Origin: Selaginella moellendorffii | Taxonomy: Eukaryota; Plantae; Lycopodiophyta | Assembly: GCF_000143415.4 (NCBI RefSeq) | Contig: NW_003314361.1 | Coordinates: 310,001-374,000 of the forward strand | Length of the DNA: 64,000 nucleotides | Direction: 5' to 3' | Shown here: in pieces, positions 1-64,000 of the stretch | How positions within the stretch are numbered: position 1 is the stretch's first letter | Layout: every line of letters starts with the position of its first letter | Notes under the pieces: model-generated | The model's input: the letters and a program-made list of their open reading frames with translations, nothing else | Told to the model about the DNA's origin: nothing | The model's database searches: none | Position numbers and translations under genes: made by a program

Positions 1-1839
1 CTTGGAGGTGTGTTGATGCAAGAGAGCTCAAGTGTGCCTAGTCAGTGCCATCCTATTGCGTATATAAGCCATACATTACAACCAGCAAAAATGAACTACT
101 CCACAACAGAGAAGGAGTGTTTAGCAGCAGTTTGGGGTTCCGAGAAACTTCATGCATATCTACATGGTTCTCGGATGTTACTTGAAGGTGATCATGCTGT
201 TGTTACTTCATTATTGAAGCAGAAGAACCTGGTTGGTCGTACTGCTCGATGGGCTTTAAAGCTTCAGATATATGATTTTGATGTTGTTTATCGCCCAGGG
301 AGTTCTATGGCTGATGTTGATGCCCTATCTCGAGCTCCTCTTCCTTCTCCATTCTCTTCTCATGTTTCTGATGAGCCTATTGTTCCAGCCTCTGTGGATT
401 TTCTAGACGAGGATTCTGTATTGTCGGCGGTTGCTGTACTTGACGTTCAATGTCCACAAGGTGCAGAGCAAGATCTACCTTCTCTTGATGAGGTTCATGA
501 GGCTCAAAAGATTGAGTCATGGATTCGAAGGCTTCGAGATGGGTTTGAGAATCCTGCATCACTTGCTAATGACTTGCTTTTCCGACATTTACATTCTCAA
601 TATCACCTTGAAGACGGCCTTCTTTATTTTGTGGGGACGGATCTTGATGATCATTTACAGCTGGTGGTGCCTTCTATCTTTATTCCGCGGTTTCTCCATG
701 CCTACCATGATTCCCCTGTTCTAGGTGGGCATATGGGACATCGTCGTGTAACCGAGAAGTTGCACAGGTCTTTCTATTGGCCGGAGATGCGACGTGATAT
801 TATCCGGTATGTGCATAGCTGTGTTTGGTGCCAAGCTCGTAATACTCCCCCTTGGGCTGCGGAAGGACGATTGGAGTCAATTGCAGTTTCCCGTCCGTTT
901 GAGTTGGTGGCGTTTGATCTTATGGGACCTTTTCCACGGTCAACTGCTGGTAATGAGTATGTTATTATTGCTTCTGACTACTTGACTCGTTGGTTGGAAG
1001 TTGGTGCTTTTGCTAGCGCCTCTGCAACTGCTGTTGGATACTTCCTCCTCAATCGAGTGGTGTTCCAACATTCTTGTCCAGAGTAGATTCTTTTGGATAA
1101 TGGTCCCGCATTTATGGCTGAGGCATTTCATGTTTTGACTTCTCGATTGGGGATACGCCACACTTTCACAAGTGCTTATCATCCACAATCAGACGGTCTG
1201 GTGGAACGGCTCATTCGGACATTCAAGGGGATGATTGCAAAGTATGTGAACTTTCAGCATTCGGATTGGGATGGTTATTTGCCGTCTCTTCGGTATGCAT
1301 ATGTCACAGGGGTGCAGAGTTCTATTAGTGCTTCACCATATAAACTCTTATATGGTCATGATCTAATATTACGAACGAAATTAGGTTTACCTTCACGATT
1401 GCCACGAGCTGCAGATGCTAGGTCATGGGATCAGTATTTGACGAGCATTCTTCCACTTGTCCGAGCGGAGTCTGCCGAACACTTAGGCTGCCTACAAGTG
1501 GGACAACAACGGCAGTACAACTCCCATCATCGTGCACCTGCGAAGTACAAAATGGATGATTTGGTGTTAGTCTATTTTCCCCATCTTACGGTACATGGTT
1601 TATCTAAGGGGCTCCTTGCACAGTGGAAAGGACCATATCAGGTGTTACGGCAAGTTGGACTACAAGTTTATAAGGTTCGGCATAACGTCCAGCAAGCCGA
1701 TCCTCCAAAGATTGTGCATATGCAGCGGTTGAAACGCTGTATACAAAGGGATCAGGAGCAGTTAATACCACCTACAGATTCGCCAATGCCTCCTCCTAAC
1801 GTTCCTCCAGGTCCCGGCCTGTCTACAAGAGAACCCTGA
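1..1839 (+). mobile_element. Ty3/gypsy retrotransposon pol, 3' part (RNase H + integrase), truncated by window edge, in-frame stop
   Basis: RNase H motifs (PIAYISHTL..NYSTTEKECLA), integrase zinc finger (H..GH..C..C), DDE core (AFDLMGP, DNGPAF, YHPQSDGLVER) and GPY motif (QWKGPYQV). ORFs 10-1086 and 1093-1839 are in frame across TAG 1084-1086. Confidence 0.95.
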
Positions 1840-1856
1840 TAGTCTTCCATTATTCC

Positions 1857-1871
1857 GAGAGAGGGGGATGA
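1857..1871 (+). promoter_or_regulatory. Polypurine tract of the gypsy element
   Basis: gagagagggggatga directly after the integrase and directly before the TG start of the LTR. Confidence 0.8.
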
Positions 1872-2046
1872 TGTGAGGGCCAAGTGTATGGCTACGATGC
1901 CGTATATTAATATTAGCATAGTGGGATTTTGGTAGCCGTCGGATTGGTTTCAATCCGGACCATTCACTCATGTATATAAACTAAGGTTTTTGGGCTAATT
2001 GATATGCACATTTCTGTATTCCCTTTCCATATTCCAAGCACTCACA
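1872..2046 (+). mobile_element. 3' LTR (175 bp)
   Basis: Starts TGTGAG and ends CTCACA (6-bp terminal inverted repeat). TATA-like tatataaa at about 1973-1980. Sequence after 2046 matches an element-free paralogous site at about 12171. Confidence 0.85.
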
Positions 2047-3667
2047 AAAGCAATTTTAAGTATCATATTTTATAAAACCTTATAAATTTACAAACTATTT
2101 AAATAGGATAACATAAGTATAAGTTGGTGTGACTATTAAGAATAGATTTTTATTTCTAAATATTATTTATAATTATTTTTTAATACCTTATGTATGTTAA
2201 GATAATAGAAGTATTTAAAAATTATTAAATAGAAAATTTTAAAAATATTTTTTATTAACTTAAATTTATCTTTTACAAATGTAAGAAGATTAATAACTTA
2301 ATATTATATAAGTATTATAATATAAGTCTTGTAGTTATTAGATTGCAATTTTAAGAATTTTATGGTAGTAATTACCTGATTACTTTTAGATAATCAAGAG
2401 TATAACCAAACATTTTCATACTTATATATGAATACATTCGTCTTCATAGCTAGTTTAAATGCTTTACTAATATTAATTTAAATTAACCATATAAAAGTAA
2501 GGTTTCTAAGACTCTGTAATTAAATGTTCATTACAATCATTTTTTTCTAATTTATGATTATTCTTATATAACTATTACACATGTCTTTTATTTTCCCTCT
2601 GAAATGTTCAAGAAAGAAGAGGAAAAGTACAAAACAACAAACAAAGTGATGGATTTAGTAATGAGATTGTTTCTCTTCTGAACTTAATATTTGATTAGAT
2701 TAGCTTTGTTTTTAGAATTGTTATTACATTTTTTAAATCTATAAAATTGTATTGTAGTTTATAATTTTCTAACCAAGCATATAGGAGTGAATGTACCTGA
2801 ATATACCTAGATATGCTTGGATATTTTAGTATATTCTATCATCTATTATAAACATGTGTAGTATCTTAAATTTATAAATCCATTCATTTATATTAATAAT
2901 ATATTTATAAATATAAATATAGGTGCGACTTCGTCCGGCTTTGCTCCTTCCAAGTTCATCTCGTGAAAGAAAGTGATGGCGAGCTTTGCATGGCCGTTGT
3001 GGGCGAGTGCTGTGAGCAAAGAGTTACAGGTTTTATCGACGTGCTCGCTTCCATGGTAGGGAGAATCCATTGAAACGTTACACTTGGTCATGTTTATAAA
3101 CATCTCTCTGGCTTCCTCAAGATACCCATTCTGGGCATATACGCTCACCATAGCTGCCCATGATACCACGTCCCTCTCCACGCTTTGATCAAACACTCTC
3201 TTTGCATGGCCAGCTTGGCCGCTTTGAGAGAAGCCCACCACCATTATTGTCCACGAAACCACTTCTTTGTGCGGCATTCTCTCGAAGCGTATTCCAGCCT
3301 CTCGGATATGGGCGTTTGTGACGTATTCATTGAGCACGGTGTTCCACGATCGAGAACTCTGGTGTGGATGAGATCGAGCAAAGCCAGAGCTCGATCCATG
3401 CGGTCGCTGCTCGAGTATCCCGCGATCATGGTGTTCCACGAGACGGTGTCGTGCTTTGGCATCGAGCAAAACACCGCTTCGGCGAGATCGATCTGGTTGG
3501 AGCTCGAGTAAGCGACGAGCATGGAGTTCCAGGTGACAATCAGCCTGGACGAGATCTCCTGCTTCACAGAGAATTCGGATCATCGTGTTCCACGACTCGA
3601 GATCTCGCGCGGGCATCCTCCAAAACGTCGCGATAGCTTCTTCGAGACAGCCACTCTGGACGAACGC
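2047..3667 (+). repeat. Direct segmental duplication of 12171-13663 (AT-rich spacer + PPR 3' part)
   Basis: Long co-linear matches in both copies, e.g. caattttaagtatcat, gagtgaatgtacctgaatatacctagatatgctt, gagacagccac(t/a)ctggacgaacgc. Confidence 0.92.
2925..3667 (-). pseudogene. PLS-class PPR pseudogene fragment
   Basis: PPR motifs split across frames (MPARDLESWNTMI / MPKHDTVSWNTMIAGY / MPHKEVVSWTIMV), no start codon, frameshifts. Confidence 0.88.
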
Positions 3668-3686
3668 GGCTGATGAGCGGACCTTC

Positions 3687-3770
3687 GACGTAATGAGGCT
3701 AGCGCCGCCGCTGGTCATCTCGGATGCGGAGCTGGAGCAGTGCGTGGTGAGCTACATTTCTTCGCTGGAA
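3687..3770 (+). pseudogene. Duplicated C-terminal fragment of acetylornithine aminotransferase
   Basis: Encodes [28 protein letters not shown], against [31 protein letters not shown] at 7918-8013 (-). Confidence 0.9.
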
Positions 3771-4042
3771 AAAACAAGTTTGTCACATTCCAGAAGCTGG
3801 GATTAGAGCGAAATGAAGGATCAATCCATGGGAAGTCCGTGAGCTCTGAGTCGAGGAACACTACAACACGAACTCAAGTCGGAGGAACCCTTCTTGACTA
3901 TGAATTTTGTGTAGTGGATGATCGCTTCGTCAAGGAAATTTGGGCCCACGAGAGCCGTGGCCGAGTTGGAGGTCCCGCGTATAAAGTAGAAGCTCTCGCT
4001 TCTTCACATTACACATATTCTCTACGCTCTCCGCCTCCGCAA

Positions 4043-4694
4043 ATGGCTCCTCGTCTCCTCACACTTTTGATCTTGGTGGTGGTGACTCTGGGAGTGATTG
4101 AAGTGAGTGCTCTCGATCCTTGTTCGCCACAATAGCTCTGATAGATAGATATCTCACGTTTTGATCTACAATCTTCCATTTTAGATAGACATCTCAATGT
4201 TTATTCCATGCTAGATATATTCCATCTCACTTTCCATGCGAGATATATCTCACGTTTAGATCTCAATTTCGCAATATCTCACGGTTGGATTGATAGAAAG
4301 ATATCTCGATCACGTGTTTATCTCAATCTTGATCCAGATGTTTCAAGTTTGATCCAATCTTTTCTTACGTGAGTGTCTGTTTGTTGTGCAGGCCCAGTGC
4401 GATTTCTCCCGATCCTGCAGCGGCATAACTTATGGCGGCAGCACCCTGATTGCAAACTGCGTGAACCAAGCCGGTGCCACGGTGCGCTCGCAGATTGATC
4501 TAAACACCTGCGTGGGCAACAACAATGGGCAGCTCGACTGCTCGAGCGGCTACTTCCAGTCGTGCGCCGGTATCCAGTACTCGGGCACCACCGTCAGTGC
4601 GACGTGCCCCAGCGTCTCCAACCAGCCCATCTTCTCTTCGCGCGACCTCAACAGTTGCGTCCGAAACAGCAATGGCAACCTCCAGTGTTGCTGA
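4043..4694 (+). CDS. Secreted cyanovirin-N homolog (CVNH) lectin; exons 4043-4102, 4392-4694
   Basis: Signal peptide exon MAPRLLTLLILVVVTLGVIE and a GT-AG intron. Then two ~50-aa internal repeats (DFSRSC..STLIANC..SQIDLNTCVGNNNGQL / YFQSC..TVSATC..SSRDLNSCVRNSNGNL) typical of cyanovirin-N. TATA tataaa at about 3980. Confidence 0.9.
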
Positions 4695-4962
4695 GAATCG
4701 CATATCTCATGTATGCGGTGATTAGAGGCTGGTTGTGTAGTAACAATTTAGGCCTCATGAAATAAAATGCGGTGATGATCTCTTTAACTGTTCTATGATT
4801 TTTGTCAAGAGTAATGAGAAGTAGTAGTTTTTTTTGTATCATGGCAATGAGCTATGGATGTATGAAATCAGTAGATCATCCCAAATGAAATAAATGAGAA
4901 TTAGTGTGGCTTTCATATAAGTTTACAGCAATTAGCTATAGAATTTTGCGATCTTTCCCCTT

Positions 4963-5076
4963 GACGGGGACAATTATGTGTTTCCCTTCGCGGCTATGAT
5001 CAAAAACGTGTTTCTCACTGACCAATGACCAGGGCTTGCCGTTTGCGATCATAGGAAACACTTAATTGTCCTTGTC
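4963..5076 (+). other. Long imperfect hairpin (pre-miRNA-like or MITE-derived)
   Basis: Arm GACGGGGACAATTATGTGTTTC..CTATGATCaaAAACG pairs with CGTTTgcGATCATAGGAAACACTTAATTGTCCTTGTC. The stem has two G:U pairs, one U:U mismatch, a 9-nt bulge, a 2x2 mismatch and a 31-nt loop. Confidence 0.55.
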
Positions 5077-7073
5077 TGCCATCCTCCATAGTTTAGGTCC
5101 ATTATTTCTGGGAAAAATCTCATGAACTCTTTGAATGAAAGTGTAGAAATGAATGAAAATAACAAAAATCTATCGCTCATTGTCATTAAACTTATATAAA
5201 AGAATCTTTCCCAGAAAGAATGGTCTTTGCATGGTCAGTTGATATTGTCTACAAGCAGTAATACATACCTCACCAGCTATTGGAGCATCCACTTATATGG
5301 CCCTGTTCCTTAAGCTATTGTGACCTTATACCAGCATTATGCTTCCTTAGAATGAAGGTTGAGTGACACCTCCTTCATCAAGAACCAAGCAACCGAGGCC
5401 TGTCGTCGATTATAACTTTAATGTTGCATTACCCTTTGACTATAACTTGGGAACTGATGTTGTTTGGCTTTCACCTCCAACGACATCATCCATCACCAGC
5501 ATAAGTATTAATATCTTTTTAAATGCTTCTTGGTTTGCTCTTGTTATGTTCTTGCTGGCTATAATGGCCATTGTCACTCACATCAAACACATTTAAATTA
5601 ATTATATATTTCTAGAATTCACATTTATAAATTTTGTAAATTTTTGCATAATTTTTTCATATTTTTTATATATAAATAAAAGTATGTTTTTCTCTGTTCA
5701 ATATACTAATATATGGTACTTTTAATCCTTTTGATTCTTTGTAATCATAATTGTAATCTATATTTTCTATTATTATTGAGATATCTTGAATGATATATTA
5801 TTAAAATTTAATATTAGTTTACATTTTTTTTATAATGTATATAGTATGCACATATTTAGATTTTTTCAGAAGTTTATATATAGTATCGCAATATCGTATA
5901 TAGTTTCTTTAAAAATTCACTCAAAGGTATATATATAATCAATACAAAAATATAAATATTTGATATATATTGAATATAAAATATGCTAATACCAATTTTT
6001 GTATAAAACATATATAACCTATGTTTTTTATTGATCTATCATTAAAAATGAAAAAGAAGACAACTCATAATTAAAAATCTGTTAAAGTTGTTAAAACACT
6101 TTTACTTGAAAAATCTGGTGGTTAAGTATTCTTGGTCAAATTACATATTGTAAGCTTAGGAAAATAGCTAATAGCAAATTATCTACTTTGAAGACTCTAT
6201 TAAACCACACAGAAAAACACTTGTTAAATATTAATTCCAAAACTTGACATTAGCAAGTTCTTGTAATTGTGAAGACAGGCCAATGAAGGGGATTTCATCT
6301 CCACTTATCTTTTCATAGTGTGACTATTGTTGAAGAATGATTTCCTTCAACTGCTACATCTTGTTGGCAAGACTCCATTTGAACCAACAGAATATATTGA
6401 TTGGATTATCAAGAATCAATATTTGATTATATTTAATATTTATTAAAATTTATATTTATTGTGTTAATATTTATTCTATGCTTAATACATTGTAAAACAA
6501 AATTACATTACAAATCCAAACTCTCCATAGCAGCAAAAGTCGTGATATGAACCACACACTTTCTTGCCTAGTAGGTGGCTTACACATTACTGCAATTGCT
6601 TAAGGTGTTATAGTTTTGGCCACAAGGATGGCTTGTTGGCTGATTTTCCATATAAAATTTTGAGTTATAGTAATTATACAAGCTTTTGTGAAATTTTATC
6701 ACTAATACCTCAACATTAATGTGATTCATCACTTCTACCTAATAAACAAGATAGAGATTGATGAAAAGTTTACATGAATTGCTAATAACACACTAGATAA
6801 TATTTTAAAGGTAAGAAAATAAATCAAAAGCAATGGTTTTTTTTCTTCCACAACAGAACTTCTTGAAATTTGTATCAGAATATATATAAATTATAAGATT
6901 TTATTTTGTTTTTAAACTTTCAAAACCTTAACTGAATAAACCTAAATTCGAAAAATAAGGTGGAAAAGTGTTTCCGCATGCTCTTTGGCAAAAATCATTC
7001 CAAGCTCATTGCCACCGATCCAAAACTTAGATTAAACCTACATCACATTTATTTGATGAGATATGAGAATTTC

Positions 7074-7676
7074 TCAGCAACACTGGAGGTTGCCATTGCT
7101 GTTTCGGACGCAACTGTTAAGGTCGCGAGTGGAGAAGATGCCCTGGCCGGAGACGCTGGTGCACGTCGCACTGACGGTGGTGCCCGAGTACTGGATACCG
7201 CGCACGACTGGAAGTAACCGCTCGAGCAGTCGAGCTGACCGTTGTTGTTGCCCACGCAGGTGTTTAGATCAATCTGCGAGCGCACCGTGGCACCGGCTTG
7301 GTTCACGCAGTTTGCAATCAGGGTGCTGCCGCCATAAGTTATGCAGAAATCGCACTGGGCCTGCACAAACAGACGCTCACGTAAGATCTTGATGCATATT
7401 GATAGATATTGAGTGAGATATCTGGAAGAACAACGAGATATTGAGTGAGATATCTGTCTAGCATGCCCCTAGCATGGAAGAAGAACGAGATATTGAGTGA
7501 GATATCTAGCTAGCATGGAAGATGGAGCGTGAGATATCTATCTCAGATCAAAACATGAGATTTATCTCCAAGGCCTCGACTTTCTATCACGGCGAAAAAG
7601 GATCGAGACCACTCACTTCGATCACTCCCAGAGTCACCACCATCAAGATAAAAAATGTGAGGAGACGAGGAGCCAT
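7074..7676 (-). pseudogene. CVNH paralog, inverted copy, disrupted; exons 7676-7617, 7360-7074
   Basis: Same exon structure as 4043-4694. A 15-nt deletion converts DFSRSCSG to DFC, and a 1-nt deletion at about 7200 (tgcgcggtatc vs tgcgccggtatc) frameshifts the second repeat. Confidence 0.88.
7404..7540. repeat. Intronic short tandem repeats (agatattgagtgagatatct x3)
   Basis: Three near-perfect 20-mers at about 7404, 7436 and 7488, plus repeated gcatggaaga. Related gatatctcacg units occur in the paralog intron 4140-4330. Confidence 0.7.
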
Positions 7677-7917
7677 TTGCAAAGAGCGTAGAGCGTAGAT
7701 AAGATGTGTGTGTGGAGAAGCGAGAGAGCTTCTACTTTATACGTGGTACCACATTCCAGAAGCTGGAATTAGAACAAAATCAAGGATCGTTGGAGTCCAG
7801 ACGAGGAACTTAAACCCTTCTTGACTAAGAGTGTCGTGTATCGGATCGCTTCGTCAAGGATTTTGGGAGGCCAACTAGAGCCGTGGCCGAGTTGTGTTTT
7901 TCTCCGAAGGCTCTTCA

Positions 7918-9480
7918 TCAATCCAGAGAAGAAATGCAGCTCACGAGGATTTCCACGCACTGCTCCAGCTCCGCCTCCGAGATGACCAGCGGCGGCGCTA
8001 ACCTCACCACGTCCCCGGCCCCCGCCGTCAGAACGATCAGCCCTTTGCTGCGAGCCGCCGTCACCAGCGGCGCCGCCGGTACGTCCAGCTGAATCCCAAC
8101 CAGCAGCCCGGCACCACGGACTTCCTTTACGTGCGCGAACGGTGCCAGCCTTCGCGTCAGGAGCTCTCGCAAATGGTTGCCTTTGCCTGCGACGCTGTCT
8201 AGAAAGCCGGGCTCTTGGAGACAATCGAGAACTGCCAGAGCCGCGCTGCAAACCAGAGGACTCCCGGCGAAAGTGCTGCCGTGATCGCCTGGAACAATGG
8301 CGTCCGCTACTGCTTGAGTCACGAGGACAGCTCCAATCGGCAACCCCCCAGCAAGCGGCTTGGCCAGAGTCATGATATCCGGCTCTATGCCGTATGCTTC
8401 GTGCGCCCATAGCTTTCCAGTTCTGCCGAGACCGCACTGGACCTGGAAGTTTTTGGAGGAGTTGACGAAAGAAACAAAAAGAGAGAGTGGAAGCTTACCT
8501 CGTCAAAGACTAGGAGGGTTCCAGTGCTGGAGCACAGCGCTCGAAGGCCTTCGAGGAAATGGCCAATCGCTGGATAGACACCGCCTTCGCCCTGGACAGG
8601 CTCTACAAACACCGCCGCGGTTCTCTGCTGCTGGACGATCTTCTTGGCGGCTTCCAAGTTGCCGAACTCCACAAACTTGACCCCGGGCATGATTGGCTCG
8701 AACGGAGCCCGGTACTTGTCCTTGCTCGTCAGCGCCAGAGCTCCCAGAGTTCTCCCGTGGAAGCTATTGGAGAAGGCCACGAAGTCCGTGGCGATGGGCT
8801 CTTCCACCAGAGGAGGAGATGCCTGCTTGTCACTCATATCTTTGGCTTTCACCCTCTGGTACTTTCTCGCAAACTTGATTGCGGCCTCGTTGGCCTCGGT
8901 GCCAGAGTTGGAGAAGAAGACGCGATCTGCAAAGCAGGATTGGACCAATCTCTCTGCGAGTCTCACCTGGAACCACCATGAACAGAAGAAGTTTTCCATG
9001 CAAACACATCGAGAAGAGATTTCATACCTGAGGCAAGGAGTGATAAACATTGCTGACATGCGCGAGCGTGGTAGCCTGCTCCAAGACGGCTTTCACCCAC
9101 AGCGGATCGCCATGCCCCAGGGAATTCACAGCGATCCCGGCCGCCATGTCCAAGTACTCCTTCCCATCGATGTCGTAGAGCTTGCATCCATGCCCCCTCA
9201 CAAACGCCACTGGAACTCCATCATAAGTATGGACGAACAGCCTCGCCTCGGCATCGATCACGTCCTGGCTACACTCGAGCGGCACTCGCTGCTGCTGCTG
9301 CTCCGTGGCCGCATTTTGGCGCACATCCACCGCCAGCACTTTCTTGGGCAATCTAGGGGCTAGCTTACAGCGAGCTCCAAATCCCGCCCGCGAAAATGCC
9401 ACACCCCGATGCTGCTGCTGCTGCTGCTGGTAGAAAGAGTCGATGTAGCAGCCATTGAGGCCCCCCTGACTGCATGCCAT
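7918..9480 (-). CDS. argD: Acetylornithine aminotransferase, organellar; exons 9480-9028, 8966-8499, 8442-7918
   Basis: Class-III PLP aminotransferase motifs: [44 protein letters not shown]|[26 protein letters not shown]-terminal transit peptide and canonical introns. Confidence 0.95.
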
Positions 9481-9689
9481 ACCTGGCGCCTCCCTGATGC
9501 CCCCAAGAATTGAAGAACCCTATAAACCCCACTGCCACTGTGCGCCATTTCCCCCTAGTAAAAAAGCACAAAAACTTTTAGGGTTCTTCCCGCAATCTTT
9601 TTCTTTTCTTCCGGAGCAGGCTCTTGATATCTTCACTAAAATAGCGAGAATGAAAGCTAACCTCCAATTTGTATTGTGGTATGTGGGGA

Positions 9690-10262
9690 GCATATCTCCC
9701 AGAAATTCCACCAGTTCGATTGATCAAACGTGAAATTCCTTGAGGAACTGCGGTGCTTGGGCCATTTACATCCACCTGTGGATCAAACATCACCATGGAA
9801 GTGAGAGATTTCTATCAAATTCCTTTTGTACCCTTTCAAAGAGTGGGAAGTGTGGCCCAAATCGAGTCGAGACCGTGTCTCTTGCCCGGCGAATTGGTTG
9901 CACGGGAATGCCAGAATCTCTAGCCCTGGGGAATCGCGACTGCATTCGCAGCTATAGCTTGGAGCAAAGACACACAAGATCAAACGGACCTTCGTCCATG
10001 TATTTTACGTGGAGCTAGTTGAGCTCCTTGTACATGCTCGAAGAAGACGCCATGCATGGATCAAATAAGAAATTGGAAATGGAAGGGAGAAAACAAAGAG
10101 GAGACACGCACGACATTGTGGCGACATTGACGATCAAAAGAACTTTGTCTCTGTATTTACTCATGGAAACCTTCTTGCCGTGCTTGTCCTGTGAATCGAT
10201 CAAAAAAGAAGAAACAATGAGTTGGAATACCCTAACAACGATATCCCTGTGAATATGCTTTT
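9690..10262 (-). pseudogene. Glutathione peroxidase (GPX) pseudogene
   Basis: Exon relics EKHIHRDIVVR | DKHGKKVSMSKYRDKVLLIVNVAT | YKELN*LHVKYMDEG | GLEILAFPCNQFAGQE..TRFGPHFPLFE | VDVNGPSTA, with an in-frame TAG and deletions. Confidence 0.85.
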
Positions 10263-10281
10263 CCAATGAAAGGATAGCTAA

Positions 10282-10354
10282 TCCGTTGTAGTCTAGTTGG
10301 TCATGATACTCGGCTCTCACCCGAGAGACCCGGGTTCAAGTCCCGGCAACGGAA
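10282..10354 (+). tRNA. trnE-CTC: tRNA-Glu(CTC)
   Basis: TCCGTTG/CAACGGA acceptor stem, CTCGG-CTCTCAC-CCGAG anticodon arm, GGTTCAAGTCC T-arm. One D-stem mismatch (TGAT rather than GGAT). Confidence 0.93.
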
Positions 10355-10433
10355 GATTCTTGGAACTTTGATTTTAGAAAATCAGAACTTTTTATTTACA
10401 AACTTTTGATTTGTACGTTCTGGGGTTCCATCG

Positions 10434-10846
10434 CTAAGATCCTCCCTCCATTGCTGTGAAGATATCAGTTCTCGTGGCAATGCCTGGAAAATTGACGAGC
10501 TCAGCGAGATCGAGACGGGAAAACACATTACCAATGACTTGGTCCGAGTTGTTAACGATAGGATCTTGCTCTTGAGCATGGTGTTAGATTTAACTCCTCT
10601 TTCTTTTCTTTTTCTACTTTTTTTGTGAGAAAGAAACTCAGTTTTGTCAGCAGATAAGGTGATGGCAGGCGAGCTCATCACTTCCTGAATAGGCGTCTTG
10701 AGCTGGAAGGAATAGAAGAGATTAGAAGAGAACCTTGTCAAATCTATCGTGATACATACCCCTCTAGAGCCTTTGGTTCTATCCTTCCTGGACAGAACAC
10801 CGACGCAGTGAAAATCCTTGTCTACCACCAGGAGCCCGGAGATACC
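10434..10846 (-). pseudogene. CBS-domain protein pseudogene fragment
   Basis: GISGLLVVDKDFHCVGVLSRKD | LKTPIQEVMSSPAITLSADKT | MLKSKI..PIVNNSDQVIG | IATRTDIFTAMEGGS* forms a tandem CBS pair with a frameshifting deletion. Confidence 0.75.
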
Positions 10847-12944
10847 TCACTGAGCTGGTTTTTCACTGATTGGAGCCGGAAGTTTTGCATTTCATTTAAA
10901 GTCGTTCACAGGTAGTTTTCGAGACAGCTGTGTTCTTGATCTAGGATCGTGTTACCGCCGGCCTAAATGGGGTGAAGAAAATGAATGATATTTTCATGGA
11001 TAATAGCATCGTTGGGGTCCATGTATGAGTATCAAATTTTTTCGGTATTTCTTACACTTTATATGATAGTTTCAAACTTGAAATTGTCACATAGGGGAAA
11101 ATTTTAGATATGACCAAGCACTTACGGAAATAAAACACAATTAATAAATAATATTTGTAATCAAATTTTTTGTTTTCTAGCGTTAATCAGCAATATCTCG
11201 TCATGTGGATAACACACTAGACAATGTCTCAGCATTAATTACAGAGAGCCGGAAAATGGGTGTGTGGTAGTTTGATGCATGCATTATGAATAAGGTAGTA
11301 AAGAATTTACCCTTGAGCTGGATGATCAGCAAGGATTTTTTTTATATTAAAGCGTTCTTGTTCTACTTCAGCCAGTAAAAATTTTTGTTGTGGAGTATAA
11401 GAAGAATTGGGAACATTTATCAATAACATCACTACTATAGACATGAAGATATTATATTTCTATACATGTGTACTTACTGGTTGACTTTTACTCAGGGAGG
11501 GATACCATGTTGCCGTTGTTCAAGCCTCATGCTTAAAAATAAAAATATCAAGCATTGGTGTATATATATGTATTCCTTTCTCTTCACTTCTTCACACTCC
11601 ATTCCATTTCCTCTGCTCCACACCATGTTTCATCTCCACCAATATGCAATATGGACGGGTTTAGGGAATATTTATAGCTTTCAGGAGTTCAATTTATTTA
11701 TAATTAAGTACTCATTACTAGATTAAAGTTATAAGCATGACTATAAATAATAATTATTTCAATCAACTTTATAAAACTTCAATGACAAATTATAGTTTTG
11801 AGCTTCTAACAAATTATGGTTTTGATGTTATTTCTACTGATAAAAAAAGAAATTGATTTCTCAATTTAACATAACCTCCCATTTTTTGTAATGCAATAAA
11901 TTTTTGTAATATATATGAAAAAGCTTCAATAAGATAATTTCTAGTAGCTTTAAGATTACGAGTTGTTCTTCTTGATATTACTAAAGAAACTTTCAGATTT
12001 GGAGAATATTCTCTGTACCTTATTCTCAATGGGCATTGATTTAACATATTATTTGAAACATCACAATATTCATTAGTATTAATTATTGCTTGTTGACCAT
12101 GTGTGTAACAGGATTCAATGCAGCACTTGAATAACACAAATATTTAATAAAATATCAAAGAAAAAATATTAAAACAATTTTAAGTATCATAATTTATAAA
12201 ACCTTAAAAACTTACAAAATATTTAAATAGGATAACATAAGCACTATTGCTATGGGTTGGCGTGACTATTAAGGATAGATATATATGTTTCTAAATATTA
12301 TTTATAATGAATTTTTAATACCTTACGTATGTCAAGATATTAGAAGTATTTAAAAATTATTAAATTAAAAATTAAAAATTATATTTTTATCAACTTAAAA
12401 TTATATTTTATAAATGTAGAAGATTAATAACTTAATATTATGTAAGTATAATAAAGTTTTGTACTTATTATATTGCAATTTAAGAATTTTATGGTAGTAA
12501 TTGATTGCTTTTATAATCAAGAGTATAACCAAACACTGTCATACTTATATATGAATACGAATTTGTATTTAAATGTTCAGAAAAATCATTTTATTTTCTA
12601 ATTTATGATTATTCTTATATAACTATTACACATTTCTTTTATTTTCCCTCTGAAATATTCAAGAAAGAAGAGGAAAATTACAAAGAAATAAACAAAGTGT
12701 AATGAGATTGTTCCTCTTCTGAACTTGGTATTTGATTAGATTAGCTTTATTTTTAGAATTATTATTACTATTGTAGTTTATAATTTTCTAACCAAGCATA
12801 TAAGAGTGAATGTACCTGAATATACCTAGATATGCTTGAATATTATAGTATATTCTATCATCTATTATAGTGAATATATCTTAAATATATAAATCCATAG
12901 GTATTTATAAATATAATAGGTGCAAGCGGCGAGAACAATCGCGA

Positions 12945-14459
12945 ACGAGACTTCGTCCTTTGCTCCTTCCAAGTTCATCTCGTGAAAGAACGTGGTGGCA
13001 AGCTTTGCATGGCCGTTGTGGGCGAGTGCTGCGAGCAAAGAGTTACAGGCTTTCTCGACGTGCTCGAGGGAGAATCCATTGAAACGTTACACTTGGTCAT
13101 GTTTATAAACATCTTTCTGGCTTCCTCAAGATACCCATTCTGGGCATATACGCTCACCATATTCCAGCCTCTCGGATATGGGCGTTTGTGACGTATCCAT
13201 TGAGCACGGTGTTCCACGATCGAGAACTCTGGTGTGGGATGAGATCGAGCAAAGACAGAGTTCGATCCATGCGGTCGCTGCTCGAGTATCCCGCGATCAT
13301 GGTGTTCCACGAGACGGTGTCGTGCTTTGGCATCGAGCAAAACACCTCTTCGGCGAGATCGATCTGGTTGGAGCTCGAGTAATTGACGAGCATGGAGTTC
13401 CAGGTGACAAAGCTGTGCTGCGGCATTCTCGCGAATCTCTCTCGCGCTTCCTTCGTGTGGCCTCTCTGAGCTTGTCCCGTGAGTAGCGTCGTCCAGGACA
13501 CAACGTTTCGCAGCGCCATTCCATCGAAGATCCTCTCGGCCTGGACGAGGTCTCCTGCTTCACAGAGAATTCGGATCATCGTGTTCCACGACTTGAGATC
13601 TCGCGCGGGCATCCTCCAAAACGTCTCGATAGCTTCTTCGAGACAGCCACACTGGACGAACGCCGAGACCACCGCATTCCATGACACGATATCCCACTCG
13701 GGCATCCTCTCAAACGCTGTTCGAGCCATTTCCACTCGACCATTGTGTCCGAATCCCGCCACCATCGCCGTCCACGAGAGAAGATTCGCAGCTGGAGCTC
13801 GAGAGAACATCCGCTCCCCCTCGACAATCTTTCCCTGCTCGGCTCGCGCGGAGAGAAGGTTGTTCCATGCCGCGAGATTCCACTGCGGCATGCGATGGAA
13901 GGCGATATCTCCATCGTCGAGCTCGCCATTCTGTGCCAGCGCAGAGATTAGAGCGCTCCACGACGTCGAATCTCTTCGCTCCATCGAGTGAAAAGCCCTG
14001 GCTGCCTCATGCGTGAAGCCGGAGTTTGCATAGCCCGTGATCATCGCGTTCCACGAGATCACGTCCTTCTCGGGAATCTGCCGAAAAAGAAACTTTGAGA
14101 AGATCTCCTGAGCTCGATTTATGTTACCTGTGTTGGACATGGCCAGGAGCGCGTACCAGGAAAGCCGGTCCCGCTCCGGCATGGAATCAAACAGATGCTT
14201 TGCAAGGTGGTGATGCCCGAGCTGGGAGCGATTCAAACACACAGCGCGCATCTTTCAATCGCCCGCACTTGCTATACGCCCTCAGGATCTGGTTCCCCAG
14301 CAGCGTGTTGTCGCGAAATTCGCTGCGGCGAATGGATTCCCGGACCCTTTCTAGCTCCTCCACGTTCTTGGAGGTGGAGCAGGCCTGGAGGGCCTCTACA
14401 AAAGAATGGAAGGCATCGTGGCGAGGATCGCGCGACGAGAGCGAGATCCTCGATCGCAT
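12945..14459 (-). pseudogene. PLS/SS-type PPR pseudogene
   Basis: N-terminal ORF 14187-14459 frameshifts into 13154-14251 (31-aa repeats MPE.D.VSWNA). A further deletion/frameshift at about 13160 and a truncated tail. Confidence 0.85.
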
Positions 14460-14559
14460 CACTCGCCATGAATGCGGGCGAGCAGTGGAGAAGATCTATA
14501 TCTAAAGTTCACACTCCCAGGCTATTCCAAAAGATCAAACTTTGTATGACGGTGTTCCC

Positions 14560-17355
14560 TCAAGATCTGTTCTCCAGCAGCGTGTTCTTTCTTCTTCCAT
14601 CGTCTGGAAAGCTGGAAGCTGCGTAAGTGTTGGCCAAGAACACATAGGCTGCTCCCTCCCGGCCATCCAATCTCATCACGGCCTCAAACGCCACCCTTCC
14701 AATTCTCACATTCCTCCACTTCTGGCAGGCAGCCAAGAGCGCGAGCCAAATCGTCTTGTCGGCCTCCACAGGCATGCTTTCTATGGTTTCCAAGGCATCG
14801 TCCAGGCGGTTTGCTCGTCCCAAGAGATCCACCATGCAAGTGTAGTGATCCAGGCCCGGCGAGATTCCAAACTTTTTCATGAGCTCGAAGAACTCCCTCG
14901 CCTTGTCTACAAGGCCGGCATGGCTGAAAGCCGTGAGGATCAACAGGAAAGTTACGCCGCTGGGCCGGATTCTTTCTTCCACCATCTTCTCGAAGAGCTC
15001 CAGTACTCGAGCAGTATTGCCTTGCTTTGCAAATCCTGCCATGACTGTGTTCCACGCCACCGAGTTCCTCGTCTCCATAGCTTGGAAAACCTCCATTGCA
15101 TCGACCATGCTTCCACACTTTCCGTAGAAATCGATCAAACAGGACGCGAGCTGCTGCTTGTGCTCCTCCAAGTGATCACCACCACGGATCTCCGCGTGGA
15201 TCTCTTTCCCTGTCTTGAGAGCTCCCAGGATCCCGCAAGCTTTCAAAGCCGCCATGAAAGTCACTCCATCCGGAACGAAAGACCCGTTCTCCAGCATCCG
15301 CCGAAAGAGCTCGAGCGCCAGCTCCGCCTCTCCGGCCTGAGCATAGCCTGATATCATCGCGTTCCACGAAACCAAGTCACGGTTCTCCATCTTCTCAAAA
15401 ACTCTCCTCGCGCTGGACAAGCTCCCGCACTTGGCATACATGTCCACCAGCGTGTTTGCCACCAAAATCTGGCACTCGCAGCCAAGCTCTGACATCTGAG
15501 TGTGGATTGCCACGCCCCTCTCCAGGCCAAGAGCTTGATCTCTCGCTGGAAAGTTTGCGCAGGCTTTCAAGGCAGCGATGAAAGTTGCTCCATCAGGTCT
15601 CAAGCCATCTTTCACTTGCATGAGGTCGAAGAGTTCCAATGCTCGCTCGCTGCTGCTGTTCTGTGCGTATCCCAGGATGAGAGCGTTCCACGAGACCAAG
15701 TCACGCCTTCTCATCCTCCAAAACACCCGGCTAGCGTCTTCCATGCTTCCACACTTGCAGTACATATCCACAAGGCTGTTCTGCACGAAAAGCTCCGAGC
15801 CACACCCCATCCTTTCTGCCTCGGCGTGGAGAGAAAATCCCTTCTCCATGGACTCTAGCTTGACAACCTTGCCTTGAATCACCTGGCCCTGTTCTTTCGC
15901 CGAGAGCTCCGCACAGGCCTTTAGAGCAGCCACCACGGTTCTTGAATTTGGCTGGCACTGATCCAATCTCGTGAAGAACTGGAAAAGCTCGAGCGCAATT
16001 TCGCCATCTCCATTCTGAGCGTAGCCAAGGATGAGAGCTGTCCATGACACGACGCTCCACCTCTTCTCTAGCCGGTTGAAGACCCGCTGCGCGTCGTCCA
16101 TGGTTCCACACTTGGCGTAGAAGTCGACCAGAGTGTTGGCCACGAAAACATCCATCTCGTAGCCACCATTTGCAAGCTCCGAGTGAAGAGCCATGCCTCT
16201 CTCCAGAGACTTGAGCTTGAAAAGCCGTCCACCCTTCATCGAGCTCGAGGAAGCGAGACGCTGACCAGCTTCCTTGGCTGCACAGTCACAACAAGCCGTC
16301 AAGGCGGAGACAAAACTTCTCGCGTTTGGAGTGAATTTTTCTACCTCTTGCATGCTCCGGAAGAACTCCAAGGCAAGGTCTCCTCGTCCACACAGCGCGC
16401 AAGCCATCACCATCGCGTTCCACAGCACCAGGTCGCGGCACTGCGCTCTCCAAAACGCCCGCTCCGCGTCTTGGATGCTCCCACACTTTGCGTAGAAATC
16501 CACCAGCGTGCTCGCCACGAAAATCTCTGCGTCATAGCCAGATCTCGCCAGCCGGGAGTGAAGAGCCATCCCCGTCTCCAAACTTTTCATCTTTGGTTCT
16601 TCCCTGGTGGCCATGTTGGTGCAAGCTTTCAAGGTGGCGACGTAAGTTCTCGCGTTTGGCTTGCAGCCACTGGAATCCATCCGAAGAAGGAGCTCCAGCG
16701 CGACCTCTCCTCGTCCAATCTGTGCGTATCCCATCATCAAGCTTGTCCAGGAGACGACGCTGCGGTGTTTCATCCTCTCAAACACCCGCCGAGCATCGTC
16801 CAAGCTCCCGGACTTGACGAAAGTATCGATGAGCGTGTTCGCGACGTAGATATCCGACTCAAATCCCAGCTTCACGGCCAAAGCTTCCACGCTTCTGGCA
16901 ATCTCCAAAGAATCGACCATCGTGGATTCTCCATGTTTCTTCGAGCTCGATCTTCTAGAGTCTCTCTCGTGATCTTTCTCCTTGTCCGCGCAGTCCGCAC
17001 AGCACTTGAGCACGGCCACGAGAGTCCGGGGATTTGGAACGAAGCCGAGATCTTGCATTGCCGAGAATACCTGGAGCCCGACCTCCCCCTTCCCAGCGTG
17101 CGCATACCCCGCGACGAGCGAATTCCACGAGACACTGTCCAGAGCTCCGGCGGCCAGCATTCCCTGGAAGAAGAAACGGCGGGCGTCTTCAATGCCGCCA
17201 CACCTGGCGTAAGTGGAAACGATGGCGTTGGCCACGAAAACGTTGAGAGCATTGCCTTGGTGCGCCGCAGTGGCGTGGATCTTCCTGGCGGACTGGAGGT
17301 CGCTGGCGCCGCCGCAAGCTTTGAGCGAGGCGATCGTGTCGGGAATGCTAAGCAT
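14560..17355 (-). CDS. PLS-class PPR protein with E extension, long-L motifs
   Basis: Repeated P-L-S triplets (VANTLVDFYAKCG..A.RVF..DLVSWNA). C-terminal HYTCMVDLLGRA..WLALLAAC..YVFLANTY, no DYW. First ATG is 17355; the track start at 17427 is GTG. Confidence 0.92.
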   Translation of the reverse strand: MLSIPDTIASLKACGGASDLQSARKIHATAAHQGNALNVFVANAIVSTYARCGGIEDARRFFFQGMLAAGALDSVSWNSLVAGYAHAGKGEVGLQVFSAMQDLGFVPNPRTLVAVLKCCADCADKEKDHERDSRRSSSKKHGESTMVDSLEIARSVEALAVKLGFESDIYVANTLIDTFVKSGSLDDARRVFERMKHRSVVSWTSLMMGYAQIGRGEVALELLLRMDSSGCKPNARTYVATLKACTNMATREEPKMKSLETGMALHSRLARSGYDAEIFVASTLVDFYAKCGSIQDAERAFWRAQCRDLVLWNAMVMACALCGRGDLALEFFRSMQEVEKFTPNARSFVSALTACCDCAAKEAGQRLASSSSMKGGRLFKLKSLERGMALHSELANGGYEMDVFVANTLVDFYAKCGTMDDAQRVFNRLEKRWSVVSWTALILGYAQNGDGEIALELFQFFTRLDQCQPNSRTVVAALKACAELSAKEQGQVIQGKVVKLESMEKGFSLHAEAERMGCGSELFVQNSLVDMYCKCGSMEDASRVFWRMRRRDLVSWNALILGYAQNSSSERALELFDLMQVKDGLRPDGATFIAALKACANFPARDQALGLERGVAIHTQMSELGCECQILVANTLVDMYAKCGSLSSARRVFEKMENRDLVSWNAMISGYAQAGEAELALELFRRMLENGSFVPDGVTFMAALKACGILGALKTGKEIHAEIRGGDHLEEHKQQLASCLIDFYGKCGSMVDAMEVFQAMETRNSVAWNTVMAGFAKQGNTARVLELFEKMVEERIRPSGVTFLLILTAFSHAGLVDKAREFFELMKKFGISPGLDHYTCMVDLLGRANRLDDALETIESMPVEADKTIWLALLAACQKWRNVRIGRVAFEAVMRLDGREGAAYVFLANTYAASSFPDDGRRKNTLLENRS

Positions 17356-17481
17356 ACCTTCAAAAGCCCTACATTCTAGATACGACACGAAGAACCCTAA
17401 CGGACCGTCTTTATAAAAAGGAAACACTGCAAGGGGAGAAAGGTGGCTATCAAGTGATAGTTACACAAACCCATAGGAAGA

Positions 17482-19188
17482 TCAAGCCTTCGCCTTGGCA
17501 AATTCTCGGGACTTAGCCAAAAGCGCGGTAGTCTCTTCGTTGTCCGCCACCTTTGATTTCATCATCCTGAACTCAAACTGCAATGGCGCCGGCCTCTCTG
17601 CCGCGATGTAAACCTCGAGCAGCTGATTGAACACCCGCGCGTCTCGCCACCCTTTGTACCTCGCGAACAAGGCCTCCGCCGCCTCCACGTCCTTGGCCTT
17701 CTTGTAAACCGGCAGCATCTTCTTGAGCGTCAAGTAGCTCGGCCTCGTCCTCGGGCAGCACACCTCGAGCGCTTCCTTGGTCTTTTCCATGGCCAGATCG
17801 CGCTCCTTGAGCGCAATGTGCCCGGCAATCAGCTCGTCGTAGCAGCCAAACGGGATCTTCCGCTCGCCCTCCTTGTTCTTGAGATGATTGACAAGCCCCA
17901 CTGCTCGATCCATCCTCCCGTTCGTCACGTAGGCTCGGACCAGCGATGGATAGAAAGTCATGAGATCCGGCTTCTTCCACGACTCGACACGCTCCGTAAA
18001 GTGATAGACCGTTTCCATCTTCCCGACCTGTCCGAAAGCTTCCACTCCGGCTGCGAAGGCGTACGTTGGGATGTGGTCGTGGCTCTCGATCAAGGCCCAG
18101 GCCTTCTTCACGCCACTGAAATCGCCCATGTAAGCGTAGGCGAGCATGGCATTGGTGGCGGCGTTGAGTCCATCCTTTTTCGTGTCGAGACTGCTCAAGG
18201 TGTCGTCCAGGATCGTCTCGGCCTCCTTCTTGTCGATCTCGATCCCCAGCCTGCGACTGTACTTTGCGAGCGTCCAGAAGGTGAGGTCGCTGGGCTTGAT
18301 CCCCGCCTTTCTCATCCGGTTGTAAGCGTCCACAGCCTTTTCGTCCTCCTCCATCCGGATGTACATGAGCATGAGCTGGTTATGAGCTTGGGCGGTGGTG
18401 GGAGTGAAGGAGTCGAGGATGAATTCCGCTTTGTTTGCTCGGTTCTTGTTGCAGTAGGCGGACATGATCCGCGTGTAGACCGCGGGAGTCTTGGCCTCGG
18501 GTGGCATGTCGTCGAAGATCCTCTTCACGACCTGGAGCTTGTTGGCTTTCTGTGCCGCTTTCATGGAGAGCTCGTAGATCTTGGACGAGACGGGGAGGGG
18601 CTTGTCAACGAGCACCCAGCGCATTATCTGGGAGAAGAAGAAGAAAAAATCGATTTTTACGAGCAGTTCTTCAAGCCAAAGTCTTTGCGTACCTTGTAGA
18701 CTTGGTCATGGCGTTGGCGGCCCCAGAGCTTCCGGAAGAGCTTGAAGAGCATCTCTCTCGTGAACTTGGTCTTGGTCTGTTCCTGCCACTCCGCCACCAC
18801 AGCCTTGGGCGACCGGTAAGGATTCGCGATGAGCGTGTTGCACAGCAAGTTGTAAGGCACGACCTCGGTCCTGTGGAGCCGGGTGGAATCCGGATCCAAA
18901 TCCTCCTCCTCCTCCTCGGACGCGGCCTCGGCGGAGAACTTCCCCTCGGAGAATGTACCCGACTTGGAGCTGGCGAGAGCGGTGGCGGCGCTGGAGGAGA
19001 TGCCCCTGGCGCTGGCCGGGAGGAGAAGCACCATGATCTTGGACTCATTGTGATGCGACGAGACCAAGAAGCTGCGGCACTGAGATCTGTGGAAGAAATG
19101 CAATGGGTCGATCCCAAAATCACGGTGGAGGAGACGCTTACCTCGTCGCGCCGCCCGCTTTGGACAGCGCCCTCAGCAAGTACCCCAT
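17482..19188 (-). CDS. P-class PPR protein, probably mitochondrial; exons 19188-19142, 19086-18693, 18627-17482
   Basis: Spliced N-terminus MGYLLRALSKAGGATRSQCRSFLVSS resembles a presequence. Divergent 35-aa repeats (VYTRIMSAYC, HNQLMLMY..MRKAGIKPS). Confidence 0.8.
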
Positions 19189-20050
19189 CTAGGGCACCGA
19201 AAAACCCAAAACCCAAAGCTTAGGGAACGGAGAATATTCTAAAATGATGCCTCCTTTAATGCTAACGTTGCATGTGGCATTCTATCTTAGGGCTTATGAA
19301 TTGACCGATTAAAGAATTGACAATGTTTAAAGCATCTATTTGCTTCTCTATGGCAGACACCCTCGTTTTCTAAAAGGAAGCCCTTTCTCTGTGTCAAACA
19401 TATCATACGCATTTGGACGTGCGAACAAGGCCAATGTCACCCACGAATTGGCCCTCCAACAACAATTCAATGGCTCCTTTTTCTAGAACATCACAAAAAA
19501 CAATCCCGGAATTAGGGCACACATAAACCATGGAAGGATGGGCGATTAGAATATATTTCGTATGGTATGGTACCTTGCAAAGAAAAAATTATATGCCCAG
19601 TGGGTCCGCTGGGATCTTATTTGCTGCGTTCTTTTACATGGTTCTATATCTCTCTCGCCTTCTTTCTCTTCTTTTCGAGCGCCAAGTTCGAATCACCAAC
19701 GTGCACCAAAAACATCAAATCATTCGAATTACACACTCCTGCCAAAGTGGACTTGGTCTCATCTGTCCACGTGGACGGCCGCGATGCAGCCACGTTTCAT
19801 TACCCGATGCTGGGAGCTAGGGTTCTTGGCGAGGAGGAGCCACGCAGCAGCGGGCGCAAGGCGTTGAGTGGGAGGAGGAATCGCGCAGCTAGCTCGGGAT
19901 GTTTAGATTCATGCGCGGCTTCACTTGGAAGGGCCGGCCGCCTTCAATCGCCGGGAGAATGCGGCTCTAGGAGGCGAGCGAGCGAGCAGTGGTAGATTAT
20001 GGATTTGGAGCGAGAGTGAGCGCTTGCACAGGTGCCCGCGCGCTGCGTTG

Positions 20051-21627
20051 ATGGCTTCGGAGGATGACAGGTATTTCTCGCGGAAGGAGCTGGCAAAGGG
20101 ATCCCGTGTGCTTCCAGAGATTGACGAGAGCTACCTCTCTATCTCAGTGGACAGGCTTGATGGAGGAGCTCCCTGCAAGCTAGATGTGGATGAGAGATGG
20201 ATCATCGATCCCAGGATGCTGCTGGTTGGCTCCAAGCTCGGAGAGGGTGCTCACGGGAAGGTGTACGAAGGAAAGTGAGTAGAAATTTTTGGAGGAGTCG
20301 TGACACACACCAATTTATGAATTTTTTTCCTCCTTTCTCCAGGTACCGAGATCTCAGTGTTGCAGTGAAAATCATCCAGGTGGGTGATACGCCAGAGGAC
20401 GTTGCTAAAGCAAGGTCGAGATTCGTGAGAGAAGTGGCCATGCTTTCGAAAGTACAGCACAAAAATCTTGTCAAGGTATTAACTCCGGTTTTGGAAGCTT
20501 GTGTTTTGATTCCCATCCTTCACAGTTTATCGGTGCCTGTGAGGAGCCCATGGTTTTGGTAACCGAGCTACTCAGTGGGAATTCTCTTCGGAAGTATCTC
20601 GTGAATTTGCGACCACACCGGATGGAGCTGGAACAAGCTATCACGTTTGCACTGGAGATCGCCCAAGTCATGGACTGTCTACATGCGAATGGAATCATTC
20701 ACAGGGATTTAAAACCGGGTAAAGTTTCTCTCACTGCGTGCTTGCTCGCAGAATGACTGACTCTTCTCCTCCACTCCCAGATAACTTGCTCCTTACGGCG
20801 GATCAAAAGTCTGTAAAACTTGCGGACTTTGGACTGGCCCGAGAAGAAAGTGTTACAGAAATGATGACTGCAGAGACAGGGACGTATCGCTGGATGGCTC
20901 CAGAGGTGAGATATGCTCTTATCCATAATCTTCCATTTTGTGCTAAAACAAAACCTTCTCTTTTACTCCCTCGCAGCTCTACAGCACGGTGACGCTAAGA
21001 AACGGCGAAAAGAAGCATTATAATCAAAAGGTGGACGTCTACAGCTTTGCCATCGTGTTGTGGGAGCTGCTGACCAACCGGATGCCTTTCGAAGGCATGT
21101 CCAATCTTCAAGCCGCGTATGCGGCGGCTTTCAAGGTACTTACAATACTTTTCTCTTCACTTTCCTTTCTCTCTTTTCTAGAGTCTGCTCGCTTGTCAAC
21201 GTCTCATAAAAAATGCTTTTTTGCGGTTTCCTAGAACGTCAGGCCGAGCCATCCCGAGTCCGAGAAGCTACCCGAGGAGCTAGTGTTCATCCTACAGTCG
21301 TGCTGGGCTGAAGATCCGAGTGTGAGGCCTAATTTTGCTCAGGTGGTGAGGATGCTGACGGCATTCCTCTTCTCGCTACCAGGTCCACAAAGGGCTCCTC
21401 CCAAGCAGATCATCGTCTCCAAGAACTTTGGAGGGAAGGATCTATCGCCCAGTCCCAGCCCCAGCCCCGGAGGCTCCAATTCCACTTCCAGGATGGAGAC
21501 GCCCATGTCCGCTGCTGGATCATCCTCCTCGGTGGCTGGAAATGGGAGCCTGTCCACCAAGCACAGCAGGCTCTTCCAGTGCTTTGGCCAGTGTTTTTTG
21601 TCAGGAGCTCCCGGAAGCTTGCACTAA
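20051..21627 (+). CDS. Raf-like/STY (ATN1/STY13-like) Ser/Thr/Tyr protein kinase, 6 exons
   Basis: [19 protein letters not shown]|[36 protein letters not shown] across short GT-AG introns. Confidence 0.93.
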
Positions 21628-21777
21628 AAAGTTCTATAGATCTCTTTTAACTCAGCCTCGCTGTGCCTTGGAGCGAGCAAGGCATTTGTATATATCAAGG
21701 CAAACACAGGCTCTTTTCGATCCATGGAATGGAAGAATTAAAAGAAAAGGGAGAGGGGAGAGGACTGAGGCCAGAAA

Positions 21778-23914
21778 ATGGAAATGAGAGCCTCTAGTTT
21801 GCCCCGAGCAAAGTTTGCCACTGGAGGCAAGATCGACGCCAAGATGCCTACCTCCTTACGAGTGGAGGGCGCTGGAGATGTCGCCCTCCCTCTCTCCAGG
21901 GATGGTTTCCTCAAGCTCCAGGCCATGTCGCAGCGCAAGCACCCTATGGAAACAGTGTACGCCATGCATGGCAAGTTGAAGCGTCCAAGGTGAGCTGCCC
22001 ACAAATCCCAGACTTTTTCTCAAAGGTGGTGCCCAACCTGGCCATTCCGGTGGCGATAATCAACACCGATTCCTTGATGCCGGATGTGAGACTGTACAAG
22101 CTGCTGCTGCATGAGAAAGGTGGCCACTTGCAGTTTCACAGGGATACTGAAAAGGAGGATGGCATGTTTGGGACGATGATCTTGCAGCTCCCCACGGAAG
22201 GGTAAGCTGGAAGTTCGCCGTGGAAAGAAGATGCTAGCTTTCGATTTCTCAGGTGCTTCTAGCTCGAGCACGGGCTATTTCCAGAGTGCGTTCTTCTGCG
22301 ATTGTGAACAGGCTCTGTCTCGTGTTTAATCTGGTGAGGTCGAGCAACCAAAAGGTTTTTCAGATGGATTATTTGAAGCTTCCGTGTCTGCCATTGGGAC
22401 TGTCCAAAAGCTTCTCAAAGAATGGACAGCCATTGAAAAGGAGCCATATCTTTTGATCCCACTGGGACACAAATACTGGGGTACAAGCCTAAGTTCCGCC
22501 GGACTCAAGGGACACGACCGAGTTGTGGCAGCACTTGTGTTGAGTTGCACGGACTTTTTGGATCTCTGCAGGCTCGGGCGAGTTACTTCTTCGTCCGCTA
22601 TGAAGTAGATAGACTGATCATTGGCGATCAAGAAATCGAGGATTTCGACTTGATAGTTGAGTTGGAGAGCGTTATAAGACGTGCAGCAGATTATGCGATA
22701 AGCCAGATGAAACATACTATCATGGAGGCTGGTGCGTCACCATCTACTATACCGCTTCTTTGATGGTGTGGCCAAAGGATCAGAGAGCAGACATGCTGTG
22801 CAAGATAGATGTTGTAGCGAACTGGATCGAGGAAAAGCTCAAATCGGAGCCGAAAGCAAACGAGGAAGGACTTAATGCACTTCATCGTAGAAAGGCTCCC
22901 CCGTGAGAAATCTTCTTATAAGGATCATCCTCTGCTGGAGCTTTGCCTGAGGCATGATTTTCGCGAAGAAGCCTTCCTGATCATGACGAAGTGTGGGGTG
23001 TTGTTTATGGCAAAAGGAGAACGGAAGCCCTGGAAACAATGGTTGCCATGATACAGAAATATGAATGCTACAAAAACTTGATTGAGCTTTTGTTGGAAGC
23101 GATGGTCACAAATAACTATGAATGGGATGAAATGATTTTCCGCTTTGCAAGCCATCTACGAGCCAATGGCTTCCAAAACAAGGTTGATGAGCAACAGGAC
23201 AGTGATCAGTTCGCTGCGTTGTTGGGGCTTGAAGAGGAGACATGGCATGCTTTGAAGGCTGCCACGCCACAGAATACAAGCCCGGAGTGTTTGGCTATGG
23301 TGGCGAAGGAGTGGGGACTCGAGAAAAGTCGTCCTCACCTCCAAGAGTTTTGGGACAAGAGCTCTAAAGTTATGAAGAGGAGAGATTTCTTGAAAAAGCT
23401 AGCGAGATTTGGTGTGGAGCTCGAGTGCCAAGGGTGTCACGATGCTGCACTGATCTTTGCAAACAAGGAGATCTTCAAAGATGTCACCCTGAAAGAGTTA
23501 TGACGTGAAACACGTCCCTTAGAATATGCGGATGGTCTGTGTGTGCTGCTCTTGACAAGGGATGACAAGTTCCATGAAGATTTGAGAAATAAGGCCAGCA
23601 TAGCGATAGTCAAAATCACGAGAAGAGCAGCCGAGTTGTTTGAATTGAAAGAGGATGAAAGGTGACGCAGCTCTTCTCGGAAATGCTGTTAAAATATGGG
23701 TGTTGGAGACTGCGTTTTCGATAAACTTGTGAGAGTTCATTGTCTAGATAAGGAACTGGCTGAAAGTCTAGTGGAGAAATCCAAGGCGTGGGATGGTGAT
23801 TCCAGGGATAAGTTTGGAGAGGTGGTAGAGGCCACAGTTCACTATTTCTTAACGGAAGAAGTGAGTTATGAAGATGAGAAAAGCAACTCAAGGAGAGAGC
23901 GTGTTGTAATTTGA
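21778..23914 (+). pseudogene. 2OG-Fe(II) oxygenase-domain protein pseudogene
   Basis: FATGG..LRVEGAGDVALPLS, QAPYG..SVRHAWQ, LYKLLLHEKGGHLQFHRDTEKEDGMFGTMILQLP (HxD), GKLEVR, AFFCDCE, RLCLVFNL. Several frameshifts and stops, with a long helical C-terminal remainder. Confidence 0.8.
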
Positions 23915-24133
23915 CAAGGTTTTGGAGTTCTTGGAGATGCTTCGCAAGCTCTTGAAAAGAACAGGCTTGAGTTCTTCGATCAAAGCTCTGAGTTAAAACT
24001 TTGGTAGTAAAACGAGATGATTCCAGCGCTTTAAAGAGTTATTTTTTCTATTTGATGCCCTGTTTTTAGGGTTCTTGAGAAACAGGAGCTAGGGTTCCTG
24101 GGCGCTCTGTTCGATCGACGACCAGGCGCGGGA

Positions 24134-25477
24134 ATGGCGAGAATGCGTTTCCCCAGAGTAGGTCTTAGCATCCCGCTGCTGCTGCTGCTGCTGCTGCTCG
24201 CCGTGGGATGCAGGGCGGAGATCCGCAATGTGGGGATCAAGGCAGACTCGCGGCCACTGATCGTGTTCGAGAGGTTTGGCTTCGGCGGCCGAGGTAGGGT
24301 AGAGATTTCGGCGTCGGATCTGTCGCTGCATTCCACATCCAGCAAGGAGACTTCGCCGCCGGATCTGGCACAGATGGGCTTCTTCCTCACCACGGAAGCG
24401 GATCTCGTCCAGGTGCTCCTCGATGCGGAGCGTCACGCCAGCGATTTCTGCGTCCTCAAGAACAGCCAGAGCCAAGTGAGGGTCTTGTTCTTGCTCAACC
24501 AAGTCAAGAGCAACTACACCAACGTCTTCGACGTGGCCGACACCAACGAGTATGGATTGTTCTTCGCGAATTGCCAGCCCCACATCCGGGTCTCCATGAA
24601 GGTGAGAACTTCCATGTACAACGTCGACGCGAATGGGAGGAAGAACTTCTTGCCGTTTGGACAGACCGAGCTCCCGGCTCTCTACTCGATCTTCGCGCTG
24701 GGATACATGGTGGTACTCGGGCTCTGGGGATATGTCTGCTACAAGCAAAAGCCCAACGTCCACAAGGTTCACGTCCTCATGCTCGTCCTGGTGGTGCTCA
24801 AGGCCGTGAATCTCCTCGCCGAGGCAGTGGATCTAGAGTTTACCAAGAAGACTGGAACCCCGCACGGCTGGGACGTGGTCTTCTACCTCTTTAGCTTCCT
24901 GCGGGGGGTGATGGTGTTCACTGTGATCATCCTCATCGGGACGGGGTGGTCGATCCTCAAGCCTTTCCTCCAGGAGAACGAGAAGAAGGTGCTGATGATC
25001 GTCATACCGCTCCAGGTGCTGGCCAACATCGCCGCCATCGTGATCGACGAGACGGGGCCGTCGACCAGGGACTGGATCACCTGGAAGCAGCTCCTCCTGC
25101 TGGTGGACATCGTGTGCTGCTGCGCCGTGCTCTTCCCGATTGTCTGGTCGATCAAGCACCTCCGGCAGGCGTCGAGGAGCGACGGCAAAGCCGCCAGGAC
25201 GCTCGTCAAGCTCACGCTCTTCAGGCAGTTCTACATCCTCGTCGTGAGCTACATCTACTTCACTCGGATCGTGGTGTTTGCGCTCACGGCTGCGAGTGAT
25301 TTCAAGTACCGATGGATGGCAGCGTGCGCGAGAGAGGCTGCCACGCTCGCCTTCTACATCTTCACGGGGTACAAGTTTAGACCCGCGGAGCGCAATCCTT
25401 ACATCTCTCTCGAGGAGGAGGAAGACGAGGAAGAAGCCCTTCAAGAGGCGCTCAAGGACGACGATTTCGAGCTCTAG
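24134..25477 (+). CDS. GPR107/Lung-7TM (CAND6/7-like) membrane protein, intronless
   Basis: Poly-Leu signal peptide, FERFGF, LFFANC, 7 TM segments, GTGWSILKPFLQENEKKVLMIVIPLQVLANIA, LTLFRQFY, acidic tail ending DDFEL. Confidence 0.93.
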   Translation: MARMRFPRVGLSIPLLLLLLLLAVGCRAEIRNVGIKADSRPLIVFERFGFGGRGRVEISASDLSLHSTSSKETSPPDLAQMGFFLTTEADLVQVLLDAERHASDFCVLKNSQSQVRVLFLLNQVKSNYTNVFDVADTNEYGLFFANCQPHIRVSMKVRTSMYNVDANGRKNFLPFGQTELPALYSIFALGYMVVLGLWGYVCYKQKPNVHKVHVLMLVLVVLKAVNLLAEAVDLEFTKKTGTPHGWDVVFYLFSFLRGVMVFTVIILIGTGWSILKPFLQENEKKVLMIVIPLQVLANIAAIVIDETGPSTRDWITWKQLLLLVDIVCCCAVLFPIVWSIKHLRQASRSDGKAARTLVKLTLFRQFYILVVSYIYFTRIVVFALTAASDFKYRWMAACAREAATLAFYIFTGYKFRPAERNPYISLEEEEDEEEALQEALKDDDFEL

Positions 25478-25564
25478 AAAAGCTTTTGAGCAGTGAGCCA
25501 GTGCCGGGATGTATAGATGTTTCTTTTTTTCCAGGATTTTCAAAGAAACTCTTTTTTAATACTT

Positions 25565-26774
25565 TCATTTCAAGTAGTGCGATAGAGTTGCCGGGTGATC
25601 AGCGAGTATGATATCAGCATGGACTTTTCTTATGAAGTAATCGAATTCTTGCTCGGGGTCCGCCGCGAAATCCCTGGCCATGAACTGTGCCTCGTTGCTG
25701 AAAGTGGCTGTCTGGACGAGCAAATCTCTTACGTGAGCTCTCTCCACAAAATCGGTCGCGGGTAAGTTCTTGTGGCTCGAATCCATCGGCACGATCAAAA
25801 ACTTCTTGGTGGAGAGAGCGGTCACGTAGTTGGCGATGAAATCCAGAAACTCGTCGGTGTAGTAGTGGGAGTATGGCAGCTTTGTGTCTTGGGCGAGAGC
25901 GTCCGCGGGTCCAAGAGCGAAAATCTTTGGCGATTTGGTTTTGTTGGCAATGTGGAGAATCGAGGTTGGCGCAAAGGTTTGGATGAACACTGGCTGCTTC
26001 AACCATTTCTGCGAGTTGTATGGATCGTTGTAGCCATACTTGAGTAGAGTTTTCACAAACCTGTCCTCGAATAGTTCTCCACCCGGCCATTTCACCTTAT
26101 TGTTTGATCGATCAGTCAGTGATTTCTAATTCTATAGTTTAAACAATCTAGGAAGGAAAACTTACGTGCTTGTTGATGAAAAACGGGCTCTTAATCTCGG
26201 GATCTATTCCAACGACACGATCAGCTTCCAGAGCTACAGCGATATACTCCTCGAAAGTTGGAATTTCAAACAGACCTTTAACGAAAGATTGGTCATGAAA
26301 TTTGGATCATAGGAACATTGCAAAGTTACCATTGTACGATTGATCTCTGAAATCATACCGCTGACGAAGCCGCAACGTCTTGATCTCCTGAAGAGTAAAA
26401 TCCACCGCGAAGAACCCAGTAACGTTAACACCCTCGTCCACGTACATAGCTTTCTTGTGTGCAAACTCCGGATGCTGGGCGACATCCGTGACAGCGTCCA
26501 AGGTGGTGTCGTGCATGCAGATCAGCACTCCATCCCTGGTCGATCCAATGTCGGTCTCGATGAAATCGGCCCCATTTTCGATGGCCCGCTTGAAAGCGGC
26601 GATCGAGGACTCGGGGAACTCACCATTGGCTCCGCGGTGAGCGACGTTATAGGGGCCGTGGGACTTGAATCGCGGCTTCGCTGGTGGCTTGATCAGTCGG
26701 CCCTCAAGGATGTGGAAGGAGTTTGCTAGCAGCAGAAGCAGCGTCGTGGAGAGGAACAAGACCGAAGCAGCCAT
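25565..26774 (-). CDS. GDPD: Glycerophosphodiester phosphodiesterase (GDPD5/6-type, secreted), 3 exons
   Basis: Signal peptide, VAHRGANGEFPE, GADFIETDI..TRDGVLICMHDTTLD, FEIPTFEEYI..VGIDPEIKSP, VFIQTFAPTS. Confidence 0.9.
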
Positions 26775-27183
26775 TAGAAGAATTATGGATCTAGAATTGG
26801 AAGAATTATATCCATGATATTGGCCATATTTGGCCCAGCTCCAATTCTAGATTATCTGAATTGCTAGAAAGCCTTGGACAAGATTGAAACATTTTTTCTG
26901 ATTGCAGCTCCTAACCCTTGAACCATGGGAAGAAAGGTTGTAAGAATTAAAACTATAAATTTCTCAAGAATGTATTTTAAAACAGAATGAAGTCTTTTTT
27001 TATACATTAACGGTTATTTTTTTCCTCCTTTTAAACGGTTATATAACTTTACATAGAATCTTATTTCAAATTTAATAATTTTAAAATTCTGACAAACCTT
27101 GTCATGTCACCATCTTTCCGTTGAAAAAGAAGAACGTTGCATATTGAAATATAGGTCCAATTTACGAGTGGAAAAATTAATGT

Positions 27184-27255
27184 GGAGGTATAGCTCAGTG
27201 GTAGAGCAATCGGCTGCAGTCCGATAGGTCACCGGTTCGATCCCGGTTGCCTCCT
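27184..27255 (+). tRNA. trnC-GCA: tRNA-Cys(GCA)
   Basis: GGAGGTA/TGCCTCC acceptor stem, GCTCAGTGGTAGAGC D-arm, ATCGG-CTGCAGT-CCGAT anticodon arm, GGTTCGATCCC T-arm, followed by TTTT. Confidence 0.93.
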
Positions 27256-27293
27256 TTTAACTTTCCCGGTTTCCATTTTGGTTTGTATTTTTC

Positions 27294-29075
27294 CTACTCT
27301 TTGCTTCTGAAGATGTCCGCTAGCAAAACGTACGGCCCCGATGAGGAACAAGCTTCCAAGCTCGCCAACTTTTCCATGGCGCGGGCTCCTCTCTCGTGCT
27401 CCCCATGCATCTTGCACGAGCTAATCAAGCTCGTGTACGCACCAGGGAATGGCTCAAACGGCATCGCGTCGATGAGATCCTCGGCCTTGTCCAGCAATCC
27501 CATCTTCGCGAAACCGTCCGCAATGCAGCAGAATTGCTCCACTCCGGGATAAATCCCGCGCTCGCCAAAGCTTATCACGTAATCCCCGACTCGTTTCATC
27601 GTGCCCGAGTTGCTACAAGCGACGAGCACGGCCATCAGAGTTACCTCGTCGGGAACCAGCCCCTGGAGCTCCATTCTGTGGTAAAGCTCCAATCCTCTCT
27701 TTGCTTGGGAGCCACTGTAGGAAAAGGCCGCCACCATGGTCGACCAAGTTACCGTGTTGGTCTCGGGGGCTACCTCGAAGAGATTGGCTGCCTCGTCTAG
27801 CCTACCGTGGTAAGCGTAAGTTTGCACCATGGACGACCAGGTAACCACGTCGTGCTGGGCTGCCTTGTCGAAGGTTTGCTTGGCCCTGTCCAGGCATTCA
27901 TTCTGAGCGTAAGCCATGAGCATGCAATTCCACGAGACTGGAGTTCGATGAGGCATCTCATCAAACAACCGCTTCGATTCGACGAGCTTTCCATTGGTGC
28001 CAAAACGTAGTAACAGGTCGGTGTAAGTCACGGCGCTTCTTCCAGGCATTCTTTCAAAGAGATGGTTCGCGGTGTCAAAATGCCCATTTGAGGCATAAGC
28101 TTGTACAATAGCATTCCACGAGCACAGATTTCTGTGGGGAGTATTCTTAAAGACAAATGATGCCGAGACTAAGTCTTCCTTTTGTGAGTACGCGCCTATA
28201 AGTGTGTTCCAAGCACTGGGATCTTCGGTGTAAAATCTCTCTAGCATGTTTATCGCATCATCTAGATACCCATTCCGGGCATATGCTGATATTAAAGAAC
28301 CCCAAGAATAAGAATCTATAGAAGGCATTCCAGAAAAGAGATCTAGAGCTTGTGCTAACAAACCATTACTACCAAAACCAACAAGCATTATATTGCAAGA
28401 GATTAGATTTATCAAAGGCATCAAAGCAAACATCACTACTGCCTGCTCCATATGCCCATTCTGGGCATATCCGGCTATCAAAAAAGTCCACGTCAGATCG
28501 TTTCTAGCCGGGGATTGATCGAACAAAGCTCGGGCAGTGTGTTGCTGGCCGACCTGTGAGTAGCCATTTATCACAGCGTTCCACGACACGGCGCTCTTCT
28601 CGGGGATGGAATGGAACGCTCGCATCGCGTGGTCGAGGGATCCCACCTGGGCGAATCCCGAGACGATAGTAGTGAAGGAGAAGATGCTCCAGTACGGCAT
28701 TCTCTCGAAAATCTTCCGCGAATCGTCCATGAGCTCCTGCTGGGCGAAGGCCTGGAGGATCGAATTCCACGAGACAATGTCCCTGTGTGGCATCCCGCGG
28801 AAGAAGAAGGCCGCGCAGGCCTCGAATTGCGCTGCCTCGGAGAATGCCTGCAAGAGGATGTTGGAGGAGAAGACATTGGGGTCTGGATTCGCGGCGTAGA
28901 CGGCCTCGGCATCGCCCAAGCTCCCACATTTGCCATACATGTAAACGATCATGTTGGAGAGGTATCGATTCGGCCAGTAGCTGGTCTCCAGGATCCGCTC
29001 GTGGATCCTCCTGGCGTGAGCCAAATCCCTGGCCTCGCGGCAGAGACGAGAAAGCGTCTCGATCGCCCTGTTCAT
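27294..29075 (-). CDS. PLS/SS-type PPR protein with E-like tail
   Basis: 593-aa ORF with a run of 31-aa repeats, FCCIADGFAKMG..MPFEP..YVLLADI, no DYW. Confidence 0.9.
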   Translation of the reverse strand: MNRAIETLSRLCREARDLAHARRIHERILETSYWPNRYLSNMIVYMYGKCGSLGDAEAVYAANPDPNVFSSNILLQAFSEAAQFEACAAFFFRGMPHRDIVSWNSILQAFAQQELMDDSRKIFERMPYWSIFSFTTIVSGFAQVGSLDHAMRAFHSIPEKSAVSWNAVINGYSQVGQQHTARALFDQSPARNDLTWTFLIAGYAQNGHMEQAVVMFALMPLINLISCNIMLVGFGSNGLLAQALDLFSGMPSIDSYSWGSLISAYARNGYLDDAINMLERFYTEDPSAWNTLIGAYSQKEDLVSASFVFKNTPHRNLCSWNAIVQAYASNGHFDTANHLFERMPGRSAVTYTDLLLRFGTNGKLVESKRLFDEMPHRTPVSWNCMLMAYAQNECLDRAKQTFDKAAQHDVVTWSSMVQTYAYHGRLDEAANLFEVAPETNTVTWSTMVAAFSYSGSQAKRGLELYHRMELQGLVPDEVTLMAVLVACSNSGTMKRVGDYVISFGERGIYPGVEQFCCIADGFAKMGLLDKAEDLIDAMPFEPFPGAYTSLISSCKMHGEHERGARAMEKLASLEACSSSGPYVLLADIFRSKE

Positions 29076-29511
29076 GGATGTCGTCCACGTGGACAGTCAG
29101 ATGGATTCTAAATCTTCCTTTGCATTCCAAATCAAATCAGAGGTGCTGAAATTATATTTTATAATCTCCCAGTGTTCATGGCTTTGTGATTATAGCATGC
29201 ATGCTGCATTGTTCTATTGAACTTTTGTGGACATGAAAAAATGAATAGAAATCAAAATTGAAAGAGATATTGATATATGCTAACAATTATAGTCATTGTG
29301 AACATTGTTCCTCTTATGAAAATTATAATGAAAATCTACATACCTCAATTATACAAGCACTTATCTCCTTAGTGTCAAAGTGTTATAATTTTGAACAATA
29401 TTATAGATAATTTTGTCAATTATGTTTATTAGTATACTGTGATAAATTTTGTTTCATTCCTCAGGTAAGCAACAATAACATGTGTCTGTGTAATGTTTTT
29501 AAGTCGTGCAG

Positions 29512-29615
29512 GGTATTCTGATACATGGGCTTTCAGGTATTGGCAAGACTCATATTGCAAGGGCAATGGCAAGGGAACTTCAGCTCCCATTCATATTTGC
29601 CTCATACTCAAGTTT
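29512..29615 (+). pseudogene. AAA+ (FtsH12-like) Walker A exon relic
   Basis: After a GT-AG intron (29465-29511): GILIHGLSGIGKTHIARAMARELQLPFIFAS. Confidence 0.6.
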
Positions 29616-29989
29616 AACAACAAACTTCTAGAAATTTTGGAGTTGTGATATCTAAGTGTATGATTATGACTTTAATCTCAAATCCTAGCACTTTTTAGGG
29701 ACAATCAAAGTTGCCTCTCACCTTAACCAATGTAAGTGTATTGAATATGGAAAAAGAATGTAAAAACATGAGTATCAAGTATCCCCAAAATAATAGTTTA
29801 TATACAAGAGTGAGTGGTCCAGATTGAAACCAATTGAATGGGTACCAAAATCCCATTATGCTAATATTAGCATACAACATCGTAACTATACACTTGGATT
29901 TATATATATAAAATATCATTTCCAAGTTTCAAAAAAGAAGATAAATAGGTAAAAAGACCAAACAATAAATGGTAGAAGGGTGTTTAAGT

Positions 29990-31000
29990 GTTGCAAATAT
30001 GACTTCAGGTATTGAAAGTTATCTGTCGGCTAGTCCTTTCAAATATTCTTTTTTTACTGCCACGACAGTAGAAGGTCAGTATTGCTGGATCTTTTATTAG
30101 TCTCCACCTAAGCTAGTTGAGAAACTAATCTTCACGTGTGCACTTGACTAAATAAGCATAAGGACGGAATTCTTAAGTGGTATTAGTCAAGCATACTTGA
30201 CTTAGTTATAGAAACTCATTTGTTGGTTTGCACTTGCTAGTGTTGGGAACCCTTGCAATATTGAGTTTGGTCCCTCAATATTCACAAAATAATAATTTAC
30301 TATGTTTGCTAAACACCTTCGCTATCATGCACTTTGTGTTAGTCCCATTTGGTCTCAATTGCTATTTATGGAAAGTGTCTAAATTTGCTAATTTGGCATA
30401 TCTATGAAATGTAGAGATTGTCCTGAACACAATGGTGTTCGTCCTGTGTTTAAATTCGCAATCTAGCACCATTCCGTGTTTAGTAAGTTTTAAGTTTGTC
30501 CCATAGACTAATTCTTAGTACTAAGGAAGGTTAAAGGTGAAAGCCCAAAACGTGTGTTCCTCGAGAGGGGGGGGGGGGGGGGGGGGGACAAATGTATAGT
30601 TGGGGTAATGGGTTGGGCATGATCAACTAACATGAGGTATAGTTTAGTTTTTGCTTGCATATTTGTTTTTGTTCTGGCTTGGGTCTAAACTTAAGTTCCA
30701 TATCATGTTAATTAAAGTACCCATATCCTCACATTAAACCACCGGTATGTTGAAATAATGCTAGACTCTATTTAACTCCGTTTTGCATGCTGGATGCTTT
30801 AAGACTATTTCAAGGCACTCCGTGTTCTTGTCCCTTCACTCCTTGGGCTGTACACTCGGGAGTCATTCTATGCTCCAATGCCATCGCTCCTTGGCTCCAT
30901 GCTTAAGAGTTTAGCTCTGTTCTTTCGTTCAATGGCCTTGAAACTTGAGTTCTGCAATACTATCCTTGGACATGTGGCAAATAACATGTGGCATGTGACA
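29990..31000 (+). mobile_element. Degenerate gypsy 3' end: integrase tail, G-run PPT (30563-30587), probable LTR from 30593
   Basis: Relics SASPFKY and PEHNGVRPVF..IRNLAPF, then gaga+G21, then TGTA. The LTR end (..GACA at about 31000) is tentative. Confidence 0.55.
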
Positions 31001-33239
31001 TGTGGTACATAGAGGGTTTAGGTTCCACTTTGTGGTTATCCTATGGTAAATCATTATAGGATAAAGGGTAAAAACAGATGCGATATATTTAGTATTAGAG
31101 AATGAGTCTCAGTGAGTACTGTCTAATGAGATTGGGCAACTAGTTTTGTTGCATATGCAGAGATGAAAATGATAATCTAAATAAGTATACATTTGGGTGC
31201 AAAGGCTTCGCATTCATTTTTTTGGGTATGGACTTTCATTACCTTTTTATACCAAGTTGTATGAGCTTGCACTTGGGCTTATAGAATGGATTGAGAGGCA
31301 AAATGTATTTAAAGTGTACCATTTTACACAAGTTTGTGCTTAGGCTCATGAGTGAGGCACATTGCAACTCAAGGTTACACTTTGAGTTGGCAAGATTAAT
31401 GTTAGCATATCAATGGTTATCATTAGTGGTCATATGAGTTATTCCGTATACTATGGGAAAAAGTAAACTTTCCTTGGGTTTGCTATCAGCGGCAAATATG
31501 CTAGTCCATAGCTATTTAGCACCGCACTAGTAGATCCTTTTTAGGCATGATTATAAATGGATTAATCAAGATTGTAGGTATTAGTCTATTGTTTCAAGTA
31601 ATCATTGTTGTGCTCTATCATAAACTTTTTTTGGATTGGACTAAAAGTAGTGCAAAAGCAAGCTTGAGGTTTGGTAAAAAATGAGATTGAAAAGAGAGTC
31701 TTTAGGGACAAAGGATTAAACATGTAAATCATTTTCTCTTCTTGAAGGAGATGATTTGCAATAAAATATGATTTATTGTTTATGTTCACATCATGCAATC
31801 AAGAGTCCCTACCTTAATGCATGTTGGAAATAATAATTTTATAAGTGGTGAGTTATGGGATGGATAGCGGTGAAACACTAAATCATTTTATCTACACTTG
31901 CCATTGAAAAGCTTGGGTTACAATACTTAATTTTTTTCTAAAGAACCTTGCTATTGCTCCTTAAATAGCTTGGTGTTGGATTAATTTTCAGTTTTGTCAA
32001 AAAAAGAGTGGCATGAGCTTATTTATACTATGAACAAAAGGTGGTGGTGTTTAGTATTATAAATCTCTATTGGTGGGATATAACATTTATATTGCATTTT
32101 GTCAAATAGAGTTGGCATTTGATACTCACATAAACTTTTAAAATAATAATGTGAGTTTGCTTGTGATATTGCTCAATTGATACTTATTGTGATTTTTATA
32201 TCATATCCATGTGATATTGAGCAATGTGTTTACAAAGTTATTTGGTCAAATAATGATCAACCTCAAAGTGGTTGATAGTGAAGTTAGTCTGCTTGCACAT
32301 AGTAGCATTGTAATAACTTTGACTGAATTCTTAATAATGATGTATAATATACTAAGTTTAAGTTGGTACCTTATTTCCTTGAGGGTTTGCCCATTAAGAT
32401 GTTGAAAGGGTTATAACATTCATTTGCTATGGCTTATTAGTTTATCTGTTAACACTTAGAGTAGATTGTTGAATGGAGAAGGTGTGAAGTTGAGGCATTA
32501 ACATCATTAACATTTGTGTTAGTGGAAGTAGCATTGTTATTTCAAGTGATGAGGAATTTTCCTTAAAACTTGATTTTCCATATCATTTTTCTTGTTAGTG
32601 TTTTGGCTTAACATTGGGTCTTGAAGGTGATTGAAGAAAAGTGTTAATTGCAATGTGAATATCCAAATATGTGGTCTTCGTGATTAAGCTTTGGATGTTC
32701 ATTTTGTATTTTATGGATGTCAATGTTGGATATCGGAAATATGGGCATGATGTTCAAAGCTTAAGCATACTATAAGTCTTGAAAATTTGTGTTGAGGTGA
32801 ACTTATGTGAAGTTGTTAATAGGAAGAAATTGGTTGAGTTTTGAAAGTTTATATTCCTAAACTGAGAGTCATTCTTTCTTTATGATGAAAATTTTTTCAC
32901 AAATTTTCTTAGGCTTTTTTAATAGTTGATTTGTTGATCACTTTGCCCAAAAACCATTTCATTTCATATTCAATTAGTGAAGGGGTTGAAGTTAACTATG
33001 GTTAACTTAGACTTTAGTAGGTAGTTTATATGATATAGCTTGAAAGGGATATTAGAAAAGTGACTTTTGTGCCTTTCTTTTGTAGTATTGTGCTTGGTGG
33101 CAAACTGCACCTTGCATTTTGTTAGACTCTATGAGAGTAATGGGCTCTCACTAATCTTGATATAGTCTTAGTGGCCCTATGCCTTGGTTAAAGATAGTGA
33201 TGTCCAACTTAGTTATTTGAAATTAAACTATATCATTCT

Positions 33240-33460
33240 TACAAGTCATTGATGTTTCATATTCATAAAGGTTCAATTGGAAGCTCAGAAAAACATTCCC
33301 ACTTTTAGCAACCCAAATCTACTGAATAAAAGTTGAGTGAGAAATTAATAAATAAAAATAAAATATATAACCAAATAACTCTGCTAAAGAAATTCCATCC
33401 TCTTCCAACTTTAGTAATGATATAATATCCATAGCCATTTCCATGTATGGCAAGATGGGT
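33240..33460 (-). pseudogene. Eroded fragment (exons 6-7) of the Yrb30-like gene
   Basis: Matches 41580-41810: gtttcatattcataaag, ctcagaa.a.cattccca, gaaattccatcctcttc, catagccat..ccatgta.ggcaagatgg. Confidence 0.8.
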
Positions 33461-33859
33461 ATTTTCTCAAGATTTATATCAGGCAAGATAGGTGAATTAG
33501 TCTATGGTTTGAATGTATTTTTGCTAGCTATCCCAAAATTAACCTTTGATCTGATCTCCTTTTTCCATATTCTTAAGAATGTCTTGACACTCAGTTGAGC
33601 AATAGAATCTATAATAGTGCACCAATCTTCTTTCATTTATTTCCTATAGATTTATTATACATTTGGTAGGATATCCATAGGTTTTAAAATTATCACTTTG
33701 AGAGTTTTGAGGCTTTTGTAATACTGAGAGATGAGAAACAATCAAAGTTATAATTTCCAAGCTTTAAGTTTATTGAAAGAGATAGCAACAAAAGTGTCCT
33801 TTCATCACTTTAGTAGTAATGAGTTTGCCATTGAGTATTAGGTTTAGTGCAAAAGTTCT

Positions 33860-36530
33860 TTGTGAAAAATTATAGATAGGGTTGTTATCATTATAGCGAG
33901 CTTAAACACTAGAAGGCTGATTATTCACAACTAAAGAACAAGCAATAGGGCAAAAATAATGGCCAATCTACTACTGACGGTAAGTCAGATACTAAAAAGT
34001 TGTAAACTTTGTAGGGTGAGAATGATGTGGATGACCATTCCTTTTGATTGTTGTTCGTCAACTCAATTGTGTGTGGAGCAAGATGGAGCTCGAAGATACT
34101 CGTGAATCAGCTTTAATGTTGAAGGGCGTGTTTTGTGGCGGTCCAATACAGATTTTATTGGATAGTGGAAGTGATGACAATTTTGTTTTAGCAAAGTTCA
34201 TTGTGAAGCATGGCCTAGTGACATGAAGAGTTCTTCCATACACGGTAGAAGGTTTAACTACCTTTACTTAGCATTTCGATGCTTGTTTAGAGGGGTTGGA
34301 AGTGTTGGTTAGCAAAACCACACTTGTGGAAATTTTTTATTTCATAAATATCCATCATGTGGATCTCATTTTTGGGATGCCATGGTTGGTGAAGGTGGAT
34401 CCAAAGATAAAGTGGAGTATTAAGTGTGTCCCATTGGAGTACGGTGGCATTAAAACTATGTGGTTTGGAGAGGGCATTCAATCTTTAGTTGTTATGCTCT
34501 CCACTACATCTTTGAAATGGGTTTATTGTAATGGAAAAACACTTTTGAGTTACTTGCTATTTACTATTATGTTGGAGCCGGGGATGCGACCAATTTACCA
34601 ACATCCATATTGATTAAGGTATGCAGAGGAGCAAGAAGTTCAGCAATAAGTTAAGGAGTTATTTGAGTTTGGATTTATTCAGTAAAATAAGTCTTTATTT
34701 AGTGCTCCAATCTTGCTTGTGAAGAAGAAGGATGGTTCAATACAAATATGTATTGACGACCGTGCTTTGAACAAAAAGACAGTGAAGGATAAAATGTCGA
34801 TGCCGCATGTGAATATATCTTAGACAAGTTTGGTGAAATATGAGTGTTTACCAAGATTGATATAAGGAGTGAATATCATCATATTACAATGGATGATGCA
34901 TTTATCTCCAAGACAACATTCAATACAAGCTTTAGGCATTTTGAGTTTATAGTTATGCTGTTTGGTTTGACAAATTGTTTATAGTTATGCTGTTTGGTTT
35001 GACAAATTGTTATTATGGAAAAACAGGTGATATGGAGAAAAGGGGTTGGAATGGTGAAATCGCAAAATGGTTGGCTCAATTGAGTATTTGGCTGCCAGTC
35101 GGATTACAAGTCTGATGAGAATAGAAAGAGAGGCTACACAATTGGCCGGTCATACAACTCCTCGATCCGCACTAAGAACTTGGCCGTCAACAGAACTGAA
35201 GGTGGGCAAGGATGATGCAGGCCACAGAATCAACAAAAACCTAGAACAAGTGAATGCACTGGTATAACAGAAAGTAAAACTGAGTGAAAATTAAATGCAT
35301 CTCGATGTCAATCCTGGAACACAGAGTAGGAAGTTAAATCTCACAAGCAGTTGATAAAGAAAAGTTTTATAGAGCTTTCCTTTGTGTAGAGTAGAGATGG
35401 GATAAAATTCTCACTCTCACAGCTAGCCTATTTATACTAAGTCCTTGGCAACCATATCCATGCTTGTTGCCATGGTCCTTTCGGGTTTGTGTCTACAGTA
35501 CGGATGTCGTCATCTGGCAATTGCTCCTGGTAACCGCTTCTAGGTCATTTATACCCGTCTAGTGTTCGAGTCTGTTGTAGAGTTGCTATTGTACAATGTC
35601 AAACCAAGATCGCTGAGAAACTGAAGTTGGAGTCGTTGGGTTGGAACTTGGGCAGTTGGACCTTGAGTCCAATTGTTTGGGACTTAGCGGCATTTTGATG
35701 TTTGAACTTGTGCTGCCGAATATTCCTTCTGTCCGACTTTTTCCTTTATCACAAATGCACCAGCCATATTTACTCGGTTGATGACGGAGGTATTTAGACA
35801 TTATCTTTATGATTTTGTGGAGATTTTCTTGGGCGATATTCTTGTTTTTAGCAAGAATATAGAGGAGCACCAAGTGTATTTGCGCAAGGTTCTTTTGTTA
35901 TTCTATGAGAGCAAATTTTATGTGAAGAAGAGTAAATGTGAATTTGCAAAACTAGAGGTGGAATATCTAAGTTATATTGTAACCTCTAAGGGTGTCAAGA
36001 CGAATCCAAAGAAGGTGGTTATGGTGGAGAATTGGCCTACACCAAGTATAGTGGTTGAGTTACATAATTTCTTTAGTATAGCTAGTTACTATTGACATTT
36101 TTAACATAAGTTTATGGAAGTGGCTATTCCTTTGACATGATTGTTATGCAAGAACATACCATTCAAGTGGAAGAAGCCACAAAATGAGAGTTTTATAGCA
36201 TTGAAATGGTTGTTGAGCGAGGTTTTAATGCTTTGTATTACTAATCTATCAAAACTTTATGAAGTGACATACGATGTGAGTAGTTATGCACTGGGAGGAG
36301 TTCTTATGCAAGAGGGACAGTCTATTGCATATAAAAGTCAAATTTTGAATCCCACAAAGCAACATTATTCCACATATAACTAAGAGTTATTTTCTATTGT
36401 TCATGCCTTGTGGATGTGGTGGCACTATCTTTATGATGTAGTGCTCATGGTGTTGACAGATCACAAACCACTTATACATCTTTTCACATAAAAGTAATTG
36501 AATACTAGGCAAATTCATTGGATGAAACAA
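33860..36530 (+). mobile_element. Degenerate Ty3/gypsy gag-pol (zinc knuckle, protease, RT, RNase H)
   Basis: CYHYSELKH*KADY (eroded CCHC), ILLDSGSDDNFV, DLIFGMPWL, APILLVKKKDGS, FGLTN|AP, FLGDILVFS, YDVSSYALGGVLMQEG, LTDHKPL. Many stops. Confidence 0.9.
35008..35751 (-). mobile_element. Solo LTR (744 bp) nested in the RT gene
   Basis: TGTTATT...TTTATCA termini and a 5-bp TSD CAAAT at 35003-35007 and 35752-35756. Removing it restores FGLTNAPAIF. TATAAATAG lies on the minus strand at about 35430. Confidence 0.9.
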
Positions 36531-36574
36531 GTATTACTCTAAACTCTAAACCAAGTATTAGGTTTAGAGAGACT

Positions 36575-36932
36575 AAATTATGGATGAATAACTTTTTCCT
36601 ATCAACTTTCATTTTGGACTTGACAACACTATATTTGGTTTGTTTGCTTTTAAAAAGCTTTCACTTGAAATCTATTTCAATTCTTTATGTCCTTTTTTTG
36701 TCAAGAATCAATTCACCATGCATTGTAGTGCATGGACAGAATGACTGAGTATGCAAAGCAGTTGTTTTCTTCACTCTACCCCTTTATAGTAAGTGTGCCT
36801 TCTCCAAATTCACTAAAAGTATCAATGCCACTTCCAAGACAAGTCTATAAGAATGGATTCCACTGATTACAAGTTTGGTTTTGCTTCTTTACTATAATCT
36901 AGTATCAACTTAACACCCAGAAACTCGACACA
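36575..36932 (+). pseudogene. Eroded fragment (from intron 8 to exon 13) of the Yrb30-like gene, inverted relative to the intact gene
   Basis: Co-linear matches to revcomp 40640-41315: tatgg.tgaataa, tttgctttt, caagaat..ttcac.atgcattg.a.tgcatgga, tgtgc.ttctccaaat, ataagaatg, caacttaac.cccagaaactc.acac. Confidence 0.75.
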
Positions 36933-37081
36933 GTTAATCTTTGGTGAGATTTCGAGGAGAGCCACTCTCACTAGTAAATTGTACAGTGTTAAAAAAAGGA
37001 AAATAATAAAATGGTATATCCATCCAGCTTAACACCTAGAAACTCAACACAGTTAATCTTACACAGTAGAATAATATAATG

Positions 37082-38511
37082 TGCATACTATAACCACAAA
37101 GCTATGAACATTGGGAGATAATAAAATATAGTGTCAACACCCAAAAGAAGATTTAGAGTCCATTTGACTGTCCACGTGAACAACATCCAAGGTCCGCGAG
37201 GCCAGAGATTTGGAGGATCCACACATGGATCCTATACCTCTCCAACATGATCGCTTACATATATGGCAAATGTGGGAGCTTGGGCGATGCCGAGGCCACC
37301 TACACTGCAAATCCAGACCCCAATGTCTTCTCCTCCAACATCCTCCCGAGGCAGCACAATTCAAAGCTTGCACGGCCTTCTTCTTCCGGGGGATGCCACA
37401 CAAGGACTTCACACATTGTCTTTTTGGAATTCGATGGGATTCCTCCCAGGGTGATTTGCAGGAGAGTTTCGAGAGAATGCCATGCTGGAGCATCTTCTCC
37501 TTCACTACTATTGTCTCCGGATTTGCCCCAACCACACGATGCGAGCACTCCATTTCATCCCCGAGAAGAGCACTGTGTCGTGGAACGCTGTGATAAATGG
37601 CCACTCACAAGTCGGCCAGCAACACACTGCCCAAGCCTTGTTCGATCACTCCCCCGATAGAAACGATCTGACGTGGGCTTTTTTGATAGCCGGACATGCC
37701 CAGAATGGGCATATGGAGCAGGCAGTAGTGATGTTTGCTTTGATGCCTTCGATAAATCTGATCTCTTGCAATATAATGCTTGTTAGTTTTGGTAGCAACG
37801 GTTTGTTATCACAAGCTCTAGATGTCTTTTCTAGAATGCCTTGTATAGATTCTTAATCTTGGGGTTCTTTGGTCTCTGCATATGCCCTTTAAAATGGGTA
37901 TCTAGAATATGAGAAACACATGTTACAGAGCTTTTACACCGAAGATTCCAGTGCTTGGAACACACTTATAGGCGCGTAATCACAAAAGGAAGACTTAGTC
38001 TTGGCATCATTTGTCTTTAGGAATACTCCCCACAGAAATCTCTGCTCGTGGAATGCTATTGTACAAGCTTATGCCTTAAGTGGGCATTTTGAGACCGCGA
38101 ACCTTCTCTTTGAAAGAATGCCGGGAAGAAGTGCCGTGGCTTACACCGACCTGTTACTAAGTTGTTGCACGAATGGAAAGCTCGTCGAATTGAAGCAGTT
38201 GTTTGATGAGATGCCTCATTCGAAGTGCATGCTCATGGCCTATGTTCAGGACAAGGCCAAACAAACCTTCAACAAGGCAGCCCAGCATGACGTGGTTACC
38301 ATGGTCCTAACTTACTCTTACCACGGTAGGCTAGACGAGGCAGCCAATCTCTTCGAGAACTTGGTCGACCATGGTAGCATCTTCATCTAAAGCGTTTGCC
38401 ACAGAATGGAGCTCCAGGGGCTGGTTCCCGACAAGGTAACTCTGATGGGCGTGTTCGTCGCTTGCAGCAACTTGGGCACGATGAAGCGAGTCGGGGATTA
38501 CGTGATAAGCT
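37082..38511 (+). pseudogene. Inverted duplicate pseudogene of the PPR gene 27294-29075, including its upstream region
   Basis: Reverse-complement match to about 27569-29203 with many small deletions, stops and loss of the ATG. Confidence 0.92.
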
Positions 38512-39415
38512 CTGGGATTTAACGAGAGGAAGCAGGGGCCCGTAGACTCTTTGGATCGTTTCAGTGACGGCTCGACGATGAAGAACGCGCCCGGGATCGA
38601 TCACAACAGGAAGACGGATATGACGATGAGCTCCTCGAGCTCAACAGTTCCAGGCTCGGCTCCAGCTTCGCATCACGCAGCTCATTTCCATCTCCAAAAG
38701 CGCAGCACGGGCAACATCACCACGGTGCCTCCGCTTCCGCTCCCTCAAGCCACACCAGGACGGGATCCAGCTCCACCTCGCCGCTGGCGCCGTGTCTCCA
38801 CGAGCTCAAGTCACCATCGCAGTTCCTCAAGGTGGCGGAGCACGAGCTCCTCAAAAGTCACCGTCGGAGACGAGCACAAAGCCCAAAGCCCAAAGCCGGG
38901 GGTGGCGGAATAAGGTGCTGCTTCTCAAGAGCATCCAGGATATCAGGGCGCAACCATACTGGATGAGCTCGTGAGAAAGGCCCATGATGATCAACAGGTA
39001 TGACTACCGTGCTGGGTTCTCGGGAGCGGCTACACAATCGACATCGATGGTGCGGTGGTGGACTTGGCCACTGGGAATGAGATCAAGTCGCTCCCTCGTA
39101 TGTTCTCTAGCTCTCTTCGATTTGCTTTCTCTCTTGTCCCATCACTTTTCTTCTGGACTGCTTCTAGAAGCAAGGCGTTGGCTTTGGAATGTTTCCTCTG
39201 TCTTGAGGATTGACATAAAAAGAGTGTTTCTTTCATACTTCCAGTGAGTGAAAGGTGAGAGCTTGTTGGTTTTTTTTATGACTGACTCCATGCGATCAAA
39301 ACAGAGTTTCATGATTTGTTCAGAACTTACAGCAGAACGGGTGAATATTCGTTTGTACTGTGACAAAGTAAAGTTTGAGTATCCACCATTCTAGCTGGCA
39401 GTCTATATCTACAAT

Positions 39416-39732
39416 TCGTCCATGTTTTGTCCTTTCCTGGCTCTTTTGCCAACTCAGTTCTTTCCTTCTTCATGCTCATAAATGTCTGTAGCTTGTCCAG
39501 TAATTGTCCCTCCATAGCTTTTGTTTTTTTGCCATTCAGTTTTTCTTTTTTTTTTGCTTGACTGTGCTCATACATGTCCGCAGCTTCTCCCCCAATTTAC
39601 AACTCTACTTTCGACAGTGTCTTTTCTCCCCATTTACATAGATGTCTAGCCTTCGTCCATGTTTCTTCTTGGCTCTTTTGCCACTTAGTTCTTTTCTTCT
39701 TTGTGCTCATAAATGTCCGCAGCTTATCTAGT
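39416..39732. repeat. Diverged ~85-bp direct repeat in an unidentified degenerate coding-like region
   Basis: tcgtccatgttt..ggctcttttgcca..agttcttt..tgctcataaatgtc.g.agctt at 39416 and 39653, with a partial third unit at about 39565. Confidence 0.65.
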
Positions 39733-40513
39733 GTTGGTGTTCTTCCCTCGTTGTCATGCCTGACATTCCCTGTCCATTTCTAGGCTTGATCTAAGTTTGA
39801 CCACATTTGTCATGTGTTTCTCCAGCATTGTTTTTGTTCATGCTCACCCGGCATTCTTGTAAATTTGCCTTCAACCTCTCTTTCTTGTCTTGTGAAGCTG
39901 CTCCTCTTCAAAAGAAATCCTGTCTGTATTTTGGATTTCTTCTCTACATCTTTTACCTGTTATTGCTTCTTAGCCAACTGTAAAGGAAAGTGTAAGTATG
40001 AAAGAGAGCTTTCACAAACCTTGGTCAGGTGGGAAGCACACTTTTCCTCATGGCTTGTGCTCCAGATCTGCGATTAGCTTAGCAGCAGTGGAGGCAGAAG
40101 CAGCGAGGACTCACTGTTGTTGTCTGGGAAACTCTCGGTTCCGGTTCTTCTTGAACACTGCTTCGTGAAGCATGTAGAGGTCACACATAAGATTTATCTC
40201 AAAGTCGACTTCTAGCTGTGCTAGTTGGATTTGCAATTTGAACAGCAGTGAATTTAAAAATACTTTATATCCCTTCTTGATACCTTTTACAAACTTCAGG
40301 ACTTTGTTCATTTTGCATCAATTGAGTCTCTAAACATAAGTGCCACAAGTAGGATCTCTTGGCATATTCTTCACCACTTCTCCTGCCACAACCACCATGA
40401 TCTTGGATCGCACTCCAAGATCATCAATCTCCCTAAACCTCCTGCTGTAGACAAACTAGTTTTGTCATTCTAAAACATAGTGTTGGTTCCTTGTGAAATT
40501 TAAGAACGTCGAT

Positions 40514-42458
40514 TTACTGAGGAGCGGGGTGGTCGAGGTTGAGCTCGTAAAACATGTCCGTGACTGTTCTCCGGCTTCCTCGAGTCGTGGGAGTTCTTAT
40601 CAACGATTTTGTCCCGCTCAGAGGTGTTGAGTTTCTGGGCGTTAAGTTGCCACTTCCCGGTGGTTTGTGAGGCTTGGATGCGTTTCTCACAGGCTCGCTG
40701 TTGAATCTGTGTAGACGACGCGATTATGAGAAGGAAGCATCAGACAAACTAAACCTGGGATCAGCGAAAAACATTCTTATCCGCTCGTCTGGGACGAGCC
40801 AATGATCCTTCTCCTCGCGGATTTGGAGAATGCACAACCTTATGACGTACTGCAAGGAAAACGGGGTAAGAAGAAAGGAAAATGTAACATAATCCCACCT
40901 CTAGAACTCCAAGCTTTGCTGTTCTTACTCCAACATGATCTTCCAGGCCCAAGGGTTCACTGCTTTGGGTACTTGACGACGCACTGTCGTCGTCACCACC
41001 ATCATCCCCATCCATGCATTGCAATGCATAGTGAACAATTCTTGTGACTTGAGGTCGATCCTGACAGGAAAATTACTAGCTTCACATCAAGTTCTTTCAT
41101 TCTCACCCCTGCTGGAGATTCTAGAGGTTCGGGCGAATTATCTGGACACAAAGACCTGGGTCAGAGCTAAACCAAATCCAAGTTTTTGAAAAGCAAATAA
41201 GACCGGAAGTAGCATATACGTCAATGAGAAGGACGGCCTCTAACTCATGTTGTCCAAGCCCAAGAACATGCAAAGTGGAAGAACCTGTATCAACAGAAGA
41301 AAATTATTCAACCATAGCTGCTCAAGTTTATGATTACCAATAGCAGCCACATTTGAAAGAGGTATCGATATATGCTGGTGGTTATTCTCATTGTGATCTT
41401 CGTCCTGGATATGAAAATGCAGACAAAGCTCAGAACCACGAAAAAAAAAAACCAAGAAATTGACAAACCGAATTATCAATCTCAACGAGAAACTCGGCTG
41501 CTGCGTCCGGTAAAGGCACCAATTTTCTGAGTGTCAAAGTGCAGTGCGGTATTTTTTCTTGCCAGCGAGGGAGCATTAATCGAGTTTCATATTCATAAAG
41601 CTTCACTTGGAAACTCAGAACAGCATTCCCAATTTCAGCACCCCGAATCTGCGAGAAAAAACGTTGCTAGTGAGAAAATAGTGAGCATAAAAATAAAAAA
41701 CAACCAAATAGCTGGCGTCCATCAAACGTGCTGGAGAAATTCCATCCTCTTCTGACTTTAGCAACGAGACAGCGTTCATAGCCATCGCCATGTACGGCAA
41801 GATGGCATCCAGTCTGCAGCTCCACAATTTTAAGCAAAAGAACAGTCTCAAAAGGCAATACCTTGTGAGAAAACCTTGTAGCCTGTTCTCTGCCTCGGAT
41901 GGAGAGGTTTTGACGACGTCCTGGAAGATTGGGTCACAGCAATTTTCTTGTAGAGAAAAAACACACCTCATTATAAACTTGACATTCAAGTTCTTTTTGG
42001 AATCTCACAATGTCATTGATCACACGCAATATCATGTCCAAAGCGCCCTGCATGAATCAGAAAAACATCTGGAAACAGTGAAAGAGTATTAAACACTGAC
42101 CTGTAGAACCGTGTTTCCATGGAGCACGTATTGCACACACATATCCACGGGAAGGCCGAGAACCTGCGTCACAAAAACCAACTTAAATCAGATGGGTTTC
42201 TCCAAAAAACTGCTAGCTTGCTAGTGTAGCTTGCTAAACGTACCTGAAGTCTGGATTCCAGCTCCTTTTGCAAGAGCTCAATCTGTAGGGAATAAACTTG
42301 TCATTGATTGATGAAAATGAAAAGGAAACACGAACCCGATGCTGCCCACTGAATCTGGAATGCAGCCGCGTGAAGAGTGACGTGACGGAGCGCTGCGCGA
42401 GCGCCTCGAATGTCTTACGAAGGAGAACCGTCCCGGCATAGAGGGCTGCGGCATCCAT
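40514..42458 (-). CDS. RanGTP-binding protein Yrb30-like (Pfam Ran-binding), about 428 aa, 13 exons: 42458-42336, 42282-42244, 42163-42101, 42047-41967, 41920-41862, 41813-41705, 41648-41469, 41404-41338, 41284-41204, 41141-41107, 41060-40899, 40849-40755, 40706-40514
   Basis: All introns are GT-AG, 46-80 nt and phase-consistent, giving 1287 nt with no internal stop. Motifs LQKELESRLQVLGLPVDM..GNTVLQ, RLDAILPYMAMAM..ISPARLMDAS and LGVLEYVIRLCILQ..HWLVPDERIRMFF match my recollection of conserved Yrb30 blocks. Confidence 0.78.
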
Positions 42459-42517
42459 CCCTGCCAAAGAACAAAAAGAATTAAGCAAAAACCCTTCTAC
42501 CTATAGCGTACCTTTTA

Positions 42518-44041
42518 TTATTTCTTCAAAACGTTCGCCAGCATCACGTAAGGCAAGTGCTTCCCCAGACTTTCGGAGTGATTCGTCTCCAAAACATTCT
42601 CCACTCCCTCGACTCCGGAGATAATGCCATCCGAGTGTGTGATGCAAGCTCCAACGAAGGATGTCCAGCCGATAGCTCCAGGCCTGAGAGGCATCGAATT
42701 CAGCAACTCGTGAGCCTCCGTTAGCTTCCCAACTCTTCCCAGGATGTCAGCCACACAGCAGTAGTGCTCCCTTACGTGCTCGACACCGTGCTGGTCCGGC
42801 ATAGCTCTAAAGTGGTGGAGACTGTCCTCCAAAAGACCACCATGGCTACAAGCTCCGAGAACGCTCGTGAACGTTGCCTCGTCGGGCACGGCACCCTCCA
42901 CGATCATGAGTCGAAAAATTTCGCTGGCTTCCTCGACGTGACCATTCTGTCCGTAGCATCCGATCATGGCGTTGTAGCAAGCCACTGTGCAGTGAGGCAT
43001 TGTGTCGAGCATTTTCCGCGCTTGCTCAACCTTTCCATCTCGGCCGAGAGCTGTTATCATCAGGATCCACGACACGGCATTTCTCTCCGGCATCCTGTCG
43101 AAGACGAACTTCGCAGCCTTGGTGTGCCTGTTTTGTGCGTAGAGGCAAACCATCGCAGTCCATGCGACTAAGTCCTGCCTTGGCATGTCTCGGAACGTCT
43201 CTTGAGCTCTCTCGATGTTGCCATTGGAAGCGTAGGCCTGGAGCATTGTGGTCCAGGAAACGTCGTCTCTCTCTACCATCCGGTTGAAAATCCTCTCGGC
43301 TTCTTCGATATACCCCTTCTGGGCATACGCTTGCACCATGGTGGTCGACGAGACGAGGTTGCGGCAAGGCATGGAGTCGAAAACCAGCCGAGATTCTTCC
43401 ATCAGTCCTTGTTGAGAGTACGCCAGAATCATGACGTTGTAGGACGAGATATCTCTCTCGGGCATCTCCTCAAACAGCTTCTTCGCTTGAGAGACCTGTC
43501 CTCTCTGGGAATAAGCCGTGATCATAGCGTTCGTAGCGACGATATTTCGGTCTGAAAGCTGGGAGAACATATTTTCCGCTTGCAAAAGCTCTCCATTCTC
43601 GGCGTAAGCTTGAACCATTGCCGTCCACGAGACCACGTCCCACTCGGGCATTTGATCGAACATAAGTTTGGCTTGGTCCAGATGCCCACTCTGGGCATAA
43701 GCTCGGAAGATCGTCGTCCAGGAGACTACGTTCCTGTGTGGCATTCTGTCAAAGAGCTTCCGGGCCTCTCCCAGCTCGTCGCTCCACACGAAAGCCGCCA
43801 GCATGATGTTCCAAGAGAAGATGTTGGGCTCCGGGATCCGAGAGAAGACGGCCATTGCTTCGTGGAGCTTGCCGCAGCTCGAGTACATGTGGACGAGCAG
43901 GTTGGAGACGAAAGTGTTGTGTCTGTGCTGGCTGCTGAGGATTGCAAGGTGGATTTTCCGGCCTTGTTTCAAGTCCTTCGTACTGGCGCACTGTTTAAGA
44001 TCTCGGCTGAATTGCTCTACGGACGCCAAGTTGACCACCAT
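42518..44041 (-). CDS. PLS/SS-type PPR protein with E-like tail
   Basis: 507-aa ORF, tandem 31-aa repeats (MPE.DVVSWTAMV.AYA..G), HYCCVADILGRVG, YVMLANV. Confidence 0.92.
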   Translation of the reverse strand: MVVNLASVEQFSRDLKQCASTKDLKQGRKIHLAILSSQHRHNTFVSNLLVHMYSSCGKLHEAMAVFSRIPEPNIFSWNIMLAAFVWSDELGEARKLFDRMPHRNVVSWTTIFRAYAQSGHLDQAKLMFDQMPEWDVVSWTAMVQAYAENGELLQAENMFSQLSDRNIVATNAMITAYSQRGQVSQAKKLFEEMPERDISSYNVMILAYSQQGLMEESRLVFDSMPCRNLVSSTTMVQAYAQKGYIEEAERIFNRMVERDDVSWTTMLQAYASNGNIERAQETFRDMPRQDLVAWTAMVCLYAQNRHTKAAKFVFDRMPERNAVSWILMITALGRDGKVEQARKMLDTMPHCTVACYNAMIGCYGQNGHVEEASEIFRLMIVEGAVPDEATFTSVLGACSHGGLLEDSLHHFRAMPDQHGVEHVREHYCCVADILGRVGKLTEAHELLNSMPLRPGAIGWTSFVGACITHSDGIISGVEGVENVLETNHSESLGKHLPYVMLANVLKK

Positions 44042-44339
44042 GCCGCTCGCGAGTGTGTGTGTGAACGAAAAGGCCGGATGCTTTTCTAGAACGCCTGTGA
44101 AAAAATTTACTTTAAAGTATCAGGAGTGGAGAGAAAGAGGGGAGAAAATCTTTCTACTCAGCTGCTTCATGCCCGTGCGACGCTTTCTCGTTAGCTGTCA
44201 TTGACCTGTGACTAGGACCATGGATGTATTTCCCTGGAAGTAAGAAACAATGGAAAAGTAATCCCACATGAGAGAGTCACGAGTATTTAAACTCAAAGTA
44301 GCTTACCAATGCCTTGAGTCGAGCAGAGCTAGAGTGAAA

Positions 44340-45115
44340 ATGAGCGAGCATCGAATTCCAGTCGCTGCTGACAAGAAAATCTCTCCTCCAATTTCTGCCG
44401 GGGAGCAAAAAGGCTGCAAAGGATTGAAGAGAACGGATCTGATGCTTCGCTTCGCTGCGTTTGTGTGTTGCACTGTCACCATGGTCGTTCTCATCACGGA
44501 TAAGCAGACTAGTGCCATTCAGGTCCCGGGCTTCAATAACTTGACGATCACCAAGACGGTCAGCTTCGACTTGGCCAAGGCGTTTGTGTAAGTTTTTCAC
44601 GGTTTTCTCCTCTCTTTCTTTCTCAAGTCTTCACGTTCGTCTCATGTTTCGTTCGCTTATCGACTGTGCTTACTCGCTGGTTTCTTTTCAGATATCTCGT
44701 CTCTGCGGCAGGAATCGGCGCTGGTTACACGCTCCTTGTGTTGGTCTTGTCGATCATATCTGCAGAGCGCTCCAAGGCTATAGCATGGTTCATCTTCGTG
44801 TTCGATCAGGTCACACCTGTTGAAAGAATTTCAATCAGTTTGGGTGTTGAAGCGTTTTCTTGTCTGCAGCTCATAACTTACGTTCTCCTAGCAGCCGCTG
44901 CGGCATCAACGGAAGTTGCGTATATGGGGGCTCACGCACCACCAGAGGCATCCTGGCTCAAAGTCTGTTCCCTCTTCGGACGGTTTTGTCACCAGCTCGG
45001 AGCTTCGCTGGTTACTTCGCTCATTTCGACGGTGTTGTTCGCATTCTCAGCGGCGATTTCTGCGTATTACCTCTTCAGCAACACAAACGTACGACCTGCT
45101 TACAGCAAAGGGTAG
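44340..45115 (+). CDS. CASP-like protein (CASPL group 2); exons 44340-44587, 44692-44809, 44870-45115
   Basis: Four TM segments, LRFAAF, AFV|YLVSA, FDQ|LITYVLLAAAAAS, WLKVCSLFGRFCHQ. Confidence 0.9.
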
Positions 45116-45458
45116 AATGTAAGCCTCGATTGAAAGAGCTATCAAACTAAAGGAAAAACTTAAAGAGTTGTTCACCTCTGTTCTTTGTGCGTGGTGGAGC
45201 CCGAAGAGTGCTTGTGAGTTGTGACAGCGTTTATACGCGCTGGGCCGAGAGAGCTCCATTTTCCACTGAGTGAACCACGGCCATCATAGCGGCCGAAATG
45301 GCGGGGTGACAGAAGCTTGCGTCACTGCAAAGTAGATGAGCGTGGAAAACTTGGAACTGTTCACGTGTTTCACCACCAGAAAATCTCTAGCACGAAAAGC
45401 AACTTGGCGAGAAAGAAAAACAGGCCCAAAGTAAGAAATATTCAATTTAGTAAGCTCA

Positions 45459-46856
45459 CTAGGCTCTGTTCGATACTTTTGCCGATATCCACTCTACCAG
45501 AGCCTTGTTCACCTCTCCCGGGGCTTCGTCGTGTGGACAATGCCCGGCTTCCAAAGTCACAACCGTAGTATCTTTGTAGAAGGCTCTGATCTTCTCTGCT
45601 TTTCCAGGACCAACCCAGGGATCCAACACTCCCCATAAAAGTAGAAGTGGACACGAGAGATTGGATAGTAGCGAGTCCATGGTCAGCGTCGAGGGCCTGA
45701 GCATAAAGCTCGACATCATCCTGAAACTCGAGTCATTTAACACTCACGAGAAGACTATGTGCATACCTGTAGTAGACTTCAGCTGCGTTGGGGTCCTTTG
45801 TTGGTAAAACGATCGACTCCACAAGATAGTCATCCACGTTCTCGTTGTCCTTGTACACCTGGTAGCAAGTTTTAGTACTCGGGATAGAAAAGAAAACCAG
45901 AATAACAGACGTTTTGTAGTACTGAGCGGATTCGAGAAGGCTGTTTGGCTTGCCAGAATGTCAGGAAAACTAACCATCGTCTTCCCCATTCTTGGATAGG
46001 ATTGATTAGTCTCCTTAGTGCTGTTTCTTCCACAACAGGTTTCGCTTTCTTCTCTTTCAGTTCACTTTCAAACTGTCCTGATGAATTTAGAAGAACCACG
46101 CCAGAGACGAGTTCAGGATAAACTGAAGCTGTGTGAAGCACTGTAAATCCACCAATGCTGTATCAAAATGCCAAGAAAACTAAGATCCTAGGCATGCAGG
46201 AAAACGAAAGAAGAAAGTAGTAGGACTTACCTGTTTCCCACAAGCACCACAGGCTCTTGGACAACTTCCCGGGCAAAAGCGGCTACTTGTTCTCTCCACA
46301 GAAATGGATCATACTCAACAAGAGCTTTGTCACTCAGTCCAAATCCCAGCAAGTCCATTGCATACACTTTGAAATACTTTGCCAGCTCTGGAATGTTGTA
46401 CCTGCGAGAGTACAAAACTCACAAATGCCATGGCAAAAATCTATATTTCCGAAGCTTACCTCCAGTGAAAAGCTGACGCTCCAAAACCGTGCACCAGCAG
46501 AACAGGAGCTCCTTGGCCCTCGACAACGTAATGAATTCGGTGTGTTTTCCATTTCCAGAAGTTGTATCCTTCCTTTTTGAAAGGCAGCCTCTCGAGGCCT
46601 GTGAGAAAATAAACACCGTGCTCAATGCTGGAGAGCAAATCTTCTTACCTCTATAATTTGGAGCCATTGTATCGGCGTAAGCAGCCCTACACAGCAGTAA
46701 TCCGGCGGCTACCAAGGGTAAATCGATGAAAATCCTCCTCGTGATACCTCGTAACAATGGTCGATCAATCGAGCTCCTCCAGCGAGCGCCTTGCAGCAAA
46801 TTCCCACCTGGTCTGATCACGCGAGCAGCAGCAGGAGGCGGAGAAGAGAGCGCCAT
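45459..46856 (-). CDS. Chloroplast alpha/beta hydrolase (pheophytinase-like family), multi-exon
   Basis: Transit peptide, VLLVHGFGASAFHWR|YNIPELA, DLLGFG, VLVGN|SIGG nucleophile elbow, LLWGVLDPW, AGHCPHDE. Confidence 0.9.
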
Positions 46857-47567
46857 CGACCGCTCCTCCACATTCCCTAGCAACAACGTGTGGAGAGGAA
46901 GAACTAGGGCTTTGCGCTAACCTGGTTTTAGGGCTAATTCAAAAACTTTGGCGCCATTACAAACGTCAAACGTCATGGGTTCGAATCTCGTCTCGTGGAA
47001 AACAAGCATCTTCCTGTGTGTCGTCATTCGCGCCACGAATAGGTTGCGAGAATCGTTGACATGTAGCTTTAAGTTACAGTCCTCGATTAGTATACAATCC
47101 CATGGACAAAACTTAGAAAATTGGGAGACCCATTTGCTCGATTGCTACTCACCATTCTTGAGGTCACACTTGTTCCACCAAAATTTCCCAATCGAATGGT
47201 TGTTAACTATAACAACACCGCCACACTATGGTCAATTCAACCATGCTAGCATTCACTAAAACAACATGCGCTAGGCCCACGGTCACGATTCGCTTGATCC
47301 ACATTTGCACGGCTGGGATCGTCCAGAGCGGGATTGCGCGTCATCTGGTACCACGAAATGGGCACCAGATGGACGGTCGCGATGCATTCCAGGCTGTGCA
47401 TATATACACGTTATTAAGCTCTTTGGCGAGGCCCCCTTCACAGCCAGAGGAATCGCTCAGGGGATAAGGAAGTTTAGGGCTCTTGGTTTGTCGTTGCAAA
47501 GGCATGCATTGCCGCTGCGATATTTCGAGCGATTGACCGCCCGTCTAGCGATTTCTGGGAGCTGCCG

Positions 47568-49750
47568 ATGGCTTTGGAGGCTGTTTTTAGCAATGCTGGA
47601 GGGCGCATCGGGAGCACGGCGCATGTAAGGTTTCCTGGAGCTGGGATTTCTCATGGATGTGGAAATTTCTTTCTAGGGGGATTTGCAGCAGCTGAGCTCG
47701 AGCTCCAGTTCGTGTTTCACAGGGAGGAAATTGGCAGTAACAGGTGCGTGAAACACGTTTTCGACAGCGACAGTGCTCATTCGTTCTAGCTTTGCATGTT
47801 TGCAGGCGCTCAATGTGGTACCTCCTCCAGTACGCAAGAGTGCTCAAGAAATGCTGGTTCCTCTAAGATACGCTGCTCGTCAAATGGTCCCCCCTCAGCT
47901 TGGCCAGGCAGAGCAATGGTGGATGGAGCTAGAAAAAAATCCTGGGATGGACCAAAGCCCATTTCACTTCTTGGATCCACGGGCTCCATCGGCACACAGG
48001 TTAGAATTGTTTTTCTTCGTTTCCTATGCAAGCGATGAGGATGCTAACGTCGTGTTGTGCCAGACACTTGACATCGTCTCGGAAAATCCTGACAGATTCA
48101 AAGTTGTTGGGCTGGCTGCTGGCTCAAACGTTACACTTCTTGCTGATCAGGTAAACTACGAATTGGTCGTATCTGTTTTATACGAGCTTACACTGCCAAT
48201 CAACAGGTCAGGAGATTCAAACCAAGCATGGTTGGGATTCGAGACGCATCGCTAATCGACGAATTGAAAGAAGCCATTGCTGATCTTGACGTAAAACCAG
48301 AGATTGTCGTTGGGGACGAAGGAACTGTACAGGTACTTTGATTTTCTCAGTTTGGCTTTTGTCTTATGTTTTTCTCTTGTGTTTGCTTTTGGTTGCTCTT
48401 CAGATAGCGTGTCATCCAGAGGCAGTAGAAGTTGTGACAGGAATCGTTGGCTGTGCTGGCCTCAAGGTAAGCGTACACGAAAGTTTGTTCTTCAAGCACT
48501 TAGACATGTACAATATTCTTTTCAGCCTACAGTAGCGGCAATAGCAGCTGGAAAGGATATTGCTCTAGCCAACAAGGAAACTCTCATAGCCGGCGGGCCA
48601 TATGTTCTACCTCTTGCAAAGAAACACGGAATCAACATCCTACCTGCGGACTCGGAACATTCCGCAATTTTCCAGGTGATGTATTTTCTTTCCTCCAACA
48701 GTGTTTGTTTCTAACATTCAACCATGCGTATTTCAGTGCATTCAGGGGCTTCCAGAGGGCGGAATGCGTAGGATTGTTCTCACAGCATCTGGTGGAGCGT
48801 TCAGGTAACTAAAATTGACTGACCAGTCGTTATACTTCACCAATCCAAACTGAACTTCTCTTTAAAAATCAGGGACTGGCCAGTGGAAAGGCTCAAGGAC
48901 GTCAAACCAGCAGATGCGCTGAAGCATCCAAACTGGAGTATGGGAAAGAAAATTACTGTGGATTCGGCAACCTTGATGAACAAGGTAAAAAAACATTTTT
49001 ATACTTGTCTGCTGAACTAACATCTTCTGCTGGCAGGGACTCGAGGTCATTGAAGCTCACTATTTGTTTGGAGCTGACTATGATGACATTGACATTGTTA
49101 TCCATCCCCAATCGATTATACACTCCATGATCGAGACACAGGTAATATGAGTTGAATGCTTCAACACACAACTAACACAGCTAGTCAAATACAGGATTCC
49201 TCCATCCTGGCGCAATTGGGGTGGCCTGACATGCGACTACCTATTCTTTACACACTCTCTTGGCCGGATAGAGTTCCATGCTCAGAAATCACCTGGCCAA
49301 GGCTTGACTTTGTCAAGTAAGCTTCACATTTTATCACCTTGTCGGTTGGAAACATTTATTCACACCGGAGCTTTGAAACAGGACTGGATCGCTAACGTTC
49401 AAAGCCCCCGACCGAGCAAAGTATCCATCCATGGACATATCCTACGCAGCTGGAAGAATGGGAGGAACAATGACAGGAGTCATGAGCGCGGCCAACGAGA
49501 AAGCAGTGGAGCTCTTCCTAGACGAGAAGTAAGCAAAATAGTTAGTTTCCAAGGATTCTTTTCTCATGGCTGTGTTTCCAGGATTGGTTATTTCGACATC
49601 ATCAGATTGATCGAGAAGACTTGCGAAACGCACAAGCGAGATTTTGTCAAGGAGCCAAGCCTGGATGATATCCTCACATCCGACCGATGGGCCCGGATTT
49701 ACGCTGCGGAAGTCGCGGCACAGGCCCCTCCGCAACCTGTACCGGTATGA
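47568..49750 (+). CDS. DXR: 1-deoxy-D-xylulose 5-phosphate reductoisomerase, multi-exon
   Basis: [15 protein letters not shown]|[58 protein letters not shown]|[20 protein letters not shown]. Confidence 0.96.
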
Positions 49751-49754
49751 GAAT

Positions 49755-49933
49755 ATATATACACTTTCGGTTTTTTTCAACTAAAAGCTCTTGGTTCTCG
49801 ATCGAGTTCACTCGTAAAACGTTTCTTCCAGCTTCGTAGTCAGGGACGGGGTCCAAGAATGTACGCTGGAGGTCTCAAAGTCAGTGGATCTTTCTCGTTA
49901 TCACGCGAGGAAGAATGGTGGTAGTCCGTGGTG
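49755..49933. repeat. Direct duplicate of 51042-51226 (DXR 3' region vs PPR C-terminus)
   Basis: Near-identical core cttcgtagtcagggacggggtccaagaatgtacgctggaggtctcaaagtcagtggatctttctcgttatcac in both places. Confidence 0.92.
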
Positions 49934-49954
49934 CTGACAACCGAGTCGTAACCA

Positions 49955-50225
49955 TAGCAGCAGCAGGATGATCGCAATGAGCGTGCACTTCCGGGAGCTC
50001 CTCTGGTGCTGCTTGGCACAGTGGCTGCGAGTTCCCTGTCCACGTAGTTGGCCGCCATGCGATCATATCTCAATGAGCTTCCACCAGCACAGCCATGTCG
50101 AGGAAAATCTGGTGGAGTTCCAGCAAGTTCTTCTCGATTTCCTTTGCCTCTCCTGGATCTCCCGAATGGTTTCCAGCACCTCATACTGGATCGCCCTCTG
50201 GACGAACACCGGTCTCGACTCTCGA
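49955..50225 (-). pseudogene. Syntaxin (SYP1-type Qa-SNARE) C-terminal fragment
   Basis: FVQRAIQ..VLETIREIQER / KEIEKNLLELHQIFLDMAVLVEA / AANYVDR / AKQHQRSSRKCTLIAIILLLL across frameshifts. Confidence 0.85.
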
Positions 50226-51132
50226 TGGATATTGCATATTGCAATCAGTAAATGATTTGCCATTCTGTGCACTTCACTTTCTGGTTGCAATATGCCTCCA
50301 GTTCATCTTTCGTCTCTCGCAGCCGCTTACAACTACTATAGTAATTTTGTGTTTACATCTATGACTGATTATTCATCAGATACGATATAGACCACAGCTC
50401 CCAGGAGAACAACATTCGCATGCTTGAAGCAATGGCTTTTTTCACCGAATTTTGTCCAAATGGCATCTGGCCATACAAAGGTATGGCAATTAGGACGGCA
50501 GTGCAGCATTTTGCAGACCATGCCTTTGGCTGGTGTGATTTACCGTTTCTCTAGCCACTATAGATGCTTTGTGGATGAGAAGATGATGAAGGCTCACAAA
50601 ACCAAGAAAGAGATTCTAGGATACCATATATGTTACACTGCTACTTTGGGAGGTATGTTTTTTGTGTTCTATTGCTTTCTATTTATTTAGCATTCAATTT
50701 TAGCCCACTTATGTGGTGTTAACCTCTAAAATAAACTTCAAATGAGTTTGTATTCAAAGTTCATCGCAATTATACACAGCACTATGTTATTTTATCATCA
50801 CAAGCTGAATTCCATGTGGTGGAATGTGTGATGTATCATTTTGTGATCACAAAGTATTTCATTTGTAAGTTATATATTTTTTTACAACATTTATAATATT
50901 AATATTAAAATATAAAATGGATCATGGAGGGTAGGGACAAAACTTTAAACATCACTTGCATCAAGTGTAAGAGGTAGATCCTATCACTATAACAGTGGTG
51001 AAATGAGTTATGATTGTACACAAAGAAAGTTGAGTCTTTGCTATATACATTTCAGTTCTTTCAACTAAAAGCACTGGTTGCTTGCACTTCTCGATCGAGT
51101 TCACTCTTAAAACGTTCCTTGCAACTTCGTAG

Positions 51133-53475
51133 TCAGGGACGGGGTCCAAGAATGTACGCTGGAGGTCTCAAAGTCAGTGGATCTTTCTCGTTATCACACA
51201 AGGAAGAATGGTGGTAGTCCGTGGTGGTGGTGGTGGTGGTGGTGGTGGTGGTGGGAGGAGGATTACTACTACTACTACTACCACTCGGCTCCCTCTTGAG
51301 ACCCCTATCCTCCATAAGCTTCTTGAGCTGGAGGAGCTCGTCCCACATCCCGGCTGCGACGTAGATCTTCCCAAGCATCAAGTAAGCTAGTGCATTCTTT
51401 GGTTCCATCTCGAAAACCCGATCCGCAGCTCTTCTTCCCAGCTCCACCTTCGAGTGCCTCTCACAGGCAGCCAGCAAGCTCATCCAAGCGCCACAACCGG
51501 GCGCAAACGGCATCGAGTTGATGAGCTCCTCGGCCTGTGCCACCTTTCCCGACCGCCCAAGAAGATCGATGACAAAGTGGTAGTGCTCGGCACCCGGCTG
51601 GATGTCACAGTCGTGGATCATGATCTGGAAGTAGAACACGGCCTCACGGAGAGAATTTGCGGCACTGCAAGACGAGAGAAGGCTGACGAAAGTGATCCGG
51701 TTGGGCTTCAATCCTCGTTGCGCCATCTCCCAGAAGAGTTCCAGCGCGAGCTCGAGCTTTCCATGGTGGCCGTAAGCCGCGATCATGGTGGTGACCAGCA
51801 CCACGCTCCTCTTCCGCGAGAGCTCCCGGAAGATCGCCACCGCGTCGCCCAAGCTGCCGCACTTGGAATACATCGCGATCAAGGCCGACGCGACGATCAC
51901 GTCCGTGTCGCAAGCTCTGGCGATGGCCTGCGTGTGGATCATCCGCCCCTCGCCCAGCGCCGCGGTTCCGATGGATCCACACGCCTCGAGCACCGCCGCG
52001 AAAGTGTTTCGATCCGGCCGGACGGGCGGAGCTCCTCGCCTCTCCGCGAGGATCATCTCCGCGTAGAGCCGCAGCGCCTCGCGGGGATGGCCGCGAGCAG
52101 TGTAGGCCGCGATGAGCGCGTTCCAAAGGAGAGCTTCGCGCTGCCTCGCCACCATCGCTCTCGCGAGATCCATCTCGTCGCAGCACGCATACATGTTGAT
52201 GATCGCGGCAGCGAGCACTGGAGTGATCGATCGCATGCTCCTGCCCGCCACCGCCGCGTCGATCATCGCATGGACCTCCCTCCCCCGCGCGAAGTCCCGG
52301 CTCCGCGAGCACGCGTCCAGCGCGATTGTCATCGCCACCGCGTCGATCCTCACACCCTCGTCGCGCATCCTGGCGAAGAGCTCCAGCGCCGCGGCGTCGC
52401 GACCATTGTGCGCGAGCGCGCCCAGCATCGCCGTCCAGGAGATCAAGTTCCTCACCTCCATCGCGCGAAACACCGCGATGGATCGCTCCAGGCAGCCGCA
52501 TTTCCCATACATGCTCACCAGCGCGGTGGCTACCATCACATTCCACTCAAGCTTGCTCGCGGAGATGGCGGCGTGGATCTTCTTCCCATCCTCGAGCGAG
52601 TTTAGCACCGAGCACGCATCCAGCGCCGCGACGAACGTCCCAGCGTCGGGCCTCACGCAGCTATGCCTCATCCGCGCGTAGAGATCCAGCGCGCTCTTGC
52701 CCAATCCATTCAGCGCATAGGCCGAGATCATCGAGTTCCAGCAGATCACATCCTTGGCCGGCATCTTGTCGAAGACCATCTTCGCATCGCCCATGCTACC
52801 ACACTTGCCATACATGTTGACGATCGCGGTGGCCACCACGACGTTGGATTCCATCCCGCTCACGATGACGCTTGCGTGGATCATCCGCCCCTCGCGCAGC
52901 GCGCCCAGATTCGAGCACGCGTGGAGGAGGATCACGTAAGTCACTCGATCCGGGACGACAGTGGCGCCACTGTCCTTCATCCTCTGCGAGAGAACCAGCG
53001 CCTCGTTGGAATGCCCATTGTGGGCATACGCTGCGAGCATGATGTTCCACGAGAAGATGTTTGGATCCGGCGTGCGATCGAAGACCTTGCGCGCGTCGAT
53101 CAAGCTGCCGCATTCGCCATACATCTGGATTAAGAGATTCCTCAGCCGCGTCTCGCGATCGTGGCCAGTCTTGAAGATCTGCGCGTGGACGCGCTTGCCC
53201 TCTGCCAGCGCTCGAGCGCGGCCACACCGGCGGAGGAGGATCGCGTAGGTGGTGGTGTCGGGATTGCGCAGCAGCTGCTCCAGGCCAATCTCTTCCTTGG
53301 AGATTCGCCCCTTGCGCTGGAGGAGCTCGCGTTTCTTGGTCATCTTGTTCCTGGATCGCCGGACCACTGTGTGGATTCTTCCATCGTCAGCGTCGCTGCT
53401 ATGATACTGGAAGATCGAGGACGTCGCTGCGAGTGCTAGATTCCAGCAAGAATTCGCGGCCACCATGATCAACAT
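51133..53475 (-). CDS. PLS-class PPR-E protein with transit peptide and non-canonical C-terminal tail
   Basis: 780-aa ORF with P-L-S triplets. The E domain ends MEDRGLKREP, then poly-S/poly-T and a 28-aa tail. Confidence 0.92.
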   Translation of the reverse strand: MLIMVAANSCWNLALAATSSIFQYHSSDADDGRIHTVVRRSRNKMTKKRELLQRKGRISKEEIGLEQLLRNPDTTTYAILLRRCGRARALAEGKRVHAQIFKTGHDRETRLRNLLIQMYGECGSLIDARKVFDRTPDPNIFSWNIMLAAYAHNGHSNEALVLSQRMKDSGATVVPDRVTYVILLHACSNLGALREGRMIHASVIVSGMESNVVVATAIVNMYGKCGSMGDAKMVFDKMPAKDVICWNSMISAYALNGLGKSALDLYARMRHSCVRPDAGTFVAALDACSVLNSLEDGKKIHAAISASKLEWNVMVATALVSMYGKCGCLERSIAVFRAMEVRNLISWTAMLGALAHNGRDAAALELFARMRDEGVRIDAVAMTIALDACSRSRDFARGREVHAMIDAAVAGRSMRSITPVLAAAIINMYACCDEMDLARAMVARQREALLWNALIAAYTARGHPREALRLYAEMILAERRGAPPVRPDRNTFAAVLEACGSIGTAALGEGRMIHTQAIARACDTDVIVASALIAMYSKCGSLGDAVAIFRELSRKRSVVLVTTMIAAYGHHGKLELALELFWEMAQRGLKPNRITFVSLLSSCSAANSLREAVFYFQIMIHDCDIQPGAEHYHFVIDLLGRSGKVAQAEELINSMPFAPGCGAWMSLLAACERHSKVELGRRAADRVFEMEPKNALAYLMLGKIYVAAGMWDELLQLKKLMEDRGLKREPSGSSSSSNPPPTTTTTTTTTTTDYHHSSLCDNEKDPLTLRPPAYILGPRP
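51221..51281. repeat. Coding microsatellites, (GGT) about 11 units and (CTA) about 5 units
   Basis: Directly visible. They encode poly-Thr and poly-Ser in the PPR frame. Confidence 0.9.
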
Positions 53476-53537
53476 CGTCGAGATAGAGAAGAGCTACTCT
53501 ATCTCGATGCTTATAGAAGAAGAAGAAATTCCAACCT

Positions 53538-55322
53538 TTAGCTCACCATAGCTGCTAGTAACTCGAGCTCTACGTCTAGATCGCCGCTGGAGGTGTAGAG
53601 ATTCGATAGCAGCAAGTGAGGTCTTTGATTCCTCTCGTCCAACTCCGCGACCATCGTGGCTACTCGCTCGCCGCGCTTGATATCTCCGTGGATCCGGCAA
53701 GCTCCCAGAAGCGTGTTCCAGGCCACCGCGTCGGGAAGAAACGGCATCGTTCTCACGAGCTCCTCCGCCTCTTCCAGATGCTTGGCTCGCCCGAGAACGT
53801 CCACCATGCAGCAGTAGTGCTCCACGCCGGGTTTCATCCCAAACGCCGACTCGATCGATCGAAAGAATTCTCTTCCCCGGCTCACGAGCCCAAGATGGCT
53901 GCAACCTGTGAGGATGGTGACGAAGGTGATACCATCCGGCTGGAGTCCCTGGAGAGCGATCTTCCGGAAGATCATAGTGGCCATCTCGAGCTCTCCATTG
54001 TGGACGTAGCTCGCCACCATTGCAGTCCAAACCATCACGTCCGGGTAGTGCTCGATTCTCTCGAACACGGCCAGTGCTCCGTCCAGGCGACCATTGTGGG
54101 AGTATGCCACCATCATTGCGATGCACGAAACCATGTCCTTCTCCAGGACTTTCTCGAAGAACAGCGTCTCGGCCTCTTCCAGGCGGCTGCTCCGGCCGTA
54201 AACTTCGATGATCACGGTGCAAGTGATGCGATTCATCATGGGAATCCGGTGAAAGGTGGCCAAGGTCTCGGAGAGATGCCCGTTCCGGGCATACGACCAG
54301 AGAAGAGCGTTCCACACCGCTACTGTTCTTGGGAAGATCCGTGAGAAAAGCTCCTGGGCTTGTTCCGGATGCCCGTTTTGCGCGTAAGTCACCGCCATCT
54401 GGATCATTGACACCGAGTCGCGATCGCCCATGCTCTCAAAAAGCGATTTTGCATCGTCGAATAGGCCGTTCTCCGAGAGCCCCTGGGCAATGCTGTTCCA
54501 GGAGACCGTGTTGTGCTGTGGCATTCTCTCGAAAAACTTCTTTCCTGCTGCCCCTGACTGGTGATCCATCCGAGCAAACGCAGCAGCCATTGTGTTCCAC
54601 GAGAACACATCCCTTTGGAGCATCCTCGTATCGAAAAAAGCTTTAGCTCGATTCAGACTTCCATGCTTGGTGTACGCTGCTAGCATCTCGTTCCACGATA
54701 TCACGTCCCAGCACGGAATCCTCGAGAACAAAGACTCCACATCCTCGATCCCCCCGGTCACTGCGGCTTTCGCGTGGATCAGCGCGTTCCAAATCACCAC
54801 ATCCCTCACTTTGGCCGCATCAAACAGCCTCTTGGCCTCCAAAAAACTCCCTTCTCGAGCAAACCCTCCGATCATCGCATTCCAGGCCACCAGGCTGTGC
54901 TGTGGAATCCTCGCCAGAAAGATCTTCGCTCGGGAAAAATCCCCTTCCTGGGCATTTGCCGACACCATCGTGTTCCAAGACACCACATTCCTGCCCGGCA
55001 TCGCATGGAAGATCTTCCAAGCCTCCTCGAGCAGCCCTGCCGAGGCGTAGGATGCGATGAGAATGTTGAATGAGAAGACATTGGGATGCTCGATCGCATC
55101 AAACACCGCCCTGGCCTCCCCCAATCCCCCGCATTTGCCATACATGTCGATGACGAGATTGAGGAGGAAGACATCCTGGCCATGCTGCCGCTGGAGATCC
55201 AAGACGCGCTTGTGGATCCGCCGCCCCGCCGAGAGATCCCCGGAATTACCACACGATCGCAGTAGATTCGCAAGATGCGTGACCTGGAGAGCTCCACAAC
55301 AAGAGGAAGAAGAAGCTCTCAT
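53538..55322 (-). CDS. PLS/SS-type PPR-E protein
   Basis: 594-aa ORF, HYCCMVDVLGRA..MPFLPDAVAWNTLLGACRIHG..LLLSNLY, no DYW. Confidence 0.92.
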   Translation of the reverse strand: MRASSSSCCGALQVTHLANLLRSCGNSGDLSAGRRIHKRVLDLQRQHGQDVFLLNLVIDMYGKCGGLGEARAVFDAIEHPNVFSFNILIASYASAGLLEEAWKIFHAMPGRNVVSWNTMVSANAQEGDFSRAKIFLARIPQHSLVAWNAMIGGFAREGSFLEAKRLFDAAKVRDVVIWNALIHAKAAVTGGIEDVESLFSRIPCWDVISWNEMLAAYTKHGSLNRAKAFFDTRMLQRDVFSWNTMAAAFARMDHQSGAAGKKFFERMPQHNTVSWNSIAQGLSENGLFDDAKSLFESMGDRDSVSMIQMAVTYAQNGHPEQAQELFSRIFPRTVAVWNALLWSYARNGHLSETLATFHRIPMMNRITCTVIIEVYGRSSRLEEAETLFFEKVLEKDMVSCIAMMVAYSHNGRLDGALAVFERIEHYPDVMVWTAMVASYVHNGELEMATMIFRKIALQGLQPDGITFVTILTGCSHLGLVSRGREFFRSIESAFGMKPGVEHYCCMVDVLGRAKHLEEAEELVRTMPFLPDAVAWNTLLGACRIHGDIKRGERVATMVAELDERNQRPHLLLSNLYTSSGDLDVELELLAAMVS

Positions 55323-55780
55323 GCACCAAGAGCCCTAGCATCTTAACGGTCCAGTTTAGGTTCGGGCAATCCGACGGCTCGTATAATTCCCGGAGCTAAC
55401 TGGCTCGGGATAGGTCTGGGGGGGCTTTACTCTATTATTTTGTTGTGTTGTTTAGCGTCAGAGGAGACGCGCTGCTTGAGAGCGGCACCGCAAATCTCTG
55501 GGGCACGGCGCCACAGGGGCAGGGTGCCGGAGCGGCGGCGGCGAATCCAGGTTGGTAGCAGCTTCTAAGAGCGCGAATCGAAGCTGCGGAGGCCCGGGAG
55601 GGAGTCGCCATGGCCGATTTGTGGAACTTGTGAGAGCGGCCTGGATTTGGAGGGGCCGAGACCGCAGGGCAGCTTCTACGCATCGCAGGTGAGCGAAATT
55701 TCTGCTCTGGGGTCCAGAGATTAGGTCATGGTATTCATACGAGAGATCTTCTCTCTTTCTTTTGGCAGTGACGATTGAGA

Positions 55781-58700
55781 ATGGCTGGCAACGAGTATGA
55801 AGGAGCCGCGTATGAGGATGGTGCCGAATCCCCTGGAGCCAGGCACGGGGATTATGGCGAGCCAGCACATTACGATGGCCAAGAGAATGGCGGCGATCGC
55901 TATCGTGAGGTAGAGTTTTTTAGTGCAGTGTGCAATCCATACAATTTTTCCTTTGTTCGTCCCTTAGTTTTCCTTCCGCCCAATCTTTCCTTCTCTTTCC
56001 ATTCGTAGAGTTTGAATAGGCATTTTCATGTAGCCTAAGTTGTGGCTTTTCCTCTCTTTTTTTCTTCACTTATTCATTTTTTGTGTCTGTCTGTTTGTTG
56101 CTCTGTTCTCTGTGCGTAGATTCAGGGGCTTATACTCAGTTCTCCATGTAAGATCCACACAGGTTCACCATGCGGTTCATGGGAATTTATCTTGGCATGA
56201 TGCATAAAGTGGATGTTTCTTCTTTTCTTCTTTCTATTAGCTGGACAGACTCACAACTGGTTTTCCTTACAGCGAAAGTCTCGTGAGCGGGAGAAGAGCA
56301 AAGAAAGAGATGACCGGAGGCACCGGGATGATAGAGACCGCAGGAATGACAGGGAGAGGGATTACGACAGGGATCGTGACCGTGAAAGAGACCGTGATGA
56401 ACGCCACAAAACTCGAGATCGCGAAAGGTTTTTGTCTTCATATCAATAATTTTTGTATCTTGCATCTTTTCTGTTTCCTTCCTCAGAAGACGGAGTCGAG
56501 ACCGAGACCGTGAAAGAGAGCGTCGTCACAGGCATCGGTCGCGCTCACGGTCGAAAGGAAGATCTCGAGACCGCTCAAAGTCCCGGTCCCGCTCCCGGTC
56601 TCGTGATCGACGAAGGTATTTCTATAAAATGAGATTAACAACTTATCAATCCTTTTTGTAAAAGTCGTGGCAGCAAAAGAACCAGCGGATTTGACATGGC
56701 TCCTCCAGGTGCCGCTGTCGTTACAGGAACTACACCAGGTTTGCAAGCAACCTTTAATTAGGCTAGCTAAGTAGGCTTGGATGCGTTGTTCATATAGAGT
56801 ATCTCGCATTTCGTGTTCTTTTCCCTATGCATGATGCCGACGTGGGCAATTAGTTCAACTCTCGTTCATATTCTTAGCCTTGACCTTCTATTAATGTTTT
56901 CTTTCTTTTGACGCTCTGGTCTGGTGGTGAAGTGTTGTCTTTGTATTTGTAGGTCAACTTCCAGGGATTACTCAACCTGTTCCCGGGGTGTTTTCCATGT
57001 TTCCTTTCGCGGGCACTCAGGCAAGGCTTCTTTTTGTGGTTCAATTTTGCCGTCTGACAAAACTATCTCCTGCAGTTTGCGGGACTTCCGACGATGCCGG
57101 CACAAGCAATGACTCAGCAGGTTTGCCTTATCTTGAAGTTGTAACGAATGTGCTAAAATATTTTTTTCTCAGGCGACTAGGCATGCACGCCGTGTGTATG
57201 TCGGTGGATTACCTCCCCTGGCAAATGAGCAGGTGATTTTTTCAGTTAGGGGGATTGATATATATTCAAATATGCTTTTTAATTTCGGACAGACTATCGC
57301 GACATTTTTTAGCCAAGTGATGTCTGCTATTGGAGGAAATACGGCTGGCCCTGGTATCAGAATTCTGTCTTTGCGGGCACATTGTGATGTGGAAGTTTTG
57401 GATGCAGGTGACGCTGTTGTGAATGTGTACATTAACCAAGAGAAGAAATTTGCTTTTGTCGAAATGCGAACTGTTGAAGAAGCCAGCAATGCAATGGCTT
57501 TAGATGGTATCATTTTTGAGGTAAATTTGTTTTTTTGTTTTTTTTTGCTGGTAATCTTATTTTTATTCTGTGATTTCCATAGGGGGTCTCGGTCCGTGTA
57601 AGAAGACCAAGTGATTACAACCCTTCGATGGCGGCGACACTTGGTCCCAGTCAACCGAGTCCTCACCTTAACCTTGCAGCAGTCGGACTTACTCCTGGGT
57701 ATGTTTACTTTTTCTATTTAGGATCTTTTTCTAAGAAACTATCTTGATATTCACCAGTGCCGCCGGCGGAGCTGATGGCCCTGATCGCATCTTTGTCGGC
57801 GGACTTCCTTATTACTTGACAGAGGGTCAGATAAAGGAGTTGCTCGAGTCGTTTGGGTAAGTAACCCGTGGATCTTTATCCTATATTTTCTCTAATTGCT
57901 CTGGCTGTTGCAGGCCGCTTCGGGGTTTCGACCTTGTAAAGGATCGCGATACAGGCAACTCGAAGGGATACGGCTTTTGCGTTTACCAGGTACTATAGTG
58001 TATAAACTAGCTCTTATGTGGCAAGCCAAAATTCAGGATCCTGCTGTTACGGATGTAGCCTGCGCTGCTTTAAACGGGCTGAAAATGGGCGACAAAACGT
58101 TGACGGTTCGTCGAGCTACTGCTAGGTGGGATCTACTGTCTGAAATAAGATTTTTTCTAAGCACTTTTAAACAAACGGCATCGTCTAATCCTCTCCTAAC
58201 CTTTTCCGTAGTGTCCACAGTGGCCAGCCCAAGCCAGACCAAGCTAACGTCCTGGCTCAGGCGCAACAACAGATTGCTCTTCAGGTGGATCACTCTATCC
58301 CTCGTCTTTTTGCAGTAACTTTTTTTAATGCCGTGTCTTTCGTGGCAGAAGCTTGCCTTGCAAGGTGCGCCTTACTACAACATGATGATGCCAGGCGTGG
58401 ATAACGGCATGACGATGCCCGAGACCCCTACCAAAGTTGTGTGCTTGAAACAGGTGAATCGCTGCTTTGGCGTAGAATTTGCGTCTTGAACTCCTCCGTC
58501 TTTGCAGGTTGTTTCTCCAGACGAGCTCAAGGAGGATGATGAGTACGAGGAGATCCTCGAGGACATGCGAGAGGAATGTGGAAAATATGGTACGTTCAAG
58601 ACGAGCTGATGTATATGTGTTACCGGCATTGGTTCCAGGTAGCGTGGCCACTTTGGTATTACCTCGGCCTAAATCAGACGGCGAGGAGGTCGCAGGAGTT

Positions 58701-58910
58701 GGGAAGGTACGCAGCTGGCTCGCGTCTAGGGAAAGCTAAGAAGAGCTTGTGCTGTAGGTATTCGTGGAGTACGCTACGATCGAAGAGGCAATCAAGGCCA
58801 AGAACTCGCTGAACGGGCGCAAATTCGGCGGCAACATCGTTGCCGCGGTGTACTTCCCGGAGGACAAGTTCCTCCAGGGGGAGTATAACGTCGAACCGGC
58901 GAGCAGCTAA
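55781..58910 (+). CDS. U2AF65: Splicing factor U2AF large subunit, multi-exon, with 5'UTR intron 55689-55767
   Basis: RD/RS domain, SGFDMAPP, RRVYVGGLPP, FAFVEMRTVEEASNAMALDG, DRIFVGGLPY, GNSKGYGFCVYQ, UHM EILEDMREECGKY..LNGRKFGGN. Confidence 0.96.
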
Positions 58911-59752
58911 GGGAACGAACACCGCCCCGCTCGCTAGGTACCAAAAGCCTCTCTCTCGTTGCCACTTTGTAACATCAAAAGCAGGACAAAGAATCGCAAT
59001 CGCAACGCCGGCGACGACGACGCGACGAAGAAGCACGTTATAAGAAAGTAGTGTGTGAGGAGGAAGTGACGAAATACCTCTCGCAAAAAAGCCCAGAAGC
59101 CGAGTGCTGGGGACATTGATTCTCTGCGAGGATTGCATTTTGTTGGTAGTATGAACTAATAATGTTTGGGTGGATTCGAAAAAAGGCTTGAAATGTGGGA
59201 AACTGTTCGTTTCATCTTCTCTTTTTTGGTGTTTTCTTTTTCCTTTGTGCGTGTGTGTGTAGTGTGTTGTGTGTGTATATATGAAGGGTGTGGAGCTCTC
59301 ATGATCCCTGCTGGGAGCGTGTGGAGATTCGCCACCACCTAAAACACTCGGTGGTTTTGCCTAAAAACCGAGTCATGTGAGTTGTGCTGGCATTGTGGAG
59401 CTTGGAAATTTTTTGGAGTGTTTTGGCCATCTGGAATGCGGAGGAGCACTGAAACTGCTGCTGCCTGCGTGTTGATGCCCCGGTGGTTGCAGTTGATTCA
59501 CGCTTTGTGGATGTTGGGATTCTGTGAAACGCTTTGGTTCTTCGCTTTTCTGATCTTCGGTTTCTCTTTGTTTTTCCTTTTTTCTTTCTTTCCTTGCTGC
59601 TGCTGCCGCTGCTTCTTTCTTCGACTTTGATTTTCTAGCTCTTGTTCCTTCTTGTTTTCTCTTGTGGCGACAACGGAACTAAACACAAACCGGAATTTCC
59701 TCCTCCAGAACAGCGATCACCGGCCGGATTGTCGAACTCTGCGCGCTCGGAG

Positions 59753-60855
59753 ATGGCGGTTAGCATGCAGATCTTGCTGGGGATCTTAGGTACGTTGAAA
59801 GTACAAGGAAAAATAAAACCAAACAAGTTTCGAATGGAACTCGAAGAGATTTTGATTCTGTTGATGGTGGTGTAGGAAACATCACTGCGGTCGCACTCTT
59901 CATCTCGCCAGCGTAAGATCACGAGAAAAAACAAACAAATCTTTCCATCTACCAAAGTTTTATCATGTGGATCGATCTAAACCTTCGTACAGGCCGACCT
60001 TCTGGAGGATCTTGCGGATGAAATCGACGCAGGACTACTCGGGCCTGCCGTATGTGTGCACGCTCTTCAACTGCATGCTGTGGGTCTTCTACGGCATGCC
60101 TTTCGTCAAAACAAACGGGATGCTTATCATCACCATCAACGCCGCCGGATGCGCCATCGAGACGGTCTACCTCCTCATCTATCTCATCTACGCTCCGAAG
60201 CTCGCCAAGGTACGCATACTCACCGATCGAGATCGCAAGTTTGCTCTTCATGGAAAACTTTGGAAGTTTGGAAACTTTGATAGACTTTGGATCATACAGA
60301 TGAAGGTGTTGCGGATGCTTGGGGCCGTGCTGGCTGCGTTTGCCATGGTCGTGGCGCTCACGATGCTCCTGGCGCACACCCATGACGCCCGGACTACGAT
60401 CGTCGGCTCGGTTTGCGTGGTGGTGGCGGTTGCCATGTATGTCTCGCCATTAAGCGTCATGGTGGGTGATTAGCGGAACAGATTTGCAGCTGATTTCTCG
60501 TGTTTGTGACAGAAACTTGTCATCCAAACACGGAGCGTCGAGTACATGCCGTTTCTGCTCTCGCTGTTCGTGCTGATCAACAGCCTCGTGTGGATGTTGT
60601 ATGCAGTGGCCACCAAAGATATATTCATCGGGGTAAGAACTTCCATGCCATATACATCTCTTCCAGCACCTGAATGCTTTCTAGATTCCAAATGGCTTGG
60701 GAGTTTTGGCGGGCGTGGCTCAGCTGCTGCTCTACCTCGTGTATCGAAATGCCAAGCCAGAAGCGGGGAGATCCCCCGATGAGATCGAAGATGGCGTGGG
60801 AATGAAACCTCTGGAAAGCCACCACAACAACAATGCTAATAACGTTAGCAAGTAG
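59753..60855 (+). CDS. SWEET: SWEET sugar transporter, 6 exons
   Basis: GILG|NI..LFISP, PTFWRI..STQDYSGLPY, MYVSPLSVM|KLVIQTRSVEYMPFLLS, IPNGLG..QLLLYLVY. Confidence 0.95.
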
Positions 60856-61908
60856 TGAATCTGCAAATCTAGTCGTAGTCCGAAGAAAAAGAAAGAATTG
60901 CGCAAGCTTAAAAAAGGGTGGTTTTTTAGCCCCAGTGGGTTTCGAGCCCACGACTTTTGAGCTAAGTTCAAATGTGCTTCCACTACACTATGGGGCCAGA
61001 GTTGGAAAATAAGCCGCATTATTTCCATAATATACACATATAAACTTGACCAGCCCAAGTCAATGAAAAGTTGGTGGACTTTGGAAGCTTATGCATGTGG
61101 TACGGACATGGCACCCATGTGTCACCCTGACTAGAATTTGCACTTGGCTGCCGTACCCCAATTCCATATCAAAGTATTTTTCCACTTCTTGACAGAGCCG
61201 TGGCACTTTCCTTTCCCCACACATCCATTCAAGAGCCAAGAAAGAGGAGCTAGTGTCCTTGTTACAAACAATTGATATATGGCCAGCCACCCAGACACTG
61301 ATGTTATATCCCCCACGTGGAATGTGCAAGTTTGCTCTTTAAACAGAGAAAAGGACTTTGCCCTACCACCTTTCCTGTTTCATGCATGGCAAGCCAAGCT
61401 TCTTAATTGCATGCATGGGCAAAGGAAGGGCTCTTCTTTTCAAGGTAGAAAGTTGGCCTAGTTGAGTACGTGCGTTTCTCGTGATCTTAATTTAAATAGC
61501 GATTGAAGGAACAAAGTGGAGGGAGTGGTTTTCTAATCTCAAAACTTAAAGGTTGGAGAATGAATGATAATCGCCACTGCATTGACTTTAAAACTGGATC
61601 ATTTCTTCAAGTGACAAGAGCTCAGTCGTTTTGTAACGGTGGTTTTTTTTTCTGTTATCTGCCTCTTTTTTTCGTACCTAAAGGCATGTTCGCTCTTCCG
61701 GAGGTTTCGAGACGGCCGGATATTCCCCGAAGACTTGTGGCGACGGCAATTTCTTCGGCGAGCGCGTTGGATCTGCAAGGTAACAGAAACACTCCCATTT
61801 TTCCCTGTTTGACTCGAGAGATTTCATTGCCTACCTCGTTCGTGGGTCCAAAAGAATTGGGGGATTTCTCCTCTCGGAGCTGAGAGGCCAGTGAGCGAGC
61901 AGCGGGAG

Positions 61909-64000
61909 ATGGGAATGGAGCGCCAGCAATCGAGCGAAGACGCGGTTGGCAAGAAGAAGAAGAAGGACGTCAAGGATCCGGCTGGCCCCAAAGCGCTGCA
62001 CAAGACGAAGCTCGTCAAAGCCACAGGTAACAACAATGCCGATCAAGTAAGTCACCTGGAGAAGAAAGAAGAAAATGCCAATCCAGCTGAGAACAAGCGG
62101 ACCGATTCTTCTGGTGCTCCAAAATCTCAGGACCCAGCAGCTCAAGGAGCCGAGACTCTGCTGCAAGACATAGAGACTCCTGTTCATCAGAAAAAAATAT
62201 CACGGCAGCAAATGGAAAAGTTACCGACAAAGCAGCCTCCGACAAAAACGAAGACTCCTCCTCCTGAGCAGCTGCAGAAGGTTGTCTCTCCGGTGGAACT
62301 GGAGTCCCAGATTCCAAGTCCGACTCCAAAGCCTCCGGGGAGCCCAGGGAGAGCACTCTACTTGCTCAAGCTGGCCAAATCGAGCCATATATCCGGTGAC
62401 AAGCCGTCGAAAACTCTCGACTACGCTTCCCGAGCTGCCAAGATGTTGGAGGCCAACTCTTCGGATGGAAAGCCGAGCTTGGAGCTGGTGATGAGCTTGC
62501 ACATTGTAGCAGCAGCGCAGTGCAGGATGGGTAAACACTGGGAGGCAGTCGAAGCTCTGGAGAAGACTTTGCAAAGCCTTCCAATGGAGTGGATAGCCGA
62601 AGCAGGGGGGGAGTACTCGCTGGCAGCGTTCGCGGGATATATGCAGCTGGGAGACACTTATACGAAGTTAGGCAAGCAAGTTCAAGCGCTCGAAAGCTAC
62701 CGAAATGCTCTCACCGTTCAGAAGAAGGCGGTTGGAGAAATGGACCCTCAAGTTGGGGAGACATGTCGGTATCTTGCTGAAGCATACCTGCAGGTAAATC
62801 AGGAATTTGCACAAAGAAAACTCGGTACTTACTTACTGTGTGAGATAAACAGGCGATGCAGTTCGAGGATGCCGAAGAACTGTGCCAGCAAATGCTGAAA
62901 ATCCACGCAGAAAAGAGTCCTGCCGGCTCGATGGAAGAAGCAGTAGACAGGAGGTTGATGGCTCTCATCCAAAGTGGCAAAGGCGAGCACGAAGCAGCAC
63001 TGGAGCATTTGGTGTATGCAAGCACGGCAATGAGCTCTCGAGGACAGAGTGCCGCTGTCGCTTCCATAGACGCCAGCATCGGCGATTGCTACGTTGCCTT
63101 GGGCCGATTCGACGAGGCCGTCTTCTCGTACCAAAAAGCTCTAGCGGCATTCAAGCAACTCAACGGAGCGAACCATGCTTCCGTCGCTTCAATGTACGTA
63201 AGCCTGGGGGACCTCTATCTGAAAACCGGGAAGATGAGAGACGCGAAGGTGTACTGCGAAAACGCACTCATGATATACGGGAAACAGGGACATCCGGCAG
63301 ATGAACTAGCAGCTGGTTTGACGGACGTTGCGGCAATTTACGAAGCTTTGAGCGAGAGGGAACAGGCTATGTGCTTGCTGAGAAAGGCGCTGGAAAGCAT
63401 TAAAAACATACCGGGAGAGCCTCGGTCGGCAGCGGGGATTGAAGCACAGATGGGAGTTTTGTACTACATTATGGGCAACTTCTCGGAGTCTCACTCGGCT
63501 TTCAGCAGCGCAGTGGACAAGCTCCGATCTGCAGGTGAAACCAACACGTTAATGCTGGGAGTTTTGCTCAACCAGATGGGACTTGCCTTGTTTGAGCTGG
63601 AGCAAATTCACGAGGCAGTAGCAGTGCTGGAGGAGGCACAGCATGTACTTGCGGAAGCTTGTGGAGTCTACCATCCAGACACCATTGCAGTTTGCAGCAA
63701 TCTTGCCGGTGGATACGACGCTCTTGGAAGGTTGAATTCCTGTCAGATTTATCACCACCAACTTGAACTTGACTGACCTCTCTTTTCTTTTTCTGTTTTC
63801 TTCCAGAGTCGAAGATGCTATTGACTTGCTCCAAGTGGTGCTTCGCTCCCAAGAAGAAAGGCTCGGTACCGTTCATCCCGACGTAGTGGACGAGAGACTC
63901 AGGCTCGAGCAAATGCTCCGAGAGACTGGGAAGCCTTTGGTACGCAAAACGAGCACCCTGGAAGAGCTGTTGATGCGGCCGACTGCACAAAGTAAAAGAT
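61909..64000 (+). CDS. Kinesin light chain-related (KLCR/CMU-type) TPR protein, 3' end beyond window; start codon uncertain
   Basis: LELVMSLHIVAA, FAGYMQLGDTY, DPQVGETCRYLAEA, EEAVDRRLMALI, AGIEAQMGV, GVYHPDTIAVCSNLAGGYDALGR, LGTVHPDV. Introns at 62794-62852 and 63731-63806. Confidence 0.9.

What the first reader, a model, noticed from the sequence alone, without database searches (positions are those of the whole stretch)
40514..42458. Hidden intact 13-exon gene resembling the fungal RanGTP-binding protein Yrb30 in a land plant
Seen: tiny exons invisible in the ORF track splice through canonical 46-80 nt introns into a stop-free protein of about 428 aa. It ends ...RRTVTDMFYELNLDHPAPQ, which fits a leucine-rich NES pattern. 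Knowledge: yeast Yrb30p is a RanGTP-binding, Xpo1-exported protein described as fungal-restricted, with a C-terminal NES. From memory, its conserved blocks are LE.RI.I...AIDL....GNT.LE, RIE..P..NL..VSP..LL.AS and LLEY.IRL..LQ......V.DE.L..FL. All three occur here in order. Inference: this would be an unstudied Ran-cycle component in a lycophyte, from ancient retention or horizontal transfer.
Basis: partly seen in the sequence, partly recalled or inferred. Interest (0 to 1): 0.85.

Follow-up and report, generated by a model that had tools for sequence, protein, structure and literature searches.

The report
Yrb30-type Ran-binding gene in Selaginella
This is a real, expressed 13-exon gene of the spikemoss Selaginella moellendorffii that encodes a plant relative of the yeast Ran-GTPase regulator Yrb30; the family is not fungus-only, because mosses, ferns, lycophytes and one streptophyte alga also have it, while no seed-plant copy was found.

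Summary
On the minus strand, 13 exons (42458..40514) join through 12 GT-AG introns of 46-80 nt into a stop-free 428-aa protein. RNA contigs from four independent studies show all 12 junctions, including the weak donor at 41203.

The Yrb30 reading is supported:
- A 97%-identical allelic protein scores 62 bits (E 7e-17) on Pfam PF05508.
- The predicted fold's top Foldseek hits are S. cerevisiae Yrb30 and two S. pombe proteins.

The architecture is a helical bundle, then a PH-like domain most similar to Ran-binding domains, then a disordered tail ending in a conserved NES-like motif.

The gene is not unknown. Public records hold two flawed models of it (SELMODRAFT_428281 and LOC112342911), both already tagged PF05508. 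Orthologues turned up in mosses, ferns, lycophytes and Mesotaenium, and none in seed plants. Ran binding, nuclear export and origin (retention versus ancient transfer) remain untested.

One unexpected feature: a 51-nt spliced intron links this ORF to the upstream PPR ORF in RNA contigs, which raises the possibility of a dicistronic mRNA.

The parts
42336..42458 (-). Exon 1 with the start codon (ATG at 42458); 41 aa
   Evidence: The N-terminus aligns with all full-length plant orthologues. RNA joint 42282/42336 seen in 4 runs.
42244..42282 (-). Exon 2 (39 nt)
   Evidence: RNA joints on both sides.
42101..42163 (-). Exon 3 (63 nt); carries the conserved GNT block
   Evidence: joints; block aligned to the fungal member.
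41967..42047 (-). Exon 4 (81 nt)
   Evidence: joints.
41862..41920 (-). Exon 5 (59 nt)
   Evidence: joints.
41705..41813 (-). Exon 6 (109 nt); carries the conserved SP.RLM block at the end of the helical bundle
   Evidence: joints.
41469..41648 (-). Exon 7 (180 nt); first strands of the PH-like domain, with the invariant LTLPRWQEK motif
   Evidence: 100% match to P0001; invariant columns.
41338..41404 (-). Exon 8 (67 nt)
   Evidence: joints.
41204..41284 (-). Exon 9 (81 nt); HVLGLG motif; ends at the weak donor GTCTTA (41203)
   Evidence: joint 41141/41204 in 3 runs.
41107..41141 (-). Exon 10 (35 nt), in a variable loop region
   Evidence: joints on both sides; the same residues occur in RefSeq model P0015.
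40899..41060 (-). Exon 11 (162 nt); last strand, acidic loop and start of the C-terminal helix (KLGVLE)
   Evidence: joints. The old model P0001 lacks this exon, but homologues conserve it.
40755..40849 (-). Exon 12 (95 nt); conserved helix block Y.LRLC.LQ...DERI
   Evidence: joints; aligned with the fungal LLEYIIRL...DERI block.
40514..40706 (-). Exon 13 (193 nt including the TAA stop); low-complexity tail
   Evidence: joint 40706/40755 in 4 runs.
40535..40564 (-). C-terminal hydrophobic motif VTDMFYELNL (aa 413-422), a candidate NES
   Evidence: Conserved as [IV]-x-[DE]-[LM]-F-Y-[DE]-L-x-[LV] in all 8 full-length embryophyte sequences. The spacing fits the class 1d NES pattern, which I cite from my own knowledge. 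Function untested.
40254..40513 (-). 3' UTR (approximate extent)
   Evidence: RNA contigs reach 40254 (X1 record 1) and 40420-40443 (X10, X2, X6).
42461..42511 (-). 51-nt GT-AG intron in the 5' leader. Its donor lies 7 nt after the upstream PPR stop codon and its acceptor 2 nt before the ATG.
   Evidence: Joint 42459/42511 (cut +1) in 4 runs. Sequence read. The same intron is present in haplotype 2.
42518..44041 (-). Upstream intron-less PPR ORF (507 aa). RNA contigs run from it into the Yrb30-like ORF.
   Evidence: ORF. Pfam PPR E 4.6e-90. Contigs X10 record 11, X2 record 14 and X6 record 17. The ORF is intact in haplotype 2.

Best explanation
This is the Selaginella moellendorffii orthologue of a small streptophyte branch of the PF05508 family, whose founding member is S. 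cerevisiae Yrb30p (YGL164C, 'Ran-specific GTPase-activating protein 30').

Shown here: the 428-aa protein has an N-terminal helical bundle (about aa 3-161). A seven-stranded PH-like domain capped by a conserved helix follows (about aa 162-348); its nearest solved structures are Ran-binding domains. The tail is disordered and Ser/Thr/Pro/Arg-rich and ends in a conserved hydrophobic motif.

Inferred by homology, not shown: the PH-like domain binds Ran-GTP; like Yrb30p, the protein competes with RanBP1-type proteins and damps RanGAP-stimulated hydrolysis; and it shuttles, with export by XPO1 through the C-terminal motif.

The lineage is old within streptophytes (a zygnematophyte alga, mosses, lycophytes, ferns) and appears to have been lost before or in seed plants.

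The confidence given (0.8) is for the gene model, its expression and its family membership. For the inferred Ran-binding mechanism I would give about 0.5.
For: - Gene model and expression. All 26 variant letters in the RNA contigs equal haplotype 2, so both alleles are expressed.
- Organism: exon 7 is 100% identical to SELMODRAFT_428281. The second copy lies on S. moellendorffii scaffold GL377688.1 at 98% DNA identity.
- Family by sequence: PF05508 at 62 bits, E 6.9e-17, covering residues 20-262 and profile positions 27-299 of 304. Every plant orthologue tested also passes, at 29.7-60.4 bits.
- Link to fungi: phmmer connects the fern orthologue to Lipomyces arxii P0027 at E 1.7e-6 against 5.8 billion sequences. 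P0027 is itself a PF05508 member at 341 bits. hhalign of the plant profile against P0027 gives probability 97.4%, E 1e-11, over 390 columns and all three conserved blocks.
- Language-model features: score 0.95, 220 of 256 shared, with a PF05508 cluster; 9 of the top 10 hits are the same family.
- Fold: Foldseek top hits are O94589, P53107 (Yrb30) and Q09721 at E about 4e-14, probability 1.0. The top 13 AlphaFold DB cluster hits are family-named or unnamed; none bears another family's name.
- PH-like domain: VIA-align Z 13.1 and rmsd 2.9 A over 116 of 118 residues of the RanBP3 Ran-binding domain. In an unbiased search of 48,161 chains the two best hits are RanBP2 and RanBP3 Ran-binding domains, Z 10.5 and 10.3.
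- C-terminal motif conservation.
Against: - No biochemical data exist for any plant member. To my knowledge the family's function rests on one yeast study in which the deletion had no phenotype.
- The structure models are of modest confidence (mean pLDDT 55.5 for the whole protein, 67.2 for the domain). Whole-chain TM-scores to Yrb30 are low (0.33).
- Ran-binding domains top the fold lists but do not stand clear of other PH-superfold domains: Dcp1, EVH1 and PH reach Z 10-12.
- No hit to the classical Ran_BP1 Pfam family at permissive thresholds. The profile match to human RanBP1 in the PDB is not significant (E 1.6).
- The plant proteins score far lower on PF05508 than fungal ones (62 against 341 bits), so function may have diverged.
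Confidence: 0.8

Rival explanations
1. Origin rival: the streptophyte genes came from an ancient horizontal transfer out of a fungus into an ancestor of Zygnematophyceae plus land plants, rather than by vertical descent from an early eukaryote with later losses.
For: Every named non-plant relative recovered here bears a family-type name and, where taxa are given, is commonest in Ascomycota. No chlorophyte, seed-plant or animal member was seen.
Against: Identity to fungal members is only 16-24%. The one fungal sequence in hand sits on a very long branch, about 10 changes per column in total, so any transfer would be very old. The plant genes have many introns and group by plant lineage: mosses, ferns and Selaginella each form starred clades. 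The searches could not sample other eukaryotic supergroups, and organism names were masked, so fungi-plus-plants-only is not established.
Confidence: 0.2
2. The protein keeps the family fold but no longer acts on Ran. It would be a PH-domain adaptor with some other partner in non-seed plants.
For: The classical Ran-binding-domain sequence signature is not detected. Other PH-like domains fit almost as well. The PF05508 score is much weaker than in fungi.
Against: The most conserved plant columns (LTLPRWQEK, HVLGLG, LEY.LRLC) lie in the PH-like domain and its capping helix. The same blocks align with the fungal member. Ran-binding domains are the single best structural match in three separate searches.
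Confidence: 0.25
3. The real product is a PPR-Yrb30 fusion protein, as in the 767-aa RefSeq model LOC112342911.
For: RefSeq predicts it (P0015). RNA contigs run from the PPR ORF into this ORF.
Against: Both haplotypes keep an intact PPR ORF with its own stop. After the observed splice the two ORFs are in different frames and 8 nt apart. No RNA joint matches the extra frame-shifting intron that the fusion model needs inside the PPR ORF. All orthologues start at the same MD..AALYAG N-terminus without any PPR part.
Confidence: 0.04
4. Fungal contamination of the assembly or of the RNA libraries.
For: The family was known mainly from fungi.
Against: The gene sits between plant genes on two allelic scaffolds at 98% identity. 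Both alleles appear in RNA from four studies. Its closest relatives are other land plants at 45-61% identity, against about 20% for fungi.
Confidence: 0.01

Closest known systems
Saccharomyces cerevisiae Yrb30p (YGL164C, UniProt P53107, 'Ran-specific GTPase-activating protein 30'), founder of Pfam PF05508
   Same: The same Pfam family by profile. It is among the top Foldseek hits (E 4.7e-14). Length is similar (440 against 428 aa), and the order of helical N-terminal part, beta domain and conserved helix is the same.
   Different: Only about 21% identity in the structural alignment. The plant proteins have their own invariant motifs and a different, strongly conserved C-terminal FY[DE]L motif. 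From my own knowledge, the original description of Yrb30p (Braunwarth et al., J Biol Chem 2003) called it exclusive to fungi. That paper is not in the tool's library.
Lipomyces arxii 'RanGTP-binding protein-domain-containing protein' (P0027) and S. pombe SPCC584.03c (O94589)
   Same: P0027 aligns with the plant profile over 390 columns, probability 97.4%, and shares the GNT, SPSRL and LLEY.IRL..LQ...DERI blocks. O94589 is the best Foldseek hit, and UniProt names it a RanBD1-domain protein.
   Different: The fungal proteins are longer (551-667 aa), with large insertions in the loops of the beta domain and different tails.
Classical Ran-binding domains (RanBP1/Yrb1, RanBP2, RanBP3/Yrb2, Nup50/Nup2; Pfam Ran_BP1)
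   Same: PH-superfold domain of the same size and topology. Best Z 13.1 with rmsd 2.9 A to RanBP3, and best hits in an unbiased PDB scan.
   Different: No significant sequence-profile match. Here the domain is interrupted by long acidic loops and preceded by a helical bundle that the classical proteins lack.
Nuclear dicistronic or polycistronic mRNAs of green algae (Gallaher et al. 2021, PMC7896298), relevant only to the side observation
   Same: Two unrelated intact ORFs on the same strand appear joined in RNA assemblies, with a very short spacer.
   Different: Here a single molecule carrying both ORFs is not yet shown. The upstream ORF is long (507 aa, 40 ATG triplets), which argues against the leaky scanning used in algae.

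Membership tests
PF05508 / Yrb30 family | Match to the Pfam PF05508 profile above the curated gathering score (25 bits) | tested here: met
   62.0 bits, E 6.9e-17, on P0015:340-767, which is collinear with the window protein and differs at 12 of 428 residues. 50.9 bits on P0001, the older model of this same locus. Single exons are too short to score.
PF05508 / Yrb30 family | Full-length homology to an undisputed fungal member, including the conserved blocks | tested here: met
   hhalign of A1 against P0027: probability 97.4%, E 1e-11, 390 columns. P0027 scores 341 bits on PF05508. phmmer fern to Lipomyces: E 1.7e-6.
PF05508 / Yrb30 family | Predicted fold matches that of S. cerevisiae Yrb30 | tested here: met
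   The Foldseek Swiss-Prot top 3 include P53107 at E 4.7e-14, probability 1.0. Caveats: TM only 0.33 and model pLDDT 55.5.
PF05508 / Yrb30 family | Binds Ran-GTP, competes with RanBP1 and inhibits RanGAP-stimulated hydrolysis | not testable with these tools
   Biochemical property, known to me only from the 2003 yeast study.
PF05508 / Yrb30 family | Functional Xpo1/CRM1-dependent nuclear export signal | tested here: inconclusive
   A conserved C-terminal motif with NES-like spacing is present in all full-length embryophyte members. Export was not tested, and I could not check whether the motif corresponds to the yeast NES.
Classical Ran-binding domain (Ran_BP1 / RanBD1) | PH-like fold superposable on solved Ran-binding domains | tested here: met
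   Z 13.1 to RanBP3. Z 10.5 and 10.3 to RanBP2 and RanBP3 as the top two of 48,161 chains. Other PH-like domains score within 1-2 Z units.
Classical Ran-binding domain (Ran_BP1 / RanBD1) | Sequence-profile match to the Ran_BP1 family | tested here: not met
   No Ran_BP1 hit at E up to 10 or up to 1. The PDB profile search gives human RanBP1 at E 1.6 only. I therefore do not file it as a classical RanBD.
Eukaryotic dicistronic mRNA (side observation) | One RNA molecule carries both complete ORFs | tested here: inconclusive
   Assembled contigs from 3 studies run from the PPR ORF through the 51-nt splice into this ORF. Contigs can merge overlapping transcripts, and no long reads were available.
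Eukaryotic dicistronic mRNA (side observation) | Both ORFs are translated from that molecule | not testable with these tools
   Needs ribosome profiling or reporter assays.

The most novel reading that the evidence does not exclude
In Selaginella the Yrb30-type ORF is the second cistron of a spliced dicistronic mRNA. Transcription starts upstream of the 507-aa PPR ORF. A 51-nt intron whose donor lies 7 nt after the PPR stop is removed, which brings that stop to within 8 nt of the Yrb30-type AUG (5 nt in the other haplotype). The downstream protein would then be made by termination-reinitiation or another non-canonical route. That would be a new kind of nuclear dicistron in a vascular plant, coupling an organelle RNA-binding factor to a Ran-cycle modulator that seed plants have lost.
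Probability: 0.3. Interest if true: 0.6.

Novelty: new member of a known kind. Interest (0 to 1): 0.33.

Why it matters
From memory, the only functional study of Yrb30 concluded that it is a fungus-specific modulator of the Ran switch. An expressed, conserved orthologue group in a zygnematophyte alga, mosses, lycophytes and ferns shows that the family is not tied to fungal lifestyle. It also adds a Ran-cycle component that model seed plants apparently lack. Physcomitrium has an orthologue and could serve as a genetic system in which to ask what this protein does.

Practically, both public gene models for this locus are wrong. One lacks exon 1, retains an intron and skips exon 11. The other is fused to the neighbouring PPR gene. 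The RNA-supported 428-aa model given here corrects them.

The significance is moderate. Automatic Pfam tagging already places these proteins in PF05508, and no function is demonstrated.

Tried and rejected
- Pfam scan of the ten largest exons one by one: no meaningful hit, because the pieces are too short. I then recovered full-length relatives with a 60-aa exon query against the representative library.
- Literature: no paper in the library holds Yrb30, YGL164C, PF05508 or IPR008812. 'RanGTP-binding protein' returns only unrelated exportin papers. The 2003 JBC paper is not held.
- PDB by sequence profile: nothing for the whole protein, and only a non-significant RanBP1 match for the domain.
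- Divergent seed-plant homologues among unnamed Atlas clusters: best score 0.68, all fungal, so nothing usable.
- Gene neighbourhoods of moss and Diphasiastrum orthologues and of P0001, to test whether the PPR adjacency is conserved: those proteins are not on record in the contig index.
- Tree with one fungal outgroup: plant lineages group sensibly but deep nodes are unresolved and the outgroup branch is very long, so it cannot decide the origin.
- PPR-Yrb30 fusion protein: rejected (see rival explanations).
- Contamination: rejected.
- Not done: I did not submit the spliced 428-aa protein of this exact allele to any tool, because it has no reference. I used the 97%-identical P0015:340-767 in its place.

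Full report
**1. What is in the sequence**

The finding lies on the minus strand. I rebuilt the model from the raw bases.
- The ATG is at 42458 and the TAA at 40516-40514.
- There are 13 exons and 12 introns of 46-80 nt, all GT..AG.
- The CDS is 1287 nt and encodes 428 aa.
- Exon and intron coordinates are listed under parts.

**2. Is it real?**

I laid RNA-derived contigs from four runs of four different studies on 40000-44400.
- Every one of the 12 predicted introns appears as a joint with CT..AC ends on the plus strand, which is GT..AG on the minus strand.
- Each joint is seen in two to four of the four runs.
- All 26 variant letters in those contigs equal the base at the same position in a second genomic copy (L001, scaffold GL377688.1 of S. 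moellendorffii, 98% identical). So both alleles are expressed.
- Contigs with no mismatch to the window cover exons 13-11 and exons 7, 6 and 1.
- The RefSeq protein of the second copy (P0015) contains the same 13 exons. Its residues 340-767 are collinear with my model and differ at 12 positions.

**3. Organism and existing annotation**

Exon 7 is 100% identical to SELMODRAFT_428281 of Selaginella moellendorffii (P0001). Both public models are flawed.
- P0001 (359 aa) lacks exon 1, reads through intron 9, and skips most of exon 10 and all of exon 11.
- P0015 (767 aa) fuses the upstream PPR gene to this gene.
- Both already carry a precomputed PF05508 tag.

So the gene is hidden only in the sense that no long ORF shows it.

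**4. Family**

Sequence evidence:
- Single exons are too short for Pfam.
- The full-length allelic protein scores 62 bits on PF05508 'RanGTP-binding protein' (E 6.9e-17, cutoff 25). The match covers residues 20-262 and almost the whole profile.
- Orthologues from Sphagnum, Ceratodon, Physcomitrium, Ceratopteris and Mesotaenium also pass.
- The fern orthologue finds a Lipomyces arxii protein by plain phmmer (E 1.7e-6). That protein is a strong PF05508 member (341 bits).
- A profile of ten plant sequences aligns with it over 390 columns at 97.4% probability.
- Language-model features point to the same family (0.95).

Structure evidence:
- An AlphaFold2 model has modest confidence (pLDDT 55.5).
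- Its three best Swiss-Prot matches are S. pombe O94589, S. cerevisiae Yrb30 (P53107) and S. pombe Q09721, all near E 4e-14.
- Its top 13 AlphaFold DB cluster matches are family-named or unnamed.

**5. Architecture and likely mechanism**

The model shows three parts.
- Helices span residues 3-161.
- Seven strands span 167-294, followed by a conserved helix at 325-343. This is the PH-superfold pattern.
- The tail is disordered.

The PH-like part aligns best with Ran-binding domains.
- RanBP3 gives Z 13.1 and rmsd 2.9 A over 116 of 118 residues.
- RanBP2, Yrb2, Nup2, Nup50 and RanBP1 give Z 10.7-12.
- A separate model of the domain alone (pLDDT 67) was searched against 48,161 PDB chains without a Foldseek prefilter. 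RanBP2 and RanBP3 Ran-binding domains ranked first and second.
- Dcp1, EVH1 and PH domains score nearly as well.
- Sequence profiles do not reach the classical Ran_BP1 family.

I therefore call it a divergent Ran-binding-type PH domain and do not file it as a classical RanBD.

The last 16 residues hold the motif [IV]-x-[DE]-[LM]-F-Y-[DE]-L-x-[LV]-[DE]-[SH]-P. It is conserved in all eight full-length embryophyte sequences. Its spacing fits a class 1d nuclear export signal, which I state from my own knowledge.

By homology with Yrb30p, as I recall the 2003 JBC study, the most likely mechanism is this:
- binding of Ran-GTP through the PH-like domain;
- competition with RanBP1;
- inhibition of RanGAP-stimulated hydrolysis;
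- shuttling, with XPO1-dependent export.

None of these steps is shown for any plant protein. I put about even odds on Ran binding being retained.

**6. Distribution**

I ran three searches of a 5.8-billion-protein collection: a moss query, a ten-sequence profile and a fern query.
- They returned only Sphagnum, Ceratodon, Physcomitrium, Ceratopteris, two Adiantum species, Diphasiastrum, Selaginella, Mesotaenium, a few unnamed transcript assemblies and one fungus.
- No seed plant appeared, although ferns are their sister group and identities among the plant members are 45-68%.
- No unnamed plant cluster resembles the family in the ESM Atlas.

This fits an old streptophyte gene lost in the seed-plant line. 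The searches depend on shared words, so very divergent copies cannot be excluded.

A tree with the single fungal sequence recovers moss, fern and Selaginella groups but not the deep order, and the fungal branch is very long. Retention and ancient transfer therefore cannot be separated here. A recent transfer and contamination are excluded.

**7. An unexpected feature upstream**

An intron-less 507-aa PPR ORF (42518-44041, same strand; Pfam PPR E 4.6e-90) ends 57 nt before the ATG.
- RNA contigs in all four runs show a further 51-nt GT-AG intron (42511-42461).
- Its donor lies 7 nt after the PPR stop and its acceptor 2 nt before the ATG.
- In three studies a single contig runs from the PPR ORF through this splice into exons 1 to 4 and beyond. 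In one case it starts 150 nt upstream of the PPR start codon.
- Contig depths are similar across both ORFs.
- After splicing, the PPR stop and this ATG are 8 nt apart, or 5 nt in the second haplotype, which has the same arrangement.

So either the mRNA for this gene starts inside the PPR coding region, or the two ORFs share one dicistronic mRNA.

This continuity probably explains the fused RefSeq model. The RNA joints do not support that model's extra frame-shifting intron.

**8. Verdict**

The result is a correctly modelled, expressed plant member of a known but little-studied family. The family's plant branch is already flagged by automatic annotation and has never been studied, as far as the searchable literature shows. 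Novelty: a new member of a known kind. Interest is moderate. The possible dicistronic arrangement is the most novel open thread.

Noticed in passing
window 42461-42511 and 42518-44041 (minus strand); same arrangement in L001:3578-5160: A 51-nt spliced intron sits between the stop of an intact 507-aa PPR ORF and the ATG of the Yrb30-type ORF. RNA contigs from three studies run through both ORFs, leaving only 8 nt (5 nt in haplotype 2) between stop and start. This means either a dicistronic mRNA or a transcription start inside the PPR gene.
   Followed up: partly
window 40514-42458 and 42518-44041; proteins P0001 and P0015: Both public gene models of this locus are wrong. SELMODRAFT_428281 lacks exon 1, retains intron 9, and skips most of exon 10 and all of exon 11. 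RefSeq LOC112342911 fuses the PPR gene to this gene through an intron inside the PPR ORF for which no RNA joint was seen.
   Followed up: yes
protein residues 1-162 (window about 41640-42458, minus strand): The N-terminal helical bundle weakly resembles fungal HeLo / SesA / PigL_N 'fungal N-terminal domain' proteins (Atlas feature scores 0.59-0.68; AlphaFold DB cluster A0A444RQ00 at E 8.4e-4 and 24% identity over residues 1-162). All of these are below the level at which they are more than a lead.
   Followed up: no
window 43703-43884, and loose ends at 43330, 43452, 43680 and 43908: RNA contigs show a 180-nt skip with non-canonical CG..AG ends inside the PPR ORF in three runs, and several contigs diverge from the window inside the PPR repeats. 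These are probably assemblies crossing over to paralogous PPR genes rather than splicing.
   Followed up: no
window 44096-44162 and 44263-44400: One run shows a plus-strand GT..AG joint (65 nt), and contig depth is much higher from 44263 onward (237 in run X1). This points to another, strongly expressed gene just upstream of the PPR ORF.
   Followed up: no
window 40400-44100 compared with L001: All 26 variant letters in the RNA contigs equal the second genomic copy (scaffold GL377688.1, 98% identical), so both haplotype copies of the PPR and Yrb30-type gene pair are transcribed.
   Followed up: yes
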